The notes beneath the pieces were generated by a model, which saw nothing but the letters and a program-made list of their open reading frames with translations, ran no database searches and was not told the DNA's origin. A stretch of DNA of 64,000 nt from Candidatus Poribacteria bacterium (GTDB lineage Bacteria; Poribacteria; WGA-4E; WGA-3G): the NCBI GenBank assembly GCA_965242965.1, contig OZ251518.1:1920001-1984000 (forward strand). The letters are read 5' to 3'. Shown here in pieces: positions 1 to 64,000 of this stretch; the stretch's first letter is position 1, and every line of letters begins with the position of its first letter. A program made the position numbers and the translations under genes.

Positions 1-935
1 TCGCTTTTGAGGAGTTTCAACTCCTGCAATATGAGGCGACGCGGCTGCTGGAGAAGCTGCCCGCTGGCATTTTGCCGGAACAAGCATCGGCATGGAAGCC
101 GCGCACGCTCCCGTTCATTCTCAAAGAGATGCGTGCCGAATTCAAGTATATTGAATGGCTCTGGCATCGACTGGAAGCCGCCGATGAGGTAACGCATACC
201 ACGAAGCAAGAGATTGTGGAGGCGAACCTCCGGCTCGTCGCCAGCATCGCCAAGCAGCACCGCTTCAGCAAAACCTCGCTCACTTTCTTGGATTTGATGC
301 AGGAAGGGAGCCTGGGACTCATGAAAGCCGTCGATAAATTTGACCACACGCTCAGTTACCGCTTCAGCACCTACGCAACTTGGTGGATTATGCAAGCCAT
401 CAAACGGGCGTTGGACCAGCAGGGGCAACTGATTCGGGTGCCGTGCTACATCGGCGAGGCTCACCGTGCTATTAAACTCGCGCAGACGACGCTCACGGCG
501 GAACTCGGCCGCGAACCGACTACCGCGGAGATAGCGAAAGAGGTGGGGCTCTCCGAACAGAAGGTGATGGAGATATTCCAAGCCACAACAGGACCCTTGA
601 GTCTGGACGCACCGATTGACGAAGGTTCGCCGGACAGCGCGTTCTTTGAGATGATTCCAGATTCTTCTCAGATTACGCCGGAGAACTACTTGGGGAGTTC
701 CTCCAAAATCGAGGCTATCACCGAGGTCCTCAACAGGGCTCTGAATCCGCGGGAAACGCACGTCATTGCGTTGCGCTTTGGGATAATCGATGGCACTGAA
801 TATACCCTCTCCGACATCAGCGGCAAGCTCCATCTCAGCCGTGAACGTGTCCGGCAGATAGAGGGTGAAGCACTCGGGAAACTGCAGTCGCACGACTCCA
901 AGGCGTTGTTGAGGGAGTTGCTGCTGGATGCGTAG
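1..935 (+). CDS. Sigma-70 family RNA polymerase sigma factor (RpoD/SigA-like), 5'-truncated by the window edge
   Basis: Region 2 ([39 protein letters not shown]), region 3 (LGREPT) and region 4 HTH (SRERVRQIE). The frame is open from position 3. Confidence 0.9.
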
Positions 936-955
936 GATTACGTCTGGCATTCACC

Positions 956-1054
956 GTAGGCGCGGTTTTCGACCGCGCCTACAGTGAAGCTGGCATGTAG
1001 GAGAGACCTCCCGGTCTCGATTTCTTCTCGGTAGGAGAGACCTCCCGGTCTCGA
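956..1054. repeat. GTAG palindromes: 27-nt GTAGGCGCGG..CCGCGCCTAC plus two GTAGGAGAGACCTCCCGGTCTCG
   Basis: Read directly from the sequence. Confidence 0.85.
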
Positions 1055-1066
1055 TGGTTCAAATTC

Positions 1067-2310
1067 ATGAAAATCGCGTATTTTGACTGCTTTTCAGGTA
1101 TCAGCGGCGATATGACGCTCGGTGCCCTCGTCGATGCCGGTGTGTCACCGGAGACGCTGAAGACAGAATTGGCGAAACTCAACCTCGATGCCGAATTCAG
1201 TCTGCACTTTGAAAAGGCGATGAAACACGGCATCACCGGCACCCGCGCCGTTGTCACTGTGAAAAATGACACGGTGAAAAATGACGAGGCACCTCATGCG
1301 CACGGCCACGCGCACGGCAGACACCTCGCCGATATCTTCAAACTGTTAGATGCCAGCAGTTTGGAGTCGGCGATTTGTGATACCGCCAAACGCATCTTCG
1401 ACCGGCTCGCCGAAGCGGAGGCGAAGGTGCATAATACCGAAAAGGCGAAGGTGCATCTCCACGAAGTGAGCGGGATTGATGCCATTGTGGACATCGTCGG
1501 TGCTGTCATCGGGTTGTCGCAACTCGGCGTTGAGGCAGTCTATGCCTCCCCGCTCTCTCTCGGCCGCGGCTTCGTCCGATGCGCGCACGGCATGATGCCT
1601 GTCCCGGTCCCCGGCACCATGCAACTCCTCCAAGGCGTTCCGATTCACCAGACAGATATCCCGAAGGAACTCGTCACGCCGACGGGCGCGGCACTCATTA
1701 CAACGCTTGCCGAAGAATTCGGCGTGATGCCGCAGATAACACTGGAAAAGGTGGGATACGGTGCCGGCACCCGAGATCTGGCGGAACGTCCTAACCTCCT
1801 CCGCGTTTGTCTCGGAGAAAAAAAAAAGGGGTAACACACCTATCAGTAAGTCCACTTTGGCATCGCGATGAGACAGACACCGTTGACATCATCGAAACCA
1901 ACGTAGACGATATGTCACCGGAGATTACGGGTTACGTCATGGAGAAACTCTTCGCGCAGGGAGCACTAGATGTCTTTCTCACCCCTGTCTTCATGAAGAA
2001 GAGTCGGGCGGCGACAAAAATCACCGTGCTGTCAGATGCTGATTGCCGAGACAGGCTCATTGAACTGCTTCTCACGGAGACTACCACGTTTGGCGTAAGG
2101 GTATCCTCGGCGGCTCGGGTTAAGTTGCGTCGGGATTTTATTCAGATTGAGACGCGGTGGGGTCCAATCCAAGCGAAGCGCGGGTATTTCAACGGCACGC
2201 CGATAAAAACGGTGCCGGAATACGAAGATTGCAGGCGCGTTGCAGAAGAAAACAGCGTTCCGATTCGGGATGTCTATGTTGAGGTCCTTCGCGCAATAAC
2301 GCTCCGGTAG
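1067..2310 (+). CDS. larC: Nickel-pincer cofactor biosynthesis protein LarC, split into two ORFs (1067..1834 and -1 frame ..2310) at an A10/A_AAA_AAG site
   Basis: N-terminus YFDCFSGISGDM, His-rich HAHGHAHGRH, HLHEV, ELVTPTGAA. The second ORF has the LarC C-terminal motifs ETNVDD, MKKSR, ETTTFGVR and PEYEDC. Confidence 0.9.
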
Positions 2311-2444
2311 GAGAGAAACGTTCGGTGGACCGCAGCATGGCGAGGGACAGGCCCTCGCCCTACGGTATGCGGGCCGTTTTTTTTCACCGTAGCGCGGGGG
2401 CCTGTCCCCCGCGATCGTCGCACGGCGAGGGACAGGCCCTCGCC

Positions 2445-4256
2445 CTACGGGGAAGGGGGACCGTTTTTCTTATGTGTAGCACACAAATCACACGTCTTGC
2501 ATCGATAATCTTCTTCGACTTCTTCACCAAAATATTCACGGATGACGCGCGTCCGGCACGTCGTCGCCAGCGCGTAAAATACCACCTTATCAATCTGCTG
2601 GCGTTTGCGGCGGACATAATCCCCTACTTCGATTTGCTCCTCAGTCAACGTGTCAAAGAGTTCGCTGTCATGGATTAACTCAAGCAGCATCAGATCTTCT
2701 TGTCCCCGATACTGAATATAGCCATCGCTCTGCAACTCGGCGAGGTGCTCCATCACAGCCTTCGGATCCAACGCTGTCGCGTTGCATAAATCCAAAATCT
2801 TTGGCTTTGTCCTCCGTTGGAATTGGCTGAGTAGCTGCCGCATCGTATCTGACAACGGCGCGCTTTGCGTAGAGTGCACAGAGCGGCCGAAACGCACCGA
2901 GAGCTGCGATGGCACATTATACCACCGCTTCAGAAAGCCGAGTTTTTCGAGATAACTGAGGCAGACTTGGATTTTCCCACTTTTCAACCCGCTCATCCAC
3001 TCCAATTCATCGCTGGCGATGGTTCGGTAATCTCCCGCGGACTCAAAAGTCTCAATCACTTTGAGGAGTTTCAGCAGAGAGGGTTTATCCGGTGCGTTTT
3101 CCTTGATAAACCATTCGTGCAGTCCTCTGTCTTCAGGACAATAGAGCAAGACGCACTGCGAGTCTTCGCCGTCCCTGCCGGCTCTCCCGACTTCTTGGCA
3201 ATATTCTTCCAGCGTGCCTGTCATCGTCCAATGCACGATGTATCGGATATCCGCCTTGTCAATGCCCATGCCGAAGGCGTTCGTCGCGACGACGATGTCC
3301 AGTCCGTTGCTGCTGTCGTCAAAAAACGCTTCTTGGACGCGCGTGCGCTGGTGCGGTTCAAGCCCGGCGTGATAATGCGCGGCACGAAACCCGCGCGTTT
3401 TCAGGTAATCGGCGATGTCCTCGGTGTTGCTGCGGGTGCCGGCGTAGATAATGCCGTTGTTGCCCGCGGCATGTTCATAGACGAATTCGGTGAGCCGCTG
3501 ATACTTTTCATCTTCATCGCCGCTTTCTTGCACGCTCAGTTTCAGATTCGGACGTTCAATTCCTTGCGTCATCACTTTGGGAGTCGGGATATGGAGCAGA
3601 TTCGTCACGTCTTCTCGAATCTCCGGTGGTGCCGTCGCGGTGAAGAGCGCGATGACATGCGGTTGGAGAGCGTCTAGCGCATCGCAGATTGACAAGTAAG
3701 CGGGCCGAAAATCGCGTCCCCATTGCGAAATACAGTGCGCCTCGTCAATCACAAATAAGGAGATAACGCAGGTGTTCAGCATATCGAGAAAACGTCGGCT
3801 CCGCAGGCGTTCAGGGGAAATATAGAGGAGTTTGACTTCGCCTCGCTGAATCCGTGTCAACTCAGTGCGGTATTCATCAAGCGTCTGCGTGCTGTTGATG
3901 GCAGAGACTGCGGTGATTCCGTGCGCCTTCAATGCGTCAACCTGGTCCTTCATCAATGAGATGAGCGGCGAAATGACCACGGTGATGCCTGTAAGCATCA
4001 GTGCCGGCAGTTGATAACATAACGATTTACCGTGTCCCGTTGGGAAGACAGCGAACACATTTTTGCGTGCCAAAATCGCTTCTATAATCTCGCGTTGCCC
4101 AGCGCGGAATTGGGTATAGCCGAAGTGTGTGTTGAGCGAGGCGAGGAGTTCGTCTGGCGCGGGCGCGTTATTGGGGGGCTCTTCTACGGGGACTACCTTA
4201 TCTTTTGTGATTAGAATGGAGTCAACTTCTGCTAGTAGTGCTTGCAAATTGCTCAT
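2445..4256 (-). CDS. recQ: RecQ-family ATP-dependent DNA helicase
   Basis: PTGHGKSLCYQLP, DEAHCISQWG, VATNAFGMGIDK, QEVGRAGRDG, and a C-terminal zinc motif C..CxxCDLC. Start placed at ATG 4256 because the longer ORF extends into repeats. Confidence 0.88.
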   Translation of the reverse strand: MSNLQALLAEVDSILITKDKVVPVEEPPNNAPAPDELLASLNTHFGYTQFRAGQREIIEAILARKNVFAVFPTGHGKSLCYQLPALMLTGITVVISPLISLMKDQVDALKAHGITAVSAINSTQTLDEYRTELTRIQRGEVKLLYISPERLRSRRFLDMLNTCVISLFVIDEAHCISQWGRDFRPAYLSICDALDALQPHVIALFTATAPPEIREDVTNLLHIPTPKVMTQGIERPNLKLSVQESGDEDEKYQRLTEFVYEHAAGNNGIIYAGTRSNTEDIADYLKTRGFRAAHYHAGLEPHQRTRVQEAFFDDSSNGLDIVVATNAFGMGIDKADIRYIVHWTMTGTLEEYCQEVGRAGRDGEDSQCVLLYCPEDRGLHEWFIKENAPDKPSLLKLLKVIETFESAGDYRTIASDELEWMSGLKSGKIQVCLSYLEKLGFLKRWYNVPSQLSVRFGRSVHSTQSAPLSDTMRQLLSQFQRRTKPKILDLCNATALDPKAVMEHLAELQSDGYIQYRGQEDLMLLELIHDSELFDTLTEEQIEVGDYVRRKRQQIDKVVFYALATTCRTRVIREYFGEEVEEDYRCKTCDLCATHKKNGPPSP

Positions 4257-4274
4257 GGTGTTTTTCAGTTCCTC

Positions 4275-5015
4275 TCCGTAGGGCGAGATCGCGGGGGACA
4301 GGCCCCCGCGCCACGGTAAAAAAAACGCCCCTTTATCGTAGGGCGAGGGCCCTCGGATGCCACACGCGCATGCGAGCGGGTTTCCCTCGCCGTGCCTGGG
4401 ATACACGAACGATCGCGGCGTTGAAAAAAAACGCCCCCCCCTTCATCGTAGGGCGAGGGCCTGTCCCTCGCCGGGCCATCGGCCACGCGTGCGCGCATCC
4501 CCTCTGTAGGACAAGAGCACCTGCTCTTGACCCGTTCGGGAGCAGGCACTCCCGAACTACAGTTTCCTCAAGGTCTGTAAGACCTTAATGTCTATAGTAC
4601 CCGCAGCCCGTCAAGTCCTCAAGGTCCTTTAGGACCTTAATGTTTTCCGGATGCGTTGCGTGTGCTGCCTATTAAGGACCTAAAGGACCTTAGTGTTTTT
4701 CACGTCCGGCGGATACTATAGACATGCAGGACCTAAAGGACCTGAAGAGATTTTTTCGCGGGTGCGATCACGGGGGACAGGCCCCCGCGCTACGGTAGAA
4801 AACGCCCCTTCATCGTAGGGCGAGGGCCTGTCCCTCGCCATGCTCCGGTCCACCGAACGATCGTGGGAAAAAAAACGCCCCCTCATCGTAGGGCGAGGGC
4901 CTGTCCCTCGCCATGCCTGGGATACACGAAACGATCGCGGGGGACAGGCCCCCGCGCCACGGGCCTAGGTGGCGTGTTCCTCAGATCGCGGGGGACAGGC
5001 CCCCGCGCTACGGGC
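4275..5015. repeat. Mosaic REP-like array (GTAG-GGCGAGGG-CCTGT-CCCTCGCC family and variants) containing a ~175-bp four-hairpin element (4570-4744)
   Basis: Multiple copies in both orientations. Confidence 0.9.
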
Positions 5016-5023
5016 CAAGAAAT

Positions 5024-5725
5024 TCAAAAAAACCGAAAACGGAGGATGTGAAAAATCGCGGCGATGCCATCCTTCCAATTGACAGTTTTCCCCTCGTGGT
5101 AATCCCTGCCGCGATAGGTAATCGGGACATCGACGATTCTGCACTTCCGCTTGGCGAGTTTCGCCGTGATTTCAGGCTCAAAACCGAACCGATCTGACTG
5201 GAGAGTTGCCGCAATCTCCTGCAACATCGGCGTTTTCATCACCTTATAGCAGGTCTCCATGTCCGTAAGGTTCGTGCCGTTGACGACATTAGAAAGGAAG
5301 GTCAGGAATCGGTTGGCGAGATAACTCCGAAGCAAACCTTCTTGTCTTCCCGCCATGAAACGTGAGCCGTAGACGACATCCGCCTCGTCCGCTAAGATAG
5401 GCTGCAACAATTTGGGGTAATCACTCGGGTCATATTCCAGGTCAGCGTCTTGGATGAGGGTAATATCGCCTGTGATATGTTGGAACCCGGTGCGGAGCGT
5501 CGCGCCTTTGCCTTGATTCACGTCGTGATAAAAGATTTTCGTCGACGGATCGGCGGCGGCCTCGATGCGCGTTAAGATGTCGCGCGTGCCATCGGTAGAA
5601 CAATCATCAACGAGAATCAGTTCTTTTTCCATGCAGATTTCAACGGCGGCGATTTGGCGCAGAATTTCTTCTAGGCTTTCGGCTTCGTTGTAAATCGGAA
5701 TCACAATAGTCAGCTTCGGCTCCAT
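5024..5725 (-). CDS. Glycosyltransferase family 2 (polyprenol-phosphate glycosyltransferase/DPM1-like)
   Basis: IPIYNE, VDDCSTDGT, NQGKG, QDADLEYDP, DMETCYK, FGFEPE. Confidence 0.9.
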   Translation of the reverse strand: MEPKLTIVIPIYNEAESLEEILRQIAAVEICMEKELILVDDCSTDGTRDILTRIEAAADPSTKIFYHDVNQGKGATLRTGFQHITGDITLIQDADLEYDPSDYPKLLQPILADEADVVYGSRFMAGRQEGLLRSYLANRFLTFLSNVVNGTNLTDMETCYKVMKTPMLQEIAATLQSDRFGFEPEITAKLAKRKCRIVDVPITYRGRDYHEGKTVNWKDGIAAIFHILRFRFF

Positions 5726-5859
5726 CTGGATGCCCCCAGTGTTTTCGGTGTCTTCCGCAATATTTTCTCTATGATACCCGATTTCGTTTTTTTATGCAAG
5801 TTTTTTCTGGGGATATGATGGAGGTTTTTCGTTAACGTCAGAAATCTTGGAGTTTTTCG

Positions 5860-6322
5860 CCATCGCTCGCGGGGGAAACCCGCTCGGATGCGCGTGTGGC
5901 ATCCGAGGGCCCTCGCGCTACGGGAAAAAACGCCACCCTCATCGTAGGGCGAGGGCCTGTCCCTCGCTATGCCTCGCGCAAGCCAACGATCGCGGGGGAC
6001 AGGCCCCGCGCTACGATAAAAAACGGCGTGCGTTACCGTAGGGCGAGGGCCTGTCCCTCGCCATCGTTCATGCACCAGACTCCCTCTTCTCTGTAGGGCA
6101 GGATCGCCTGATCCTGACCCGATCGGGAGCAGGCGCTCCCAAACTACAGACGTGGGGCGAATCGTCCGCGCAATCCAACGATCGCGGGGGACAGGCCCCC
6201 GCGCCACGATAAAAAAAACGGTTATCGAACCATCGCGGGGGAAACCCGCTCGGATACGCGGATGGCATCCGAGGGCCCCCGCGCTACGGTATTGCATCGA
6301 GACCGGGAGGTCTCTCCTACCG
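5860..6322. repeat. Mosaic GTAG palindrome array
   Basis: Families A, B, D and E present. Confidence 0.9.
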
Positions 6323-6358
6323 GGACATCAAACGAAAACGGATAATAAAAAAATATTC

Positions 6359-6387
6359 TTGACATTTTTGCGCGTTTGTGATACTAT
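6359..6387 (+). promoter_or_regulatory. Sigma70-type promoter TTGACA-17-TACTAT with extended -10 TG
   Basis: Direct consensus match upstream of the TPR gene. Confidence 0.7.
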
Positions 6388-6407
6388 TCTCTACAAACTT
6401 CAATAGG

Positions 6408-6740
6408 ATGCAAAATATGCCGACACGAGAGGAACTTTACGACACCGCCCTCACCCATTTTGCTGAAAACGCACTGACGGCGGCCGTCGACGCTTTCAAA
6501 AAACTGATCGAAACTTACCCCGATGATACCGAAGGGTATATCGGATTGGGACACGCGCACGAACGGCTTGGCAACTACGATGAGGCAATCGAAGCCGTCC
6601 AGAAGGCGATCGAACTCAACCCGAAGGACCCGCTCGCGTATACGAGTTTATCTATCTGTTACCAACGAAAGGGGCTGATTCCAGAAGCGGAGGATGCGAT
6701 GGCGCAATCGCAACGGCTGCAGCTGGAAGCATCCCGGTAG
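6408..6740 (+). CDS. Small TPR protein
   Basis: TPR pattern YIGLGHAHERLGNYDEAIEAVQKAIELNP. Start is 6408 or 6417. Confidence 0.85.
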   Translation: MQNMPTREELYDTALTHFAENALTAAVDAFKKLIETYPDDTEGYIGLGHAHERLGNYDEAIEAVQKAIELNPKDPLAYTSLSICYQRKGLIPEAEDAMAQSQRLQLEASR

Positions 6741-6845
6741 GCGTGGTGACAAAACGCGCCTACAAGGACATTACGTTAGCGGTAGAAGAGACCTCCCGGT
6801 CTCGATTTCTGCTGCTGACACAGAACACAGATCCGGAGGTCTGTT

Positions 6846-7373
6846 ATGACAAACGTTACTTTACTCGACCCGACTTCTCAAGGCGATGTCTCGGCGAAAT
6901 TTCTCGCGCCGCGGCTCGATAGTCTTGATGGAAAAGTGATGGGGCTGCTGGACATTACCAAAAACGGCAGCGATATTTTCCTTGAACGCATTGAGGAATT
7001 AATGCGCGACCGGTTTGACCTGGGTGATGTCATTCATGTCAAAAAACCGACGTTCTCGCGGCCCGCGCCGCCGGAGTTGCTTGCTGAGCTCGCCGAACGC
7101 GCCGATTTCGTCATTGAAGGGCTCGCCGACTGAGGCTCCTGCATATCGTGCAGTATGCACGATGGGAGTGTCTTAGAGGAGCGCGGCGTGCCGAGTGTCG
7201 CTGTTTGCACGGAGGTGTTTTTCGCCGCCGGTAAGGTGCAGGCGCGTGCCCTCGGTCACGACGATTTGGAACCGTTAACCGTGGCGCATCCGATTCAGAG
7301 TCTGACACGAGATCAGATTCGCGAACGCGCGGAAGGTGTGGTTGAACAGATTGCGGAACGGTTGATGAAGTAG
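6846..7373 (+). CDS. UGSC-family selenoprotein (in-frame TGA 7131-7133 read as Sec)
   Basis: ORFs 6846..7133 and 7155..7373 are in the same frame. The junction reads EGLAD-U-GSCISCSMHD, and a SECIS-like hairpin follows the TGA. Confidence 0.85.
7136..7168 (+). promoter_or_regulatory. Putative bacterial SECIS element
   Basis: Perfect stem ATCGTGCA (7145-7152)/TGCACGAT (7156-7163) with a G-initial loop GTA, 19 nt after the UGA. Lower stem CTCC/GGAG. Confidence 0.7.
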
Positions 7374-7379
7374 GTCCTA

Positions 7380-7856
7380 TACCGTAGGGCGGGGGCCTGT
7401 CCCCCGCCATGCAACGATCGCGGAAATCGCCCGTTTATACCGTAGGGCGAGGGCCTGTCCCCTGCCATGCGGCGATCGCGGAAATCGCCCGTTTATACCG
7501 TAGGGCGGGAGCCTGTCCCCTGCCATGCGGCGATCGCGAGGGACAGGCCCTCGCGCTACGGGGAAAACGACGTGTCTCCTTCTGTAGGGCAAGAGCACCT
7601 GCTCTTGACCCCTTCGGGAGCAGGTGCTCCCGAACTACAGATGGGGGCGAATCGTTCGCGCGATTTGACGATCGCGAGGGACAGGCCCTCGCCATGCCTG
7701 GGTCTATCAAACGATCGCGAGGGACAGGCCCTCGCGCTACGGTTGGAACGAGGGCTCGCGAGGGACAGGCCCTCGCGCTACGGTTTTGAGGGGTGCGTGC
7801 GATCGCGGGGGACAGGCCCCCGCGCTACGGTGAAAATCGAGACCGGGAGGTCTCTC

Positions 7857-7860
<4 letters not shown>
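7380..7860. repeat. Mosaic GTAG palindrome array between the convergent UGSC and clpB genes
   Basis: About ten palindromes. The last one supplies the clpB stop. Confidence 0.9.
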
Positions 7861-10544
<2,684 letters not shown>

Positions 10545-10594
10545 GATGTGTCTCCTGTTGTTAGATTGTTATGGGCGGAGAACCCTCCTTTTCA

Positions 10595-11445
10595 CCGTAG
10601 GGCGAGGGCCTGTCCCTCGCCATCGTTCCCATATCAAAAAACGTCTCTAAGGTCCTTTAGGACCTTAATGTCTATAGCTCTCGGCGACGTGAAGAGCTTT
10701 AAGGTCCTTTAGGTCTTAATGTGTTTTGACGTGCTGCGCGTGGTTTTATTAAGGTCCTACGGACCTTGACAACGTGCCGGCCCGTTTTTCTATAGACATT
10801 TAGGTCCTAAAGGACCTAGGCGCACCTTGTGACGATAGAGCTCGCGGGGGACAGGCAACCGCACTACGGGGAAATAAAACGTCTCCGCGTTCACGAAAAA
10901 CGCATCCCTTCCCCGTAGGGCGAGGGCCTTCGCATGCCACACGCGCAAAGGTCCTTTAGGTCCTTAATGTGTTTTGACGTGCTGCGCGTGGTTTCGTATT
11001 AAGGTCCTACGGACCTTGATAACGTAACGACACGGGTTTCTATAGACATTTAGGTCCTAAAGGACCTAGACGCACCTCGTGATGATAGAGATCGCGGGGG
11101 ACAGGCCCCCGCGCTACGGGGAAAAAACGCCCCCGCGTTCACGAACAAAAAACGCCCAGGTTACCGTAGGGCGAGGGCCTGTCCCTCGCCATCGTTCATG
11201 CACCAGACCGCCTCCCCTCTGTAGTTCAGGATCGCCTGATCCTGACCCGTTCGGGAGCAGGTGCTCCCGAACTACAGAGGGGGCCGATGCCCCTGGTAGG
11301 AGGGACATCCTTGTCCCGATGCATCCCGGTAGGAGGGACATCCTTGTCCCGATACACACCGCATTGAAACCGGGCGGCAGAAATCGAGACCGGGAGGTCT
11401 CTCCTACCCAATTGCATCGAGACCAGGAGGTCTCTCCTACCGGAA
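10595..11445. repeat. Mosaic array with one full (10649-10819) and one partial (10949-11069) four-hairpin element
   Basis: AGGTCCTTTAGG.CCTTAAT and CTATAGACAT units plus GTAG families. Confidence 0.9.
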
Positions 11446-11487
11446 GATCGCTCGTAATTAAAACACTTGCAATAACTGTGCCAATTC

Positions 11488-13140
11488 TTAGCGTGCCATT
11501 TTGGCAGAAGAAAAGGGCTCCGTCACGATAAACTCTTGATTCACAGCGAGGTTCTCTAATATCTGCAAGCGGCCGCTCGGCCAGCGAATTTCAACGCTAT
11601 CCACGATAGTTTTCTCGCCGATGCCGAAGAGAAGCCTCGGGTCATTGCTAGAGAGATAACTGGCGTTTCGATGCACTTCGCGAACCAATAATGCGTCGCC
11701 GAGCGTTAATGTGACGCGCGCACCGATGCCATCGCGATTGCTGACAGTGCCGACTAAGGTGAGCCGCAGCCAATTGTGCCGGGTTTCATTCCGCAACAAC
11801 TTTACATCCCCGTTTAACTGCGTGACGACGATGTCCGTATCGCCATCGTTATCATAATCGCCGAAAAGGGTGCCGCGACTGACACTAGGAGGTGGTGCCG
11901 GGGAAAACGCTTCGACAAGGGCAAACGTGCCATCGCCGCTGTTTCGGAAAACCTGATCGGGTTGCGCATAAGCCAGCACATCTGTCATCCGCGCGATGTT
12001 AGGAAAGATATGTCCATTCGCCACGAAAATATCAAGCCGCCCATCGTTATCGGCATCGAAAAAGCCGGTGCCGAACCCCAGATAGAGATAACTTTCCTCG
12101 CCTATCTTTGCTTGATAACTGACATCGGTGAAGGTGGCATCGCCGTTATTTCGATAGAGGGTGTTGGTCTCGTAAGAGAAATTGGTCACGAAAATGTCAA
12201 GGTATCCGTCGCCGTTGTAATCGCCAGCGTCCACCCCCATGCCGGCTTGCGCGATGCCATCGGCACTATAGGCACAGCCCGTGAGGATGGCAATCTCGGC
12301 GAACGTGCCATCGCCTTTGTTATAGAAAAGATAGTTCGGCGTGTCATCGTTGGCTACGTAAAGGTCTTGGTGTCCATCGGCATCGAAATCGGCGGCGACA
12401 ACGCCTAACCCTTTGCCGCGAAACATGCCGCCCGGGTCGCGGATATTTGCCGAGTCGGTGACATCGGTAAATGTCCCATCGCCGTTGTTTCGGTAGAGCC
12501 GGTCTGGCGCGCCTTCAAAATTTTTGGGGTGGCAGTAACCTCGGACTTTTTCGCGCTCCGAGGCGAGGTTCTCAAAACAGGGAGGATAAGGCGTATCTAA
12601 CGCGTAGTTGAGATAATTCACGACATAGAGATCGAGGTGGCCATCGTTATCGTAATCAAAGAAGGTTGCGCTGCTGCTCCACTGCGCGTCAGTGGGTGCG
12701 TTTTCCAAGCGCGCCTGCGTAAACGTGCCGTCGCCGTTATTCCGATAGAGCCGATTTGCGCCGAAGTTCGTCACATAAATATCGGTATCGCCATCGTTAT
12801 CGTAATCGCCGCAGGCGGCACCGTGGCCATAACTACCTTCATTGCCGACACCGGCTATCGCAGTGACATCGGTGAAAGTTCCATCGCCGTTATTTCGGTA
12901 GAGGACGCTGGGGGTTGCGCTGTTTATTAGGTAGAGATCGAGATTGCCATCGTTATCGTAATCGAGGAATGCGCCGCCTGCGCCGAGGGTTTCGGGGAGG
13001 TGATATTCGCCTGTCGCGCCGTTATCGTGCGTGAAATGGATGCCTGCGGTTTCGGTGACATCGGTGAAGTGGATGCGCGGTTCCGCGGCGAATGCGGATA
13101 GTGGTATTAGGATGAGGATGAGGATGTGGGGGATGTGCAT
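11488..13140 (-). CDS. CRTAC1-family FG-GAP repeat / ASPIC-UnbV secreted protein
   Basis: Signal peptide, many DYDNDGxxD and YRNNGDGTF repeats, C-terminal NRDGIGARV..LLFGIG..IRWPSG. Confidence 0.9.
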   Translation of the reverse strand: MHIPHILILILIPLSAFAAEPRIHFTDVTETAGIHFTHDNGATGEYHLPETLGAGGAFLDYDNDGNLDLYLINSATPSVLYRNNGDGTFTDVTAIAGVGNEGSYGHGAACGDYDNDGDTDIYVTNFGANRLYRNNGDGTFTQARLENAPTDAQWSSSATFFDYDNDGHLDLYVVNYLNYALDTPYPPCFENLASEREKVRGYCHPKNFEGAPDRLYRNNGDGTFTDVTDSANIRDPGGMFRGKGLGVVAADFDADGHQDLYVANDDTPNYLFYNKGDGTFAEIAILTGCAYSADGIAQAGMGVDAGDYNGDGYLDIFVTNFSYETNTLYRNNGDATFTDVSYQAKIGEESYLYLGFGTGFFDADNDGRLDIFVANGHIFPNIARMTDVLAYAQPDQVFRNSGDGTFALVEAFSPAPPPSVSRGTLFGDYDNDGDTDIVVTQLNGDVKLLRNETRHNWLRLTLVGTVSNRDGIGARVTLTLGDALLVREVHRNASYLSSNDPRLLFGIGEKTIVDSVEIRWPSGRLQILENLAVNQEFIVTEPFSSAKMAR

Positions 13141-13159
13141 AGTGAGAGACAGGCCGTTT

Positions 13160-13522
13160 ATACCGTAGGGCGGGGGCCCTCGCATGCCACACGCGCATGC
13201 GAGAGGGTTTCCCCCGCCATGCCACATCGCGGCAGACGGCCCTTTAGACCGAACGATCGCGAGGGACAGGCCCTCGCGCTACGGTGTTCCGGTGTGATTA
13301 CGATCGCGAGGGACAGGCCCTCGCGCTACGGAAAAAAACGCCACCCCTTTACGTAGGGCGGGGGCCTGTCCCCCGCCGTGCTGCGATCGCGAGGGACAGG
13401 CCCTCGCGCTACGGGGCCGATGGACCGGACGATCGCGAGGGACAGGCCCTCGCGCTACGGGGTAGGAGGGACATCCTTGTCCCGATACATCGAAGAAATC
13501 GAGACCGGGAGGTCTCTCCTAC
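13160..13522. repeat. Mosaic GTAG palindrome array
   Basis: Families A, B, C and E. Confidence 0.88.
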
Positions 13523-14319
13523 GGGACATGGGCGGCCTGATACATCTCGCGCATTATGATGAGGATGTCCTGCGGCGCGCCGAGGGCATCGGTAAGATAG
13601 CAGCTCTCCGCTTCTTCTCTGATTGCATCAGGGATACCGTGGCGCGCTTCAGCGATGGGACCGGCGATGGCGGCAAGCGTATCCGAATCTCCACCGAGAG
13701 AAACGGCGTTCCGCACAGCGTCTTCAAAACTAGTCGATTCCAGCGCGCACGTGATTGCCGGGGGCACCGTGCCTTGACATGTCATATCAAATTCATAACT
13801 TTGGCGAATCTCGTCTACCGTCTGACTCAAATCGTAGCCGTATTCGGCGGCGATGACGGTGCGGATAACGTCTGGATTTTCGCCTCGGAATGCGAGCCAG
13901 ATGGCGTGTGTCGTCGCCCGCGCGCCTTTCATGCCTTCCGGATGATTGTGCGTGATTTCTGTTACTTTATCCGAAGCGGCGAGGGCAGCCGATAGCTCTT
14001 CGCGGTTCAGGAATGCTGCCGGTGAGACGCGCATCGCCGCGCCGTTGTAGAAAAGGTTATAGGGCTCGGGCACGTCCAAATAAATCCACTTCGTAAAAAT
14101 GCCGCTATACCCTCGCCGCGGGTGTGTTCTGCACCACTTCTGCATCGTCTCCGAAGGAGGACGATTGTGGAGCAGAATATCTGCCACCGCTGCCGTGCAG
14201 ACAGAGTCGTCTGTATAACGGCATGTCTTGCAGAAGAAAGGGAAATTTTTGGTTTTGATGCGGGCTTGCTGTCCTTCGTAAATTGAGCCGACAGTGTCTC
14301 CGATGATTGCGCCAAGCAT
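13519..14319 (-). CDS. ADP-ribosylglycohydrolase family protein
   Basis: MLGAIIGDTVGS, TDDS, NGAAMRVSP, ITHNHPEG, GGDSDT. Confidence 0.92.
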   Translation of the reverse strand: MLGAIIGDTVGSIYEGQQARIKTKNFPFFCKTCRYTDDSVCTAAVADILLHNRPPSETMQKWCRTHPRRGYSGIFTKWIYLDVPEPYNLFYNGAAMRVSPAAFLNREELSAALAASDKVTEITHNHPEGMKGARATTHAIWLAFRGENPDVIRTVIAAEYGYDLSQTVDEIRQSYEFDMTCQGTVPPAITCALESTSFEDAVRNAVSLGGDSDTLAAIAGPIAEARHGIPDAIREEAESCYLTDALGAPQDILIIMREMYQAAHVP

Positions 14320-14344
14320 GTTTGTTTCTCCACGATGTGTCATG

Positions 14345-14825
14345 TTGCGATCGCGAGGGACAGGCCCTCGCGCTACGGTGGAAATAACGTGTCTCCTTCT
14401 GTAGGTCAAGATCGCCCGATCCTGACCCGTTTGTGATCAGGCGATCACAAACTACAGAGAGGGGGCGCACGAAAAAACGTCACCCTTCATCGTAGCGCGG
14501 GGGCCTGTCCCCCGCGATCGCCATCGTCAAGAGTGGCGTTTTAGGTCCTTTAGGTCCTATATGTCTATAGAAATACGTGTCGTACCCTTTTCAAGGTCCT
14601 TTAGGTCCTTAATAAAAACACGCGCGGCCCTGGCAAAATCTATTAAGGACCTAAAGGACCTTAGCGTTCTTCTTTGCAGGCACGCGTGCTATAGACATTA
14701 AGGTCCTACGGACCTAAGAATCGTTTTTTCCTCGTAGGGCGGGGGCCTGTCCCCCGCCATGCAACGATCGCAAGTGGGTTTCCCCGCCATGCAACGATCG
14801 CGCGGGACAGGCCCTGGCGCTACGG
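14345..14825. repeat. Mosaic array with four-hairpin element (14542-14717)
   Basis: Read directly from the sequence. Confidence 0.88.
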
Positions 14826-14838
14826 GGTTGCGTGCAAC

Positions 14839-15660
14839 CTAATGCCGCTGCGCCTTTAAATTCGCCCACGTTGTGGTGAATTTGCCTTGCGCCTCAACAC
14901 TCGTGACGACAGAGGCGTATTCGGCGAAATCTGACGCATCAAAAGCGGAACCGTAGACTTCCACTTCATCAATCATTCCGCTGAAGTAGTGGAGATTCGT
15001 GCCTTCGCCATCTTCATCGTGGAAAACAGCGTTAGCATTGACGTATCCGATGCCGATGTCATCACCGTGCGCGAAAAGTTGCCCACCTTCCTCGCTGGCA
15101 ATCATTTCACCATCAAGCCACATCTCGAATTTGTCTGCCTCGACAGCCTCGCCGGCACCGCGGATGACTAAGCCGACGTGATACCACCGATTTGATTCAA
15201 CAGCCGCAGAGGGCCACGCGCCGTCCCAGTTATATTCGGCGCGGTTCCAGCCGCCGACGTAGACTTGCCCATCGAAGACATTAATGACGAGCCCGCGGGT
15301 GCGGCCGCCTTCCTCAAAAATCGTCTGCTTCTGTTCGGTGATGCCGACATCGGCGCAGTTGAAATATGCGACGATTGTCCTGTCGGTGTAAGGACCGCCG
15401 GTGTTGATGTCGACGGAATCGGGCAGTTTCACGCCATCGTCCTCGCCGTCAAAAAGCAGTGCCTTTCCGACGATACCGTCGACAACCTCCGGGTCACCGA
15501 CGAGTTCGCCGTTTACGCCTTTTCCGGATGAGTCTTCGCCATCACCGTTGTCGAAATTCCAGATTGCGGCGACGGTTGCGTCATCTTTCGCTGCGAAGGT
15601 TGTCACAGCGGCGAGGATGAGCAAGATGGTTAAGAGTGAAAAGAAACTTAATTTTGTCAT
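14839..15660 (-). CDS. Secreted LamG/concanavalin-like domain protein with C-terminal VEAQGKFTTTWANLK motif
   Basis: Signal peptide, GKALLFDG, WYHVGLV, GMIDEV. Paralog of 15953..16774. Confidence 0.85.
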   Translation of the reverse strand: MTKLSFFSLLTILLILAAVTTFAAKDDATVAAIWNFDNGDGEDSSGKGVNGELVGDPEVVDGIVGKALLFDGEDDGVKLPDSVDINTGGPYTDRTIVAYFNCADVGITEQKQTIFEEGGRTRGLVINVFDGQVYVGGWNRAEYNWDGAWPSAAVESNRWYHVGLVIRGAGEAVEADKFEMWLDGEMIASEEGGQLFAHGDDIGIGYVNANAVFHDEDGEGTNLHYFSGMIDEVEVYGSAFDASDFAEYASVVTSVEAQGKFTTTWANLKAQRH

Positions 15661-15952
15661 TTGATATAATCTCCTTTGGTTATTGCATCGAGACCTCACG
15701 CCTGTAGTTCAGAAGCACCTGCTCCTGACCCGTTCAGGAGCGGGCGCTCCCGAACTACAGAACGGGGCTACGGTGTCCCGATACAGCCAGCGATCGCGAG
15801 GGACAGGCCCTCGCGCTACGGGGAAAAAACGTCTCCTCACCTCTGTAGGTCAGGAGCGCCTGCTCCCGAACTACAGAAATGGGCCCGATGCCTGCCGGAA
15901 TCGAGACCAGGAGGTCTCGCCTACCCGAAGATGTCAAGACCCGAGGTCTCGC

Positions 15953-16774
15953 CTACCGATGTTCTGTCCGCTGAGCCTTTAAGTTGGCCCACGTCGTTGC
16001 GGATTTTCCGTGCGGTTCAACGCTGAGAGGTTGCGCAAGTTCCGCGAAATCCGCCTCGTCAAAAGCGGAACCGTAGACAAGCACCTCGTCAATCAAACCG
16101 CCAAACCAGTCTAAATCACTGCCACCGCCACCGCCATCGTGGTAGACGGTGTTCTGGTTGAGATGCCCGATGCCGATGTCATCGCCGTGGGCATGGAGTT
16201 GCCCACCTTTCTCTTGCGCGATGCGCTTGCCATCCAGCCACATCTCAAACTTCTTGCTTTCTACTTTCGCCTCGGCATCGCGGATGACGAGCCCGACGTG
16301 ATACCACCGTTTTGATTTGACATCCGCGGCGGGCCAGGCACCGTTCCAATTATATTCGGCACGATTCCAGCCGCCGACGTAAACCTTCCCGCCCTGCACA
16401 TAGATGACGAGCCCGCGCGTCTGACCGCCTTCTTCAAAAATTACCTGCTTCCGGTCCTTCACGCCGACATCATCGCAGTTGAACAACGCCGCGACCGTCC
16501 GGTTGGTATAAGGACCGGCGGTGTTGATATCGGCGGAGTCGGGTAACTTGATGCCATCGTCTCTGCCGTTGAATTTCAACGCTTTCCCGGCAATGCCGTC
16601 AACCGCTTTCGGCTTCCCGGCGAAATTGCCGTCGAGCCCCTTTTTGGAGCTGTCTTTGGCACTGCCATCGTTGAATGTCCAGTGTGCCGCGACGGTGGCT
16701 TCGTCGCGCTGTGCATCCACCTGCACAATGGGCAACATCGCGAAACTGAGCATGAAAATAAGAAAACGAATCAC
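15953..16774 (-). CDS. Secreted LamG domain protein with C-terminal VEPHGKSATTWANLK motif
   Basis: Signal peptide, GKALKFNG, WYHVGLV, GLIDEV. Tandem paralog of the previous gene. Confidence 0.85.
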   Translation of the reverse strand: MIRFLIFMLSFAMLPIVQVDAQRDEATVAAHWTFNDGSAKDSSKKGLDGNFAGKPKAVDGIAGKALKFNGRDDGIKLPDSADINTAGPYTNRTVAALFNCDDVGVKDRKQVIFEEGGQTRGLVIYVQGGKVYVGGWNRAEYNWNGAWPAADVKSKRWYHVGLVIRDAEAKVESKKFEMWLDGKRIAQEKGGQLHAHGDDIGIGHLNQNTVYHDGGGGGSDLDWFGGLIDEVLVYGSAFDEADFAELAQPLSVEPHGKSATTWANLKAQRTEHR

Positions 16775-16870
16775 TTGAATTGCCTCCTTTCCTCTCGGTG
16801 CGGAGGATGTTAGGTTTTTGAGGGAAATGTGGTTTTCCCCTCAAACGTTTAGGTGATAATAGGTGTTTTT

Positions 16871-16899
16871 ATTATGACAATTTTTGAAAATTTTGTCAA
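16871..16899 (-). promoter_or_regulatory. Promoter TTGACA-17-CATAAT for the LamG pair, overlapped by a TGACAA..TTGTCA inverted repeat
   Basis: Sequence attatgacaatttttgaaaattttgtcaa. Confidence 0.6.
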
Positions 16900-17313
16900 A
16901 CAAAAAAACGGCGCGCGTGTTTTTTCTTGCACAAAACCCGTTTTTTGGTATATTATGCGTTTAATTTGGGGGAGGTCATGTTTTGATGCGTTTCGGCTCG
17001 ATTTTCCCGTAGCGCGGGGGCCTCTCCCCCGCGATCGTTGGAGTCCGCGAGGCATGGCGAGGGACAGGCCCTCGCCCTACGGTGAGGGAGACGTTTTTTA
17101 TCGTAGCGCGGACGTTATTTTTTATCGTAGCGCGGGGGCCTGTCCCCCGCGATTGTTGGGGCGATCGAACGATGGCGAGGGACAGGCCCTCGCCCTACGG
17201 TGAAGGGGGACGTTTTCCCGTAGCGCGGGGGCCTGTCCCCCGCGATCGTTGGATCGCGCGGAAGATACCGAGACCGGGAGGGCTCTCCTACCAAAAAACA
17301 AGAGGAAAACATA

Positions 17314-18840
17314 GTGAAATCAAACGCTGAACATACAGAACTTTTCACAGAACTTTTCATTGACGATGCGATTATCGCCGAAAAGCACGGTGTCACGCGC
17401 ACGCTGCATCCCGGCATAAAAACGAACGCGCCTGTCCTCGACCCTACCCCCGGAAACCTCTGGGAACACGGTGGGCCAGACCAGTCCAAGCGCGTGCATC
17501 TCTACGGAACGGTCATGTTCGATGAGGCATTCGGGAAGTATCGGATGTGGTATATGTGTCGCATGGGACCGCATTGGCGATTTCAGGCGAACCAGATTCC
17601 GGGACTTTATGTCCCGCGTCCAAATCGGAATCCCTCAACTTTCAACGGGCAAACGCACGATGCCTACGGCAGGAAGTTCGTTGAAAATGACCGCGGTGAT
17701 CTCACCTGCTACGCCGAAAGTGACGATGGCGTGACATGGACGAAACCGAACCTCGGCATTTTTGAATTCAACGGCGATTCAAATAACAACATTGTCTGGG
17801 ACCTGCACGGGGCTGCCGTTTTTCGAGATGAGGCTGAGCCGAACCGCCAGAAACGGTATAAGGCAATCGGGTTTTGCAGGCGGTATCGCAATATCTTCCT
17901 CATCACCTCACCCGATGGTATCCGGTGGGACGATGCAGAATCTCTTGACCCTGTTGCACAGCGGGACAACGAGGGATGCTTCAATGTCGTCTACGACGAA
18001 AAAGCCTCTCTTTTCCGTGCTTATGCCCTCATCCGAGGGACAGACAAGGACGCGCGGCGGATGATTGCCTACACTGAAAGCCCGCGGCTTGAAGGCGAAT
18101 GGGCATCCCTCACTCCCATGTTCGGTGCGACAGAAAGAGACGATGAAATCGGGGTGGAGAGATACGGCGCGGCGCGCGCCGAAATCCATAACCTGTCAGG
18201 GTTTCGTTATCACGATAACTACATCGGCATCGCCGGCGTGTTATATGTGACGGGACCGGGGGCACCTGAACATGAAATTCCGATCGATGGCCCCATTGAC
18301 GCGCAACTGGTTTGCAGCCGAGATGGAGTGAAGTGGGATTACGCCGATGACGACAGAACGCCGATTATTTCGCGCGGCGCAGCGGGGGAATTTGACATGG
18401 GGATGATTATGGGCACTTCCACCGAACCGCTCATCACCGAGGATGCCATTCATTGGTATTATACCGGCGCGAAGCATACGCATGGCGCGCCGATGAAGGA
18501 ACGGTGCAAATCCATCGGGCGCGCCACGTGGCGATTAGATGGCTTCGTCTCTCTTGATGCCGATGAAAATGGCGGTGTGGTGGAAACGCTTCCGTTGCGT
18601 TTGCCGGGCAATGCGTTGCAGGTGAATGCAGATGCACGCGCCGGGCAAGTCTGTGTTGAAGTGCTGACACCTGATGGGCAAGTGCAACAGGGGTTTTCAA
18701 AGGCGGAGTGTGTGCCGTTGACAGGCGATGAGATTCGGCATCGTGTCCGATGGAAATCTCGGACGTTGGCGGATGCTCGGCGGCCGTTTCGGCTTCGTTT
18801 TGTGCTAAATCGTGCGCGGTTGTATGCGTTTCGGTTGTGA
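17314..18840 (+). CDS. Hypothetical glycoside-hydrolase-like beta-propeller protein (GH32/43/130-like) with C-terminal beta-sandwich
   Basis: Asp-box-like YAESDDGVTWTKP, SPDGIRW, SRDGVKW. C-terminal RLDGFVSL..LQVNAD..LYAF. Confidence 0.6.
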   Translation: MKSNAEHTELFTELFIDDAIIAEKHGVTRTLHPGIKTNAPVLDPTPGNLWEHGGPDQSKRVHLYGTVMFDEAFGKYRMWYMCRMGPHWRFQANQIPGLYVPRPNRNPSTFNGQTHDAYGRKFVENDRGDLTCYAESDDGVTWTKPNLGIFEFNGDSNNNIVWDLHGAAVFRDEAEPNRQKRYKAIGFCRRYRNIFLITSPDGIRWDDAESLDPVAQRDNEGCFNVVYDEKASLFRAYALIRGTDKDARRMIAYTESPRLEGEWASLTPMFGATERDDEIGVERYGAARAEIHNLSGFRYHDNYIGIAGVLYVTGPGAPEHEIPIDGPIDAQLVCSRDGVKWDYADDDRTPIISRGAAGEFDMGMIMGTSTEPLITEDAIHWYYTGAKHTHGAPMKERCKSIGRATWRLDGFVSLDADENGGVVETLPLRLPGNALQVNADARAGQVCVEVLTPDGQVQQGFSKAECVPLTGDEIRHRVRWKSRTLADARRPFRLRFVLNRARLYAFRL

Positions 18841-18849
18841 ATTGTGTGC

Positions 18850-19583
18850 GGGTAGGAGAGACCTCCTGGTCTCGATTTTCTTTGACGATAGAGATCGCGA
18901 GGGACAGGCCCTCGCGCTACGGTGAAAGGGGGATTTTCTCCTACCGTAGCGCGGGGGCCTGTCCCCCGCGCTGTCCATCGTCAAGTTATGTTTTTAGGTC
19001 CTTTAGGTCCTTAATGTCTATAGAAATACGTGTCGTTCCATTTTCAAGGTCCTTTAGGTCCTTAATAAAAAACACGCGGCGCATCAAAGCATATTAAGGA
19101 CCTAAAGGACCTTAAAGCTCTTCGCGGGCGCGCGTACTATAGACATTAAGGTCCTACGGACCTAAAGAGATGTTTTTTTCGGCGCGACGATGGCGAGGGG
19201 AACCCGCTCGGATGCGCGTATGGCATCCGAGGGCCCAAGCCCTACGATGAAAGGAAGGCGTTATTTTCCCCGTAGCGCGGGGGCCTGTCCCCCGCGATCG
19301 TCGTCATTACGATGCGTTCTTAGGTCCTTTAGGTCCTTAATGTCTATAGAAAAACGTGCCGGTCCCATGGCAAGGTCCGTAGGACCTTAATAGGAAAACA
19401 TGCTGCGCGTCAAAACACATTAAGGACCTAAAGGACCTTAAAGCTCCTCCGATCGCCGGCTGCTATAGACATTCAGGTCCTACGGACCTGAAGAGACGTG
19501 TTTCCGGCGATCGAACGATCGCGAGGGACAGGCCCTCGCCCTACGATGAGGGGGATTGCATCGTGACCAGGAGGGCTCCCCTA
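18850..19583. repeat. Mosaic array with two four-hairpin elements (18996-19164, 19321-19490)
   Basis: Read directly from the sequence. Confidence 0.9.
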
Positions 19584-20531
19584 CAATTGCGAGGCCAAAT
19601 CATCAAGCATCTCACGGATACTCACCTCATTGCCATCAAGGAAAAGCGGAGCCAACGCACCACGGCCATGCAACGCCTGCAAAAGAGAATCGATCTGCAT
19701 CATACGCGCCTGCGGAGAGCGACATTTAGGCCACTTATCAGCGAATTCGCGCGCCGGTTGAGGATTGCCTGTCCGCAAAGTCCGCGTGCTTTTCCGCCAC
19801 TCCTGCCATCTGAAGGTATAACCACACCCCTTGCACTGCAATATCTCATCGCGTTTTTTGAGGTTTTTACGGTATTCGCGCCAGCGGCGTTTGTAGTCGC
19901 AAACCGTGCATTCAATATATCCCGGCGTGTGAAGCGCAATTTCGTTGCACTTTGGACAGCGGAGTTCGGGTTTTTTCTCCGGAGACGCGCGTTCTAAACG
20001 CGCCTCATTTGCCGCTCTATTACGCTGAACAGCAGCATCCGGTCTTCGGATAACGCGATGGCAATGCGGACACGGCAATCGGACGCGCTGGCTGAGTGAA
20101 CGCCGGTATGATTCCCATGTCCAGGTTTTCCCGCAGGTGCAGTATACGTGCCTGTGCCTTTTCCCATCAGGCGCGCCTTTCGAGCGCGTCTTCCTACCGC
20201 AATCAAAACACCGCGGCGTTCGGCGCAACGCATCCCGGCAATCTTGCCAGAGAAGCCGCTTGGCGCAGTACGGACAGTGAAACCAGTTATCGTGCTGGTT
20301 TCCGAGGCTTTTGCGAAAAAGCGCGTCGATTTTCCGTTTCACTTTCGTGCCGCACCGCGGACAAGGCACGCGGCCTTCCGGGAATACATCGGCGACTGTC
20401 GCAATGTCTGCACAGCGCGCGTAGAGCTCCCACCCCACGGTCTGCAGCGCATCGTCATCGTAGATGCCTAGCCGGGCGGAGCGGTAAAGTTTGCGGATTT
20501 TGATGGGGTTGACGCGAGGTGCCCATATCAT
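19581..20531 (-). CDS. Hypothetical basic multi-zinc-ribbon protein
   Basis: Seven CxxC and one CxC motifs. ATGA overlap with the upstream oxidoreductase stop. Confidence 0.75.
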   Translation of the reverse strand: MIWAPRVNPIKIRKLYRSARLGIYDDDALQTVGWELYARCADIATVADVFPEGRVPCPRCGTKVKRKIDALFRKSLGNQHDNWFHCPYCAKRLLWQDCRDALRRTPRCFDCGRKTRSKGAPDGKRHRHVYCTCGKTWTWESYRRSLSQRVRLPCPHCHRVIRRPDAAVQRNRAANEARLERASPEKKPELRCPKCNEIALHTPGYIECTVCDYKRRWREYRKNLKKRDEILQCKGCGYTFRWQEWRKSTRTLRTGNPQPAREFADKWPKCRSPQARMMQIDSLLQALHGRGALAPLFLDGNEVSIREMLDDLASQL

Positions 20532-21541
20532 AACTGAATGACCTCTCCTGTCTCAACGCTATCGCTAATTGCCTTCAAAACGCGCATGTTCTGATACGCA
20601 TCTTCAAGACTCGCGTGCGGTTGTGTGCCTTCTTGCAACGATTTCGCCCAATGTTGCATCTCTTCCAGATACCCGGGCCTGCCGATGCTATGAAAGGCAG
20701 TGTTGAGAGCCCATTCTTCAGTAGGCGTATCGGCATATCCGCCGCCGGTGCCGAGCCAGGTCGGCGTGCGATAACGGCGCAGTTTGCGAGTCTCTAACAC
20801 CTGAATCGCCTGATTACCCGTGCCTTTCACGAAAACCATGGTTTCTAGAACCGGACCGGTGCCCAGTGTCATCGTGCCGATGCCGCCGTTCGCGTAGCGC
20901 AGATTGACAGAGAGTGAGACGGTGCGGGTGGCTGCGTCAATCTCTCCCATTGCGAACACTTCGCTGACCTGTCCCATAAAGAACCGCATGCAGTCAGTGG
21001 GGTGGATACCCTGGTCAAGCATGAAGGGCCATGCGAAGGGTGAGCCTGCCTCGCTCAGTCTTGGGCTCGGCGCGAGGTATCGGGTGTGATAGTGGCACGG
21101 CGTTCCGAATTCCGCTTCTGTCATCAGCCGTTTGGCAATCTGATGCGCGGGTGCGTGCCGCCACATCGTGCCTACCATCCCCGTTTTGCCCGTCTTTTTG
21201 GATGCATCGACCAGCATTTTCGCGCCTTCTGGGGTAGTCGCCGGCGGTTTCTCGGTGTAAATATGATAACCGCGTTGCATGCACTCGATGCCGATGTCGC
21301 GGTGCAGTTTATCCTCCGGGCGGCCGATGACGGCGATAGCGTCAAGGACTTCATTTTTGAGCATCGTGTCGTAGTCGGTGTAGTGGCGGAGCGCGCCGAA
21401 TTTTCGGGCGTTTGCCAGTGCCTTCTCTTCTACGATGTCGCAGGTGGCGACGAATTCAAGTTCTGGCACTAGCGGGATGCATTGTTGTAGTTGCGTTGAC
21501 ATTCCGCCGCAGCCGATGAATGCGATTCGGATTTTGTTCAT
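20528..21541 (-). CDS. Gfo/Idh/MocA family oxidoreductase
   Basis: IAFIGCGGM Rossmann motif, EKP, DQGIH. Confidence 0.9.
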   Translation of the reverse strand: MNKIRIAFIGCGGMSTQLQQCIPLVPELEFVATCDIVEEKALANARKFGALRHYTDYDTMLKNEVLDAIAVIGRPEDKLHRDIGIECMQRGYHIYTEKPPATTPEGAKMLVDASKKTGKTGMVGTMWRHAPAHQIAKRLMTEAEFGTPCHYHTRYLAPSPRLSEAGSPFAWPFMLDQGIHPTDCMRFFMGQVSEVFAMGEIDAATRTVSLSVNLRYANGGIGTMTLGTGPVLETMVFVKGTGNQAIQVLETRKLRRYRTPTWLGTGGGYADTPTEEWALNTAFHSIGRPGYLEEMQHWAKSLQEGTQPHASLEDAYQNMRVLKAISDSVETGEVIQL

Positions 21542-21594
21542 GGTGTTTTCTCCTGTTTTGGTTGATGAAAAAACGGTTCGTGACATGCCTCGCG

Positions 21595-22780
21595 CAATTC
21601 AACGATCGCGGGGGACAGGCCCCCGCGCTACGGGTGTCGAGGCCGCCTCCCCTTCATCCAACGATCGCGGGGGACAGGCCCCCGCGCTACGGGAAAAAAA
21701 ACGGCTCGTGTTACCGTAGGGCGAGGGCCTGTCCCTCGCCAGCGTTCAGGCACCAGACCCCTCCCCTCTGTAGTTCAAGAGCGCCTGCTCTTGACCCGTT
21801 TCGGGAGCAGGCGAGCACAAACTACAGAGATGGGCCCGATGCCTTCCCGTAGGAATGAAAAAACGCCGCCCTTTCACGTAGGGCGAGGGCCTGTCCCTCG
21901 CCATGCCTCGCGCATTCTAACGCTCGCGGGGGACAGGCCCCCGCGCTACGGGTGTCGAGGCTGCTTCCCCTCATCCAACGATCGCGGGGGACAGGCCCCC
22001 GCGCTACGGTGAAAAAAAACGGTTTGTGATATGCCTCGCGCATTCTAACGCTCGCGGGGGACAGGCCCCCGCGCTACGGGTGTTGAGGCCGCTTCCCCTC
22101 ATCCAACGATCGCGGGGGACAGGCCCCCGCGCTACGGGAAAAAAACGTCTCTCGTTACCGTAGGGCGAGGGCCCTCGGATGCCATACGCGCATCCGAGCG
22201 GGTGTCCCTCGCCATCGTTCATGCACCAGACCCGCTCCTCCCCTCTGTAGTTCAAGAGCGCCTGCTCTTGACCCGTTTGTGATCAGGCGATCACAAACTA
22301 CAGAGGGGGCCCGATGCATCCCGGTAGGAGGGACATCCTTGTCCCGATTAGTAAGGGAAAAATCGAGACCGATGCAACGAAATGGTTTTCCAAATACTAT
22401 ATCAGGTTTGAAGAAAATAATCAACAAAAAAAGGCACCTCGGCGGAGATGCGCCGAGGTGCCAATACGGATATAGGCTCCCCGTCTATCCGGTTCACGTA
22501 GGTGGGGGTCTGTCCTTCGCCACCGTTCGCGTACCCCAACGATCGCGGGGGACAGGCCCCCGCGCTACGGTGAAAAAAAACGGTTCGTGTTCTCGTTAGG
22601 CTCCCGTCTATCCATTTCACGTAGGGCGAGGGCCTGTCCCTCGCCATTGTTCGATCGCCACGCTGCGCCGTTATCTGTAGTTCAAGAGCGCCTGCTCTTG
22701 AACCGTTCGGGAGCAGGCGCTCCCGAACTACAGAGATGGGCCCGATGCCCGCCGGTAGGAGAGACCTCCCGGTCTCGATT
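21595..22780. repeat. Long mosaic GTAG palindrome array with internal tandem duplications
   Basis: Repeated unit ..CGCGGGGGACAGGCCCCCGCGCTACGG.. plus D-type doublets. Confidence 0.9.
22426..22462 (-). terminator. Rho-independent terminator
   Basis: 12-bp perfect stem GGCACCTCGGCG/CGCCGAGGTGCC followed on the minus strand by T7, downstream of the ECF sigma gene. Confidence 0.75.
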
Positions 22781-22805
22781 AGCCCTGCGGCAGGCCTCAC
22801 GCGAA

Positions 22806-23402
22806 CTAGACTTCGTTTGCGCGGTAAGGTGCCAACATCTTGCGGAGCTGGCGGATAGCAGCGTTTTTGCGCGATGCCACGGTGCCGATAGGGCATCGCA
22901 CAATATCGGCGACTTCCTGATAAGACAATCCCTCCATCTCCGTCAGTTGAAACACCACCTGCTGCTCTTTTGACAGTTTGTTGATTGCATCGCGAATCGT
23001 CACGCGCGTTTCCCGGGCGATGACGATTGTCTCCGGGGAGTAGCGCGTATCCGCAATGGCTGTTGCGATGGGGCGAGTGTCAGCCTCATCGTCTTCATCG
23101 AAGGTTGCATCCAACGATTCAATGTGCGGTGTCCGCTGTTCTTTCGCCAACTGCTTCAGGCAGACATTCTTGGCGATGTGATAGAGAAACGTCCGGAATT
23201 TCGCGAGGGGCCGATAAGTCGGCACACTGCGCCAGAGCCGAATAAACGTTTCTTGACAGAGATCTTCCGCTAGCCCCCGGTCATTGACAAACCGGTTGAT
23301 AAAATTTAAGGTATGTGAATAGTGCCGTCCGGTCAAAATTTCAAATGCGTCTCTGTCGCCTTCTTTGGCAGAGAGCATCAACTGTTCGTCAGTTTGCTGC
23401 AT
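22806..23402 (-). CDS. ECF-type sigma-70 factor
   Basis: AEDLCQETFI, FRTFLYHIAKN, EGLSYQEVADIVRCPIGTVASR. Confidence 0.92.
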   Translation of the reverse strand: MQQTDEQLMLSAKEGDRDAFEILTGRHYSHTLNFINRFVNDRGLAEDLCQETFIRLWRSVPTYRPLAKFRTFLYHIAKNVCLKQLAKEQRTPHIESLDATFDEDDEADTRPIATAIADTRYSPETIVIARETRVTIRDAINKLSKEQQVVFQLTEMEGLSYQEVADIVRCPIGTVASRKNAAIRQLRKMLAPYRANEV

Positions 23403-23426
23403 GCTTGTCTCCTCGGGAAGGAGCGT

Positions 23427-23663
23427 TCAAGCGAAGGCGGGCCAACTAACCTCCTTTCTTTCGTTGTAGTAGGTGCCTGCTCGTTCGCTCCCGGGTCGGT
23501 GCGTTTTCCCTTGTTTCAGCAGGGTTTGCGATGTATCGCGTTGCCCTAAGCGACTTCCGTTCCCAATAAGGCGCGCCCGTGCGTCGTCCGACGCGGCGCG
23601 GCATTCTGGCACTGCTGCCTTCGGCGGGAGTGCCTCCGTGATAAACTTCATATACTGACGCAT
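23427..23663 (-). CDS. Small hypothetical protein / possible leader ORF upstream of the ECF sigma
   Basis: Strong SD AAGGAGG 6 nt before the ATG. Ends 24 nt before the sigma start. Not repeat-derived. Confidence 0.55.
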   Translation of the reverse strand: MRQYMKFITEALPPKAAVPECRAASDDARARLIGNGSRLGQRDTSQTLLKQGKTHRPGSERAGTYYNERKEVSWPAFA

Positions 23664-24050
23664 TTTTAGCCTCCTTTTTAGTCAGTTCGTCCTATCGCGC
23701 GCGAGTTTTATGTTATGTTTCGCGCGCTTCGGTTTCGTTAAATATGATAAACCCTTTAACTTTAACCCACCTATTTTGAAAAAATTCATTTAAAATGAAA
23801 AAAAATGCTGCCCTTCACCGTAGGGCGAGGGCCTGTCCCTCGCCATGCGGCGATCGCCGCGGAGACATCGCGATAAAAATCGAGACCGGGAGGGCTCTCC
23901 TACCAACAACGATCGCGGGGGACAGGCCCCCGCGCTACGGTTACCAAGGCAGCCTCCCTTCACCGTAGGGCGAGGGCCTGTCCCTCGCCATGCGGCGATC
24001 GCCGCGGAGACATCGCGATAAAATCCAGACCAGGAGGTCTCTCCTACTGA

Positions 24051-25178
24051 TTAATCCGCGCCGATTTCAGATTGCAATATTTGCGGACGAAACGGATCCA
24101 ACGACAACGATGTCTCCCCATCCATCAATAATTCCGCGATAAGTTTCCCCGTAATCGGCGCGAGAAGGATACCGTTTTTGAAATGCCCCGATGCCAACAC
24201 GACATTCTCATGTCCCGGCAGATAACCGAGAACCGGTCCGTTTTTCGCGTAGGGACGCAAGCCTGTCCACGTTTGCACGAAGGTGCTTTGCGCAAGCGAC
24301 GGCGCGATCCCAATACCAGCATCAATCATCTGCTTAACGCCGTCGACCGTTGGGCTTTTATCATAACCTGCCATCTCGACCGTGGCACCGATGAGGAGTT
24401 TTCCGTCTGCGCGCGGGACGAGGTAAACGCCGAGTCCATCAATCGTGCGATGAAACAGCGGCGGCATCGCCTCCACGAGGACAATCTGTCCCTTCGCCGG
24501 CGCGATAGATATCGGACAGCCGAGCATCGCAGCCAGAGTCCCTGCCCAACATCCGGCGGCGATCACGAACGTATCGGCATAGAGGCGTTCGCCGTTGACG
24601 ACGGTAGCGACGATGCGCCCATTCTCTCGGATGAAGCCGGTGATAGGGTTGCCGAGTTTGAACTGCGTTCCGAGTTGCGCCGCGCCTTTCGCGAACGCCG
24701 TGACGAGTTTAGGATTGCGCACCTGTGCATCTTCAGGAAATAGCACCGCGCCTCTTATCGCGGGGGAGAGTGCCGGTTCCAAGTGCAATGCTTCCTCGGC
24801 AGTCAGAACTTCGGCAGAGAATCCGCGTTTCACGCGTCGTTCGGCTAATCCAATGAGCCCAGCGGCTTCATCGGGATTGAAGATAACCGAGAGTGTGCCA
24901 GATTGGATGAACTCAATGTCTATCTGCGTCGCCGTTTTGAGTTCATCGGCGAGTGCAGGATAGAGCGCGAGACTGGCGCGGCACAGCGTCGGGAATGGTT
25001 CATGCGTTGAGGCGTGCGATGTGAGAATGCCCGCGCCTGCCCAGGATGCCTCCGTGCCGACGCGTGTTGCTTTGTCGATGACGAGGGTATTTGCGTCCCG
25101 TTTTGCGAGATCGTAAGCGATAGCACAGCCAATAATGCCTGCCCCGATGATGATTATGTCTGCGTGGTTTTTGTCCAA
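24051..25178 (-). CDS. thiO: Glycine oxidase ThiO (FAD-dependent DAO family)
   Basis: IIGAGIIG, ASWAGAGIL, AKGQ, WTGLRP, GHFKNGILLAP. Confidence 0.85.
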   Translation of the reverse strand: MDKNHADIIIIGAGIIGCAIAYDLAKRDANTLVIDKATRVGTEASWAGAGILTSHASTHEPFPTLCRASLALYPALADELKTATQIDIEFIQSGTLSVIFNPDEAAGLIGLAERRVKRGFSAEVLTAEEALHLEPALSPAIRGAVLFPEDAQVRNPKLVTAFAKGAAQLGTQFKLGNPITGFIRENGRIVATVVNGERLYADTFVIAAGCWAGTLAAMLGCPISIAPAKGQIVLVEAMPPLFHRTIDGLGVYLVPRADGKLLIGATVEMAGYDKSPTVDGVKQMIDAGIGIAPSLAQSTFVQTWTGLRPYAKNGPVLGYLPGHENVVLASGHFKNGILLAPITGKLIAELLMDGETSLSLDPFRPQILQSEIGAD

Positions 25179-25284
25179 GATTTCCTCCGATGTTTGATGG
25201 GATTTATTTTGCGTGATATAGATATTTTATCATGAAAGGGGGTGGTGTGTCAATTTTCGTTTTTTTTCATCACCAAAAAACCCC

Positions 25285-25314
25285 TTGACAAAAAACCTAC
25301 ACTTCTGTTAAAAT
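25285..25314 (+). promoter_or_regulatory. Promoter TTGACA-18-TAAAAT, with a divergent TTGACA-18-TAAAAT at 25224-25253 on the minus strand for thiO
   Basis: Consensus hexamers in an AT-rich divergent intergenic region. Confidence 0.6.
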
Positions 25315-25373
25315 AAATCATAACCAAAACATCGTCACTTTTGACGATGCCAAAACACAGGAGGACATTCAAA

Positions 25374-25907
25374 ATGAAATGGATTTTAGGGTTACTCATC
25401 GGGATGCTGATTGCATCCCCCGCAATGGCGCAACTGACCCGGGCCGAAGCGCAAACCCTGCTCACCGGGTTCGCACAACTGACAGCCAAAGTGGAAAAAA
25501 TGAATGAGGAACTCGTCACGGTGAAAACTGACATCGCTGTCATAAAAAACGACATCGCAGCGTTGAAAACCGGACTCCGCGAGACCAGAACGGAACTCCG
25601 CGAGACCAAAACCGAACTCAAGGAATACGTTGACTCCAGAGTCACGGCATCGGAAGAGAAGACCTCGGCAGAAATCCGCGGTCTCACTCGGCAGCTCTCC
25701 TTCGTGCAATTCTTGCTAGGCATCTTGGTAACGGGGCTCTTGACGGTGCTCCTCGCGTTCCTCAAAAATCAGTGGGATAAACGGAAGGAAGGCGACGAAA
25801 AACTCGGCGCACAGCAAGAGGAGTTAGCGGAAAAGCAATCCGAAATTGATGCCTTACGCGCCGAAAATGAACGTATGAAAAATACATTAGATAGCGAGGT
25901 TCTGTAG
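25374..25907 (+). CDS. Signal peptide + coiled-coil + TM + coiled-coil hypothetical protein
   Basis: AGGAGG SD, MKWILGLLIG..AMA signal peptide, heptad repeats (LRETRTELRETKTEL), hydrophobic FLLGILVTGLLTVLLAFL. Confidence 0.8.
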   Translation: MKWILGLLIGMLIASPAMAQLTRAEAQTLLTGFAQLTAKVEKMNEELVTVKTDIAVIKNDIAALKTGLRETRTELRETKTELKEYVDSRVTASEEKTSAEIRGLTRQLSFVQFLLGILVTGLLTVLLAFLKNQWDKRKEGDEKLGAQQEELAEKQSEIDALRAENERMKNTLDSEVL

Positions 25908-26113
25908 TTTGTGATCGCCTGATCACAAACGGGTCAGGATCAGGCGATCCTGACCTACAGAGAAGAGGGGAGGGGTCTGGGGCATGAACGATGGCGAGGG
26001 ACAGGCCCTCGCCCTACGGTAAGGGGGGGCATTTTTTATTCGTGAACGCGGGCGTTTATTCGTGAACGCGGGCGTTTTTTGTCCCCGCGATCATAAAAGG
26101 AAAGGAAATTTTA

Positions 26114-26401
26114 ATGATACTTGGAAAAATTACAGGCACAGTCGTCGCGACGCAGAAAGACGAAAAACTCGTCGGCAGCAAACTGATGATTGTCCAAGAC
26201 GTAAATTTAGATGGCGAATTGGAACGAAAATATACCGTCGCCGTAGACGCAATGGGCGCAGGCATCGGCGAAATTGTCCTCGTGGCGACCGGCAGCTCCG
26301 CACGACAAACACGCGCGACCAGCAATAAACCGGTCGACGCGGTCATCATGGCAATCGTGGATACCGTCGAAATCTGCGGGAAAGTGCGGTATCAGAAGTG
26401 A
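26114..26401 (+). CDS. EutN/CcmL family bacterial microcompartment vertex protein
   Basis: MILGKITGTVVATQK, VAVDAMGAGIGEIVLVATGSSAR, PVDAVIMAIVD. Confidence 0.95.
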   Translation: MILGKITGTVVATQKDEKLVGSKLMIVQDVNLDGELERKYTVAVDAMGAGIGEIVLVATGSSARQTRATSNKPVDAVIMAIVDTVEICGKVRYQK

Positions 26402-27006
26402 CAACCGCACAGAAACGGGACTCCCTTCGTGCGGAAACGCTTCATCGCCGCGACCAAATTCCGTCAACGCTGCGCGCAACGCTGAGCCAGCGGATTATCG
26501 CTCATTGCGTTGACTGGATGCAAAGCGAAGGCTGTCCCGAACCGGTGATGCTATATCTGAGCATGCGCAGTGAAGTTGAAACTCTCGGTTTGTTGGAGCA
26601 ACTGCTTCGTGCGGGAAGACAGGTTTGCGCCCCGGTCGTCAATATGCGAGACAGGCGACTCATCCCGCGGCAGCTCTGCGATGTGGAGGCATCCCTAGTG
26701 CGTCACCCTTACGGGATGTTGGAACCGAAGGCGACTTGCCCGATGGTATCACCGTCGGAGTTGCGGCTCATCTTTGTCCCCGGTATCGCGTTTGATTCTG
26801 ACGGCTATCGGCTCGGCTACGGCATGGGGTTCTACGACAGGTTTCTCGCGCAGTGTCCGGATGCTGTTCGGGTGGGGCTCGCGTATCAGGCGCAGGTGGT
26901 TTCGGAGACTTTTCCGCAATCGTGGGATGTGCCGGTGCATCGGATTTTCACGGAAAACGGTGCGATCATTCCTCGTCAGCGTCCATGTCCACGTCAGCGC
27001 GAATGA
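26398..27006 (+). CDS. 5-formyltetrahydrofolate cyclo-ligase
   Basis: SEVET, YGMLEP, VPGIAFD..GYRLGYGMGFYDRFL, WDVPV. Confidence 0.92.
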   Translation: MTTAQKRDSLRAETLHRRDQIPSTLRATLSQRIIAHCVDWMQSEGCPEPVMLYLSMRSEVETLGLLEQLLRAGRQVCAPVVNMRDRRLIPRQLCDVEASLVRHPYGMLEPKATCPMVSPSELRLIFVPGIAFDSDGYRLGYGMGFYDRFLAQCPDAVRVGLAYQAQVVSETFPQSWDVPVHRIFTENGAIIPRQRPCPRQRE

Positions 27007-27391
27007 AGGGCCGCAATTTCTCTAACGTTTTCTTGCCGATGCCTCTGACGTTTTGGAGGGCATCGACAGAGGAAAAATCGCCGTGTTTTTCGCGATAGTC
27101 GATGATTCTTTCTGCCATCCGCGGTCCGATGTTTGGGAGTGTTTCAAGTTCTTCGGCGGAGGCGGTGTTGATGTTGAGGAGCCAAGATGACGATTTCGCG
27201 CGCTGCTGTTCGGCAGGCGCGTTTTCCTGTGCTGGATGCTGTTCTGTTTCTGGCGTGGCGACGAAGTCTGGTTTGCCGAGGAAGAGTGTTGGGTGGTATC
27301 GTCGTAGTCCCCAGAGTCCGCTTCCTGCTAGGATGAGGATTATTAGGAAGGTTGCGGTTTTCCAATAGTGTTGTTCGATGATGTGGTTCAT
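26966..27391 (-). CDS. comEA: ComEA-family helix-hairpin-helix DNA-binding protein
   Basis: N-terminal TM, LNINTASAEELETLPNIGPRMAERII, VRGIGKKTLEKL. Confidence 0.85.
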   Translation of the reverse strand: MNHIIEQHYWKTATFLIILILAGSGLWGLRRYHPTLFLGKPDFVATPETEQHPAQENAPAEQQRAKSSSWLLNINTASAEELETLPNIGPRMAERIIDYREKHGDFSSVDALQNVRGIGKKTLEKLRPFIRADVDMDADEE

Positions 27392-27424
27392 GTTTTTTGT
27401 TTTTTGAAGAAACGTCCTCTGTCA

Positions 27425-27758
27425 TCGTAGGGCGAGGGCCTGTCCCTCGCCATGCTGCGATCGCGATGATGAAAAAACGGCCCCTTCACCGTAGGGCGAG
27501 GGCCTGTCCCTCGCCATGCCGCGATCGCGAGGCAAAAAACGTTCCCTTCATCGTAGGGCGAGGGCCTGTCCCTCGCCATGCCGCGATCGCCCAAATGATC
27601 GCGGGGGACAGGCCCCCGCGCTACGGGAAAAAACGGCATTCCTCGCGTGATTCAACGATCGCGAGGGACAGGCCCTCGCGCTACGGGCCAGGAACGGATG
27701 TCCTTTTGCGATCAGGCGATCGCAAACTACAGAATCGAGACCAGGAGGTCTCTCCTAC
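27425..27758. repeat. GTAG palindrome array
   Basis: Three tandem A-type units followed by inverted units. Confidence 0.88.
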
Positions 27759-29434
27759 CGCGACTTTTCAACCACAATTACCTGATTTGTCGGCACATCT
27801 TGGAAATGCTGGCGCGCGCCGGTTTGATAACGCACCTCAACACTATCCACAACCGCACGCATCCCAAGCCCGAAATGGAGCTTAAGTTCACGCTGTGAGA
27901 GATAACCATCGCCACTGCGGACTTCTCGCGTTTGAGTGAGATTTCCTGTCGTTACGCTGACACGGGTGCCGATTGCACTCGCAGGCAAACGGATTTGCAA
28001 CCAGTTATTTCGGTTGCCGCCATCGTTTCGCAACAGGCGCGGCGGCGTGTTAGCATTGGTGACGCAGATGTCAATGTCACCGTCTAAATCATAATCGGCG
28101 AAGGTGGCACCGCGGCTGACATCGGCGATTTGCATCGCTTCTCCAAGCGTTTCAGCGACTTCGGCGAACGTGCCATCGCGCCTGTTTTGAAAGAGCAGGT
28201 TGCGTTGTCCGTATGTCCCTTCTTGTCCGAGTTCCGCCAGATTTTCGTGCAGATGTCCATTGGCGACAAAAATGTCGCGATAGCCGTCGTTATCGTAATC
28301 AATAAACGCCGTTGCCCAGCCGAGATAGGGATAGGTGATCTGCGCAGTTTTCGTGGTAGCCGTTGCATCCGTGAAAAACCCATCGCTGTCGTTGTGATAG
28401 AGCGTATTGGTCTGCTCGGCATAGTTGGTTACGGTGAGATCCAACCATCCGTCATTGTCATAATCGCCGAAGGTGGTGCCCATCCCGTTTTCCGCGGCAC
28501 CGTTTTCACTGAGTGCCACGCCGAGCATAAACCCGACTTCCTCAAACGTGCCATCGCCGTTATTACGATAAAAGAGGTTTTCGGTTGAATCATTAGCGAT
28601 GTAAATATCGGGCGCGCCATCGTTATTATAGTCTCCCCAAACAACGCCGAGCCCCTTGCCGGTAGCGTTGTAAATGCCTGCCGATTTCGTCACGTCTGTG
28701 AATGTGCCATCGCCGTTGTTGCGGAAAAGCGTATCGGATTGCGCAGGGAAGTTATCGGGCTCGCAGTAGGCACGGATGCCTTTCTCTTTCAACCCGCACC
28801 ACGGGTTATCATCGAGGCGAAAGACGATGTAGTTGACGACGTAAAGATCGAGATGTCCATCGTTATCATAATCGGCGAAGGCGCAGCCGGTGCTCCATCT
28901 CGGCTCAGCAACGCCTGCTTTTTCGGTGACATCGGTGAACGTCCCGTTGCCATTATTGCGATAGAGCCGATTTGCGCCGTAATTTGTGACGTAAATATCG
29001 GGGTGTCCATCGTTATCGTAGTCGCCGACAGCGCAGCCGTGTCCGTAACCTGTATCGCCTACCCCGGCATCCTCGGTGACATCGCTAAAAGTGCCGTCGC
29101 CGTTGTTGCGGAAGAGGGAATTTGTTGGGCGGCTATAAAAATCCGCCGTTATCGTTGTTATCGTTGTGTCTGTGTTTTGCTTGACGGTTGCATCGTAACC
29201 GGGGAGCGGCGCGCCATTGACGAGATACAAATCCGGGGCACCGTCTGAATCGTAGTCAAAAAACGCCGCGCCGGAGCCGAGCGTTTCCATGAAGTATTTT
29301 TGTCCGCTGCGTCCATCTATGTGCGTCCAGTGGATGCCGGCTTCGTGCGTCACGTCAGTGAATTGCAGTTCGGCATTGGAGGCGACAGAGAGTGTCAACA
29401 ACAGGAGGAGTTGGGTTACGAAGAGGCGTTGCAT
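27755..29434 (-). CDS. CRTAC1-family FG-GAP / ASPIC-UnbV secreted protein
   Basis: Signal peptide, DYDNDG and RNNGDGTF repeats, C-terminal GYLSQ..LHFGLG. Confidence 0.9.
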   Translation of the reverse strand: MQRLFVTQLLLLLTLSVASNAELQFTDVTHEAGIHWTHIDGRSGQKYFMETLGSGAAFFDYDSDGAPDLYLVNGAPLPGYDATVKQNTDTTITTITADFYSRPTNSLFRNNGDGTFSDVTEDAGVGDTGYGHGCAVGDYDNDGHPDIYVTNYGANRLYRNNGNGTFTDVTEKAGVAEPRWSTGCAFADYDNDGHLDLYVVNYIVFRLDDNPWCGLKEKGIRAYCEPDNFPAQSDTLFRNNGDGTFTDVTKSAGIYNATGKGLGVVWGDYNNDGAPDIYIANDSTENLFYRNNGDGTFEEVGFMLGVALSENGAAENGMGTTFGDYDNDGWLDLTVTNYAEQTNTLYHNDSDGFFTDATATTKTAQITYPYLGWATAFIDYDNDGYRDIFVANGHLHENLAELGQEGTYGQRNLLFQNRRDGTFAEVAETLGEAMQIADVSRGATFADYDLDGDIDICVTNANTPPRLLRNDGGNRNNWLQIRLPASAIGTRVSVTTGNLTQTREVRSGDGYLSQRELKLHFGLGMRAVVDSVEVRYQTGARQHFQDVPTNQVIVVEKSR

Positions 29435-29440
29435 GAGCGT

Positions 29441-29683
29441 TTATCGTCTCCAAAGGTTTATTAGCAGGCTTCCGATGCCGACGATGATGCTGATGCCGAT
29501 GGCGATGTTGGCGCGTAACGTCGCTGTCCATTCGGCGCGCCCCTCGAGTTTGCCTCGGATCCAACTTACGTCTTGCTCAAGCGAACCGAGTCGTTTGTCA
29601 ACGCGTTCTTCATACGCGTGCTGTCGTTCTTCCATGCGTTCCATCCATTTGAGGACGTGCTGTTGGAATTCTTGATTGTCCAT
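29441..29683 (-). CDS. 80-aa coiled-coil + C-terminal TM protein, copy B
   Basis: Protein identical to 29709..29951. GGAGG SD. Confidence 0.8.
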   Translation of the reverse strand: MDNQEFQQHVLKWMERMEERQHAYEERVDKRLGSLEQDVSWIRGKLEGRAEWTATLRANIAIGISIIVGIGSLLINLWRR

Positions 29684-29708
29684 GATGATGCCTCCGTATC
29701 TGGAGTGT

Positions 29709-29951
29709 TTATCGTCTCCAGAGGTTTATTAACAAACTGCCGATGCCGACGATGATGCTGATGCCGATGGCGATGTTGGCGCGTAACGTCGCTGTCCATT
29801 CGGCGCGCCCCTCTAGTTTGCCTCGGATCCAACTCACGTCTTGCTCAAGCGAACCGAGCCGTTTGTCGACGCGTTCTTCATACGCGTGCTGTCGTTCTTC
29901 CATGCGTTCCATCCATTTGAGGACGTGCTGCTGGAATTCTTGATTGTCCAT
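29709..29951 (-). CDS. 80-aa coiled-coil + C-terminal TM protein, copy A
   Basis: MDNQEFQQHVLKW...IAIGISIIVGIGSLLINLWRR. GGAGG SD. Differs from copy B only by synonymous changes. Confidence 0.8.
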   Translation of the reverse strand: MDNQEFQQHVLKWMERMEERQHAYEERVDKRLGSLEQDVSWIRGKLEGRAEWTATLRANIAIGISIIVGIGSLLINLWRR

Positions 29952-30034
29952 GATGATGCCTCCGGTGTTTATTTTTTTCAACAAAATAGATTATACGATA
30001 TTTTAAGTGAAAATGCAAGTCTTTTTTGTGTTCC

Positions 30035-30405
30035 CGGTAGGAGAGACCTCCTGGTCTCGATGCAATACCGTATCGGGACAAGGATGTCCCTCCTACCCAA
30101 ACACGTAGGCGAGACCTCCTGGTCTCGATGTTCCCGTAGCGCGGGGGCCTGTCCTCCGCGATTGTTGGCTTGCGCGAGCACTAGCAAGGGACAGGCGTTT
30201 TTTCATCGTAGCGCGGGGGCCTGTCCCCCGCGATCGTTGGGGTACGCGGACGATGGCGAGGGACAGGCCCTCGCCCTACGGTGAAGGGATGCCGTTTCGG
30301 ATACCGTAGCGCGGGGGCCTGTCCCCCGCGATTGTTGGCTTGCGCGAGCGATGGCGAGGGCCCCTCGCATGCGCGTGTGGCATGCGAGGGCCCTCGCCCT
30401 ACGGT
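30035..30405. repeat. GTAG palindrome array
   Basis: Families A, B, C and E. Confidence 0.85.
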
Positions 30406-30462
30406 GAGGGGAAGGCGTTTTTTTCCTAGCGCGCAGCAAGCACGTTAATTTTTCTGCTGGTT

Positions 30463-32094
30463 TCACTTCATCTCCGCCTCAATATCAGCCAAAGTTTGGC
30501 GGAAAGCCTCATTTTGCGGTGACATCTGAATCGCCGCGCGGATTGCCTTCAGTGCCTTTTGATGTTCACCGGTGTGAGAATACGCCAATGCCAACGTCTG
30601 TAAATATTGCGGTGCCGGTGCCAAACGAAACGCTTCTTGCGCAAAGGCGATGGCATCTTGGAGTTGGAGCCGCTGCTGGATATAGAGCCGCGCCAATCCG
30701 TTGAGCGCGTAATGCGCCTTTGCATCCAGCGTTAACGCCGCCCGATATGCCGCGATGGCTTTGTCAACTTCGCCTCGGCGATGGTGGATAGCGGCGATAC
30801 CCGCCTGCGCTGTCGCTAAGGACGCATCGTGTGTGAGTGCGCGCTGATATGCCGCGAATGCCTCATTTAACCGGGCTTGCGCATAGTAGACTGCACCTAA
30901 ACCGGCGTGCGGTGCCGCCTGCGCTGGTGCCAAGGCGATTGCCTCCAGATAGGCATCCGCCGCCTTCTGAAAATTGCGTTTGCGGAAGAACAACTTTCCG
31001 AGTTTGTAGAACGCGGCGGCGCGGTAATCTCTCCCATCGCGCGTCGAAAGTCGGCATGCTTGCTGATACGCCGCAATTGCCTTATCAAATTTCCCATATT
31101 TTTCGTAGGTTATCCCCAGTTGATACTGCTTTTGCGGGTTGCTCGGTTCACTGAGGGTTGCGCGCTCACGCGTGTCAATCTCTTGGGCGATGGCATTGAG
31201 GCGATGATAGGTTTCCATCGCGCGTTTTCCCGCCTCTATCTGCTTCAATCGGAAGAGTGCCTGAGCGAGATTGTAGTAGGCACCGACATGCTCCGCCTGC
31301 TGCTTGATGACGGTGCGGTATTCCTCGGCGGCGCGCTGAAATTCGCGTTGCTTCGTGAAGACCAAACCGAGGCGATAGCGGGCGGCAGTGAAATTGGGAT
31401 TGAGATGGAGTGCCGCCTCCAACAGCGGACGCGCCTTGTCAAGTTCACCCTGTTCCAGATAGATGGCACCTAAATTGCCGTTCGCCATCGGGAGTTCCGG
31501 TTGTTCGGCTAACGCCTCTTGATAATAGCGAATTGCTTTCGCCGGTTGATTGACAGCCTCGTAACAGGAAGCGAGGTTCGTCAGTGCCGCCGCTAACTTC
31601 GGTGAACGGCGGAGACACTCGTGATACGCCGCGAGTGCCTCCGGAAATCGGGCTGCCTGCTGATACGCAGACGCGAGCCCAAGCCGCAGCTGCAGGGCAT
31701 CGGGATGCTGTCGGGTGAGCCGCTGATAGATGTCGATTGCCGCCGCGACCCGTTCGGTTTTTGTATAGAGGTGCGCGAGATTCGCCGCCGCTTGCAAGTG
31801 CTGGCTTTCTATTGCCAGTGCGCGTTTGAGTGCCGCCTCTGCCGCATCAAACTCGCCGAGTTGTAAGTGAACCGTGCCGAGTGCGGCATGCGCTTTAGCG
31901 AAGTCAGCGTCTTGCGCTGTAGCCTGCTGAAGATGGTGAAGGGCTTGTGCGTATTCTCCGCGACGTGCAGCTTCCTTTCCGCGCGCGTAGAAATCTTCTG
32001 GTGATTGCGCAACTGCGGTCCCCAAAACGAGCCAGAGAAAAATGGCGATTTTTGTCTTCCGCAATGCTTGCGATAACAGTTTTTGTGCTATCAT
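30463..32094 (-). CDS. Secreted multi-TPR protein
   Basis: Signal-like N-terminus and more than 10 TPR-like units (e.g. AHAALGTVHLQLGEFDAAEAALKRALAI). Confidence 0.9.
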   Translation of the reverse strand: MIAQKLLSQALRKTKIAIFLWLVLGTAVAQSPEDFYARGKEAARRGEYAQALHHLQQATAQDADFAKAHAALGTVHLQLGEFDAAEAALKRALAIESQHLQAAANLAHLYTKTERVAAAIDIYQRLTRQHPDALQLRLGLASAYQQAARFPEALAAYHECLRRSPKLAAALTNLASCYEAVNQPAKAIRYYQEALAEQPELPMANGNLGAIYLEQGELDKARPLLEAALHLNPNFTAARYRLGLVFTKQREFQRAAEEYRTVIKQQAEHVGAYYNLAQALFRLKQIEAGKRAMETYHRLNAIAQEIDTRERATLSEPSNPQKQYQLGITYEKYGKFDKAIAAYQQACRLSTRDGRDYRAAAFYKLGKLFFRKRNFQKAADAYLEAIALAPAQAAPHAGLGAVYYAQARLNEAFAAYQRALTHDASLATAQAGIAAIHHRRGEVDKAIAAYRAALTLDAKAHYALNGLARLYIQQRLQLQDAIAFAQEAFRLAPAPQYLQTLALAYSHTGEHQKALKAIRAAIQMSPQNEAFRQTLADIEAEMK

Positions 32095-32317
32095 CGTTTT
32101 TCTCCGTATTTTTCGCGGGGGTCGTTCAGATTACCGTAGCGCGGGGGCCTGTCCTCCGCGAGTTTTCGGTAGACCGCAGCATAGCGAGGGAAACCCGCTC
32201 GCAGGCGCGTGTGGCATGCGAGGGCCCAAGCCCTACGGTGAGGGGGCCGTTCTGTTGGAAAGAAAATGTCCGGTTACCGTAGCGCGGGGGCCTGTCCCCC
32301 GCGCTCTCGCCCGCGGC

Positions 32318-33295
32318 CTACGCGCCGTTTTGTGCCCGCGCGATATCACGATAGCGTCGCACTTCCACATCATCCGGCATGCGTCGCAGCGTTTCCTTGT
32401 AATCCTGCAGCGCGGCTTCATACCGTTGCATCGCGAAGTTTGCATGCGCACGGCCGAGGTATGCATCGACATCTTCCGAGTTTCGCGCGAGGGCTGCATC
32501 GTAATCGCGGACAGCGGCGGTGTAGTGCTGCAGGTGAAAGTGTGTCACGGCGCGATTGAAATAGCCTTCACTACGTTCGGGTTTCAGACGGATAGCCGCG
32601 TCATAGTCGCGCAGCGCGGCGGTGTAGTCGCCGAGGGCATAGTAGAGGCTGCCCCGGTTGCAGTGCGCCGCGGCATAATCAGGTTTGAGGCGGATGGCGA
32701 CATCGTAAGCGGCGATGGCGTTTTCCGATTTGCCGATTTCCGCGAGGAGGGTGCCGAGGGAGAAAAAAGCATCGATGGCATTTTCTTCTTCGGTGGGGAC
32801 ATGGATATCCTTATTTTTTTCATCCAACCGTGCGATGGCTGCTTCTATCTCGGGGTCCTCCTCATGTTCCAATTCCAGGAGTTCTGGAAACAACTCTTCC
32901 ATAGTTGGAAAATGGGCTTTCCCATAAATCCTCACGAAGTCTCCGACGCATGCATCTACGTCTGCTAAGGGACTGTCGAGATTGCCACCATCAGCCCACA
33001 TTAACTCCTCTGCCATGACAGAGAGTTGTTTGTATTCGTCCGCGGTGGCGGTGGGACGGCGCAGATTATCGGTGCGATTGGCGAGTTCGGTTAATAACTC
33101 TTGGATGCCGACGAGCCACGCGACGTAACTTTCCGAGGGTGCTTCCTCTTCAGCGGCATGCTTCTCTTCCGGTAAGCCCTCGCGTTCAAGCGGTGCTTGC
33201 CGCGGGATGAACGGCTCTGGCAGACTCATGCGAAGCGAGACAGCGAGTGCCGGCACGGGTAAGCCAGTGGGCATCGTTTGTGTAGGCGTTAACAT
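32318..33295 (-). CDS. Putative antitoxin: HigA-like N-terminal segment fused to TPR repeats (copy 2)
   Basis: Directly downstream of a higB-like gene. EYKQLSVMAEELM..SPLAD..YGKAHFP segment followed by about 4 TPRs. No HTH evident. Confidence 0.75.
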   Translation of the reverse strand: MLTPTQTMPTGLPVPALAVSLRMSLPEPFIPRQAPLEREGLPEEKHAAEEEAPSESYVAWLVGIQELLTELANRTDNLRRPTATADEYKQLSVMAEELMWADGGNLDSPLADVDACVGDFVRIYGKAHFPTMEELFPELLELEHEEDPEIEAAIARLDEKNKDIHVPTEEENAIDAFFSLGTLLAEIGKSENAIAAYDVAIRLKPDYAAAHCNRGSLYYALGDYTAALRDYDAAIRLKPERSEGYFNRAVTHFHLQHYTAAVRDYDAALARNSEDVDAYLGRAHANFAMQRYEAALQDYKETLRRMPDDVEVRRYRDIARAQNGA

Positions 33296-33301
33296 TGGGT
33301 T

Positions 33302-33639
33302 TTACCTCCTCTTTAACCACGCGTTATACTCGGCGTGCGTTAACACACGATCGCCACCTGCTGTCTGTCATAGTTTATCTTGGCAATCAGGCGGGTTTTG
33401 TTACCGCCAATGTTGAAGCCAGTGTAGTTGACTTCTTCCTTAAGGTGGCGTTTCTGTTGTGAAGAATAAACGAAATCTTCTCTTTTCACCAGATCGGCGT
33501 GCGGAAACACCTCCCGCACCTCGTTAAGCGACTGGAAATCTCTTTGCCGCACCAAATCACGCCAGCGGTGAAGTCCCGGCTTGCTGTTTGGATGTCTTTG
33601 TGCAAAGTCGTTGAGTTTTTCTTCAAAATGAATCTGCAT
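33302..33639 (-). pseudogene. higB: HigB-family toxin, copy 2, truncated by a 4-nt deletion
   Basis: Paralog of 34849..35190. ATCGATTATGTGTTA has become ATCGTGTGTTA, giving an early stop at 33340 and leaving LTHAEY out of frame (338 vs 342 nt). Confidence 0.8.
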
Positions 33640-33855
33640 TGGAAAACCAATTCTATTCAAAACGGTGCGATCGGATTACCGAGGCATGGCGAGGGACAAG
33701 CCCGCGCCCTACGTGCAGCGAAGTCACCGTAGCGCGGGGGCCTGTCCCCCGCGAGTTTTCGATAGACCGCAGCATGGCGAGGGCCTGTCCTCGCCCTACG
33801 GTGAAAGGGCGTTTCTCCTACCGTAGCGCGGGGGCCTGTCCCCCGCGGTCTCGCC

Positions 33856-34842
33856 CTACGCGCGGTTTTCTGCCTGCGCGATATCCCGATACCGTTGCAC
33901 TTCCACATCATCCGGCGAGCGTTGCAGCGTCTCCTCGTAATCCTGCAGCGCGGCTTTATACCGTTGCATCGCGAAGTTGGCATGCGCGCGGCCGAGGTAA
34001 GCATCAACATCATCCGGATTCCGTGCGAGGGCTGCATCGTAATCTCGGACAGCGGCGGTATAGTGCTGCAGGTGAAAGTGCGTCACGGCGCGATTGAAAT
34101 AGCCTTCACTACGTTCAGGTTTCAGGCGGATAGCCGCGTCATAATCATGAAGCGCGGCGGTGTAGTCGCCGAGGGCATAGTAGAGGCTGCCTCGGTTGCA
34201 GTGCGCCGCGGCGTAATCGGGTTTCAGGCGGATGGCGACATCGTAAGCGGCGATGGCGTTCTCGGCTTTTCCGATGTCCGTGAGGAGGGTGCCGAGTGAG
34301 AAAAAGGCATCGATGGCAATTTCTTCTTCCGTGGGGACATGGATGTCCTTATTTTTTTCATCCAACCGTGCGATGGCTGCTTCTATCTCGGGGTCTTCCT
34401 CATGTTCCAGTTCTAGGAGTTCGGGGAACAACTCTTCCAGAGTTGGAAACGTTGCTGCCTCATAAATCCGCATGAAGTCGGCGACACATACCTCTATGTC
34501 CGCTAAGGGACTGTCGAAATTGTCACCAGCCGCCCACATTAACTCCTCTAACATGCCAGAGAGTTGCTTGTATTCGTCCGCTGTGGCTGTGGAACGGCGC
34601 AGATCATCGGTGCGATTGGCGAGTTCGGTTAATAACTCTTGGATGCCGACGAGCCACGCGACGTAACTTTCCGCAGGTGCTATCTCTTCATCTGCGTGTT
34701 TCTCTTCCGGTAAGTCCTCGCTTTCAAGCGGTGTCTGCGGTGCTTGTCGCGGGATGAGCGGCTCCGGCAGGCTCATGCGGATGGACACAGGGAGCACCGG
34801 CACGGGTAAGCCAGTGGGCATCGCTTGTGTAGGCGTTAACAT
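33856..34842 (-). CDS. Putative antitoxin: HigA-like N-terminal segment fused to TPR repeats (copy 1)
   Basis: 6 nt downstream of higB, with its SD overlapping the toxin stop. EYKQLSGMLEELM..DSPLADIEVCVADFMRIYEAATFP followed by TPRs. Confidence 0.75.
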   Translation of the reverse strand: MLTPTQAMPTGLPVPVLPVSIRMSLPEPLIPRQAPQTPLESEDLPEEKHADEEIAPAESYVAWLVGIQELLTELANRTDDLRRSTATADEYKQLSGMLEELMWAAGDNFDSPLADIEVCVADFMRIYEAATFPTLEELFPELLELEHEEDPEIEAAIARLDEKNKDIHVPTEEEIAIDAFFSLGTLLTDIGKAENAIAAYDVAIRLKPDYAAAHCNRGSLYYALGDYTAALHDYDAAIRLKPERSEGYFNRAVTHFHLQHYTAAVRDYDAALARNPDDVDAYLGRAHANFAMQRYKAALQDYEETLQRSPDDVEVQRYRDIAQAENRA

Positions 34843-34848
34843 TGGGTT

Positions 34849-35190
34849 TTACCTCCTCTTTAACCACGCGGTATACTCGGCGTGCGTTAACACATAATCG
34901 ATCTCCACCCGCTGACTGGCATAGTGTATCCTGGCAATCAAGCGGGTTTTGTTACCGCCGATGTTGAAGACAGTGTAGCTGACTTCTTCCTTAACACCGC
35001 GGTTCTGTTCTTTAGGATAAACGAATCTTTCTCTTTTCACCAAATCGGCGTGCGGAAACATCGCACGCACCTCGTTAAGTGACCGGAAATTTTTTTGCCG
35101 CACCAAATCACGCCAGCGGTGAAGTGCCGGCTTGCTGTTTGGGTGTCTTTGTGCAAAATTGTTGAGTTTTTGTAGAGATGTAATCTGCAT
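34849..35190 (-). CDS. higB: HigB-family (RelE-like, HigB_toxin) mRNA interferase
   Basis: F.QRHP...L.RW, FPHADLV, TVFNIGGNK.RLIARIHY, VLTHAEY. Confidence 0.9.
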   Translation of the reverse strand: MQITSLQKLNNFAQRHPNSKPALHRWRDLVRQKNFRSLNEVRAMFPHADLVKRERFVYPKEQNRGVKEEVSYTVFNIGGNKTRLIARIHYASQRVEIDYVLTHAEYTAWLKRR

Positions 35191-35380
35191 CGGAAAACCA
35201 GTCCTATTCAAAACGGCGCGACGACGATTTAGCCGGCGATGCCCACTCGCAACACGACAGCAGACACTTAACACCGACACTTTAGTTAGGATACCACATC
35301 AAAACAGAATTTGCAAGCGAAAATTGCTTTTTTTCCCATTCCGTGTATAATAGAACAGAAACCCCCAACGCGGAGAAAAA

Positions 35381-37264
35381 ATGGAACAGCGGGAAACGAA
35401 ACTTGACATGCAACGCGCTGAAATACAAGGCGTATCCAAATGGATTTTTGAAATAGGCGCGGCATCCCTGGTCTTTTTCTATATCTATAGCGCGGGCTTT
35501 GGGACAGCGGCGGAACAATATCACCTTGGTTTTTACCTGATTGCCACCTACGCGCTCATCGGCATCTTCTACAAATGCCGCTCGCGCTCGCCTGCATCGC
35601 GGCCATCCCTCTTTGATATGTTGCTGGTTGGGATGAGCGTCCTCTCCATAGGCTATTGGATAGTCGAATACCCGAACCTTGCCAATCGGGCGGGTGCGTA
35701 TACGCGCACGGATATCGCGATGGGGGCACTTGCGCTGATGGCTAGCGTTGAGGTGAGCCGCCGCACCGTAGGATGGGGACTGCCTGTTATCGCCGCTGTC
35801 GGTATTTTATACGCGCTTTTCGGACGCGCCATGCCAGAAGCAATTGCACACAAAGGGTTTACACCGTGGCGGATTATTGAATACTGCTTCTTCAGCCAAG
35901 CCGGCATCTTCGGCATCATGGCGAACGTGATGGCAACTTACGTCATCCTCTTCATTTTTTTCGGGGCGTTTTTGGAGAAATCCGGCGTAGGACAGTTTTT
36001 TATCAACCTGCCGATGTCACTCGCCGGACGCTCTATCGGCGGCGCAGCGAAGGTTTCTGTCGTCACCTCCGGCTTCTTCGGCTCCGTCGCCGGCAGTGCC
36101 ATCGCAAACACGGTGACTACCGGCACGTTTACGATTCCGCTAATGAAGCGGACCGGATTCCGGCCACACGTCGCGGGCGCAGTGGAAGCATCAGCCTCCG
36201 TCGGTGGGCAATTCTTACCGCCTGTGATGGGCGCGGGCGCGTTTTTAATGGCGGAACGGACAGGATTGCCCTACAGCCAAATCGCGCTCATTTCCATTGT
36301 CCCGGCAATCCTCTATTTTCTCTCTGTCTGGATGATGGTGCATTTTGAAGCGAAGAAAGAGGGATTACAAAGCATTCCCGCCGCAGAGATACCCAAACTC
36401 TCCGTTCTCCTGAAAACAAATTGGTATTACCTGCTGCCCCTGCTCACCCTCATCGGAATGTTGATCGCCAAGCATACCGCCTACAACTCGGCGTTCTACG
36501 CAATCCTCGTTACGATAGGCGTGAGTTATTTTCGCCCAGAGACGCGGTTGACACCGAAGCGCATCTGGGAAGCGATGGTTACCGGTGCGAAAAATTCGCT
36601 TGCAATCGGCGGAGCCGTCGGCACTATCGGCATCATCGTCGCCGTTATCGATTTGACAGGTTTAGGTAGGATTTTTCCGGATTTGGTGTTATCTGTCGCC
36701 GGCGATAGCCGCTTTATCGCCGTATTGCTGCTCGCCGCCGCGTCGCTAGTTTTAGGAATGGGCATCCCCGTCACCGCCGCCTACCTCATCACCTCTGAAC
36801 TCGCCGTGCCGATTTTGACGAACCCAGAACTCGGCGTGTCCGTTATCGCCGCGCACCTCATTATCTTCTGGCTGAGCCAAGATTCTAACATCACACCGCC
36901 GGTTGCGCTCGGTGCCTATGCCGGTGCCGCTATTGCTCGGGCAGACCCGTGGCAAACCGGTTGGACCTGCTTCAAATTCGCTAAACTCCTATACGTGATG
37001 CCGTTGCTGTTCGCCTACACGCACATCTTGCTTGAGGGCACGCTGACCCAAAATGTGTTATCCGTGGCGACGGCTGTCGTGGGGACGCTCGTTTTTTCGA
37101 TGGTGACGATGGGCTATTTCGTGCGCAAAACGCGGTGGTATGAGTGGATCTTGCTTGCCTTGGCGGCGTTCCTCGCGTATGTCTACAATATCTGGGCATT
37201 CGTCATCGCGCTGGCGATAGTTGCGTTTGTCTATTTTATGCAAAAACGGGAGGCGATGTCCTAA
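35381..37264 (+). CDS. TRAP transporter fused permease (4TM/12TM, TAXI-associated type)
   Basis: GSAIANTVTTGTFTIPLMK, EASASVGGQFLPPVMGAGAF, LGMGIP.TAAY, ITPPVAL. TTGCTT-16-TATAAT promoter at 35324-35351. Confidence 0.93.
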   Translation: MEQRETKLDMQRAEIQGVSKWIFEIGAASLVFFYIYSAGFGTAAEQYHLGFYLIATYALIGIFYKCRSRSPASRPSLFDMLLVGMSVLSIGYWIVEYPNLANRAGAYTRTDIAMGALALMASVEVSRRTVGWGLPVIAAVGILYALFGRAMPEAIAHKGFTPWRIIEYCFFSQAGIFGIMANVMATYVILFIFFGAFLEKSGVGQFFINLPMSLAGRSIGGAAKVSVVTSGFFGSVAGSAIANTVTTGTFTIPLMKRTGFRPHVAGAVEASASVGGQFLPPVMGAGAFLMAERTGLPYSQIALISIVPAILYFLSVWMMVHFEAKKEGLQSIPAAEIPKLSVLLKTNWYYLLPLLTLIGMLIAKHTAYNSAFYAILVTIGVSYFRPETRLTPKRIWEAMVTGAKNSLAIGGAVGTIGIIVAVIDLTGLGRIFPDLVLSVAGDSRFIAVLLLAAASLVLGMGIPVTAAYLITSELAVPILTNPELGVSVIAAHLIIFWLSQDSNITPPVALGAYAGAAIARADPWQTGWTCFKFAKLLYVMPLLFAYTHILLEGTLTQNVLSVATAVVGTLVFSMVTMGYFVRKTRWYEWILLALAAFLAYVYNIWAFVIALAIVAFVYFMQKREAMS

Positions 37265-37630
37265 ATCAAGCATCGAGACCGGGCGGTCTCAATTTTCCCG
37301 TAGCGCGGGGGCCCTCGGATGCCACACGCGCATCCGAGCGGGTTTCCCCCGCGAGCGTTGGAGAACCGTTATTTTTATCGTAGCGCGGGGGCCTGTCCCC
37401 CGCGATCTCCATCGTCAAGAGATGGCGTTTTAGGTCCTTTAGGACCTGAAGAGAACAAGAGACGTTTTTTTCGGAGATCGAACGATGGCGAGGGACAGGC
37501 CCTCGCCCTACGGTGAAGGAGAGGCGGCCTCGACACCCGTAGCGCGGGGGCCTGGCCCCCGCGATCGTTGGAGTGCGCGGACAATGACGAGGGACAGGTT
37601 TTCCTATTGCATCGCAACCCGAGGTCTCTC

Positions 37631-38518
37631 CTACCGGGGCCTGCCATCAAACGCTTTACGCAAATACAAAAGAATATCCTCAGCGGCGCGACGAGAGACA
37701 CGCGCGTTGAATGCCACAGCCGCCCTTTCCGCACGATAATAATTACCTTGATAATAACGCAGAAACAGCGCGGTTGCCCACAAAACCGCATCCATGTAAT
37801 GTCCATCAAGTGCCGCGTCAACGGTGGCAAAACCTAGCGCGCCGTTTAGCACGAAAGCGTTGAGTCCATCGCGCCAATTGCCGACATAGACTTGTCCCGC
37901 ACCGGGTAAGATTACCGACAAGATTTTCGCAAGTCTCATCGATTTCCGCGGTGCATTGAGTGCCGCATCAAAGTGCGCGTCAAGTTCTGTCAAACCTAAG
38001 TGAGTAGGCAAGGTTTTTAACCCCGCATAATTTTTCAGGGCAGCGCGCGCTTCTTCCCATCGGAATTGGTAGAGATACGCAACGCCTTGCAAAAACAGCG
38101 CGCGCCGATACTGCGCCTCCGAAGGGTTTTGCATCGTGACTTTAAGCAACGCCAATAATCCCATGTCATAGTTTTTCCCGGCGATGTGCGTCACGGCGAG
38201 TGCCAGTTGCAGTTCAATTTTCGTTGTCTTATCGGGAGTGCGTTGGATAGCCGTGCGCATCGCGGCGACTGCCTCTTCCCACATCCCTTGTTCGCGATAG
38301 GCGAGCCCGATGTTGCGGTATGCCTTCCCCGCGCGCGTGTCATCGGGATGGAAGAAGAGGAACCGTTTATACTCGGTGATGGCGGCATCGTAATTGCCCA
38401 AGGCGAAGAAGTGATCGCCTAAGAACAGAGGCATCTCGTCAGCGGCGGCGGTGAAGATGAAACCGAAGAGGGTTAGAAACAGGGAGAAGGCGATTCGCTT
38501 GAAAAGCATTTTTGGCAC
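37631..38518 (-). CDS. TPR protein with C-terminal hydrophobic LS.ILPGAGQ.Y domain
   Basis: Signal peptide, AITEYKRFLFF TPR. Paralogous to 40823..41743. TTGACA-17-TACCAT promoter at 38597-38625. Confidence 0.8.
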   Translation of the reverse strand: MPKMLFKRIAFSLFLTLFGFIFTAAADEMPLFLGDHFFALGNYDAAITEYKRFLFFHPDDTRAGKAYRNIGLAYREQGMWEEAVAAMRTAIQRTPDKTTKIELQLALAVTHIAGKNYDMGLLALLKVTMQNPSEAQYRRALFLQGVAYLYQFRWEEARAALKNYAGLKTLPTHLGLTELDAHFDAALNAPRKSMRLAKILSVILPGAGQVYVGNWRDGLNAFVLNGALGFATVDAALDGHYMDAVLWATALFLRYYQGNYYRAERAAVAFNARVSRRAAEDILLYLRKAFDGRPR

Positions 38519-38934
38519 TATATTTCCTCAATGTGTATTGGTAAAAAAACGATTCGGTTGCTAAAGATGCATTCGTTTGCATTCCACGCGAAATTAATGG
38601 TATCATAATTCTATTGTGATGTCAATTTTTTTTGAAAATCCCGATATGCGTCTTGGTAGGCGGGACATCCTTGTCCCGATAGGTTTGCGGGTAGGAGGGA
38701 CATCCTTGTCCCGATACGCCTCGGGGTAGGAGGGACATCCTTGTCCCGATACGGTATTGCATCGAGACCGGGAGGGCTCTCCTACCGGGCCCTCCCCATT
38801 CTGTAGTTTGCGATCGCCTGATCGCAAACGGGTCAGGATCAGGCGATCCTGACCTACAAGCGGATGCAGGTATTGCATCGAGACCAGGAGGTCTCTCCTA
38901 CTGAAACACTCTGAAAATAGACAAAGGAGAATAA

Positions 38935-39555
38935 ATGAAAAAACCGCCGTTTTTGGAGAGAGAGGCTTTAGTCAGCAAACGCCTCCAAAGCCTTTTTCAT
39001 TACCAAAAGTCCAGGCCCGAAGAGTTCACCGACGTTGAACTTACGCGATTGACACCGTTCCATCGCGCCCTGCTTGCCACTGATGGCACCGTCACGCGCT
39101 TTATCGAAAACTACACGCTGTCACCGGTAGAAATTACGCTGCTGCATCAAGAAGAACAAACGTTACCCGACGGCCATATTTGGCTGGAACTGCCATGTGG
39201 TGAGAAAATTGTCTATCGGGAAGTGCTGTTGCAAACGCCGCCTATGGACGGACAACCGCAGCGTATCCATGCCTACGCGGTATCCGAGATTCTCCCAGAC
39301 CGCCTGCCAAAACGTCTTTGGGATGGGGTAACCTCTGGGAGACAAGGGTTGGGCAGACTTTTGTTAAGGAGTCGGCTGGAGACCCGGCGTGAGTTGTTAT
39401 GGTGGGGTGTTGAACGGGAGATTCGTTTGCCGGCTGCCATTAAACATCTGGAAACCGAGGCGTTCCTCAGCCGTGCCTATCGGATAGTCGCCGATGGGCT
39501 GCCGTTGATGCTAATTACGGAGAAGTTTCCATTGGAGGCATCTGTCCTAGAGTAG
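38935..39555 (+). CDS. Chorismate pyruvate-lyase (UbiC/DUF98-like) family protein
   Basis: LLATDGTVTRFIE, REVLL, YAVSEI, LGRLL..RLETRRE, SRAYRI, LITEKFP. Confidence 0.8.
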   Translation: MKKPPFLEREALVSKRLQSLFHYQKSRPEEFTDVELTRLTPFHRALLATDGTVTRFIENYTLSPVEITLLHQEEQTLPDGHIWLELPCGEKIVYREVLLQTPPMDGQPQRIHAYAVSEILPDRLPKRLWDGVTSGRQGLGRLLLRSRLETRRELLWWGVEREIRLPAAIKHLETEAFLSRAYRIVADGLPLMLITEKFPLEASVLE

Positions 39556-40007
39556 GCGGGACATCCTTGTCCCGATATGCGTTGGGTAGGCGGGACATCC
39601 TTGTCCCGATACCGAACCTGTTGAGACCGGGAGGTCTCTCCTACCGGGCACGCATCGGGCCCACCTCTGTAGTTTGCGATCGCCTGATCGCAAACGGGTC
39701 AAGATCAGCGTGGCGATCGAACGCTGGCGAGGGAAACCCGCTCGCATGCGCGTGTGGCATGCGAGGGCCCAAGCCCTACGTGAAGGGACGGCGTTTTTCC
39801 ACCGTAGCGCGGGGGCCTGTCCCCCGCGATCGTTGGAGTGCGCGAGCGATGGCGAGGGACAGGCCCTCGCCCTACGTGAAGGGACAGCATTTTTTCATCG
39901 CAGCGCGGGCCCTGTCCCCCGCGACATGGCGAGGGACAGGCCCTCGCCCTACGGTGAGGGGGGATTTTCGCCGCCCTATTGCATCGAGACCAGGAGGTCT
40001 CGCCTAC
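39552..40007. repeat. GTAG palindrome array
   Basis: Families A-E. The first unit supplies the stop of the DUF98 gene. Confidence 0.88.
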
Positions 40008-40066
40008 GGGGACATCATTGAGACGAGGAAATTATTTCTGACGATATCCAAAAGGAGAAAATTATA

Positions 40067-40843
40067 ATGCGACATATCATTTATGGGTTGGTTATCTGCC
40101 TGATGTTGATAATTGGTGCATGCCTGCTCAGCCATGCACAAGATGAACACACCGTCGCCCTCTACGCCTTTGAGACAGGCAACGGGAAAGTTGTCAAAGA
40201 TCTTTCAGGAAACGGAAACGACTGCACCCTCATGGGACCGAAGTGGGGAGAAGGCAATCCGGGTGGTGGCCTCGTCTTCGGCGGGAATGCTCCCAGGGAC
40301 TTCGTTGAGGTACCGGATAGCGACAGCCTCGATTTGGTTGAAGGGCTCACCGTGGAGATGTGGATTTATCTCAACGCCTGGTCTACTGCAGGCGGGACAG
40401 GTGCTACAAAAGAGCTCGCCTATAAAGTCGGTCCGCGAAGTGACAAAAAGGTGCTGATCCGCATGACGACAACCGCTAATGCCTGGGGTGCCGCTGTTGT
40501 TGCAGGCAAAACAGAACTACCGCTGAAAGAATGGGTGCATATTGCCGGCACCTACGATGCCAAGTCGGGGGTCGGAAAGATTTACGTCAACGCGGTTCTA
40601 GATGGCGAGGGCAAAATTGGCGGAGACCTTGTCCCGAACAACGATGTCCTGTGGCTCGGCCGCGGGGCGGGCCCGTTTTTAGATGGCCGCATGGACGAGG
40701 TGCGGATTTCCAACATCGCACGCACGCAACAGGAAATCCAAACCTTGATGGACAAACGCATCAAAGGCGTGCTGGCTGTCAATCCAAAGGATAAATTGAC
40801 GACGACGTGGGGCGATCTGAAATCAAAACGGCAATTCAATTGA
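40067..40843 (+). CDS. Secreted LamG domain protein with C-terminal VNPKDKLTTTWGDLK motif
   Basis: Signal peptide, DLSGNGND, WVHIAGTYD, GRMDEVRIS. Confidence 0.88.
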   Translation: MRHIIYGLVICLMLIIGACLLSHAQDEHTVALYAFETGNGKVVKDLSGNGNDCTLMGPKWGEGNPGGGLVFGGNAPRDFVEVPDSDSLDLVEGLTVEMWIYLNAWSTAGGTGATKELAYKVGPRSDKKVLIRMTTTANAWGAAVVAGKTELPLKEWVHIAGTYDAKSGVGKIYVNAVLDGEGKIGGDLVPNNDVLWLGRGAGPFLDGRMDEVRISNIARTQQEIQTLMDKRIKGVLAVNPKDKLTTTWGDLKSKRQFN

Positions 40844-41743
40844 CAACGTCGATAGGAATTCGTTTTCTACCGTGCGATTGTAAACGCGCGCAGAAATGAC
40901 AGAACCATAGATATTACCCAGATAGAAAGCCCCACCGATAGTGCCAAAAGTCCACCCTTTCACCGATGTGATGCCATCGCGGTTGAAGCCGTCGTAAGCC
41001 TGCCAGCCAGTGAATCCGACGATGATAAGACTGGCGATGGCATCACCGGTGCGGCCAGTGTAAAACCTTCCAGCTCCCGGCAACACCGTCGATAGGAATC
41101 CGGCGAGAAAAGGGTTTCGGTTGGGGAGATTCGCGCCTTGCACCGCGTACTGGCGATACATTGCCGCTTTGTCCGTGACACTTGCCACCGCCGATGCCTG
41201 CAGTGCCATGAAAACCTCATCAGCCTCGCGCCACTGCTTTTGCATCAGATAGGCGAGGCCGATGAGTTGTTTGGCTTCGGTGTGTAGCCTCGCGTCCGTG
41301 ATGCGCGGTAACGTCTTTTGCAAAAACTGCACTGCGTCCGAAAACTGCTCCATCAAAAAATAGGAGACACCGAGTTGATAATAAGCACGACTCGCGAACG
41401 GGCTTTGCGGATGCTTTTGCAAAAGTGTCTCAAAGGTATCAATTGCCAGCATCGGTTCCCCACCCAAACGATAGCAGAGGGCAATTTTATAGTGGATAGC
41501 CTCTCGCGCATTCTGCTCCGTGGTTTGGCTTTCTGGGGTTTGGCTTTCTTCAGCAGACATGTTTTCCAAACGCGCGTAATAGAGATACCGCTGATATTCA
41601 CTCGCCGCCCGCAGATAATCGCCTTCCTCAAACAGAAAATCGGCAAATTGCAGGACATTTTCGGGGCTGTAATAGTCCACCCGCGCCGATGCCACACTCG
41701 CGAACATGACGAAAATCAGCAACGCAAACTTAAAAAGTCGCAT
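40823..41743 (-). CDS. TPR protein with C-terminal LSTVLPGAGRFY membrane domain
   Basis: Signal peptide, FADFLFEEGDYLRAASEYQRY. Overlaps the upstream YidD-like gene. Confidence 0.8.
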   Translation of the reverse strand: MRLFKFALLIFVMFASVASARVDYYSPENVLQFADFLFEEGDYLRAASEYQRYLYYARLENMSAEESQTPESQTTEQNAREAIHYKIALCYRLGGEPMLAIDTFETLLQKHPQSPFASRAYYQLGVSYFLMEQFSDAVQFLQKTLPRITDARLHTEAKQLIGLAYLMQKQWREADEVFMALQASAVASVTDKAAMYRQYAVQGANLPNRNPFLAGFLSTVLPGAGRFYTGRTGDAIASLIIVGFTGWQAYDGFNRDGITSVKGWTFGTIGGAFYLGNIYGSVISARVYNRTVENEFLSTLSIELPF

Positions 41744-42152
41744 AATCTGAAACCATATCCACATATTTGCCTGTCACGGCATCTTTATGATAATGCGCCG
41801 CTTGCGAACCGTTGCATCGGAGGAGCCTATCCGCCGTGAGTAGAATGCCTCTTATCACGCCGTATTCTTGGATGCATGCCATCCCAAAGCGCGAACAGGT
41901 GGGGTGGAAATTGCACGCCGGTTTGTCTTGACTGGAGATGAATTTCTGATAGAGCCGAATGAGTCCGGTGGCGGCTAACTTCAACTCCGAGATTTCGCGC
42001 GGGTCCAAGCGAGGTGTCTCTTTCGGTTGAGGCGTTCGGTTTTCAGCAAGCATCGAGTTTACTTTGCGGATGAAACCCAGGTCTGCCGCTTCATCGGCAA
42101 TTGCCGGCGAAACGAGGATGATTGCCATCAGCAGCGAAAAATAATTTACCAT
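41730..42152 (-). CDS. YidD-like (membrane protein insertion efficiency factor family) protein with N-terminal signal peptide
   Basis: LIRLYQKFISSQD..CNFHPTCS..G...DRLLRC. Confidence 0.85.
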   Translation of the reverse strand: MVNYFSLLMAIILVSPAIADEAADLGFIRKVNSMLAENRTPQPKETPRLDPREISELKLAATGLIRLYQKFISSQDKPACNFHPTCSRFGMACIQEYGVIRGILLTADRLLRCNGSQAAHYHKDAVTGKYVDMVSDYATF

Positions 42153-42184
42153 CTGATTTCCTTGATTTTCACGGAGCGCGAGGC

Positions 42185-42505
42185 ATGGCGAGGGAAACCC
42201 GCTCGCATGCGCGTATGGCATCCGAGGGCCCAAGCCCTACGATGAAGGGAGGCGGCCTTGACACCCGTAGCGCGGGGGCCTGTCCCCCGCGAGCGTTGGA
42301 GTGCGCGGACGCTGGCGAGGGAAACCCGCTCGGATGCGCGTGGGGCATCCGAGGGCCCAAGCCCTACGATGAAGGGAGGCGGCCTTGACACCCGTAGCGC
42401 GGGGGCCTGTCCCCCGCGAGCGTTGGAGTGCGCGGAACGCTGGCGAGGGAAACCCGCTCGGATGCGCGTGGGGCATCCGAGGGCCCAAGCCCTACGATGA
42501 AGGGG
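42185..42505. repeat. Tandem ~128-bp higher-order repeat built of E- and A-type palindromes
   Basis: Three E-type units alternating with two A-type units, with near-identical linkers. Confidence 0.88.
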
Positions 42506-42547
42506 AACATTCTGCCGCCCTATTGCATCAAAACCTCCCGGTCCCTC

Positions 42548-43207
42548 CTACCGATCCGCCAGCAACTTAAAAGTATGCCGATGGATGTCAGACGCGCCAA
42601 ACTCCGCAATCGCAGCACGATGCTGAGGGGTCGGATACCCCTTGTGCTTCGGAAACCCATAGTTCGGATAGGTTTCGCCGAATTCAATCATCAGCGCGTC
42701 GCGCGTCGTTTTGGCGATGATGGAAGCCGCCGCGATAGAAACACTCAAGGTGTCACCTTTTGGAATTGCCTTGCCGATAATGGCGGTTTCCGGAAGATCC
42801 AACCCATCTACCAGCAGGTAATCTGGACATGGCGAGAGGTTTGTAACGGCATCCCGCATCGCGAGGAGCGTTGCTTGTAAAATATTAATCCGCGCAATTG
42901 TCGGCGGATCAGCTCGGCCGACACCTATTGCGATAGCCTCACGATGGATTTCATTGGACAAATGCGAACGTTGACTCGGCGTTAACTGCTTGGAATCCCT
43001 CAAACCGGTAATCTGGCAATCGGGCGGTAAAATAACAGCGGCGGCGATGACGGGCCCAGCCAAAGCCCCTCGGCCCGCCTCGTCAACGCCGGCGATGTGT
43101 CGGTGGCCGTCTTGGCGGCATGCGCGCTCAAAAGCGTCTCGGCATGAAGTGGAAAGCCGACGCGCGGCACCGCTTTCACTTTTAGTATAGGCGTAACGGT
43201 TCTCCAT
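42548..43207 (-). CDS. rnhB: Ribonuclease HII
   Basis: GVDEAGRGALAGPV, DSKQL, KGD, AAASIIAK, HKGYPT. Confidence 0.95.
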   Translation of the reverse strand: MENRYAYTKSESGAARRLSTSCRDAFERACRQDGHRHIAGVDEAGRGALAGPVIAAAVILPPDCQITGLRDSKQLTPSQRSHLSNEIHREAIAIGVGRADPPTIARINILQATLLAMRDAVTNLSPCPDYLLVDGLDLPETAIIGKAIPKGDTLSVSIAAASIIAKTTRDALMIEFGETYPNYGFPKHKGYPTPQHRAAIAEFGASDIHRHTFKLLADR

Positions 43208-43211
43208 CAGC

Positions 43212-43556
43212 CTATCTTCTTCTCTCTTTGACACGCGCGGCTCTGCCGGTGCGTTCGCGCAAGTAATACAACTTCGCACGCCGAACGGCACCGTATCGGA
43301 CGACTTGAATGCTGTCGATATTAGGTGAATGGAGTGGGAAAGTTCTCTCACTTCCCGTGCCAAACGCGACACGCCGCACCGTAAACGTTGCACGCGCGCC
43401 ACTATGGGCACGACGGATAACCGTGCCTTCATACGCCTGAAGCCGTTCTTTTTGTCCTTCACGGATGCGGGTGTTCACCTTGACAACATCACCGGGACCG
43501 AATTCAGGTATATCGCTTTTCAGATATTGGCTTTCAACGGACTCTATCAAATTCAT
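43212..43556 (-). CDS. rplS: 50S ribosomal protein L19
   Basis: PEFGPGD.V.V, ERLQAYEG, VRRAKLYYLR. Confidence 0.98.
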   Translation of the reverse strand: MNLIESVESQYLKSDIPEFGPGDVVKVNTRIREGQKERLQAYEGTVIRRAHSGARATFTVRRVAFGTGSERTFPLHSPNIDSIQVVRYGAVRRAKLYYLRERTGRAARVKERRR

Positions 43557-44322
43557 TGTGGGTTTCTCCTCTAAAATCTATTGATTCTTTGTTATGTGCT
43601 GTTATTCCTGCTGCTTCGAGAATAGCAACATCTTCCGCCGTGAGTTCAAGTTGCTTCAGCAACTCCGGGCGGCGTTCCGCCGTGCGCTTAAGTGCCGCCG
43701 CGTACCGCCACTTCTCAACATTCTCATGATGCCCGCTTAACAGCACCTCCGGCACCTGCATCCCTTCAAATTCAGCGGGACGCGTGTAGTGCGGATGATC
43801 GAGTAGTTCGTTGCTGAACGAATCGACTTGGGCGGATTCATAATCGCCAAGGGCACCGGGAAGCACGCGGCCAATGGCATCAATCAGGACAAGCGCGGCG
43901 ATTTCTCCACCGCTCAAAACGTAATCGCCGATGGAAACCTCGGTTGTTACCAGTTTATCGCGCACGCGTTCATCAACGCCTTTGTAACGGCCGCATAAAA
44001 GAATGAGGTGCGTCTCCAAAGAGAGCGCCTCGGCGAGCGACTGCGTAAACGGCGTGCCTTGCGGTGTCAGATAGATAACGTGCGCCGTTTCCGCCGGGTT
44101 TAACTCAGCGAGTGCAGAAAAAATGGGTGCCGGTTTCAGAATCATCCCGGCACCGCCGCCATAGGGATAATCGTCAACCGATTGATGCTTGTCGGTTGCC
44201 CAATCGCGCAGTTGATGCACGTTGACAGCAAGTTTATCCGCCTCTTGCGCGCGCCGAAGAATGCCTGTCTGCAATGCCGGCGCGAGTATCTCTGGGAACA
44301 AGGCGAGGACATCGATTTTCAT
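43534..44322 (-). CDS. trmD: tRNA (guanine37-N1)-methyltransferase
   Basis: VDDYPYGGGAGM, CGRYKGVDER, SIGDYVLSGGE, PHYTRP, LLSGHH. Confidence 0.97.
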   Translation of the reverse strand: MKIDVLALFPEILAPALQTGILRRAQEADKLAVNVHQLRDWATDKHQSVDDYPYGGGAGMILKPAPIFSALAELNPAETAHVIYLTPQGTPFTQSLAEALSLETHLILLCGRYKGVDERVRDKLVTTEVSIGDYVLSGGEIAALVLIDAIGRVLPGALGDYESAQVDSFSNELLDHPHYTRPAEFEGMQVPEVLLSGHHENVEKWRYAAALKRTAERRPELLKQLELTAEDVAILEAAGITAHNKESIDFRGETHNEFDRVR

Positions 44323-44335
44323 GAACTGCGCCGCC

Positions 44336-44602
44336 CTATTTCGCGGGTGCCTTCTCCGGGGGTTCAGCGGGTTCAATGAGTTCAAGGATGACCTTTCGAT
44401 TGGCGTTTATCCCGGCGGTATAAAGCACATTTCGGATGGCTTTCAGCGTCCTACCATATTTACCGATAATCTTCCCCAAATCTTCTTCCGCTACCGTCAA
44501 TTCGACAATAACGAGGGTTTCGCTAGTTACTTCGTGAACCACCACCCGGTCTGGATAATCGACGAGCGACTTTGCGATGTATTCGATCAAATCTTTGAAC
44601 AT
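44336..44602 (-). CDS. khpA: KH domain RNA-binding protein KhpA
   Basis: LIEYIAKSLVD.P, DLGKIIGKYGRT..AIR. Lies between rpsP and trmD. Confidence 0.9.
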   Translation of the reverse strand: MFKDLIEYIAKSLVDYPDRVVVHEVTSETLVIVELTVAEEDLGKIIGKYGRTLKAIRNVLYTAGINANRKVILELIEPAEPPEKAPAK

Positions 44603-44661
44603 TTTGGTATCCTAGTTATGAAACGGGTGTTCTCCACATTCCCTGCTGTCCCCGGTTTTCC

Positions 44662-45102
44662 CGTAGGAGAGACCTCCCGGTCTCGATGCAATATCCCGGT
44701 CCCAACCGTAGCGCGGGGGCCTGTCCCCCGCGATCGCCCGATCTGCGCGAAAACCGCACGCCGACCCAGGCCGTTTCCCTCGCGATCGCAGCATGGCGAG
44801 GGAAACCCGCTCGCATGCGCGTATGGCATCCGAGGGCCCAAGCCCTACGGTAAAGGGACGGCTTTTCTCTAACCGTAGCGCGGGGGCCTGTCCCCCGCGA
44901 GCGTCCGATCTGCGCGAAAACCGCATGCCAACCCAGGCCGTTTCCCCCGAGATCGCGGCATGGCGAGGGACAGGCCCTCGCCCTACGGTAAAGGGGAGTT
45001 TTGCGCTGCCCGTAGCGCGGGGGCCTGTCCCCCGCGATCGTGGCATGGCGAGGGAAACCCGCTCGCATGCGCGTATGGCATCCGAGGGCCCAAGCCCTAC
45101 GA
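44662..45102. repeat. GTAG palindrome array inside the rpsP-khpA operon
   Basis: Read directly from the sequence. Confidence 0.88.
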
Positions 45103-45139
45103 TGAAGGGAAGGCGTTTCTCTGTCCCCGGCGCGAACAA

Positions 45140-45523
45140 CTACTCTCCCGATTCAGGTGCCGATTCCGTAAGCAGCGTTCCAGCTTCGGAAGGAGGCTTC
45201 GGTGCTTCCGCTTCTTCGACAGGTTCTTCGGAAATCTCTGCATCCGGCAGCGGTTTCCCAAGTTTCTCGTAAGTAAATTTCCTCAAAATCCCGCGCTTGG
45301 AGAGGAGGTTTTTCGCCGTATCAGTGGGTTGCGCGCCGAGGCGTAACCACTTCAGTGCCTTCTCTTCGTCAATATGAATTTCCGCGGGTTCCGTGAGGGG
45401 GTTGTAATGGCCGAGGCGTTCCAGAAACGCGCCATCCCGCTGCGCGCGTGCATCCGCGGCGACGATCCGATAAAACGGGCGTTTCTTCCTACCGTGCCGT
45501 TGTAATCTGATTCTAACTGCCAA
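45140..45523 (-). CDS. rpsP: 30S ribosomal protein S16 with acidic C-terminal tail
   Basis: [33 protein letters not shown]. Confidence 0.97.
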
Positions 45524-45534
45524 AATATCTCCTT

Positions 45535-46923
45535 TTACTTGCGGCGTTTGCGGCGCCGCGGTCTTTTCGATTTCCGTTTTGCGCGAGGAAGCGCGCCGAG
45601 TTTCTGTCCTACCTGCGGCATCGCCATCGCTTGCTGCTGGTTAAACATGCGGTTCATCATCCGCAGCTGATTCACTAAAGTGTTTACCTGATTGACGGTG
45701 GTGCCGCTGCCTTTTGCAATGCGGAGTTTGCGGCTCCTATCCAACAACGCCGGATTCTGTCGTTCTTCCAGCGTCATCGATTGGATGGCGGCTTTCGCGT
45801 AGTTCAGATGGCTTTCGTCCGGTTTCAGGTCCTTCATCGGGAGTTGATTCTTAAACGGAATCAAATCTACCAATTGCTCCAAGGGCCCCATATTTCCGAT
45901 TTGCTCCAGTTGCGTGAGAAAATCGTTGAAATCCAACCCCTTATTCTCGGTGAGTTTGCGTTCTATGGCTCGCGCCTGGTCATCGGAGAAAACCTGTTCT
46001 GCCTTCTCTACCAAGGTTTGGAAGTCGCCTTGTCCGAGGATGCGCGAGGACATCCGTTCGGGATGAAATTCCTCTAACGCCGCCGCTTCGATTTTTTCAC
46101 CGATACTGATGAACTTAATCGGCTTCTCGGTGATATGCCGGATAGAAAGCGCGGCACCCCCGCGGGCATCGCCGTCCATTTTCGTGAGAATTACGCCATC
46201 AATATCCAGTTCGTTATTGAAGTTTTCGGCGACGTTCACGGCATCTTGTCCTGTCATCGCGTCAACGACGAGCAGGATTTCTGTCGGTTTCACCGCGTCC
46301 TTGATACCTCGCAGTTCGCCCATCAATTCCGCATTGATGTGCAAACGGCCGGCGGTATCCACAATGACACAGTTCTGTCCGCGCGCAAATGCCTCGCTGA
46401 CTGCGTCTTGCGCAATTTTCACCGGTGAGACATCGGTGCCCATGGCGAAGACCGGGGTTTCCGTCTGTTCGCCGAGAATTTGCAATTGCCGAATCGCGGC
46501 GGGCCGGTAGACATCGGCTGCGACGAGGAGCGGGTTACGGCCCTCTTTCCGGAATCTGAGTGCCAGTTTCGCGGCGACTGTCGTTTTGCCAGCACCTTGC
46601 AACCCGACGAGCATGACTACTGTCGGACCGCTCGGTGCGATGCGAATTCTCTCCCCTTCGGCACCCATCAGTTGCGTGAGTTCTTCGCCGATAATCCGGG
46701 CGATTTGGAGCTCCGGCGTGAGGCTGCCCAGGACTTCTTGGCCGAGGGCCCGCGTCCGAATCCGCTCTATAAACGCGCGCGTGACTTTATAGTTGACATC
46801 TGCCTCCAGAAACGCGCGCCGCACCTCGCGCAACGAATCGGAGATATTGCTTTCTGTCAATGTCCCGTGCCCGCGCAGTTTTTTGAAGGTGCTTTGCAAT
46901 CTATCGCTTAAACTCTCAAACAT
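45535..46923 (-). CDS. ffh: Signal recognition particle protein
   Basis: [31 protein letters not shown]-domain SMT.EER..RIAKGSG. Confidence 0.98.
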
Positions 46924-46973
46924 GGTTGCCGCTTCCTTTCCAATTTTAGGTTCGGATGAAGGTTATTACTATA

Positions 46974-47002
46974 ATTATAGCAAATTTTACTGCAAATGTC
47001 AA
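46974..47002 (-). promoter_or_regulatory. Consensus sigma70 promoter TTGACA-17-TATAAT (extended -10) for the ffh operon
   Basis: Minus strand reads ttgacatttgcagtaaaatttgctataat. Confidence 0.8.
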
Positions 47003-47412
47003 ATTTTTTTCAATTTTTGTCTGAATTATGCTATAATGGTGTCACATCATCTGAAAAAAGGAGTTAGGATAGGCGCGAGTTTAAAGGAAGGCGTTATTTT
47101 TCCCGTAGCGCGGGGGGCCTGTCCCCCGCGATCGTCAAGGCACGCGTTTTTTCCCCGTAGCGCGGGGGCCTGTCCCCCGCGTTGGTTCAAGCACCGTTTT
47201 TTTTTATCGTAGCGCGGGGGCCTGTCCCCCGCGATCTCCATCGTCAAGATGTGTGTTTCCTCTCTGTAGTTTGTGATCGCCTGATCACAAACAGGTCAGG
47301 ATCAGGCGATCCTGACCTACGAGCCTGGTGCACGAACGATGGCGAGGGACAGGCCCTCGCCCTACGATCCGTTGGCAATTCGCGCATTCACGTCTATCCT
47401 GAGGATTTTAAT

Positions 47413-48927
47413 ATGAATCAAGAAGAGAAAAAAGCGACAGAAGATGCAGCATCTGACGATAATAAGTCATTGCCGCCTCCCGAAGATAAACTCTCTGTCA
47501 CGCACCACAGCGTCACGATTAATGACGAAGAGATTCGTTATACCGCAACTACCGGCACGCTCGTCCTGAAAGAGGAAAGCGAGAAAGAAGGCGAAAAGGC
47601 GAAGGCATCCGTTTTCTTCGTCGCCTATACCCGCGATGATGTCGCGGATTCAGGGAGTCGCCCGATAACCTTCGCATTCAACGGCGGACCCGGATCCTCC
47701 TCTGTCTGGTTGCATCTCGGATTGCTGGGGCCCCGGCGCATCAATCCTGATGAAGAGGGAAATCCGCCTCAGCCGCCTTACCAACTCATCAATAACGACT
47801 TCTCCGTCTTGGACAAGACGGACCTGGTTTTCATCGACCCGGTCAGCACCGGGTTCAGCCGGGCAGTGCCAGGCGAAGAAGCGAAGCAATTCCACGGGTT
47901 CAAGAAGGATATTGAATCCGTCGGCGATTTCATCCTCCTCTATTTAGGACGTTACAAACGCTGGGGTTCCCCGAAGTTCCTCATCGGAGAAAGTTACGGG
48001 ACAACGCGGGCGGCGGGACTTTCCGGCTATTTGCAGGAGCAAAACGGCACTTATCTCAACGGTATCATGCTTGTTTCGGTGGTGCTGAATTTCCAGACGA
48101 TTCGGTTCTCTCCCGGCAACGATTTGCCCTATATCCTCTTTTTGCCGACTTACGCGGCGGCGGCACTTCATCACGGAAAGTCAGAGGCCAGCCAGGAAAC
48201 CCCGTTAGATCCGTTTCAAGTTGCGGAGCATTTTGACGCTACCTTGGACGAGGTGAAAGCGTTCGCGATGCGCGAATACACGCTCGCCTTGATGGAGGGC
48301 TCGGAGATTCCGCCCGGCACGCGCGCCGATATGATTAAACGGCTGGCGGCATATACAGGGCTGTCCCGTGATTACCTTGACTGGACGGACCTGCGGATTG
48401 AGATTTCGCGATTCTGCAAGGAGCTGCTCCGAGACGAAGGGCGCACCGTTGGCAGGTTTGATTGCCGATACACCGGCATTGACAGGGATTCAGCCGGCGA
48501 GTCTTTTGAATATGACCCGAGTTCGGCAATTATTCAGGGCGCGTATACGGCTATGCTCAACAATTACGTGCGTGGCGAATTGGAATTCGAGAGCGATCTG
48601 CCGTATGAAATCCTCAGTCGCCGCGTGCATCCGTGGAACTATGAGGAGCATCAGAACCAGTATGTCAACGTCGCCGACACTTTGCGCAAGGCGATGACGA
48701 TGAATCCGGCGTTGAAAGTTTTCGTCGCCAGTGGTTATTACGATTTAGCCACCCCGTATCTAGCGACGGAATACACGTTTACGCATCTTGGGCTTGACAA
48801 GTCCTTGCAGGACAACATCACGATGGCTTACTACAAAGCGGGTCACATGATGTATATTGATATGGACGAGTTGGCGAAAATGAAGGCGGATCTGGATGCC
48901 TTTCTTGAAAACGCGCTCCCCGGTTAA
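47413..48927 (+). CDS. Peptidase S10 (serine carboxypeptidase)
   Basis: FNGGPGSSS, IDPVSTGFS, GESYG nucleophile, GYYDLATP, AGHMMY. Confidence 0.93.
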   Translation: MNQEEKKATEDAASDDNKSLPPPEDKLSVTHHSVTINDEEIRYTATTGTLVLKEESEKEGEKAKASVFFVAYTRDDVADSGSRPITFAFNGGPGSSSVWLHLGLLGPRRINPDEEGNPPQPPYQLINNDFSVLDKTDLVFIDPVSTGFSRAVPGEEAKQFHGFKKDIESVGDFILLYLGRYKRWGSPKFLIGESYGTTRAAGLSGYLQEQNGTYLNGIMLVSVVLNFQTIRFSPGNDLPYILFLPTYAAAALHHGKSEASQETPLDPFQVAEHFDATLDEVKAFAMREYTLALMEGSEIPPGTRADMIKRLAAYTGLSRDYLDWTDLRIEISRFCKELLRDEGRTVGRFDCRYTGIDRDSAGESFEYDPSSAIIQGAYTAMLNNYVRGELEFESDLPYEILSRRVHPWNYEEHQNQYVNVADTLRKAMTMNPALKVFVASGYYDLATPYLATEYTFTHLGLDKSLQDNITMAYYKAGHMMYIDMDELAKMKADLDAFLENALPG

Positions 48928-48948
48928 GTGGAAAAACGGGGAATTCCC

Positions 48949-49415
48949 AGTAGGAGAGACCTCCTGGTCTCGATGTTCCCGTAGCGGGGGGGCCTGTCCC
49001 CCGCGATCGTTGGGTAACCCGGAGCATGGCGAGGGACAAGCCCTCGCCCTACGAGGAAGGGAAGGCGTTTTTTCCAACGCATCGTCTTAGGTCCTTTAGG
49101 ACCTACATGTCTATAGAAAAACGTGCTAGCTCATGTCAAGGTCCTTTAGGTCCTTAATAGGAAACCACGCTGCACATCAAAACACATTAAGGACCTAAAG
49201 GACCTTAAAGCTCTTCACGTCTCCGAGTGCTATAGACATTAAGGTCCTACGGACCTTAGAGACGTTTTTCCGCAGCGCGAGGCATGGCGAGGGACAGGCC
49301 CTCGCCCTACGATGAAGGGAGGATTTTCGCCGCATTGCATCGAGACCAGGAGGTCTCTCCTACGGGATTGCATCGGGTTGGCCCCATCTGTAGTTTGCGA
49401 TCGCCTGATCGCAAA
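48949..49415. repeat. Mosaic array with four-hairpin element (49088-49257)
   Basis: Read directly from the sequence. Confidence 0.88.
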
Positions 49416-49445
49416 GCGAACATCATTAACGCTTGACAGAGACTT

Positions 49446-50492
49446 ATGACTTACCAAAGAGAATTTGAAAACCGATTAAACGTCGCCGTTGTCGGCGTAG
49501 GTTCACACGGTTATCGGAACATTTTGCCGACGCTGACATTCCTGCCGATTCGGCTGCAGGCACTTTGCGATGTTGATATCGCCCGCGCGCGCATCACAGC
49601 AGAACAATACGGCGTGAAGGCGTGTTACACGAATATGACAGAGATGTTCCGGAACGAGGAATTAGACGCGGTTTTCCTCTGTGTGCCGCCGCGCCTGCAC
49701 CCGGAGTTAACCTGCGAGGCATTGGATGCAGGCGTGCATGTCTGGCTAGAAAAGCCGCCGGGTATGTTCGCCAACGAAATAGAGGAGATGATTCGCCATC
49801 GGCGTGACAAGGTGGTGGTTGTCGGCTTCAAAAAGGCGTTTATGCCTGCGACGCGGAAGATTATTGAAATCTTTGGCTCGGCAAAATACGGTCCGTTGCG
49901 AACGATTTTGGGGGTTTATCCGATGACAATTCCCAAAGATGGCAGGCGCGTCCTACGCGAAGGTGAACATACCAACTGGCTCCAAAACGGCTGTCATCCA
50001 TTGTCGCTGTTATTGGCAGTCGGTGGGAAGGTTTCTGCCGTCACCGTGCATTTAGGCCAGCGCGGGGGTGGCGCGTGCATTTTAGAATTCGCCAGCGGCG
50101 CGCTCGGCAATTTCCACTTGGCAGACGGTGCGCGACACGGACAGCCCGCGGAACATTACCAATTTTTCGGGAACAACTGCCACGCCGAAATCGTCAACGG
50201 CACAAAGGTATTGCTACAACGCGGCATGCGCCTTGATTACCACGGCGGCACCACTTTCGTGCCGGAAGGGTTTGACAGCGGTGCCATCGTCTGGGAACCG
50301 CAACACAGCCTCGGCACGCTGGAAAACAAGGGGCTTTTCATCCAAGGATTCTACCAAGAAATGCACTATTTCTGTGACTGCATTTTGGAGGGGAGAACCG
50401 CGGAACAGGGCTCCCTTGAATTCGCCTTGGAAGTGATGAAGGTTTACGAAGCGGGGCTCCGTTCGGAAGGCGAGAGAGTTCTCGTTCAGTAG
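49446..50492 (+). CDS. Gfo/Idh/MocA family oxidoreductase
   Basis: [18 protein letters not shown]. Confidence 0.88.
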
Positions 50493-50522
50493 ACATGCCG
50501 ACAGCAATTGAAGGAAAAAACT

Positions 50523-51536
50523 ATGGAATATAGACGACTCGGCAGCAGTGGGCTCAAGGTTTCTGAAATCTGCCTCGGCACGATGACGTTCGGGCACGGC
50601 GCAGATGAGGCGGAAACCAACCGGATGATACACCTTGCCTGGGATGCTGGCGTAAACTTTTTTGACACGGCGAATTCGTATGCCGACGGCGCATCCGAAA
50701 TTCTGCTCGGCAAGGCACTTAAAGGGAGACGGCGCGATGCTGTCGTCGCTACCAAGTTTTTCAACCCGATGGGACCCGGGCCGAACGATTCGGGGATGTC
50801 TCGCGTCCATATCATGCAGGCGATTGACGATAGCCTCAAACGGCTGCAGATGGATTACGTGGATATCTACTATATCCATCACGTGGACACGCAAACGCCG
50901 TTAGAGGAGATGTTGCGCGCGCTCGATGATCTGGTAAGGCAAGGGAAGGTTCGCTATACGGCGTGTAGCAACTACCAAGCGTGGCGGTTATCGGAAGCGT
51001 TGTGGCTCAGCGATGCGCTTAACTTGACACGGTTCGCCTGCTATCAACCGCAATATAGCCTCGTCGTGCGGGATATTGAGCAGGAATTGGTGCCGCTTTG
51101 CGAATACAAAGGGCTCGGCATCGTCGTCTGGAGTCCGTTGGCAGGCGGGTTCTTATCGGGCAAATACCGGGCAGGGGAACGCATCCAGGGCGGCACGCGC
51201 TCCGAAGAAGGCTGGGCATATCCGCAACGCTATTTTGCCGAGAACGCCGATGAAACGCTGCAGACGCTCTACGACGTTTCCGAAGCGTCGCAATATAGTC
51301 CGGCGCAAGTCGCGCTACGGTGGGTGCTTGAACAGCGCGCAATAACTTCCGTGATTGTCGGCGCACGACACGCCGAGCATCTTCGCGATAACTTGGGCAC
51401 AGCGGGGTGGCGGCTAACGGGAGAGGCACTCCAGAGACTGAACACCGTCTCGCATCTGCCAGAACGTTACCCGGAGGCGATGGAGAAGAATATGCATGAA
51501 CGCCGCGATAGTGCAGTGAAGATGCCCCTGCAATAA
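50523..51536 (+). CDS. Aldo/keto reductase
   Basis: LGSSGLKVSEICLGTMTFG, FDTANSY, SLKRLQMDYVD, WSPLAGGFLSGKY. Confidence 0.95.
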   Translation: MEYRRLGSSGLKVSEICLGTMTFGHGADEAETNRMIHLAWDAGVNFFDTANSYADGASEILLGKALKGRRRDAVVATKFFNPMGPGPNDSGMSRVHIMQAIDDSLKRLQMDYVDIYYIHHVDTQTPLEEMLRALDDLVRQGKVRYTACSNYQAWRLSEALWLSDALNLTRFACYQPQYSLVVRDIEQELVPLCEYKGLGIVVWSPLAGGFLSGKYRAGERIQGGTRSEEGWAYPQRYFAENADETLQTLYDVSEASQYSPAQVALRWVLEQRAITSVIVGARHAEHLRDNLGTAGWRLTGEALQRLNTVSHLPERYPEAMEKNMHERRDSAVKMPLQ

Positions 51537-51667
51537 AGCCCTTGCAATAAAGAAAGAGTGAACTTTTCTCCACTGCATTTGTCTAAACAATCAAAGGTAT
51601 TTCATAAATCTCTCAACGTTGCGGTGACAGGCTCCCAGTGCTACGGGAAAAAAACGCCGCCCCTTCA

Positions 51668-51990
51668 CATAGGGCGAGGGCCCTCGGATGCCACACGCGC
51701 ATCCGAGCGGGTTTCCCTCGCCATCGTTCGATCGCCACGCTGATTCTGTAGGGCAAGAGCACCTGCTCCTGACCCGCTCGGGAGCGGGCGCTCCCGAACT
51801 ACAGAGGTGGGAGAACCCGATACGTCTTCCGGTAGGCGGGACATCCTTGTCCCGATACCTCTTCGGGTAGGCGGGACATCCTTGTCCCGATACGTCTTCA
51901 GTAGGCGGGACATCCTTGTCCCGAAATCTGCACATCGAGACCGGGAGGTCTCTCCTACCGGGGAGCAATCGAGACCGGGAGGTCCCGCCG
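51668..51990. repeat. GTAG palindrome array (E, D, three C, B)
   Basis: GTAGGCGGGACATCCTTGTCCCG occurs three times. Confidence 0.88.
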
Positions 51991-52061
51991 ACGGGGACAC
52001 CGCTCGCTTGGAGAAAAATGATGCCATTGTTTGCAGGAGACCAGAAAAGGAGGGAATTGCG

Positions 52062-54134
52062 ATGGGAAAATGGAAAGTTATCACAATTATCGTCGCGGCA
52101 GTCGTTGTCGTGGGGGCTGCAGTCGCTGTCGGCCGCATCGTCTTTGCAACGAAGGAAGGAAACGGAAGCAACAATGCCGATGCACCGGCAATCCAAACGG
52201 CGACGGTGGAACGGGGTAACATCGCCGTGACTATTGACGCAACCGGCACCATCAAACCGCTGAATATCGTTGAAGTCAGCTCCAAAGCCAGTGGGAAGAT
52301 TTTGGAACTGAAAGTGGATGCCGGCGATTACGTTGAGCAGGACGACATCATCGCGGTGATTGAAACGACTTACGTGCAGATTAGCCTTGAGCAGGCGGAG
52401 GCAGATCTACGTGCCTCCCAAGCACGCTTGCAACAGGCAGAGATTGATATCCAACTCCAGCGCGAGCAGTCGGAAATCCAAATTCGGCAGGCACGCGAAG
52501 CACTCGCCGAAGCCGAAAAACGGCTGGAACAACTCACCGAACAGATTCGGTTAGAGAAGATAGCCAACAAACGCGGCATCATGGATGCCGAAAACAGCCT
52601 GAAAATGGCGAACATCCGATACAAATTGCTCACTTCGGAAGAAGTCCGAGAGGAAACGAAGGGACGCGCGCAAGCTACCGTTGAGCAAGACCTGGCGAAC
52701 TTCGATCTGGCGAAAGCGGAGCATGAACGGAATCAGCGGCTTTTTGAGAAACAGCTGATTTCACAAGCGGCGTTAGATGCCTCACGCGCGCAGCTGCGTG
52801 CCGCCGATGCACGCTATAAATCCTCGGTGGAGCAACTCAAGTTAGTGGAGCAGCCGGCGAGTGCGGCGGAATTGGAATTGGCGCGCGCCGATATTAAAAA
52901 GGCGGAATTCGCGCTGGAAGTCGCTAATGAACGCGTGGCAGCCGAAGAATCACGGGATATGGACATTCCGTTGCAGAAAAATCGCATCGCACAAGCACAA
53001 GACGCGCTCAAACTCGCTGTCACAAACCAGAAGCAGATCGATCGGAAGGAACGCGACTTGGAGACAGCGCGCGCCTCTCTCAAACGCAGCCAAGGCCAAC
53101 TCGATCTTCGGAAAATCGAATACGAGGATACCGTCATCAAAGCACCCATCTCCGGCACCGTTCTCGAGAAAAAAGTTGAAGAAGGACAGGTTATCACCTC
53201 ACGTCTTTCTTCACTCGCCTCTTCTGAAGGACAAACAATCGTGACGATGGCGGACCTGGATACTGTCTACGTCGTCACTGAAGTTGACGAAACGGACATC
53301 GGCAAGGTGCAAATCGGACAGCCGGTGACGATTACGGTAGAGGCGTATCCGGACATGCCGTTTGAAGGCGAAGTCCTGAAAATCGCACCACAGGGACAAG
53401 TGATTCAGAATATCACTACGTTTGAGGTTACCTCTGAATTGAAAAACGTTGATGCGCGCGGCGCATCGCGTGGGCAAGCGGACAGGCAAAGGGGCCGCGC
53501 TGGCCGTGACATGGGCAATCTGACAGCGGAACAACGCGAACGTTTCCGTGCGATGCGCCAGCAGGGCCAAGGTGGCACCGGCTGGCCTCCAGCGCGCGCA
53601 GAAACACCGGTGCAGACAGATGCACCAACTATCGAGAAAACAGAAGAAGCGGCAAAAACAGAGGAAACAGAAGAAGCAGCGGAAGCAGCGGAAACAGAGG
53701 ACTGGGGTAGTCTCTTCGGCGGCTTTTTTGAAGAACCGCCTGCGGTATCTCGCGTTCCAGCGGAACAAACGCAACCTGATGCCGAGAAGATGCCGTTTCT
53801 CAAGCCGGGCATGAACGCCTCTGTCCAAATCTCTGCAGTTAACAAGACAGGCATTCTGACGTTGCCGAATGAGGCACTGCTTGATATGCGCGGGCGGAAA
53901 ATGGTGCGAATCATTGGGGCAGATGGACAGCCTGGCCGTCCGCAGCCTGTTGTCGCTGGCGTGAGCAGTTTTGATAAAACTGAGATTCTCTCTGGGCTCA
54001 CCGAGGGAGATGTCGTCGCCATCGGCGGTTTTCAACGCGGTGGTGGCAGAAGTGAAGAGTGGCGGCGCAGGATGCAGAACCCGGCTGCCACGGTGCGCCG
54101 GATGGGCGGCGGTGGCGGCCCGAGAGGCAGATAA
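52062..54134 (+). CDS. MacA-like periplasmic adaptor (membrane fusion) protein with long helical hairpin and a low-complexity insertion
   Basis: TM anchor, ATGTIKP..VSSKASGKI, APISGTV, EVDETDIGKV..GQ, LKPGMNA. Confidence 0.9.
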   Translation: MGKWKVITIIVAAVVVVGAAVAVGRIVFATKEGNGSNNADAPAIQTATVERGNIAVTIDATGTIKPLNIVEVSSKASGKILELKVDAGDYVEQDDIIAVIETTYVQISLEQAEADLRASQARLQQAEIDIQLQREQSEIQIRQAREALAEAEKRLEQLTEQIRLEKIANKRGIMDAENSLKMANIRYKLLTSEEVREETKGRAQATVEQDLANFDLAKAEHERNQRLFEKQLISQAALDASRAQLRAADARYKSSVEQLKLVEQPASAAELELARADIKKAEFALEVANERVAAEESRDMDIPLQKNRIAQAQDALKLAVTNQKQIDRKERDLETARASLKRSQGQLDLRKIEYEDTVIKAPISGTVLEKKVEEGQVITSRLSSLASSEGQTIVTMADLDTVYVVTEVDETDIGKVQIGQPVTITVEAYPDMPFEGEVLKIAPQGQVIQNITTFEVTSELKNVDARGASRGQADRQRGRAGRDMGNLTAEQRERFRAMRQQGQGGTGWPPARAETPVQTDAPTIEKTEEAAKTEETEEAAEAAETEDWGSLFGGFFEEPPAVSRVPAEQTQPDAEKMPFLKPGMNASVQISAVNKTGILTLPNEALLDMRGRKMVRIIGADGQPGRPQPVVAGVSSFDKTEILSGLTEGDVVAIGGFQRGGGRSEEWRRRMQNPAATVRRMGGGGGPRGR

Positions 54135-54158
54135 ACGCGAACAGCAAGGAGGAAAACG

Positions 54159-55370
54159 ATGAGTATTTTGGAAAGTTTTGCCAACGCGCTCCGTAGCTTA
54201 TTGGCAAATAAACTCCGCTCTATTTTGACGATGCTAGGCGTTATCATCGGTGTCGGCGCGATTATCACCACCACCTCAATCGGGGAAGGCGCGAAGGCGG
54301 ACATCACCGAACGCATTTCGACATTGGGCGCGAACATCCTCGCTGTCCGACCCGGGCAAAGCCGATTTCGGGGACGCAGTTCAGCCGACTCGCGGAAAAG
54401 TCTCACCGTGGAAGACATCGCCACGTTACAGGCGCGAGGCAAAAGTTTCGGCTATGTTACGCCGGAGCTGAGCAATCGCGCACAGGTGAAATACCTGAAT
54501 AAGAACACGAACACTACTATCGTCGGAACGTCACCGGAATATTTGGTGACAGCGAATTTTACGGTAGAGAACGGCAGTTTTTTCACAGAACACGATATTC
54601 GCTATCGTCAGCGTGTTTGTGTGCTAGGCAAAACCGTCGCCGATGACCTGTTTGGTTCGGCATCCCCGGTCGGCAAGAAGCTCAAGATTCGGAATATCGG
54701 GTTTCACGTTCTCGGCGTGATGAAAGAGAAGGGGGCCAGCGGCTGGCGTAACCCCGATGACCAGGTTTTCATCCCGTATTCAACGGCGATGAAGCGGGTT
54801 TTCGGTTCAGAGTATCTCTCCAGCATCAGCATCCAAGCGAACGATGAAAATCTCCTTCAGACAGCCGAAACGGAGGTAACCGAGTTACTCCGCAAGCAGC
54901 ACAAAATCGCCGCGAATAAGGAACTCGATTTTCACGTCAGGAACCAAGCGGAGTTCATGGAAACGTTGGAGGAATCGAGTCAGACGTTTACCAACATGAT
55001 TTTAGGTATCGCTGTCGTCTCGCTAATTGTCGGTGGGATTGGGATTATGAACATCATGTTGGTTTCTGTCACGGAGCGGACGAAGGAGATTGGTTTGCGG
55101 AAAGCAGTGGGCGCGCAGCGGACAGATATCCTCTTCCAATTCCTCGTTGAATCGACGACATTGGCATTAGTCGGTGGCATTGTCGGTGTCGGCGTGGGGA
55201 TAATCGGTGCGGATATGGTGCCGTCGCTTTGGGGTTGGCGCACCGTTATCTCGCCGGTGTATGGCATCCTCTCCTTTGTGGTGAGTGCGCTCGTTGGCGT
55301 TTTCTTTGGCGCGTATCCGGCATGGAAAGCGGCGAAGCTTCATCCTATTGATGCACTCAGACATGAGTAG
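54159..55370 (+). CDS. MacB/FtsX-like ABC transporter permease
   Basis: NKLRSILTMLGVIIGV, GGIGIMNIMLVSVTERTKEIGLRKAVGA, YPAWKAAKLHPIDALR. Confidence 0.95.
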   Translation: MSILESFANALRSLLANKLRSILTMLGVIIGVGAIITTTSIGEGAKADITERISTLGANILAVRPGQSRFRGRSSADSRKSLTVEDIATLQARGKSFGYVTPELSNRAQVKYLNKNTNTTIVGTSPEYLVTANFTVENGSFFTEHDIRYRQRVCVLGKTVADDLFGSASPVGKKLKIRNIGFHVLGVMKEKGASGWRNPDDQVFIPYSTAMKRVFGSEYLSSISIQANDENLLQTAETEVTELLRKQHKIAANKELDFHVRNQAEFMETLEESSQTFTNMILGIAVVSLIVGGIGIMNIMLVSVTERTKEIGLRKAVGAQRTDILFQFLVESTTLALVGGIVGVGVGIIGADMVPSLWGWRTVISPVYGILSFVVSALVGVFFGAYPAWKAAKLHPIDALRHE

Positions 55371-55558
55371 GCGGGACATTCTTGTCCCGATACGTCTTCG
55401 GTAGGAGGGACATCCTTGTCCCGAATCGAGACCGGGAGGTCTCTCCTACGGGGACATCACTTGCATCGAGACCGGGAGGTCTCTCCTACGGATGTCCGGA
55501 TAGGCGGGACATCCTTGTCCCGATACGTCTTCAGTAGGCGGGACATCCTTGTCCCGAT
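55367..55558. repeat. C- and B-type GTAG palindrome array
   Basis: The first unit supplies the permease stop. Confidence 0.88.
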
Positions 55559-55614
55559 GATTTTGAACGGTTCAATCTACAAACGCATAAAATAAAATGA
55601 ATAAAGGAGTCAAT

Positions 55615-56331
55615 ATGTCCAAAATAGCAGTTATTTCCGGCGTGGGCCCCGGATTAGGCGCGGCCCTCGCGCGTAAGTTTGCCGACGAAGGCTGTCGCGT
55701 CGCGTTGCTTGCGCGCTCGGCCGCCTACATTCACCATTTGGAAAGAAAATTGGCGGAGACAGGTGGGACAGCCTTACCTATCCCGACAGACATTACGGAT
55801 GGTGCGCAGGTGGCGCGAAGTTTTGCTCGGATTCGTGAGGAATTCGGTGCGCCTGATATTCTGATTAATCATGCGGGTAACGCGGCATGGGGCACTTTCG
55901 CGAACCTCACGCCGGAGGCGTTTGAAGGTTCGTGGCGGGTTTGCACACTCGGTGGGTTCCTGTGTTCCAAACAAGTGGTGCCGGGCATGCTTGAGAAAGG
56001 CGGGGGTTGCATTCTATTTACGGGTGCGACTTCTTCGGTGCGCGGGCGCGCGGGCGCGTTAGCGTTCAGCAGTGCGAAGTTTGCGACGCGCGGCTTGGCA
56101 TCGGCACTCGCTCGCGAGGTAGGCCCACACGGTATCCACGTCGCGCACGTGATTATTGATGGGGTGATTGATACCCCAGGGATTCGGGAACGGTATCAAC
56201 TGAAACCGAATGAGCCGCTGCTCGCGCCGGATGCGATTGCGGAGACGTATTGGGCTTTGGCGCAGCAGGAGCGGAGTGCGTGGACTTTTGAGGTGGATGT
56301 CCGGCCTCATAATGAGGAATTTTTCACTTAA
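55615..56331 (+). CDS. SDR family oxidoreductase
   Basis: SGVGPGLG, INHAG, FTGATSS, HVAHVIIDG. Confidence 0.92.
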   Translation: MSKIAVISGVGPGLGAALARKFADEGCRVALLARSAAYIHHLERKLAETGGTALPIPTDITDGAQVARSFARIREEFGAPDILINHAGNAAWGTFANLTPEAFEGSWRVCTLGGFLCSKQVVPGMLEKGGGCILFTGATSSVRGRAGALAFSSAKFATRGLASALAREVGPHGIHVAHVIIDGVIDTPGIRERYQLKPNEPLLAPDAIAETYWALAQQERSAWTFEVDVRPHNEEFFT

Positions 56332-56419
56332 GGACAAAATGGCCGCGGGGTCGGAGGGTGTGGGAAACTTGTCTTATTTTCCCTTTTTGTTGAGGGTGTT
56401 TCATAAATCGATGGAACCT

Positions 56420-56951
56420 CCCGGTAGGAGAGACCTCCCGGTCTCGATTTCTTCCTGTCGGTGCGCTGTCCCGTTCTCGATGTAAGCGATGTCCCCGGTA
56501 GGAGAGACCTCCCGGTCTCGATGTGCCCGTAGCGCGGGGGCCTGTCCCCCGCGTTGCCCATCGGCAAGCGGTGGCGTTTTAGGTCCTTTAGGTCCTTAAT
56601 GTCTATAGAAAAACGTGTCGTCCCATTTTCAAGGGCCTTTAGGTCCTTAATAAAAAACACGCGCGGCCCTGGCAAAAACTATTAAGGACCTAAAGGACCT
56701 TAGGATTCTCCGCAGGCGCGCGGGCTATAGACATTAAGGTCCTACGGACCTAAGAACCGTTTTTTTCGTCGTGCGGGGGCCCTCGGATGCCATACGCGCA
56801 TCCGAGAGGGTTTCCCCCGCGAGCGTTGGAGTGCGCTGACGATAGCGAGGGACAAGTTTTCCTACCGCCCTACGATGAAGGGGGGGCTTTTTCGCCGCGG
56901 CCCCGGTAGGCGCGCTGCCCTATTGCATCGAGACCGGGAGGTCTCTCCTAC
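56420..56951. repeat. Mosaic array with four-hairpin element (56580-56752)
   Basis: Read directly from the sequence. Confidence 0.88.
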
Positions 56952-56986
56952 GGGGATGCATCGAGATATGACACACCCTCACTTCC

Positions 56987-57766
56987 CTACTGCTGCTTTG
57001 AAAGCAAGTCGAGAATCTTGTTCAGCATCGGGAAGAGCCTTTCGGTGAGGGCTTTTATCTCCACATAACGTCCCGATACGTTCTCGACTTTCCCCCGCAA
57101 TTTTGTGATTGCTTCGCCTTTTGCAAGCAGTTCCTTGTGGATTCCGTCGTTTTCCTTGCGGAGTTGCCGGTTTTCCTCGTGAAGATTCGCCACGCTTTGG
57201 CGGAGTTCTTCGTTTTCTGCTTGCACGACATCGAGTTGCTTGTGGAGTTCGCCGTTGTCCACTTGCACGGCCTCGAGTTGCAGGCGGAGTTCTCCATTTT
57301 CCGCTTGCACGGCATTGAATCGCCGGTCAGCGGCACTTTGAAATTCCCGCTGTTGCTGGCGAAGTTCTTCGTTTTCCGCTTGCACGGCATTGAATCGACG
57401 GTCAGCGGCACTCTGGAATTCCCGTTGTTGCAGGCGGAGTTCTCCGTTTTCCGCTTGCACGGCATCAAGTTGCAGGCGGAGTTGTTCGCATTCCGCTTGC
57501 ACGGCATTGAGCTGCAGGCGAAGTTCTGCGTTCTCCGCTTGCACGGCATTGAGCTGCAGGCGGAGTTCTGCGTTTTCCGCTTGCAAAACATCGAGTCGCT
57601 GGTGGAGTTCTGCGTTTTTCTCGCGGAGTTCTTCGTTCCCCTTTTGGAGTTCCTCGTTCGCCTTCTGAAGGGCGTTGCATCGCCGATACAACAGGAACAA
57701 TCCCAGGAAACTAAAACTAAACACGCCTATGTCAAAAATTGTCACATTGAACCAAACCAGATCCAT
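56987..57766 (-). CDS. Membrane-anchored long coiled-coil protein with 14-aa tandem repeats
   Basis: AAGGAGG SD, N-terminal TM, repeats of (N/D)AVQAENxELRLQL (42 nt). Confidence 0.8.
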   Translation of the reverse strand: MDLVWFNVTIFDIGVFSFSFLGLFLLYRRCNALQKANEELQKGNEELREKNAELHQRLDVLQAENAELRLQLNAVQAENAELRLQLNAVQAECEQLRLQLDAVQAENGELRLQQREFQSAADRRFNAVQAENEELRQQQREFQSAADRRFNAVQAENGELRLQLEAVQVDNGELHKQLDVVQAENEELRQSVANLHEENRQLRKENDGIHKELLAKGEAITKLRGKVENVSGRYVEIKALTERLFPMLNKILDLLSKQQ

Positions 57767-57890
57767 TTCTAATCCTCCTTGTTTTGGAACATTTTTTTTC
57801 GATGCACATTGCCAAAAGCAGTGCATATAATTAGGATACCACAGTTGAGTTTCATTTGTCAAGTTTTTTTCAAGAGATTCATAACAAAAT

Positions 57891-57919
57891 TTGACTTTTT
57901 AATAAATATAAGGTATAAT
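57891..57919 (+). promoter_or_regulatory. Promoter TTGACT-17-TATAAT for the cysK cluster
   Basis: Consensus match. Divergent TTGACA-18-TATCCT at 57833-57862. Confidence 0.7.
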
Positions 57920-57960
57920 TAACGTATTCAATAGGGAGAAGTGCCGCGCGCTACAACGAA

Positions 57961-58908
57961 ATGAAAGCCAAAAACCTGACGCAGCTCATCGGGAATACAC
58001 CTACAATTCGCCTGAATGCCTTGACTGGCACGGAATCTGCCACCCTCTATGCAAAGTTGGAGGCATACAACCCCGGCGGCAGTATCAAGGACAGGATTAG
58101 TTACGCGATGATAATTGATGCTGAAGAACGCGGCATTCTGCGTAAAGGCGATACTATCGTCGAACCGACAGCTGGTAACACCGGGTTGGGGCTCTCCCTT
58201 GTCGGCATCGCGCGCGGCTATCCGGTGATTTTGACGATGCCGGAGAACGTCAGCAGCGAGAAATACGCGCTGCTCTCCGCATTCGGTGCCAAAATCGTCC
58301 TAACACCGGAACATGGCGGAATGGCCAGTGCTATCTGGAAGGCGGAAGAAATTGTCCGCCAGCATCCAAGGCACTATATGCCGAACCAGTTCACGAATCC
58401 CGCGAATCCAGAGATTCACCGCTGCACTACGGCTGTCGAGATTCTCAAGGATATCGGGACAGACATCGATTTTTTCGTCGCTGGCGTGGGGACAGGCGGC
58501 ACGCTGACAGGTGTCGGGGAAGTGCTAAAGGCGCACTGTCCAGATGTCAAAATCGTCGCCGTAGAGCCGCGGGTTTCAGCGGTGCTATCCGGTGGCAGCC
58601 CGGGGCCAACGCGAATTGATGGCCTCGGCGCGGGGATGATTCCGCAAGTTTTAAACGTAGATATCATTGACGATGTTATCACAGTGCCAGAAGAGGTAGC
58701 TTACGAAATGATGAAGACGCTGTCCCGCCGCGAAGGCTTGCTCGTCGGCATGTCGTCCGGCGCGAATGCCTATGCCGCGCTGAAAATCGCGAAACGCTGC
58801 GGGCCCGATAAAACCGTCGTCACTATTCTGCCAGACACGGGTGAACGCTACTTCAGTCTGAGTCGTTATTTTGAGGTTGAATCGGATATTATGGAGGCCC
58901 TGCCGTAG
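57961..58908 (+). CDS. cysK: Cysteine synthase (CysK/CysM family, PLP)
   Basis: IGNTP, NPGGSIKDR, GNTG, GVGTGGT, PDTGERY. Confidence 0.93.
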   Translation: MKAKNLTQLIGNTPTIRLNALTGTESATLYAKLEAYNPGGSIKDRISYAMIIDAEERGILRKGDTIVEPTAGNTGLGLSLVGIARGYPVILTMPENVSSEKYALLSAFGAKIVLTPEHGGMASAIWKAEEIVRQHPRHYMPNQFTNPANPEIHRCTTAVEILKDIGTDIDFFVAGVGTGGTLTGVGEVLKAHCPDVKIVAVEPRVSAVLSGGSPGPTRIDGLGAGMIPQVLNVDIIDDVITVPEEVAYEMMKTLSRREGLLVGMSSGANAYAALKIAKRCGPDKTVVTILPDTGERYFSLSRYFEVESDIMEALP

Positions 58909-59045
58909 GGAGCGCATCGTTCACCGTAGGGCGAGGGCCTGTCCCTCGCCATGCTGGCATCGTCTTCAACGCAGTTTCCCCGTAGGGCGAGGGCCTGTCC
59001 CTCGCCATGCTGGCATCGCCTTCAACGTAGGTGGTTAATACAATT

Positions 59046-59807
59046 ATGCAAACAATCAGCACTGCTTCTACCATAGATGAAGCACTTCGCCAAGAGATTC
59101 TCTTCACCGAGGAAGCACAGCAGATCCTCTTCTCGCTTTTTAAGCGGTTCAAGGAGCGCGCGGCGATTGTCACAAGTGGGCAGCTGTCGGGCATGGTGTT
59201 GATTCACTTGGCCGCAGAAAACCACTTACCGTTCCGGGTTTGCACGTTGGATACGCAACGTCTCTTCCCTGAAACCTACGCCTTTCTGGAGCAGGTTGAA
59301 GAACGATACGGCATCCAAATCGAACGGATTCAACCCGATGCAACGGAAGTCCAGCAGATGGTTTCGCAACACGGGGAATACCTGTTTTTCGACAGCAAGG
59401 CGAAGCAGGAGTACTGCTGTAACGTTCGGAAGGTCCGGCCGATGCAGCGACTTCTAAAAACGCTGGATGTCTGGATTACGGGGCTCCGCCGGGACCAGGC
59501 GGAATCGAGAGGGCAGCTCCCAAAAGCGGAAATCCTCACCTCTATGGCGCACCCTATCCTGAAAGTGAGTCCCCTCATCACATGGACGGCTGAGGAGGTG
59601 TGGCAGTTTATCCGTGACAACGACATCCCCGTGAATCCGTTGCTCACGCCGGATGTGCATGGGCACGTTTATGAATCGCTGGGATGCATGACATGCACCA
59701 CGCCGATTCGCCCGGGTGAACCGAAACGTGCAGGACGCTGGCGTTGGCAGAACGCCGCTTCTTCCGAAGAGAATCCCAAAGAGTGTGGTTTACACTATTC
59801 CATTTAA
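59046..59807 (+). CDS. cysH: APS/PAPS reductase (Fe-S, APS-type motifs)
   Basis: LDTQRLFPETY, CCNVRKV, WITGLRRDQ, SLGCMTCT, RAGRW, KECGLH. Confidence 0.92.
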   Translation: MQTISTASTIDEALRQEILFTEEAQQILFSLFKRFKERAAIVTSGQLSGMVLIHLAAENHLPFRVCTLDTQRLFPETYAFLEQVEERYGIQIERIQPDATEVQQMVSQHGEYLFFDSKAKQEYCCNVRKVRPMQRLLKTLDVWITGLRRDQAESRGQLPKAEILTSMAHPILKVSPLITWTAEEVWQFIRDNDIPVNPLLTPDVHGHVYESLGCMTCTTPIRPGEPKRAGRWRWQNAASSEENPKECGLHYSI

Positions 59808-59824
59808 GGAGAGAATTAACTATT

Positions 59825-60100
59825 ATGGCTATAACAGTCCGTATTCCAACGCCGCTGCGGCGGTTAACGCAAAACTTGGCAGAAGTTGCCGCCGAAGGTG
59901 CCGACATTGCAGGCATCATTGAGAACCTTGAAGCAAACTATCCAGGGATGAAGGAACGTCTCTGCGATGAAGCAGGAAATATCCGCAGATTCGTGAACGT
60001 CTATCTCGACGATGAGGACATCCGCTTCCTTGAAGGACCGGCTACGCCTGTCGCCGATGGCGCGGAAATTTCGATTATTCCCGCCATTGCCGGTGGATAG
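59825..60100 (+). CDS. MoaD/ThiS/CysO-family ubiquitin-like sulfur carrier
   Basis: VRIPTPLR, RRFVNVY...DIRFL, C-terminal IIPAIAGG. Confidence 0.93.
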   Translation: MAITVRIPTPLRRLTQNLAEVAAEGADIAGIIENLEANYPGMKERLCDEAGNIRRFVNVYLDDEDIRFLEGPATPVADGAEISIIPAIAGG

Positions 60101-60188
60101 ATACCGCTACGCGGTGGATGGACGTTGGCTGTTGCATCTTGCGCGCAAGTGCAAGTCGTCAACTCTGTCCGCCGCACGCCTGTCAAAC

Positions 60189-60662
60189 ATGTTCACTTTA
60201 CAACCCGAAACCCTCAACCAGATATATGCCCACGCGCGCGCCGATTTTCCCGAAGAATGTTGCGGCGTTATTCTGCACGCCGACGAAGACAGACAAGAAT
60301 TCGTCAGACAGTGCCGAAATATCCAGAATGCACTGCATGAAGAAGACCCGGGCAACTATCCGCGCGATGCACGCACCGCATATATTATGCATCCCGAAGA
60401 CCTCGGGGCCGTTCACAAAGAGGCGGAAACGCGACAGCGTCCGATTAAAGCGTTCTATCATTCGCACCCGAACCACAAGGCATATTTCTCGGAGAAAGAT
60501 AAGGCTGACGCGTTTATTAAGGAATGGGACATGCCTGCCTATCCGGGTGCTACCTATGTGGTCCTCTCCGTTTACGGCAGCGATATCCGCGATGTGAAAG
60601 CCTTCTCATGGGACGAAACTGCCGCTGATTTCATTGAAGTGCCGGTTCAAAAATCGCCATAG
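60189..60662 (+). CDS. JAB/MPN (Mec/M67) metallopeptidase
   Basis: PEECCG, YHSHP...YFS.KD JAMM motif. Confidence 0.9.
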   Translation: MFTLQPETLNQIYAHARADFPEECCGVILHADEDRQEFVRQCRNIQNALHEEDPGNYPRDARTAYIMHPEDLGAVHKEAETRQRPIKAFYHSHPNHKAYFSEKDKADAFIKEWDMPAYPGATYVVLSVYGSDIRDVKAFSWDETAADFIEVPVQKSP

Positions 60663-60733
60663 GCACGCATTTCATTCACTGGGAGGCGCGGTTTCCAACG
60701 GCGCGTCCCCCGGTCGCGAAAAGGAGCATCACG

Positions 60734-60973
60734 ATGACATCTTTAAGGGTTCGCCTAACATTTCCAACCGAAAAAGTGACTGAGCCTATCATCTACACCA
60801 TCGGACATCAGTATAAGGTAGTCACCAACATCCGCCGAGCGAACGTCACAGAGGAAGCCGGGTGGGTGATGCTAGAATTGCTGGGGCCGCCGGACGAAAT
60901 TGAACGCGCCGTGAATCACCTGAAAAACATCAACGTCCAGGTCGAACTCGTGGAAGGCGATGTCGTGCAATAG
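60734..60973 (+). CDS. NIL domain protein
   Basis: LTFP...EPII..IG....VTNIRRANV...GWVMLEL.G. Confidence 0.88.
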   Translation: MTSLRVRLTFPTEKVTEPIIYTIGHQYKVVTNIRRANVTEEAGWVMLELLGPPDEIERAVNHLKNINVQVELVEGDVVQ

Positions 60974-60976
60974 TCA

Positions 60977-61948
60977 CCGTAGGATGAAGCCGCCGCTGTT
61001 CAGTAGGAGAGACCTCCCGGTCTCGATGTTCCCCGTAGGAGAGACCTCCGGGTCTCGATGTGCCTATCGGGACAAGGATGTCCCTCCTACCCAGACACCC
61101 GTAGGAGAGCCCTCCGGGTCTCGATGTTCCCGTAGCGCGTGGGACAGGCCCCCGCGAGCGTTCAAGAACCGTTTTTTTTTCACCGTAGCGCGGGGGCCTG
61201 TCCCCCGCGATCTCTATCGTCACGAATCGTCTTAGGTCCGTTAGGACCTTAATGTCTATAGAAAAACGTGCCGTACCGTTGTCAAGGTCCTTTAGGTCCT
61301 GAATAAAAAACGCGCCGCATGGCAAAATCTATTAAGGACCTAAAGGACCTTAGCGTTCTTCGCGTTCGCGCGTGCTATAGACATTCAGGTCTTACAGACC
61401 TGAAGAGAACAAGAGACGTTTTTTCCAGAGCGCGGGCGATGGCGAGGGGAGCCCGCTCGCATGCGCGGATGGCATCCGAGGGCCCAAGCCCTACGATGAA
61501 GTGCCGTTTTTTTCCGTAGCGCGGGGGCCTGTCCCCCGCGAGCGTTGGGTTACGCAAGGCATGGCGAGGGACAGGCCCTCGCCCTACGATGAAGGGAAGG
61601 CGTTTTAGGTCCGTTAGGACCTTAATGTCTATAGAAAAACGTGCCGTACCGTTGTCAAGGTCCTTTAGGTCCTTAATCATGAAAACGCGCCGCATGGCAA
61701 AATCTATTAAGGACCTAAAGGACCTTAGCGTTCTTCGCGTTCGCGCGTGCTATAGACATTCAGGTCTTACAGACCTGAAGAGAACCAGAGACGTTTTTTC
61801 CATAGCGCGAGCGATGGCGAGGGAAACCCGCTCGCATGCGCGTATAGCATGCGAGGGCCCAAGCCCTACGGTGAAGGAAGGCTTTCTGCCACCGTGGCCC
61901 CGTGAGGCGCGCCGCCCTATTGCATCGAGACCAGGAGGTCTCTCCTAC
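60977..61948. repeat. Mosaic array with two near-identical four-hairpin elements (61233-61402, 61606-61777)
   Basis: Local duplication of about 270 bp. Confidence 0.9.
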
Positions 61949-61979
61949 TGCATCAAGACCCGAAAGGACAACGAAACCC

Positions 61980-64000
61980 ATGCAACGCTTACAATCCCAT
62001 TTATCGCATCTTTTACCAAACCTAAGCGTTGTCCGCTCCCCTGCTCTCCTCCCTTACGTCGGACTCATCACCTTCTCCGCCGCTTCCCTTGCGATAGGGC
62101 TCGGAGTCCTCCTCCGAAACCACCTCACATTCACGTGGCACGATACCTCTGGTGTCATCGGTTGGATGAGCGTTCACCAATATCCGAAACAACAAGAATT
62201 CTTCTACTACCTGCTGACACTTATCGGGATACCCGCGGTGATATGTCTCTATTGGCTCGGCTGGCAAGTCTATTCACGCTGGGCAGCCAAACTGACGGCA
62301 CAGCCGTTCCACCATGTGCTGAAGGCGAACGCCTTGGCATCGATTCCGTTATGCCTCTATTGGCTACAACTGCCTCAAATCGACGAGGCAGGATTAACAG
62401 GATTTCTTCTCCCACTCGGTTTTTCCCTCCTCATCAAAGCAGGGCTGCTCTATAATCGCTTTCTGCCATCTTTACAGAACGCGAGGGACAGCGAGGAAGC
62501 CATCGAGACCAGGAGGACTCGCCTACATCACAGCGTCAGCATTGCCGGAGAGAACACCAAATCCCGACTATTACCCATCATCCACCGCTGCGTTGCATCT
62601 GTCCTCATCCCGATTTTCATTTATCTGCTGATGTATTCAGGAGATATTCATGGCAAACTCGATCTGTTTCATGAAGGCGAACGTCTCGCACCGCTGAACG
62701 AAATGTTACGCGGCGGCATCCCGTTCCGCGATATTTACGTCCAGCATGGGCTTTTCCAAAACGCTTACCTCGCAGGCGTTGGCAGTTGGATTTTTGAACC
62801 GACGCTGATGGGCGTGCGTTCAATGGAGCGCGTCTTAGCCCCACTCGGCTATGTCGCGCTCTACCTACTCGGTTTGCAAGTCTTCCGCATGCGATGGCTC
62901 ACCGCCTCTATCTGCGTCCTCATCGCCGCCGGCACCGAATTCTCCGTTTCCGCAAGGCACAGCCTCGGCTTGCTCAGCTTCGCGATAGTAGCGAATTTTC
63001 TAACACACTTCTATCGAGGAGAACACGGTAGAAATCGAGAACGGGAGGGCTCTCCTACGATGCAAGAGTTCTTTTCTCGGCGTGAACTTCCGATCTGGAC
63101 GCGCCTCTTGCATTGGACGCGCTACGCCATCACATTCGGATGGAAACTCAGCCTCGCCGGGGTTTGCACGAGTTTGGCATTCTGGTATAGCACTGAGATA
63201 GGGCTCTATTCCCTCGGCGGCATCGGTTTATTCCTCCTACTCTTTAGCCTCCAAAGCGGAATGCCGATGCCCATTCGTCCAATGCCGTTGACGACTTACA
63301 CTTGCGGGATTCTGCTCGGATTCCTACCGGTAAGCCTCTATTTTCTCTGGCACGGCGCATTAGACGACATGTTCTGGAACACCTATATCCAATGCCGTTA
63401 CCAAATTGCGACGTGGGGTTTAGCGTTTCCCTCACTATCGGATACACTCGCGGTTCTCACTAAGGAAGGTTGGCAAGCGTTTATCTTAAGTGAAGGGTTT
63501 CGGTGGTATCTGCCAATCTGCGTTTTCGGCGTTGTGGCGGGACATTTGACATACCGGTGCCTCTGCAGTCAATTGTGGACTTCAGAAGGCGCGACGAAAC
63601 TGCTCATCTTGTTGCTCGGCGGGATAGCCTTTTTCCGCACTGCCCTCGGCAGGGCTGATGGCGGACATTTGCATTACGGTTCGACCTTTTTATGGCTGCT
63701 CTGTCTGTTGCCGCTTGAACGCGGGTTTCTCGACATGATACGTTCGCTATTTACAAATATCCCTCGCCGCACCAAAAACGGCCCCGACACCGTAGGGCGA
63801 GGGCCTGTCCCTCGCCATGCCGAGGATGCCCCTATCCCTCGCCGCGCCAAAAACACCCCGGATACCGTAGGGCGAGGGCCTGTCCCTCGCCATGCCGAGA
63901 ATGCCCCCGATACCGTAGGGCGAGGGCCTGTCCCTCGCCATGCAGCGATCGCGGGGGACAGGCCCCCGCGCTACGGTAGAAGACAGCTCTCTCGCCATGC
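61980..64000 (+). CDS. Polytopic membrane protein (GT-C/glycosyltransferase-like), 3'-truncated and absent from the ORF track because it runs off the window
   Basis: Manual translation from ATG 61980 is open to the window end. Many TM helices, DLFHEGERL..GGIPFRDIYVQHG, GRADGGHL. Contains in-frame repeat insertions. Confidence 0.75.
   Translation, partial: MQRLQSHLSHLLPNLSVVRSPALLPYVGLITFSAASLAIGLGVLLRNHLTFTWHDTSGVIGWMSVHQYPKQQEFFYYLLTLIGIPAVICLYWLGWQVYSRWAAKLTAQPFHHVLKANALASIPLCLYWLQLPQIDEAGLTGFLLPLGFSLLIKAGLLYNRFLPSLQNARDSEEAIETRRTRLHHSVSIAGENTKSRLLPIIHRCVASVLIPIFIYLLMYSGDIHGKLDLFHEGERLAPLNEMLRGGIPFRDIYVQHGLFQNAYLAGVGSWIFEPTLMGVRSMERVLAPLGYVALYLLGLQVFRMRWLTASICVLIAAGTEFSVSARHSLGLLSFAIVANFLTHFYRGEHGRNREREGSPTMQEFFSRRELPIWTRLLHWTRYAITFGWKLSLAGVCTSLAFWYSTEIGLYSLGGIGLFLLLFSLQSGMPMPIRPMPLTTYTCGILLGFLPVSLYFLWHGALDDMFWNTYIQCRYQIATWGLAFPSLSDTLAVLTKEGWQAFILSEGFRWYLPICVFGVVAGHLTYRCLCSQLWTSEGATKLLILLLGGIAFFRTALGRADGGHLHYGSTFLWLLCLLPLERGFLDMIRSLFTNIPRRTKNGPDTVGRGPVPRHAEDAPIPRRAKNTPDTVGRGPVPRHAENAPDTVGRGPVPRHAAIAGDRPPRYGRRQLSRH

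Follow-up and report, generated by a model that had tools for sequence, protein, structure and literature searches.

A HigB-family toxin paired with a HigA-like module fused to TPR repeats: a probable variant of the higBA toxin-antitoxin system in Candidatus Poribacteria

In the usual description, a type II antitoxin consists of a toxin-binding part and a DNA-binding part. The locus considered here lies in a window of 64,000 nucleotides from Candidatus Poribacteria (the window being the whole stretch of DNA analysed), and it raised the question of what kind of partner follows a HigB-like toxin gene when tetratricopeptide repeats (TPRs) stand in the position of the DNA-binding domain. The original prediction was of two tandem units, each a HigB-like gene followed by a gene of 325 or 328 codons, and this layout was confirmed, with all genes on the minus strand. 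The features were as follows:

34849-35190, minus strand: toxin copy 2 (HigB family, intact, upstream unit), 113 aa from the ATG (MQITSL), coordinates including the stop
34852-34857, minus strand: AGGAGG ribosome-binding site of partner 2, from the sequence, 9 nt before the ATG
33856-34842, minus strand: partner 2, 328 aa, with disordered tail, three-helix module, acidic linker and four TPRs
34405-34680, minus strand: three-helix module of partner 2, residues 55-146
34444-34584, minus strand: helices 2-3 of the partner 2 module, the HigA-like putative toxin-binding part, residues 87-133
34318-34443, minus strand: acidic linker of partner 2, residues 134-175
33859-34317, minus strand: TPR array of partner 2, residues 176-328, four repeats
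33661-33855, no strand given: palindromic REP-like repeats between the two units (repeat families D1, D5 and D6)
33340-33639, minus strand: toxin copy 1 (HigB family, downstream unit), with a 4-base deletion and its stop at 33340-33342
33305-33310, minus strand: AGGAGG of partner 1
32318-33295, minus strand: partner 1, 325 aa, intact, with the same architecture as partner 2
32132-32312, no strand given: REP-like repeats of the same family, 3' of partner 1

The two units were 86-91% identical at the DNA level with a spacing of 1538-1551 nt, and the two partners were 87% identical. The AGGAGG that had been placed at the end of the toxin gene was indeed found there; it forms the final two codons of toxin copy 2, adjoining the TAA, with 6 nt between the stop and the ATG of the partner. 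A promoter scan of the minus strand, which does not include the promoter types of the Poribacteria phylum, gave no convincing site 5' of toxin copy 2. The neighbouring genes in the window encoded a DctM transporter, FG-GAP proteins and TPR proteins, and did not constitute a defence island. In metagenome contigs, the REP-like repeats had a depth approximately 100 times that of their flanks, and one metagenome contig carried four extra letters at the site of the copy 1 deletion.

The identity of the toxin was established through comparison with Pfam and with solved structures. Both copies passed the HigB_toxin model (PF09907, cut-off 27 bits), copy 2 with 84.1 bits and copy 1 with 59.0 bits, and to this extent the two toxin copies of the original prediction stood; the truncation of the downstream copy had been missed. 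In copy 1, 4 bases of the copy 2 sequence are missing beside 33347/33348, and the reading frame ends 16 residues early, before a conserved T-H-A-E-Y. The core F-N-x-G-G-N / R-L and the C-terminal H-x-E-Y were present in copy 2, while copy 1 ends before H-x-E-Y. The top solved structures in the PDB were HigB of E. coli and Shigella (5ifg, 5ycl and 6kml; E about 1e-7), and F75, N76, G79, R83, H103, E105 and Y106 of copy 2 were invariant across 26 sequences that included E. coli HigB. By homology, the toxin would be a ribosome-dependent mRNA endonuclease. The motif GNKTRL, previously regarded as an oddity, proved unremarkable, since relatives may have Y, A, V, T or E at the position concerned.

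The insertion noticed after FPHADLV was substantiated. Alignment to 5ifg, 5ycl and 6kml left a 15-residue gap on the side of the HigB structures after this motif, and copy 2 has an enlarged loop of 15-18 residues between FPHAD and FNIGGNK. This enlargement goes with the TPR partner: the loop was enlarged in all 54 toxins with TPR partners (length 15-31); HTH partners went with a loop of 12-13 (15 toxins), and short partners with one of 12 (21 of 22 toxins). However, the TPR-type pairs all come from one lineage, and the association between loop and partner may therefore reflect a single inherited event.

Against Pfam and NCBIfam, the two partners matched TPR families only. TPR_1 scored 99.3 and 93.7 bits, with four stretches in each partner between residues 175 and 315, residues 1-170 had no match, and no helix-turn-helix (HTH) family was recorded in either protein; E. 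coli HigA under the same scan returned HTH_3 at 31.8 bits. TPRs therefore do occupy the place where an HTH was expected. The AF2 model of the module, built from 44 sequences, had a pLDDT of 87.7 and placed the three helices at positions 4-22, 34-51 and 58-77 of the module, and the model of the full-length partner was mediocre (mean pLDDT 60.5). The complex prediction for toxin and module scored 0.17, against a mark of 0.32, a result that speaks neither for binding nor against it.

The motif that had been likened to HigA sits at residues 90-133 of partner 2. This likeness held when it was traced through intermediates, but not in direct comparison with E. coli HigA. The intermediates were HTH-bearing HigA proteins of 132-135 aa, encoded behind loop-less HigB genes in the same order, and for one of them the match to E. 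coli HigA (5ifg_B) spans the full length (E = 5.9e-14). On these proteins, the profile built from 44 modules reached 31-41 bits (E = 4e-12 to 6e-9 among 769 ORFs), and hhalign of this profile with a profile of the HTH-bearing HigA gave 97.3% (E = 2.4e-11) over module positions 33-79. On this sequence evidence, the partner helices are homologous, via intermediates, to those at the N-terminus of E. coli-type HigA. The module compared with E. coli HigA alone was not significant by BLASTP or hhalign; in one of these comparisons the expected region was nevertheless aligned. Searches of the PDB gave zero matches up to E 10 for partner residues 1-170 by sequence, and yielded nothing for the 44-sequence profile besides chance matches and a repeat artefact (8pjs). 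The fold comparison proposed originally likewise returned nothing directly, the best Foldseek match of the module model in the PDB having an E of 2.1. VIA-align of the module against 48,161 chains returned only generic three-helix bundles (Z ≤ 7.8), with HigA absent from the 50 matches listed. Neither result demonstrates that the folds differ. A narrow profile of 4 sequences retrieved 38 proteins without reaching HigA, and no HTH was present in any of the 10 short ones scanned. The search for related loci returned nothing with the N-terminus of the window partner, and obtained loci when the module of a single relative was used.

Comparison with E. coli K-12 HigB-HigA (YgjN-YgjM; 5ifg, 6kml) showed that the toxin gene comes first in both cases, and that the toxins share a Pfam family and the invariant residues; the loop of the window toxin is 15-18 residues longer. 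E. coli HigA is described as having two helices around HigB and a C-terminal HTH (PMC7984235). Residues ~26-66 of that protein are those to which the partner helices appear homologous, through the intermediates. Where E. coli HigA continues with a C-terminal Xre HTH, the partner has an acidic linker and TPRs instead, and it adds an N-terminal helix and a disordered tail of 55 residues. In the E. coli-type module the HTH of the antitoxin represses the operon, whereas the window partner is predicted to have no means of autorepression.

The closest relatives of the module were uncharacterised, HTH-less, HigA-like proteins of 75 aa (61-75 bits, 47-59% identity over ~50 residues), for which neither Pfam nor NCBIfam has a model. 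These sit behind a HigB of 95 aa in Latescibacterota, Chloroflexota, Thermodesulfobacteriota, cyanobacteria and Poribacteria, and their occurrence in several phyla implies that the HTH is dispensable. They end just past a Y-E-D-x-H-V-P-E-L helix and lack TPRs. The loop of their toxins is short, unlike that of TPR-partnered toxins. In the tree, these toxins are the nearest neighbours of the TPR-partnered ones, which nest within those paired with 75-aa antitoxins.

The combination of HigB with a module-TPR protein is an expansion belonging to Candidatus Poribacteria. The genome under study contains four toxin-partner pairs, three of them intact, and one orphan partner, and the toxin stop is 6 nt from the partner ATG in all four pairs. 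The Poribacteria loci gathered held 98 distinct module-TPR genes, of which 58 lay ≤60 nt behind a HigB gene; the gap was 3 nt in 33 of these pairs, 6 nt in 12 and 12 nt in five. Conservation of the adjacency in related genomes was thereby borne out across one bacterial family. The architecture was represented by at least 543 protein clusters. It had been suggested to be undescribed, and no account of a HigB with a TPR-fused antitoxin was found among the papers listed in literature searches, as judged by titles and the openings of abstracts; the term 'TPR' does not occur in the main text of the NetFlax paper (PMC10440598), and the supplements of PMC10440598 and PMC9519451 might list such pairs.

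The pair probably represents a form of the higBA type II toxin-antitoxin (TA) system of E. coli type that is specific to this lineage, with an antitoxin that lacks autorepression and carries a TPR platform. The second gene, translationally coupled to the first, would encode an antitoxin with two HigA helices that wrap around HigB; a disordered tail and one further helix lie ahead of these, and the linker and TPRs follow, without any DNA-binding domain. The three-helix module would bind and silence the toxin. Because it has no HTH, such an antitoxin could not repress its own operon. The TPR array would then be a platform that ties the availability or stability of the antitoxin to another protein, which could be phage, sponge-host or bacterial in origin, and which on binding would free or restrain the toxin.

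The distribution of change among the four paralogues in this genome bears on what the TPR array might do. The toxin-binding helices were the least conserved part (46-77% identity, dN/dS = 0.38-0.63), which is the pattern that would be expected from insulation of paralogous pairs. Linker and TPRs together were 90-98% identical (dN/dS = 0.03-0.26); the acidic linker was nearly invariant (93-98% amino-acid identity, with the same range of dN/dS), and dN/dS for the TPR array was 0.12-0.22. In this genome no region is better conserved than the TPR part, a poor fit with a fast-evolving sensor in an arms race. The array may instead sense nothing, and either replace the HTH domain in dimerisation, solubility or protection from proteases, or clamp the toxin loop. 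This is on balance unlikely; in its favour are the strong conservation just described, the restriction of the enlarged loop to toxins with TPR partners, the retention of pairing in arrays of approximately 1 to 19 repeats, and the report that HigBA complexes dimerise solely via HigA (PMC7984235). Against it, the 75-aa relatives, if they neutralise their toxins, do so with neither HTH nor TPRs, so that an extra domain is not required. A clamp in particular has to contend with toxin loops that vary greatly from one paralogue to the next while the TPRs hardly differ, which argues against a specific fit between loop and TPRs.

A more far-reaching reading would make the TPR partners single-chain antitoxin-sensors, in which capture of a phage or sponge-host protein releases or destabilises the module and frees HigB. 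This model was considered rather doubtful. If it were true, sponge symbionts would possess a family of ligand-triggered growth-arrest switches, in which array length and toxin-binding helices diversify independently; the latch would include the enlarged loop of the toxin, and orphan module-TPR genes would be decoys or anti-addiction antitoxins. TPR-based sensors such as the RRNPP peptide receptors and the TPR arms of STAND/Avs proteins do join a TPR array to an output module. In these, the TPRs are coupled to an HTH or to an NTPase-effector, and not to a toxin-binding antitoxin module. Sequence kinship of the partner to RRNPP or STAND/Avs proteins did not extend beyond generic TPR matches. In TAC systems (HigBA plus a SecB-like chaperone), the fate of the antitoxin is described as tied to another protein-binding component (10.1101/2024.02.24.581848; PMC9519451). 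There, the helper is a separate SecB-like gene product acting on a C-terminal extension, whereas the TPR array here is fused in cis; no gene for a SecB-like chaperone was found among the ORFs in the 29-39 kb interval, for which six flanking proteins were scanned in Pfam.

Not all partners are accompanied by a toxin. The 98 module-TPR genes included 40 with no HigB in front, among them the fifth copy in this genome and orphan classes of 320 and 353-355 aa that are conserved in many genomes, so that the partner is also found on its own and may function in the absence of a toxin. Accordingly, the module-TPR proteins could mainly be eukaryote-like repeat proteins that serve a separate function in sponge symbionts, with the HigB genes as decaying passengers and the pairs as relics. 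The two units of the window offer an example in that truncated copy 1 had a dN/dS of 1.00 relative to copy 2, as expected of neutral change, and its partner is still constrained; loss of the toxin from the downstream unit is recent, and only the partner remains there. Toxin fragments were found at several other loci also. As a general account, however, decay is improbable. Intact toxins hold all residues shared with E. coli HigB and are under purifying selection (dN/dS = 0.34-0.44 among paralogues), coupling is tight in 50 of the 58 pairs (3-12 nt), and the toxin-binding helices are kept even in orphan partners.

The defence system PD-lambda-2 also begins with a HigB-like gene, followed as here by a long protein with a HigA-like start and a different C-terminal domain. 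Its HigB-like protein and extended HigA fusion are reported to act in phage defence (PMC9519451, Vassallo et al. 2022). The window toxin matched PD-Lambda-2_A in PADLOC (PDLC03979, 70.7 bits, E = 3.1e-20), and neither partner matched PD-Lambda-2_B. PD-lambda-2B consists of an Xre HTH and an ImmA/IrrE peptidase, neither of which occurs in the window partners. Defence by PD-lambda-2 needs a third gene related to a P4 antitoxin; none was present within or directly behind either window unit, where REP-like repeats follow the partners. By analogy with PD-lambda-2, in which the HigA-like Xre-peptidase fusion is described as toxic alone and rescued by the HigB-like component (PMC9519451), and given the PD-Lambda-2_A match, the roles might be inverted here also, with the HigA-like fusion as the harmful effector and the HigB-like protein restraining it, but this is very improbable, as the partner has TPRs only and no enzymatic domain, the units have no third gene, and orphan partners are common, which a toxic partner would make lethal.

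Under the preferred reading, as a higBA variant, one lineage of uncultured sponge symbionts would have swapped the DNA-binding part of an antitoxin for protein-binding repeats, and then multiplied the result. Public annotation describes these partners only as 'tetratricopeptide repeat protein', and the TA content of these genomes is therefore undercounted. The series from HTH-bearing HigA, through the 75-aa module and a module of 102-120 aa with an N-terminal extension, to module-TPR proteins provides a natural set of constructs, with which to probe what an antitoxin needs beyond its toxin-binding helices. The pair may also offer a testable case of toxin release coupled to protein recognition in cis, as opposed to the coupling in trans of TAC and PD-lambda-2.

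The two units, each a HigB-family toxin gene followed by a partner gene, were confirmed from the sequence as the original prediction had described them: a tandem pair of toxin and 328/325-aa partner, with AGGAGG at the toxin stop.

34849-35190, minus: upstream toxin gene, 113 aa, start MQITSL
33856-34842, minus: upstream partner, 328 aa
33340-33639, minus: downstream toxin gene
32318-33295, minus: downstream partner, 325 aa
30132-30410, 32132-32312, 33680-33856 and 37274-37618: GC-rich palindromic REP-like elements

In both units AGGAGG formed the final two toxin codons before the stop, and 6 nt separated toxin stop from partner ATG. The units were spaced by 1538-1551 nt and were 86-91% identical in DNA. 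Palindromic REP-like repeats of one family lay 3' of each unit; flanking both, this family may have mediated their duplication. The element core was CGTAGCGCGGGGGCCTGTCCCCCGCG, with 9 copies in 9 kb occupying intergenic spaces, and in sponge metagenome contigs the bins containing it were covered approximately 100 times as deeply as the genes beside them, which marks it as a very high-copy element. The gene immediately downstream of the units (30463-32094, minus) encoded a TPR protein of 543 aa that has a hydrophobic segment at its N terminus; among its many TPR matches was one of 30.2 bits to the C-terminal domain of the RNPP family. Another tandem duplicate (29441-29683 and 29709-29984, minus; 262 nt, 96% identical) concerned a small gene, whose 80-aa product is coiled in its N-terminal part, carries a hydrophobic helix at the C terminus and matched no Pfam family.

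Both toxins matched HigB_toxin in Pfam (PF09907, cut-off 27 bits), with 84.1 bits for the upstream copy and 59.0 for the downstream copy. Their sole clear solved relatives were E. coli and Shigella HigB (5ifg, 5ycl, 6kml; E ~1e-7), which aligned end to end with the window toxin except for 15 extra window residues after FPHADLV; the predicted insertion was therefore present. Residues F75, N76, G79, R83, H103, E105 and Y106 were invariant among 25 relatives and E. coli HigB. The replacement of GNKYRL by GNKTRL, previously thought odd, was not meaningful, since relatives had Y, A, V, T or E at that position.

The partner contained four TPR_1 stretches (residues 175-315), while residues 1-170 matched no family in Pfam or NCBIfam; as predicted, there were about four TPRs and no HTH, only TPR families being matched. 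The full-length model was mediocre (pLDDT 60.5), with residues 1-53 disordered and three helices thereafter. Modelled alone from an alignment of 44 relatives, this three-helix module reached a confident pLDDT of 87.7, its helices spanning module positions 4-22, 34-51 and 58-77. Sequence searches of the PDB, comparison with E. coli HigA by BLASTP and hhalign, and fold searches with Foldseek and VIA-align all returned nothing specific; the predicted resemblance to the N-terminal helices of HigA was thus not seen directly and stood only through intermediates. These came from other HigB loci. PF09907 occurred in 52 of 81 genomes of the same order (f1 27/33, f2 4/11, f3 20/29 and f4 0/7 by family, the window's own genome omitted from the family counts), and the best 30 loci carried HigB genes without the enlarged loop. 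Four protein types followed these genes: 132-135 aa, 75 aa, 102-120 aa, and 125 aa with HTH_3. The 132-aa protein of one locus (L064) matched E. coli HigA over its full length (5ifg_B, E 5.9e-14). In a set of 769 ORFs, module-profile scores fell from 70-74 bits for the 75-aa proteins to 61-63 for those of 102-120 aa and 31-41 for the HigA proteins of 132-135 aa (E 4e-12 to 6e-9), and every profile alignment placed module positions 33-79 on HigA residues 23-72. Profile-profile comparison of 44 modules with 12 HTH-type HigA proteins plus E. coli HigA gave a probability of 97.3% (E 2.4e-11). At the level of sequence, the module was thereby confirmed as HigA-like through intermediates. In E. coli HigA, two helices wrap HigB and the HTH lies at the C terminus (PMC7984235); being homologous to these helices, partner helices 2-3 would be the toxin-wrapping ones.

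Loop length was taken as the distance between the F of F-P and the first residue of F-N-I, after four toxins that did not fit the pattern were dropped and seven with a downstream ORF below 60 aa were set aside. It was 15-31 residues (median 25) in the 54 distinct toxins whose partner is fused to TPRs, 12-13 in 15 toxins with an HTH HigA, and 12 in 21 of 22 toxins with a short partner, the exception (L010, loop 30) having a partner cut by the contig end. In a quick maximum-likelihood tree (84 toxins, 108 columns, midpoint root), a branch with SH-aLRT 89 set off all 51 TPR-partnered toxins, which nested in a group with short-partnered toxins (SH-aLRT 95). Their nearest neighbours were the 75-aa and 120-aa Poribacteria types, and HTH-partnered toxins stood apart. 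This fits a single origin of TPR-type pairs out of a pair of HigB and an antitoxin lacking the HTH, and the association of enlarged loop and TPR partner may therefore represent one inherited event.

Among known systems, the toxin scored 70.7 bits against PADLOC models of PD-lambda-2 component A, and a 75-aa relative gave a weak match (E 1.2e-3) to the beginning of component B. In PD-lambda-2 the first component, which is HigB-like, rescues from the toxicity of the second, a HigA-like Xre-peptidase fusion, and defence also requires a third gene (PMC9519451). The window's toxin resembles the HigB-like component A, but the units have no HTH, peptidase or third gene. In TAC the antitoxin is tied to a separate chaperone, whereas here the protein-binding array is fused in cis. 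No description of the toxin plus TPR-antitoxin architecture was found in the literature searched, supplementary data apart. The units are a variant of the higBA kind, not previously described as far as could be found; toxicity and neutralisation are predicted, and sensing by the TPR array is putative.

The window's genome (5.70 Mb, 2 contigs) contained two further intact pairs, likewise joined at a 6-nt gap, and a fifth module-TPR gene (L022:3069-4043, at ~1.695 Mb on contig G000:C1; 324 aa, 41% identity in the N-terminal part) with no HigB in front. The gene upstream of the latter encoded a 577-aa protein. The N-terminal 170 partner residues were matched in 22 of 41 related genomes; omitting the window's own, these were 21/24 in family f1 and 0/16 in the other three families of the order. 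Among 78 loci retrieved with a relative's module as query, full-length module matches (>=70% identity) were all from Poribacteria, save two 'uncultured bacterium' records. Matches from other phyla spanned helices 2-3 only, in HTH-less ORFs of 44-98 aa, most of which follow a 95-aa HigB at a gap of 3 nt. A wider protein search (8000 candidates scored) returned at least 543 longer proteins at E <=0.001; among the matches listed, TPR families occurred in more than 100 of 120 longer proteins, and the five with a source name were all annotated as Candidatus Poribacteria 'tetratricopeptide repeat protein'. In each of 20 scanned partners of greater length (292-845 aa), only TPR families came after the module, with ~1-19 repeats, and three of another four likewise had TPRs only; the fourth, a 227-aa protein (locus L029), matched no family. 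Over both locus sets, 58 of 98 distinct module genes had a HigB ORF within 60 nt upstream and 40 did not, these counts being approximate because ORFs began at the first start codon and contig-end loci were cut. Gaps among the 58 included 3 nt (n = 33), 6 nt (n = 12) and 12 nt (n = 5). The adjacency of HigB and TPR gene expected in related genomes was kept across one bacterial family, and within a single phylum of sponge symbionts the architecture is both conserved and abundant.

Several variants were observed. A 313-355-aa module-TPR class, present in many Poribacteria genomes, never had HigB upstream and carried the module at residues 42-132 (L097, L099, L100, L101, L105, L107, L108, L110-L112, L114-L119, L121, L125); its members are possibly antitoxins that have been domesticated or 'orphan' ones. 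L033 and L046 encoded a very large repetitive protein upstream. At L029, a 96-aa stand-alone module-like ORF (4100-4390, minus) lay 157 nt upstream of the 227-aa protein, which had no recognised Pfam family, giving two successive HigA-like modules and no toxin. Partners of 360-372 aa (L012-L016, L025, L030) had 1-2 recognised TPRs and ~150 C-terminal residues without confident family; precomputed matches gave PF13588 in some relatives of this subclass. At 'RIISRR'-type HigB loci of several genomes (L053, L055-L057, L060, L061), ORFs of 44-54 aa, 113-143 nt after HigB, replaced the expected 125-aa HigA frame, which suggests that the antitoxin genes there have decayed or are framed differently.

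The downstream toxin had 4 bases fewer than the upstream copy and stopped 16 residues early, before T-H-A-E-Y. Between the window's two toxin copies dN/dS was 1.00, against 0.34-0.44 between intact toxin paralogues of the genome; the partner of the truncated copy was still constrained. Metagenome contigs from run X1, perhaps the sample of origin, carried the deletion allele unchanged, and one contig from run X5 had four extra letters exactly at the deletion site (depth 24.1 of 55.8), which would keep the frame open. As the contigs are short and the region has paralogues, this is only a hint that toxin loss is recent and polymorphic.

When the genome's four paired partners were compared by region, helices 2-3 showed 46-77% amino-acid identity (dN/dS 0.38-0.63), and the acidic linker and TPR array 90-98% (dN/dS 0.03-0.26). 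Synonymous divergence in the latter was 0.13-0.45, so its conservation reflects selection and not merely recent copying. Pairs with L001 showed less synonymous divergence in the TPR part than in the toxin and in helices 2-3, which points to some mosaic history in these comparisons. A TPR array that stays fixed while the adjacent, putatively toxin-binding helices change fast fits the insulation of paralogous pairs from one another, and suggests that the array may have a common, conserved ligand rather than acting as an arms-race sensor.
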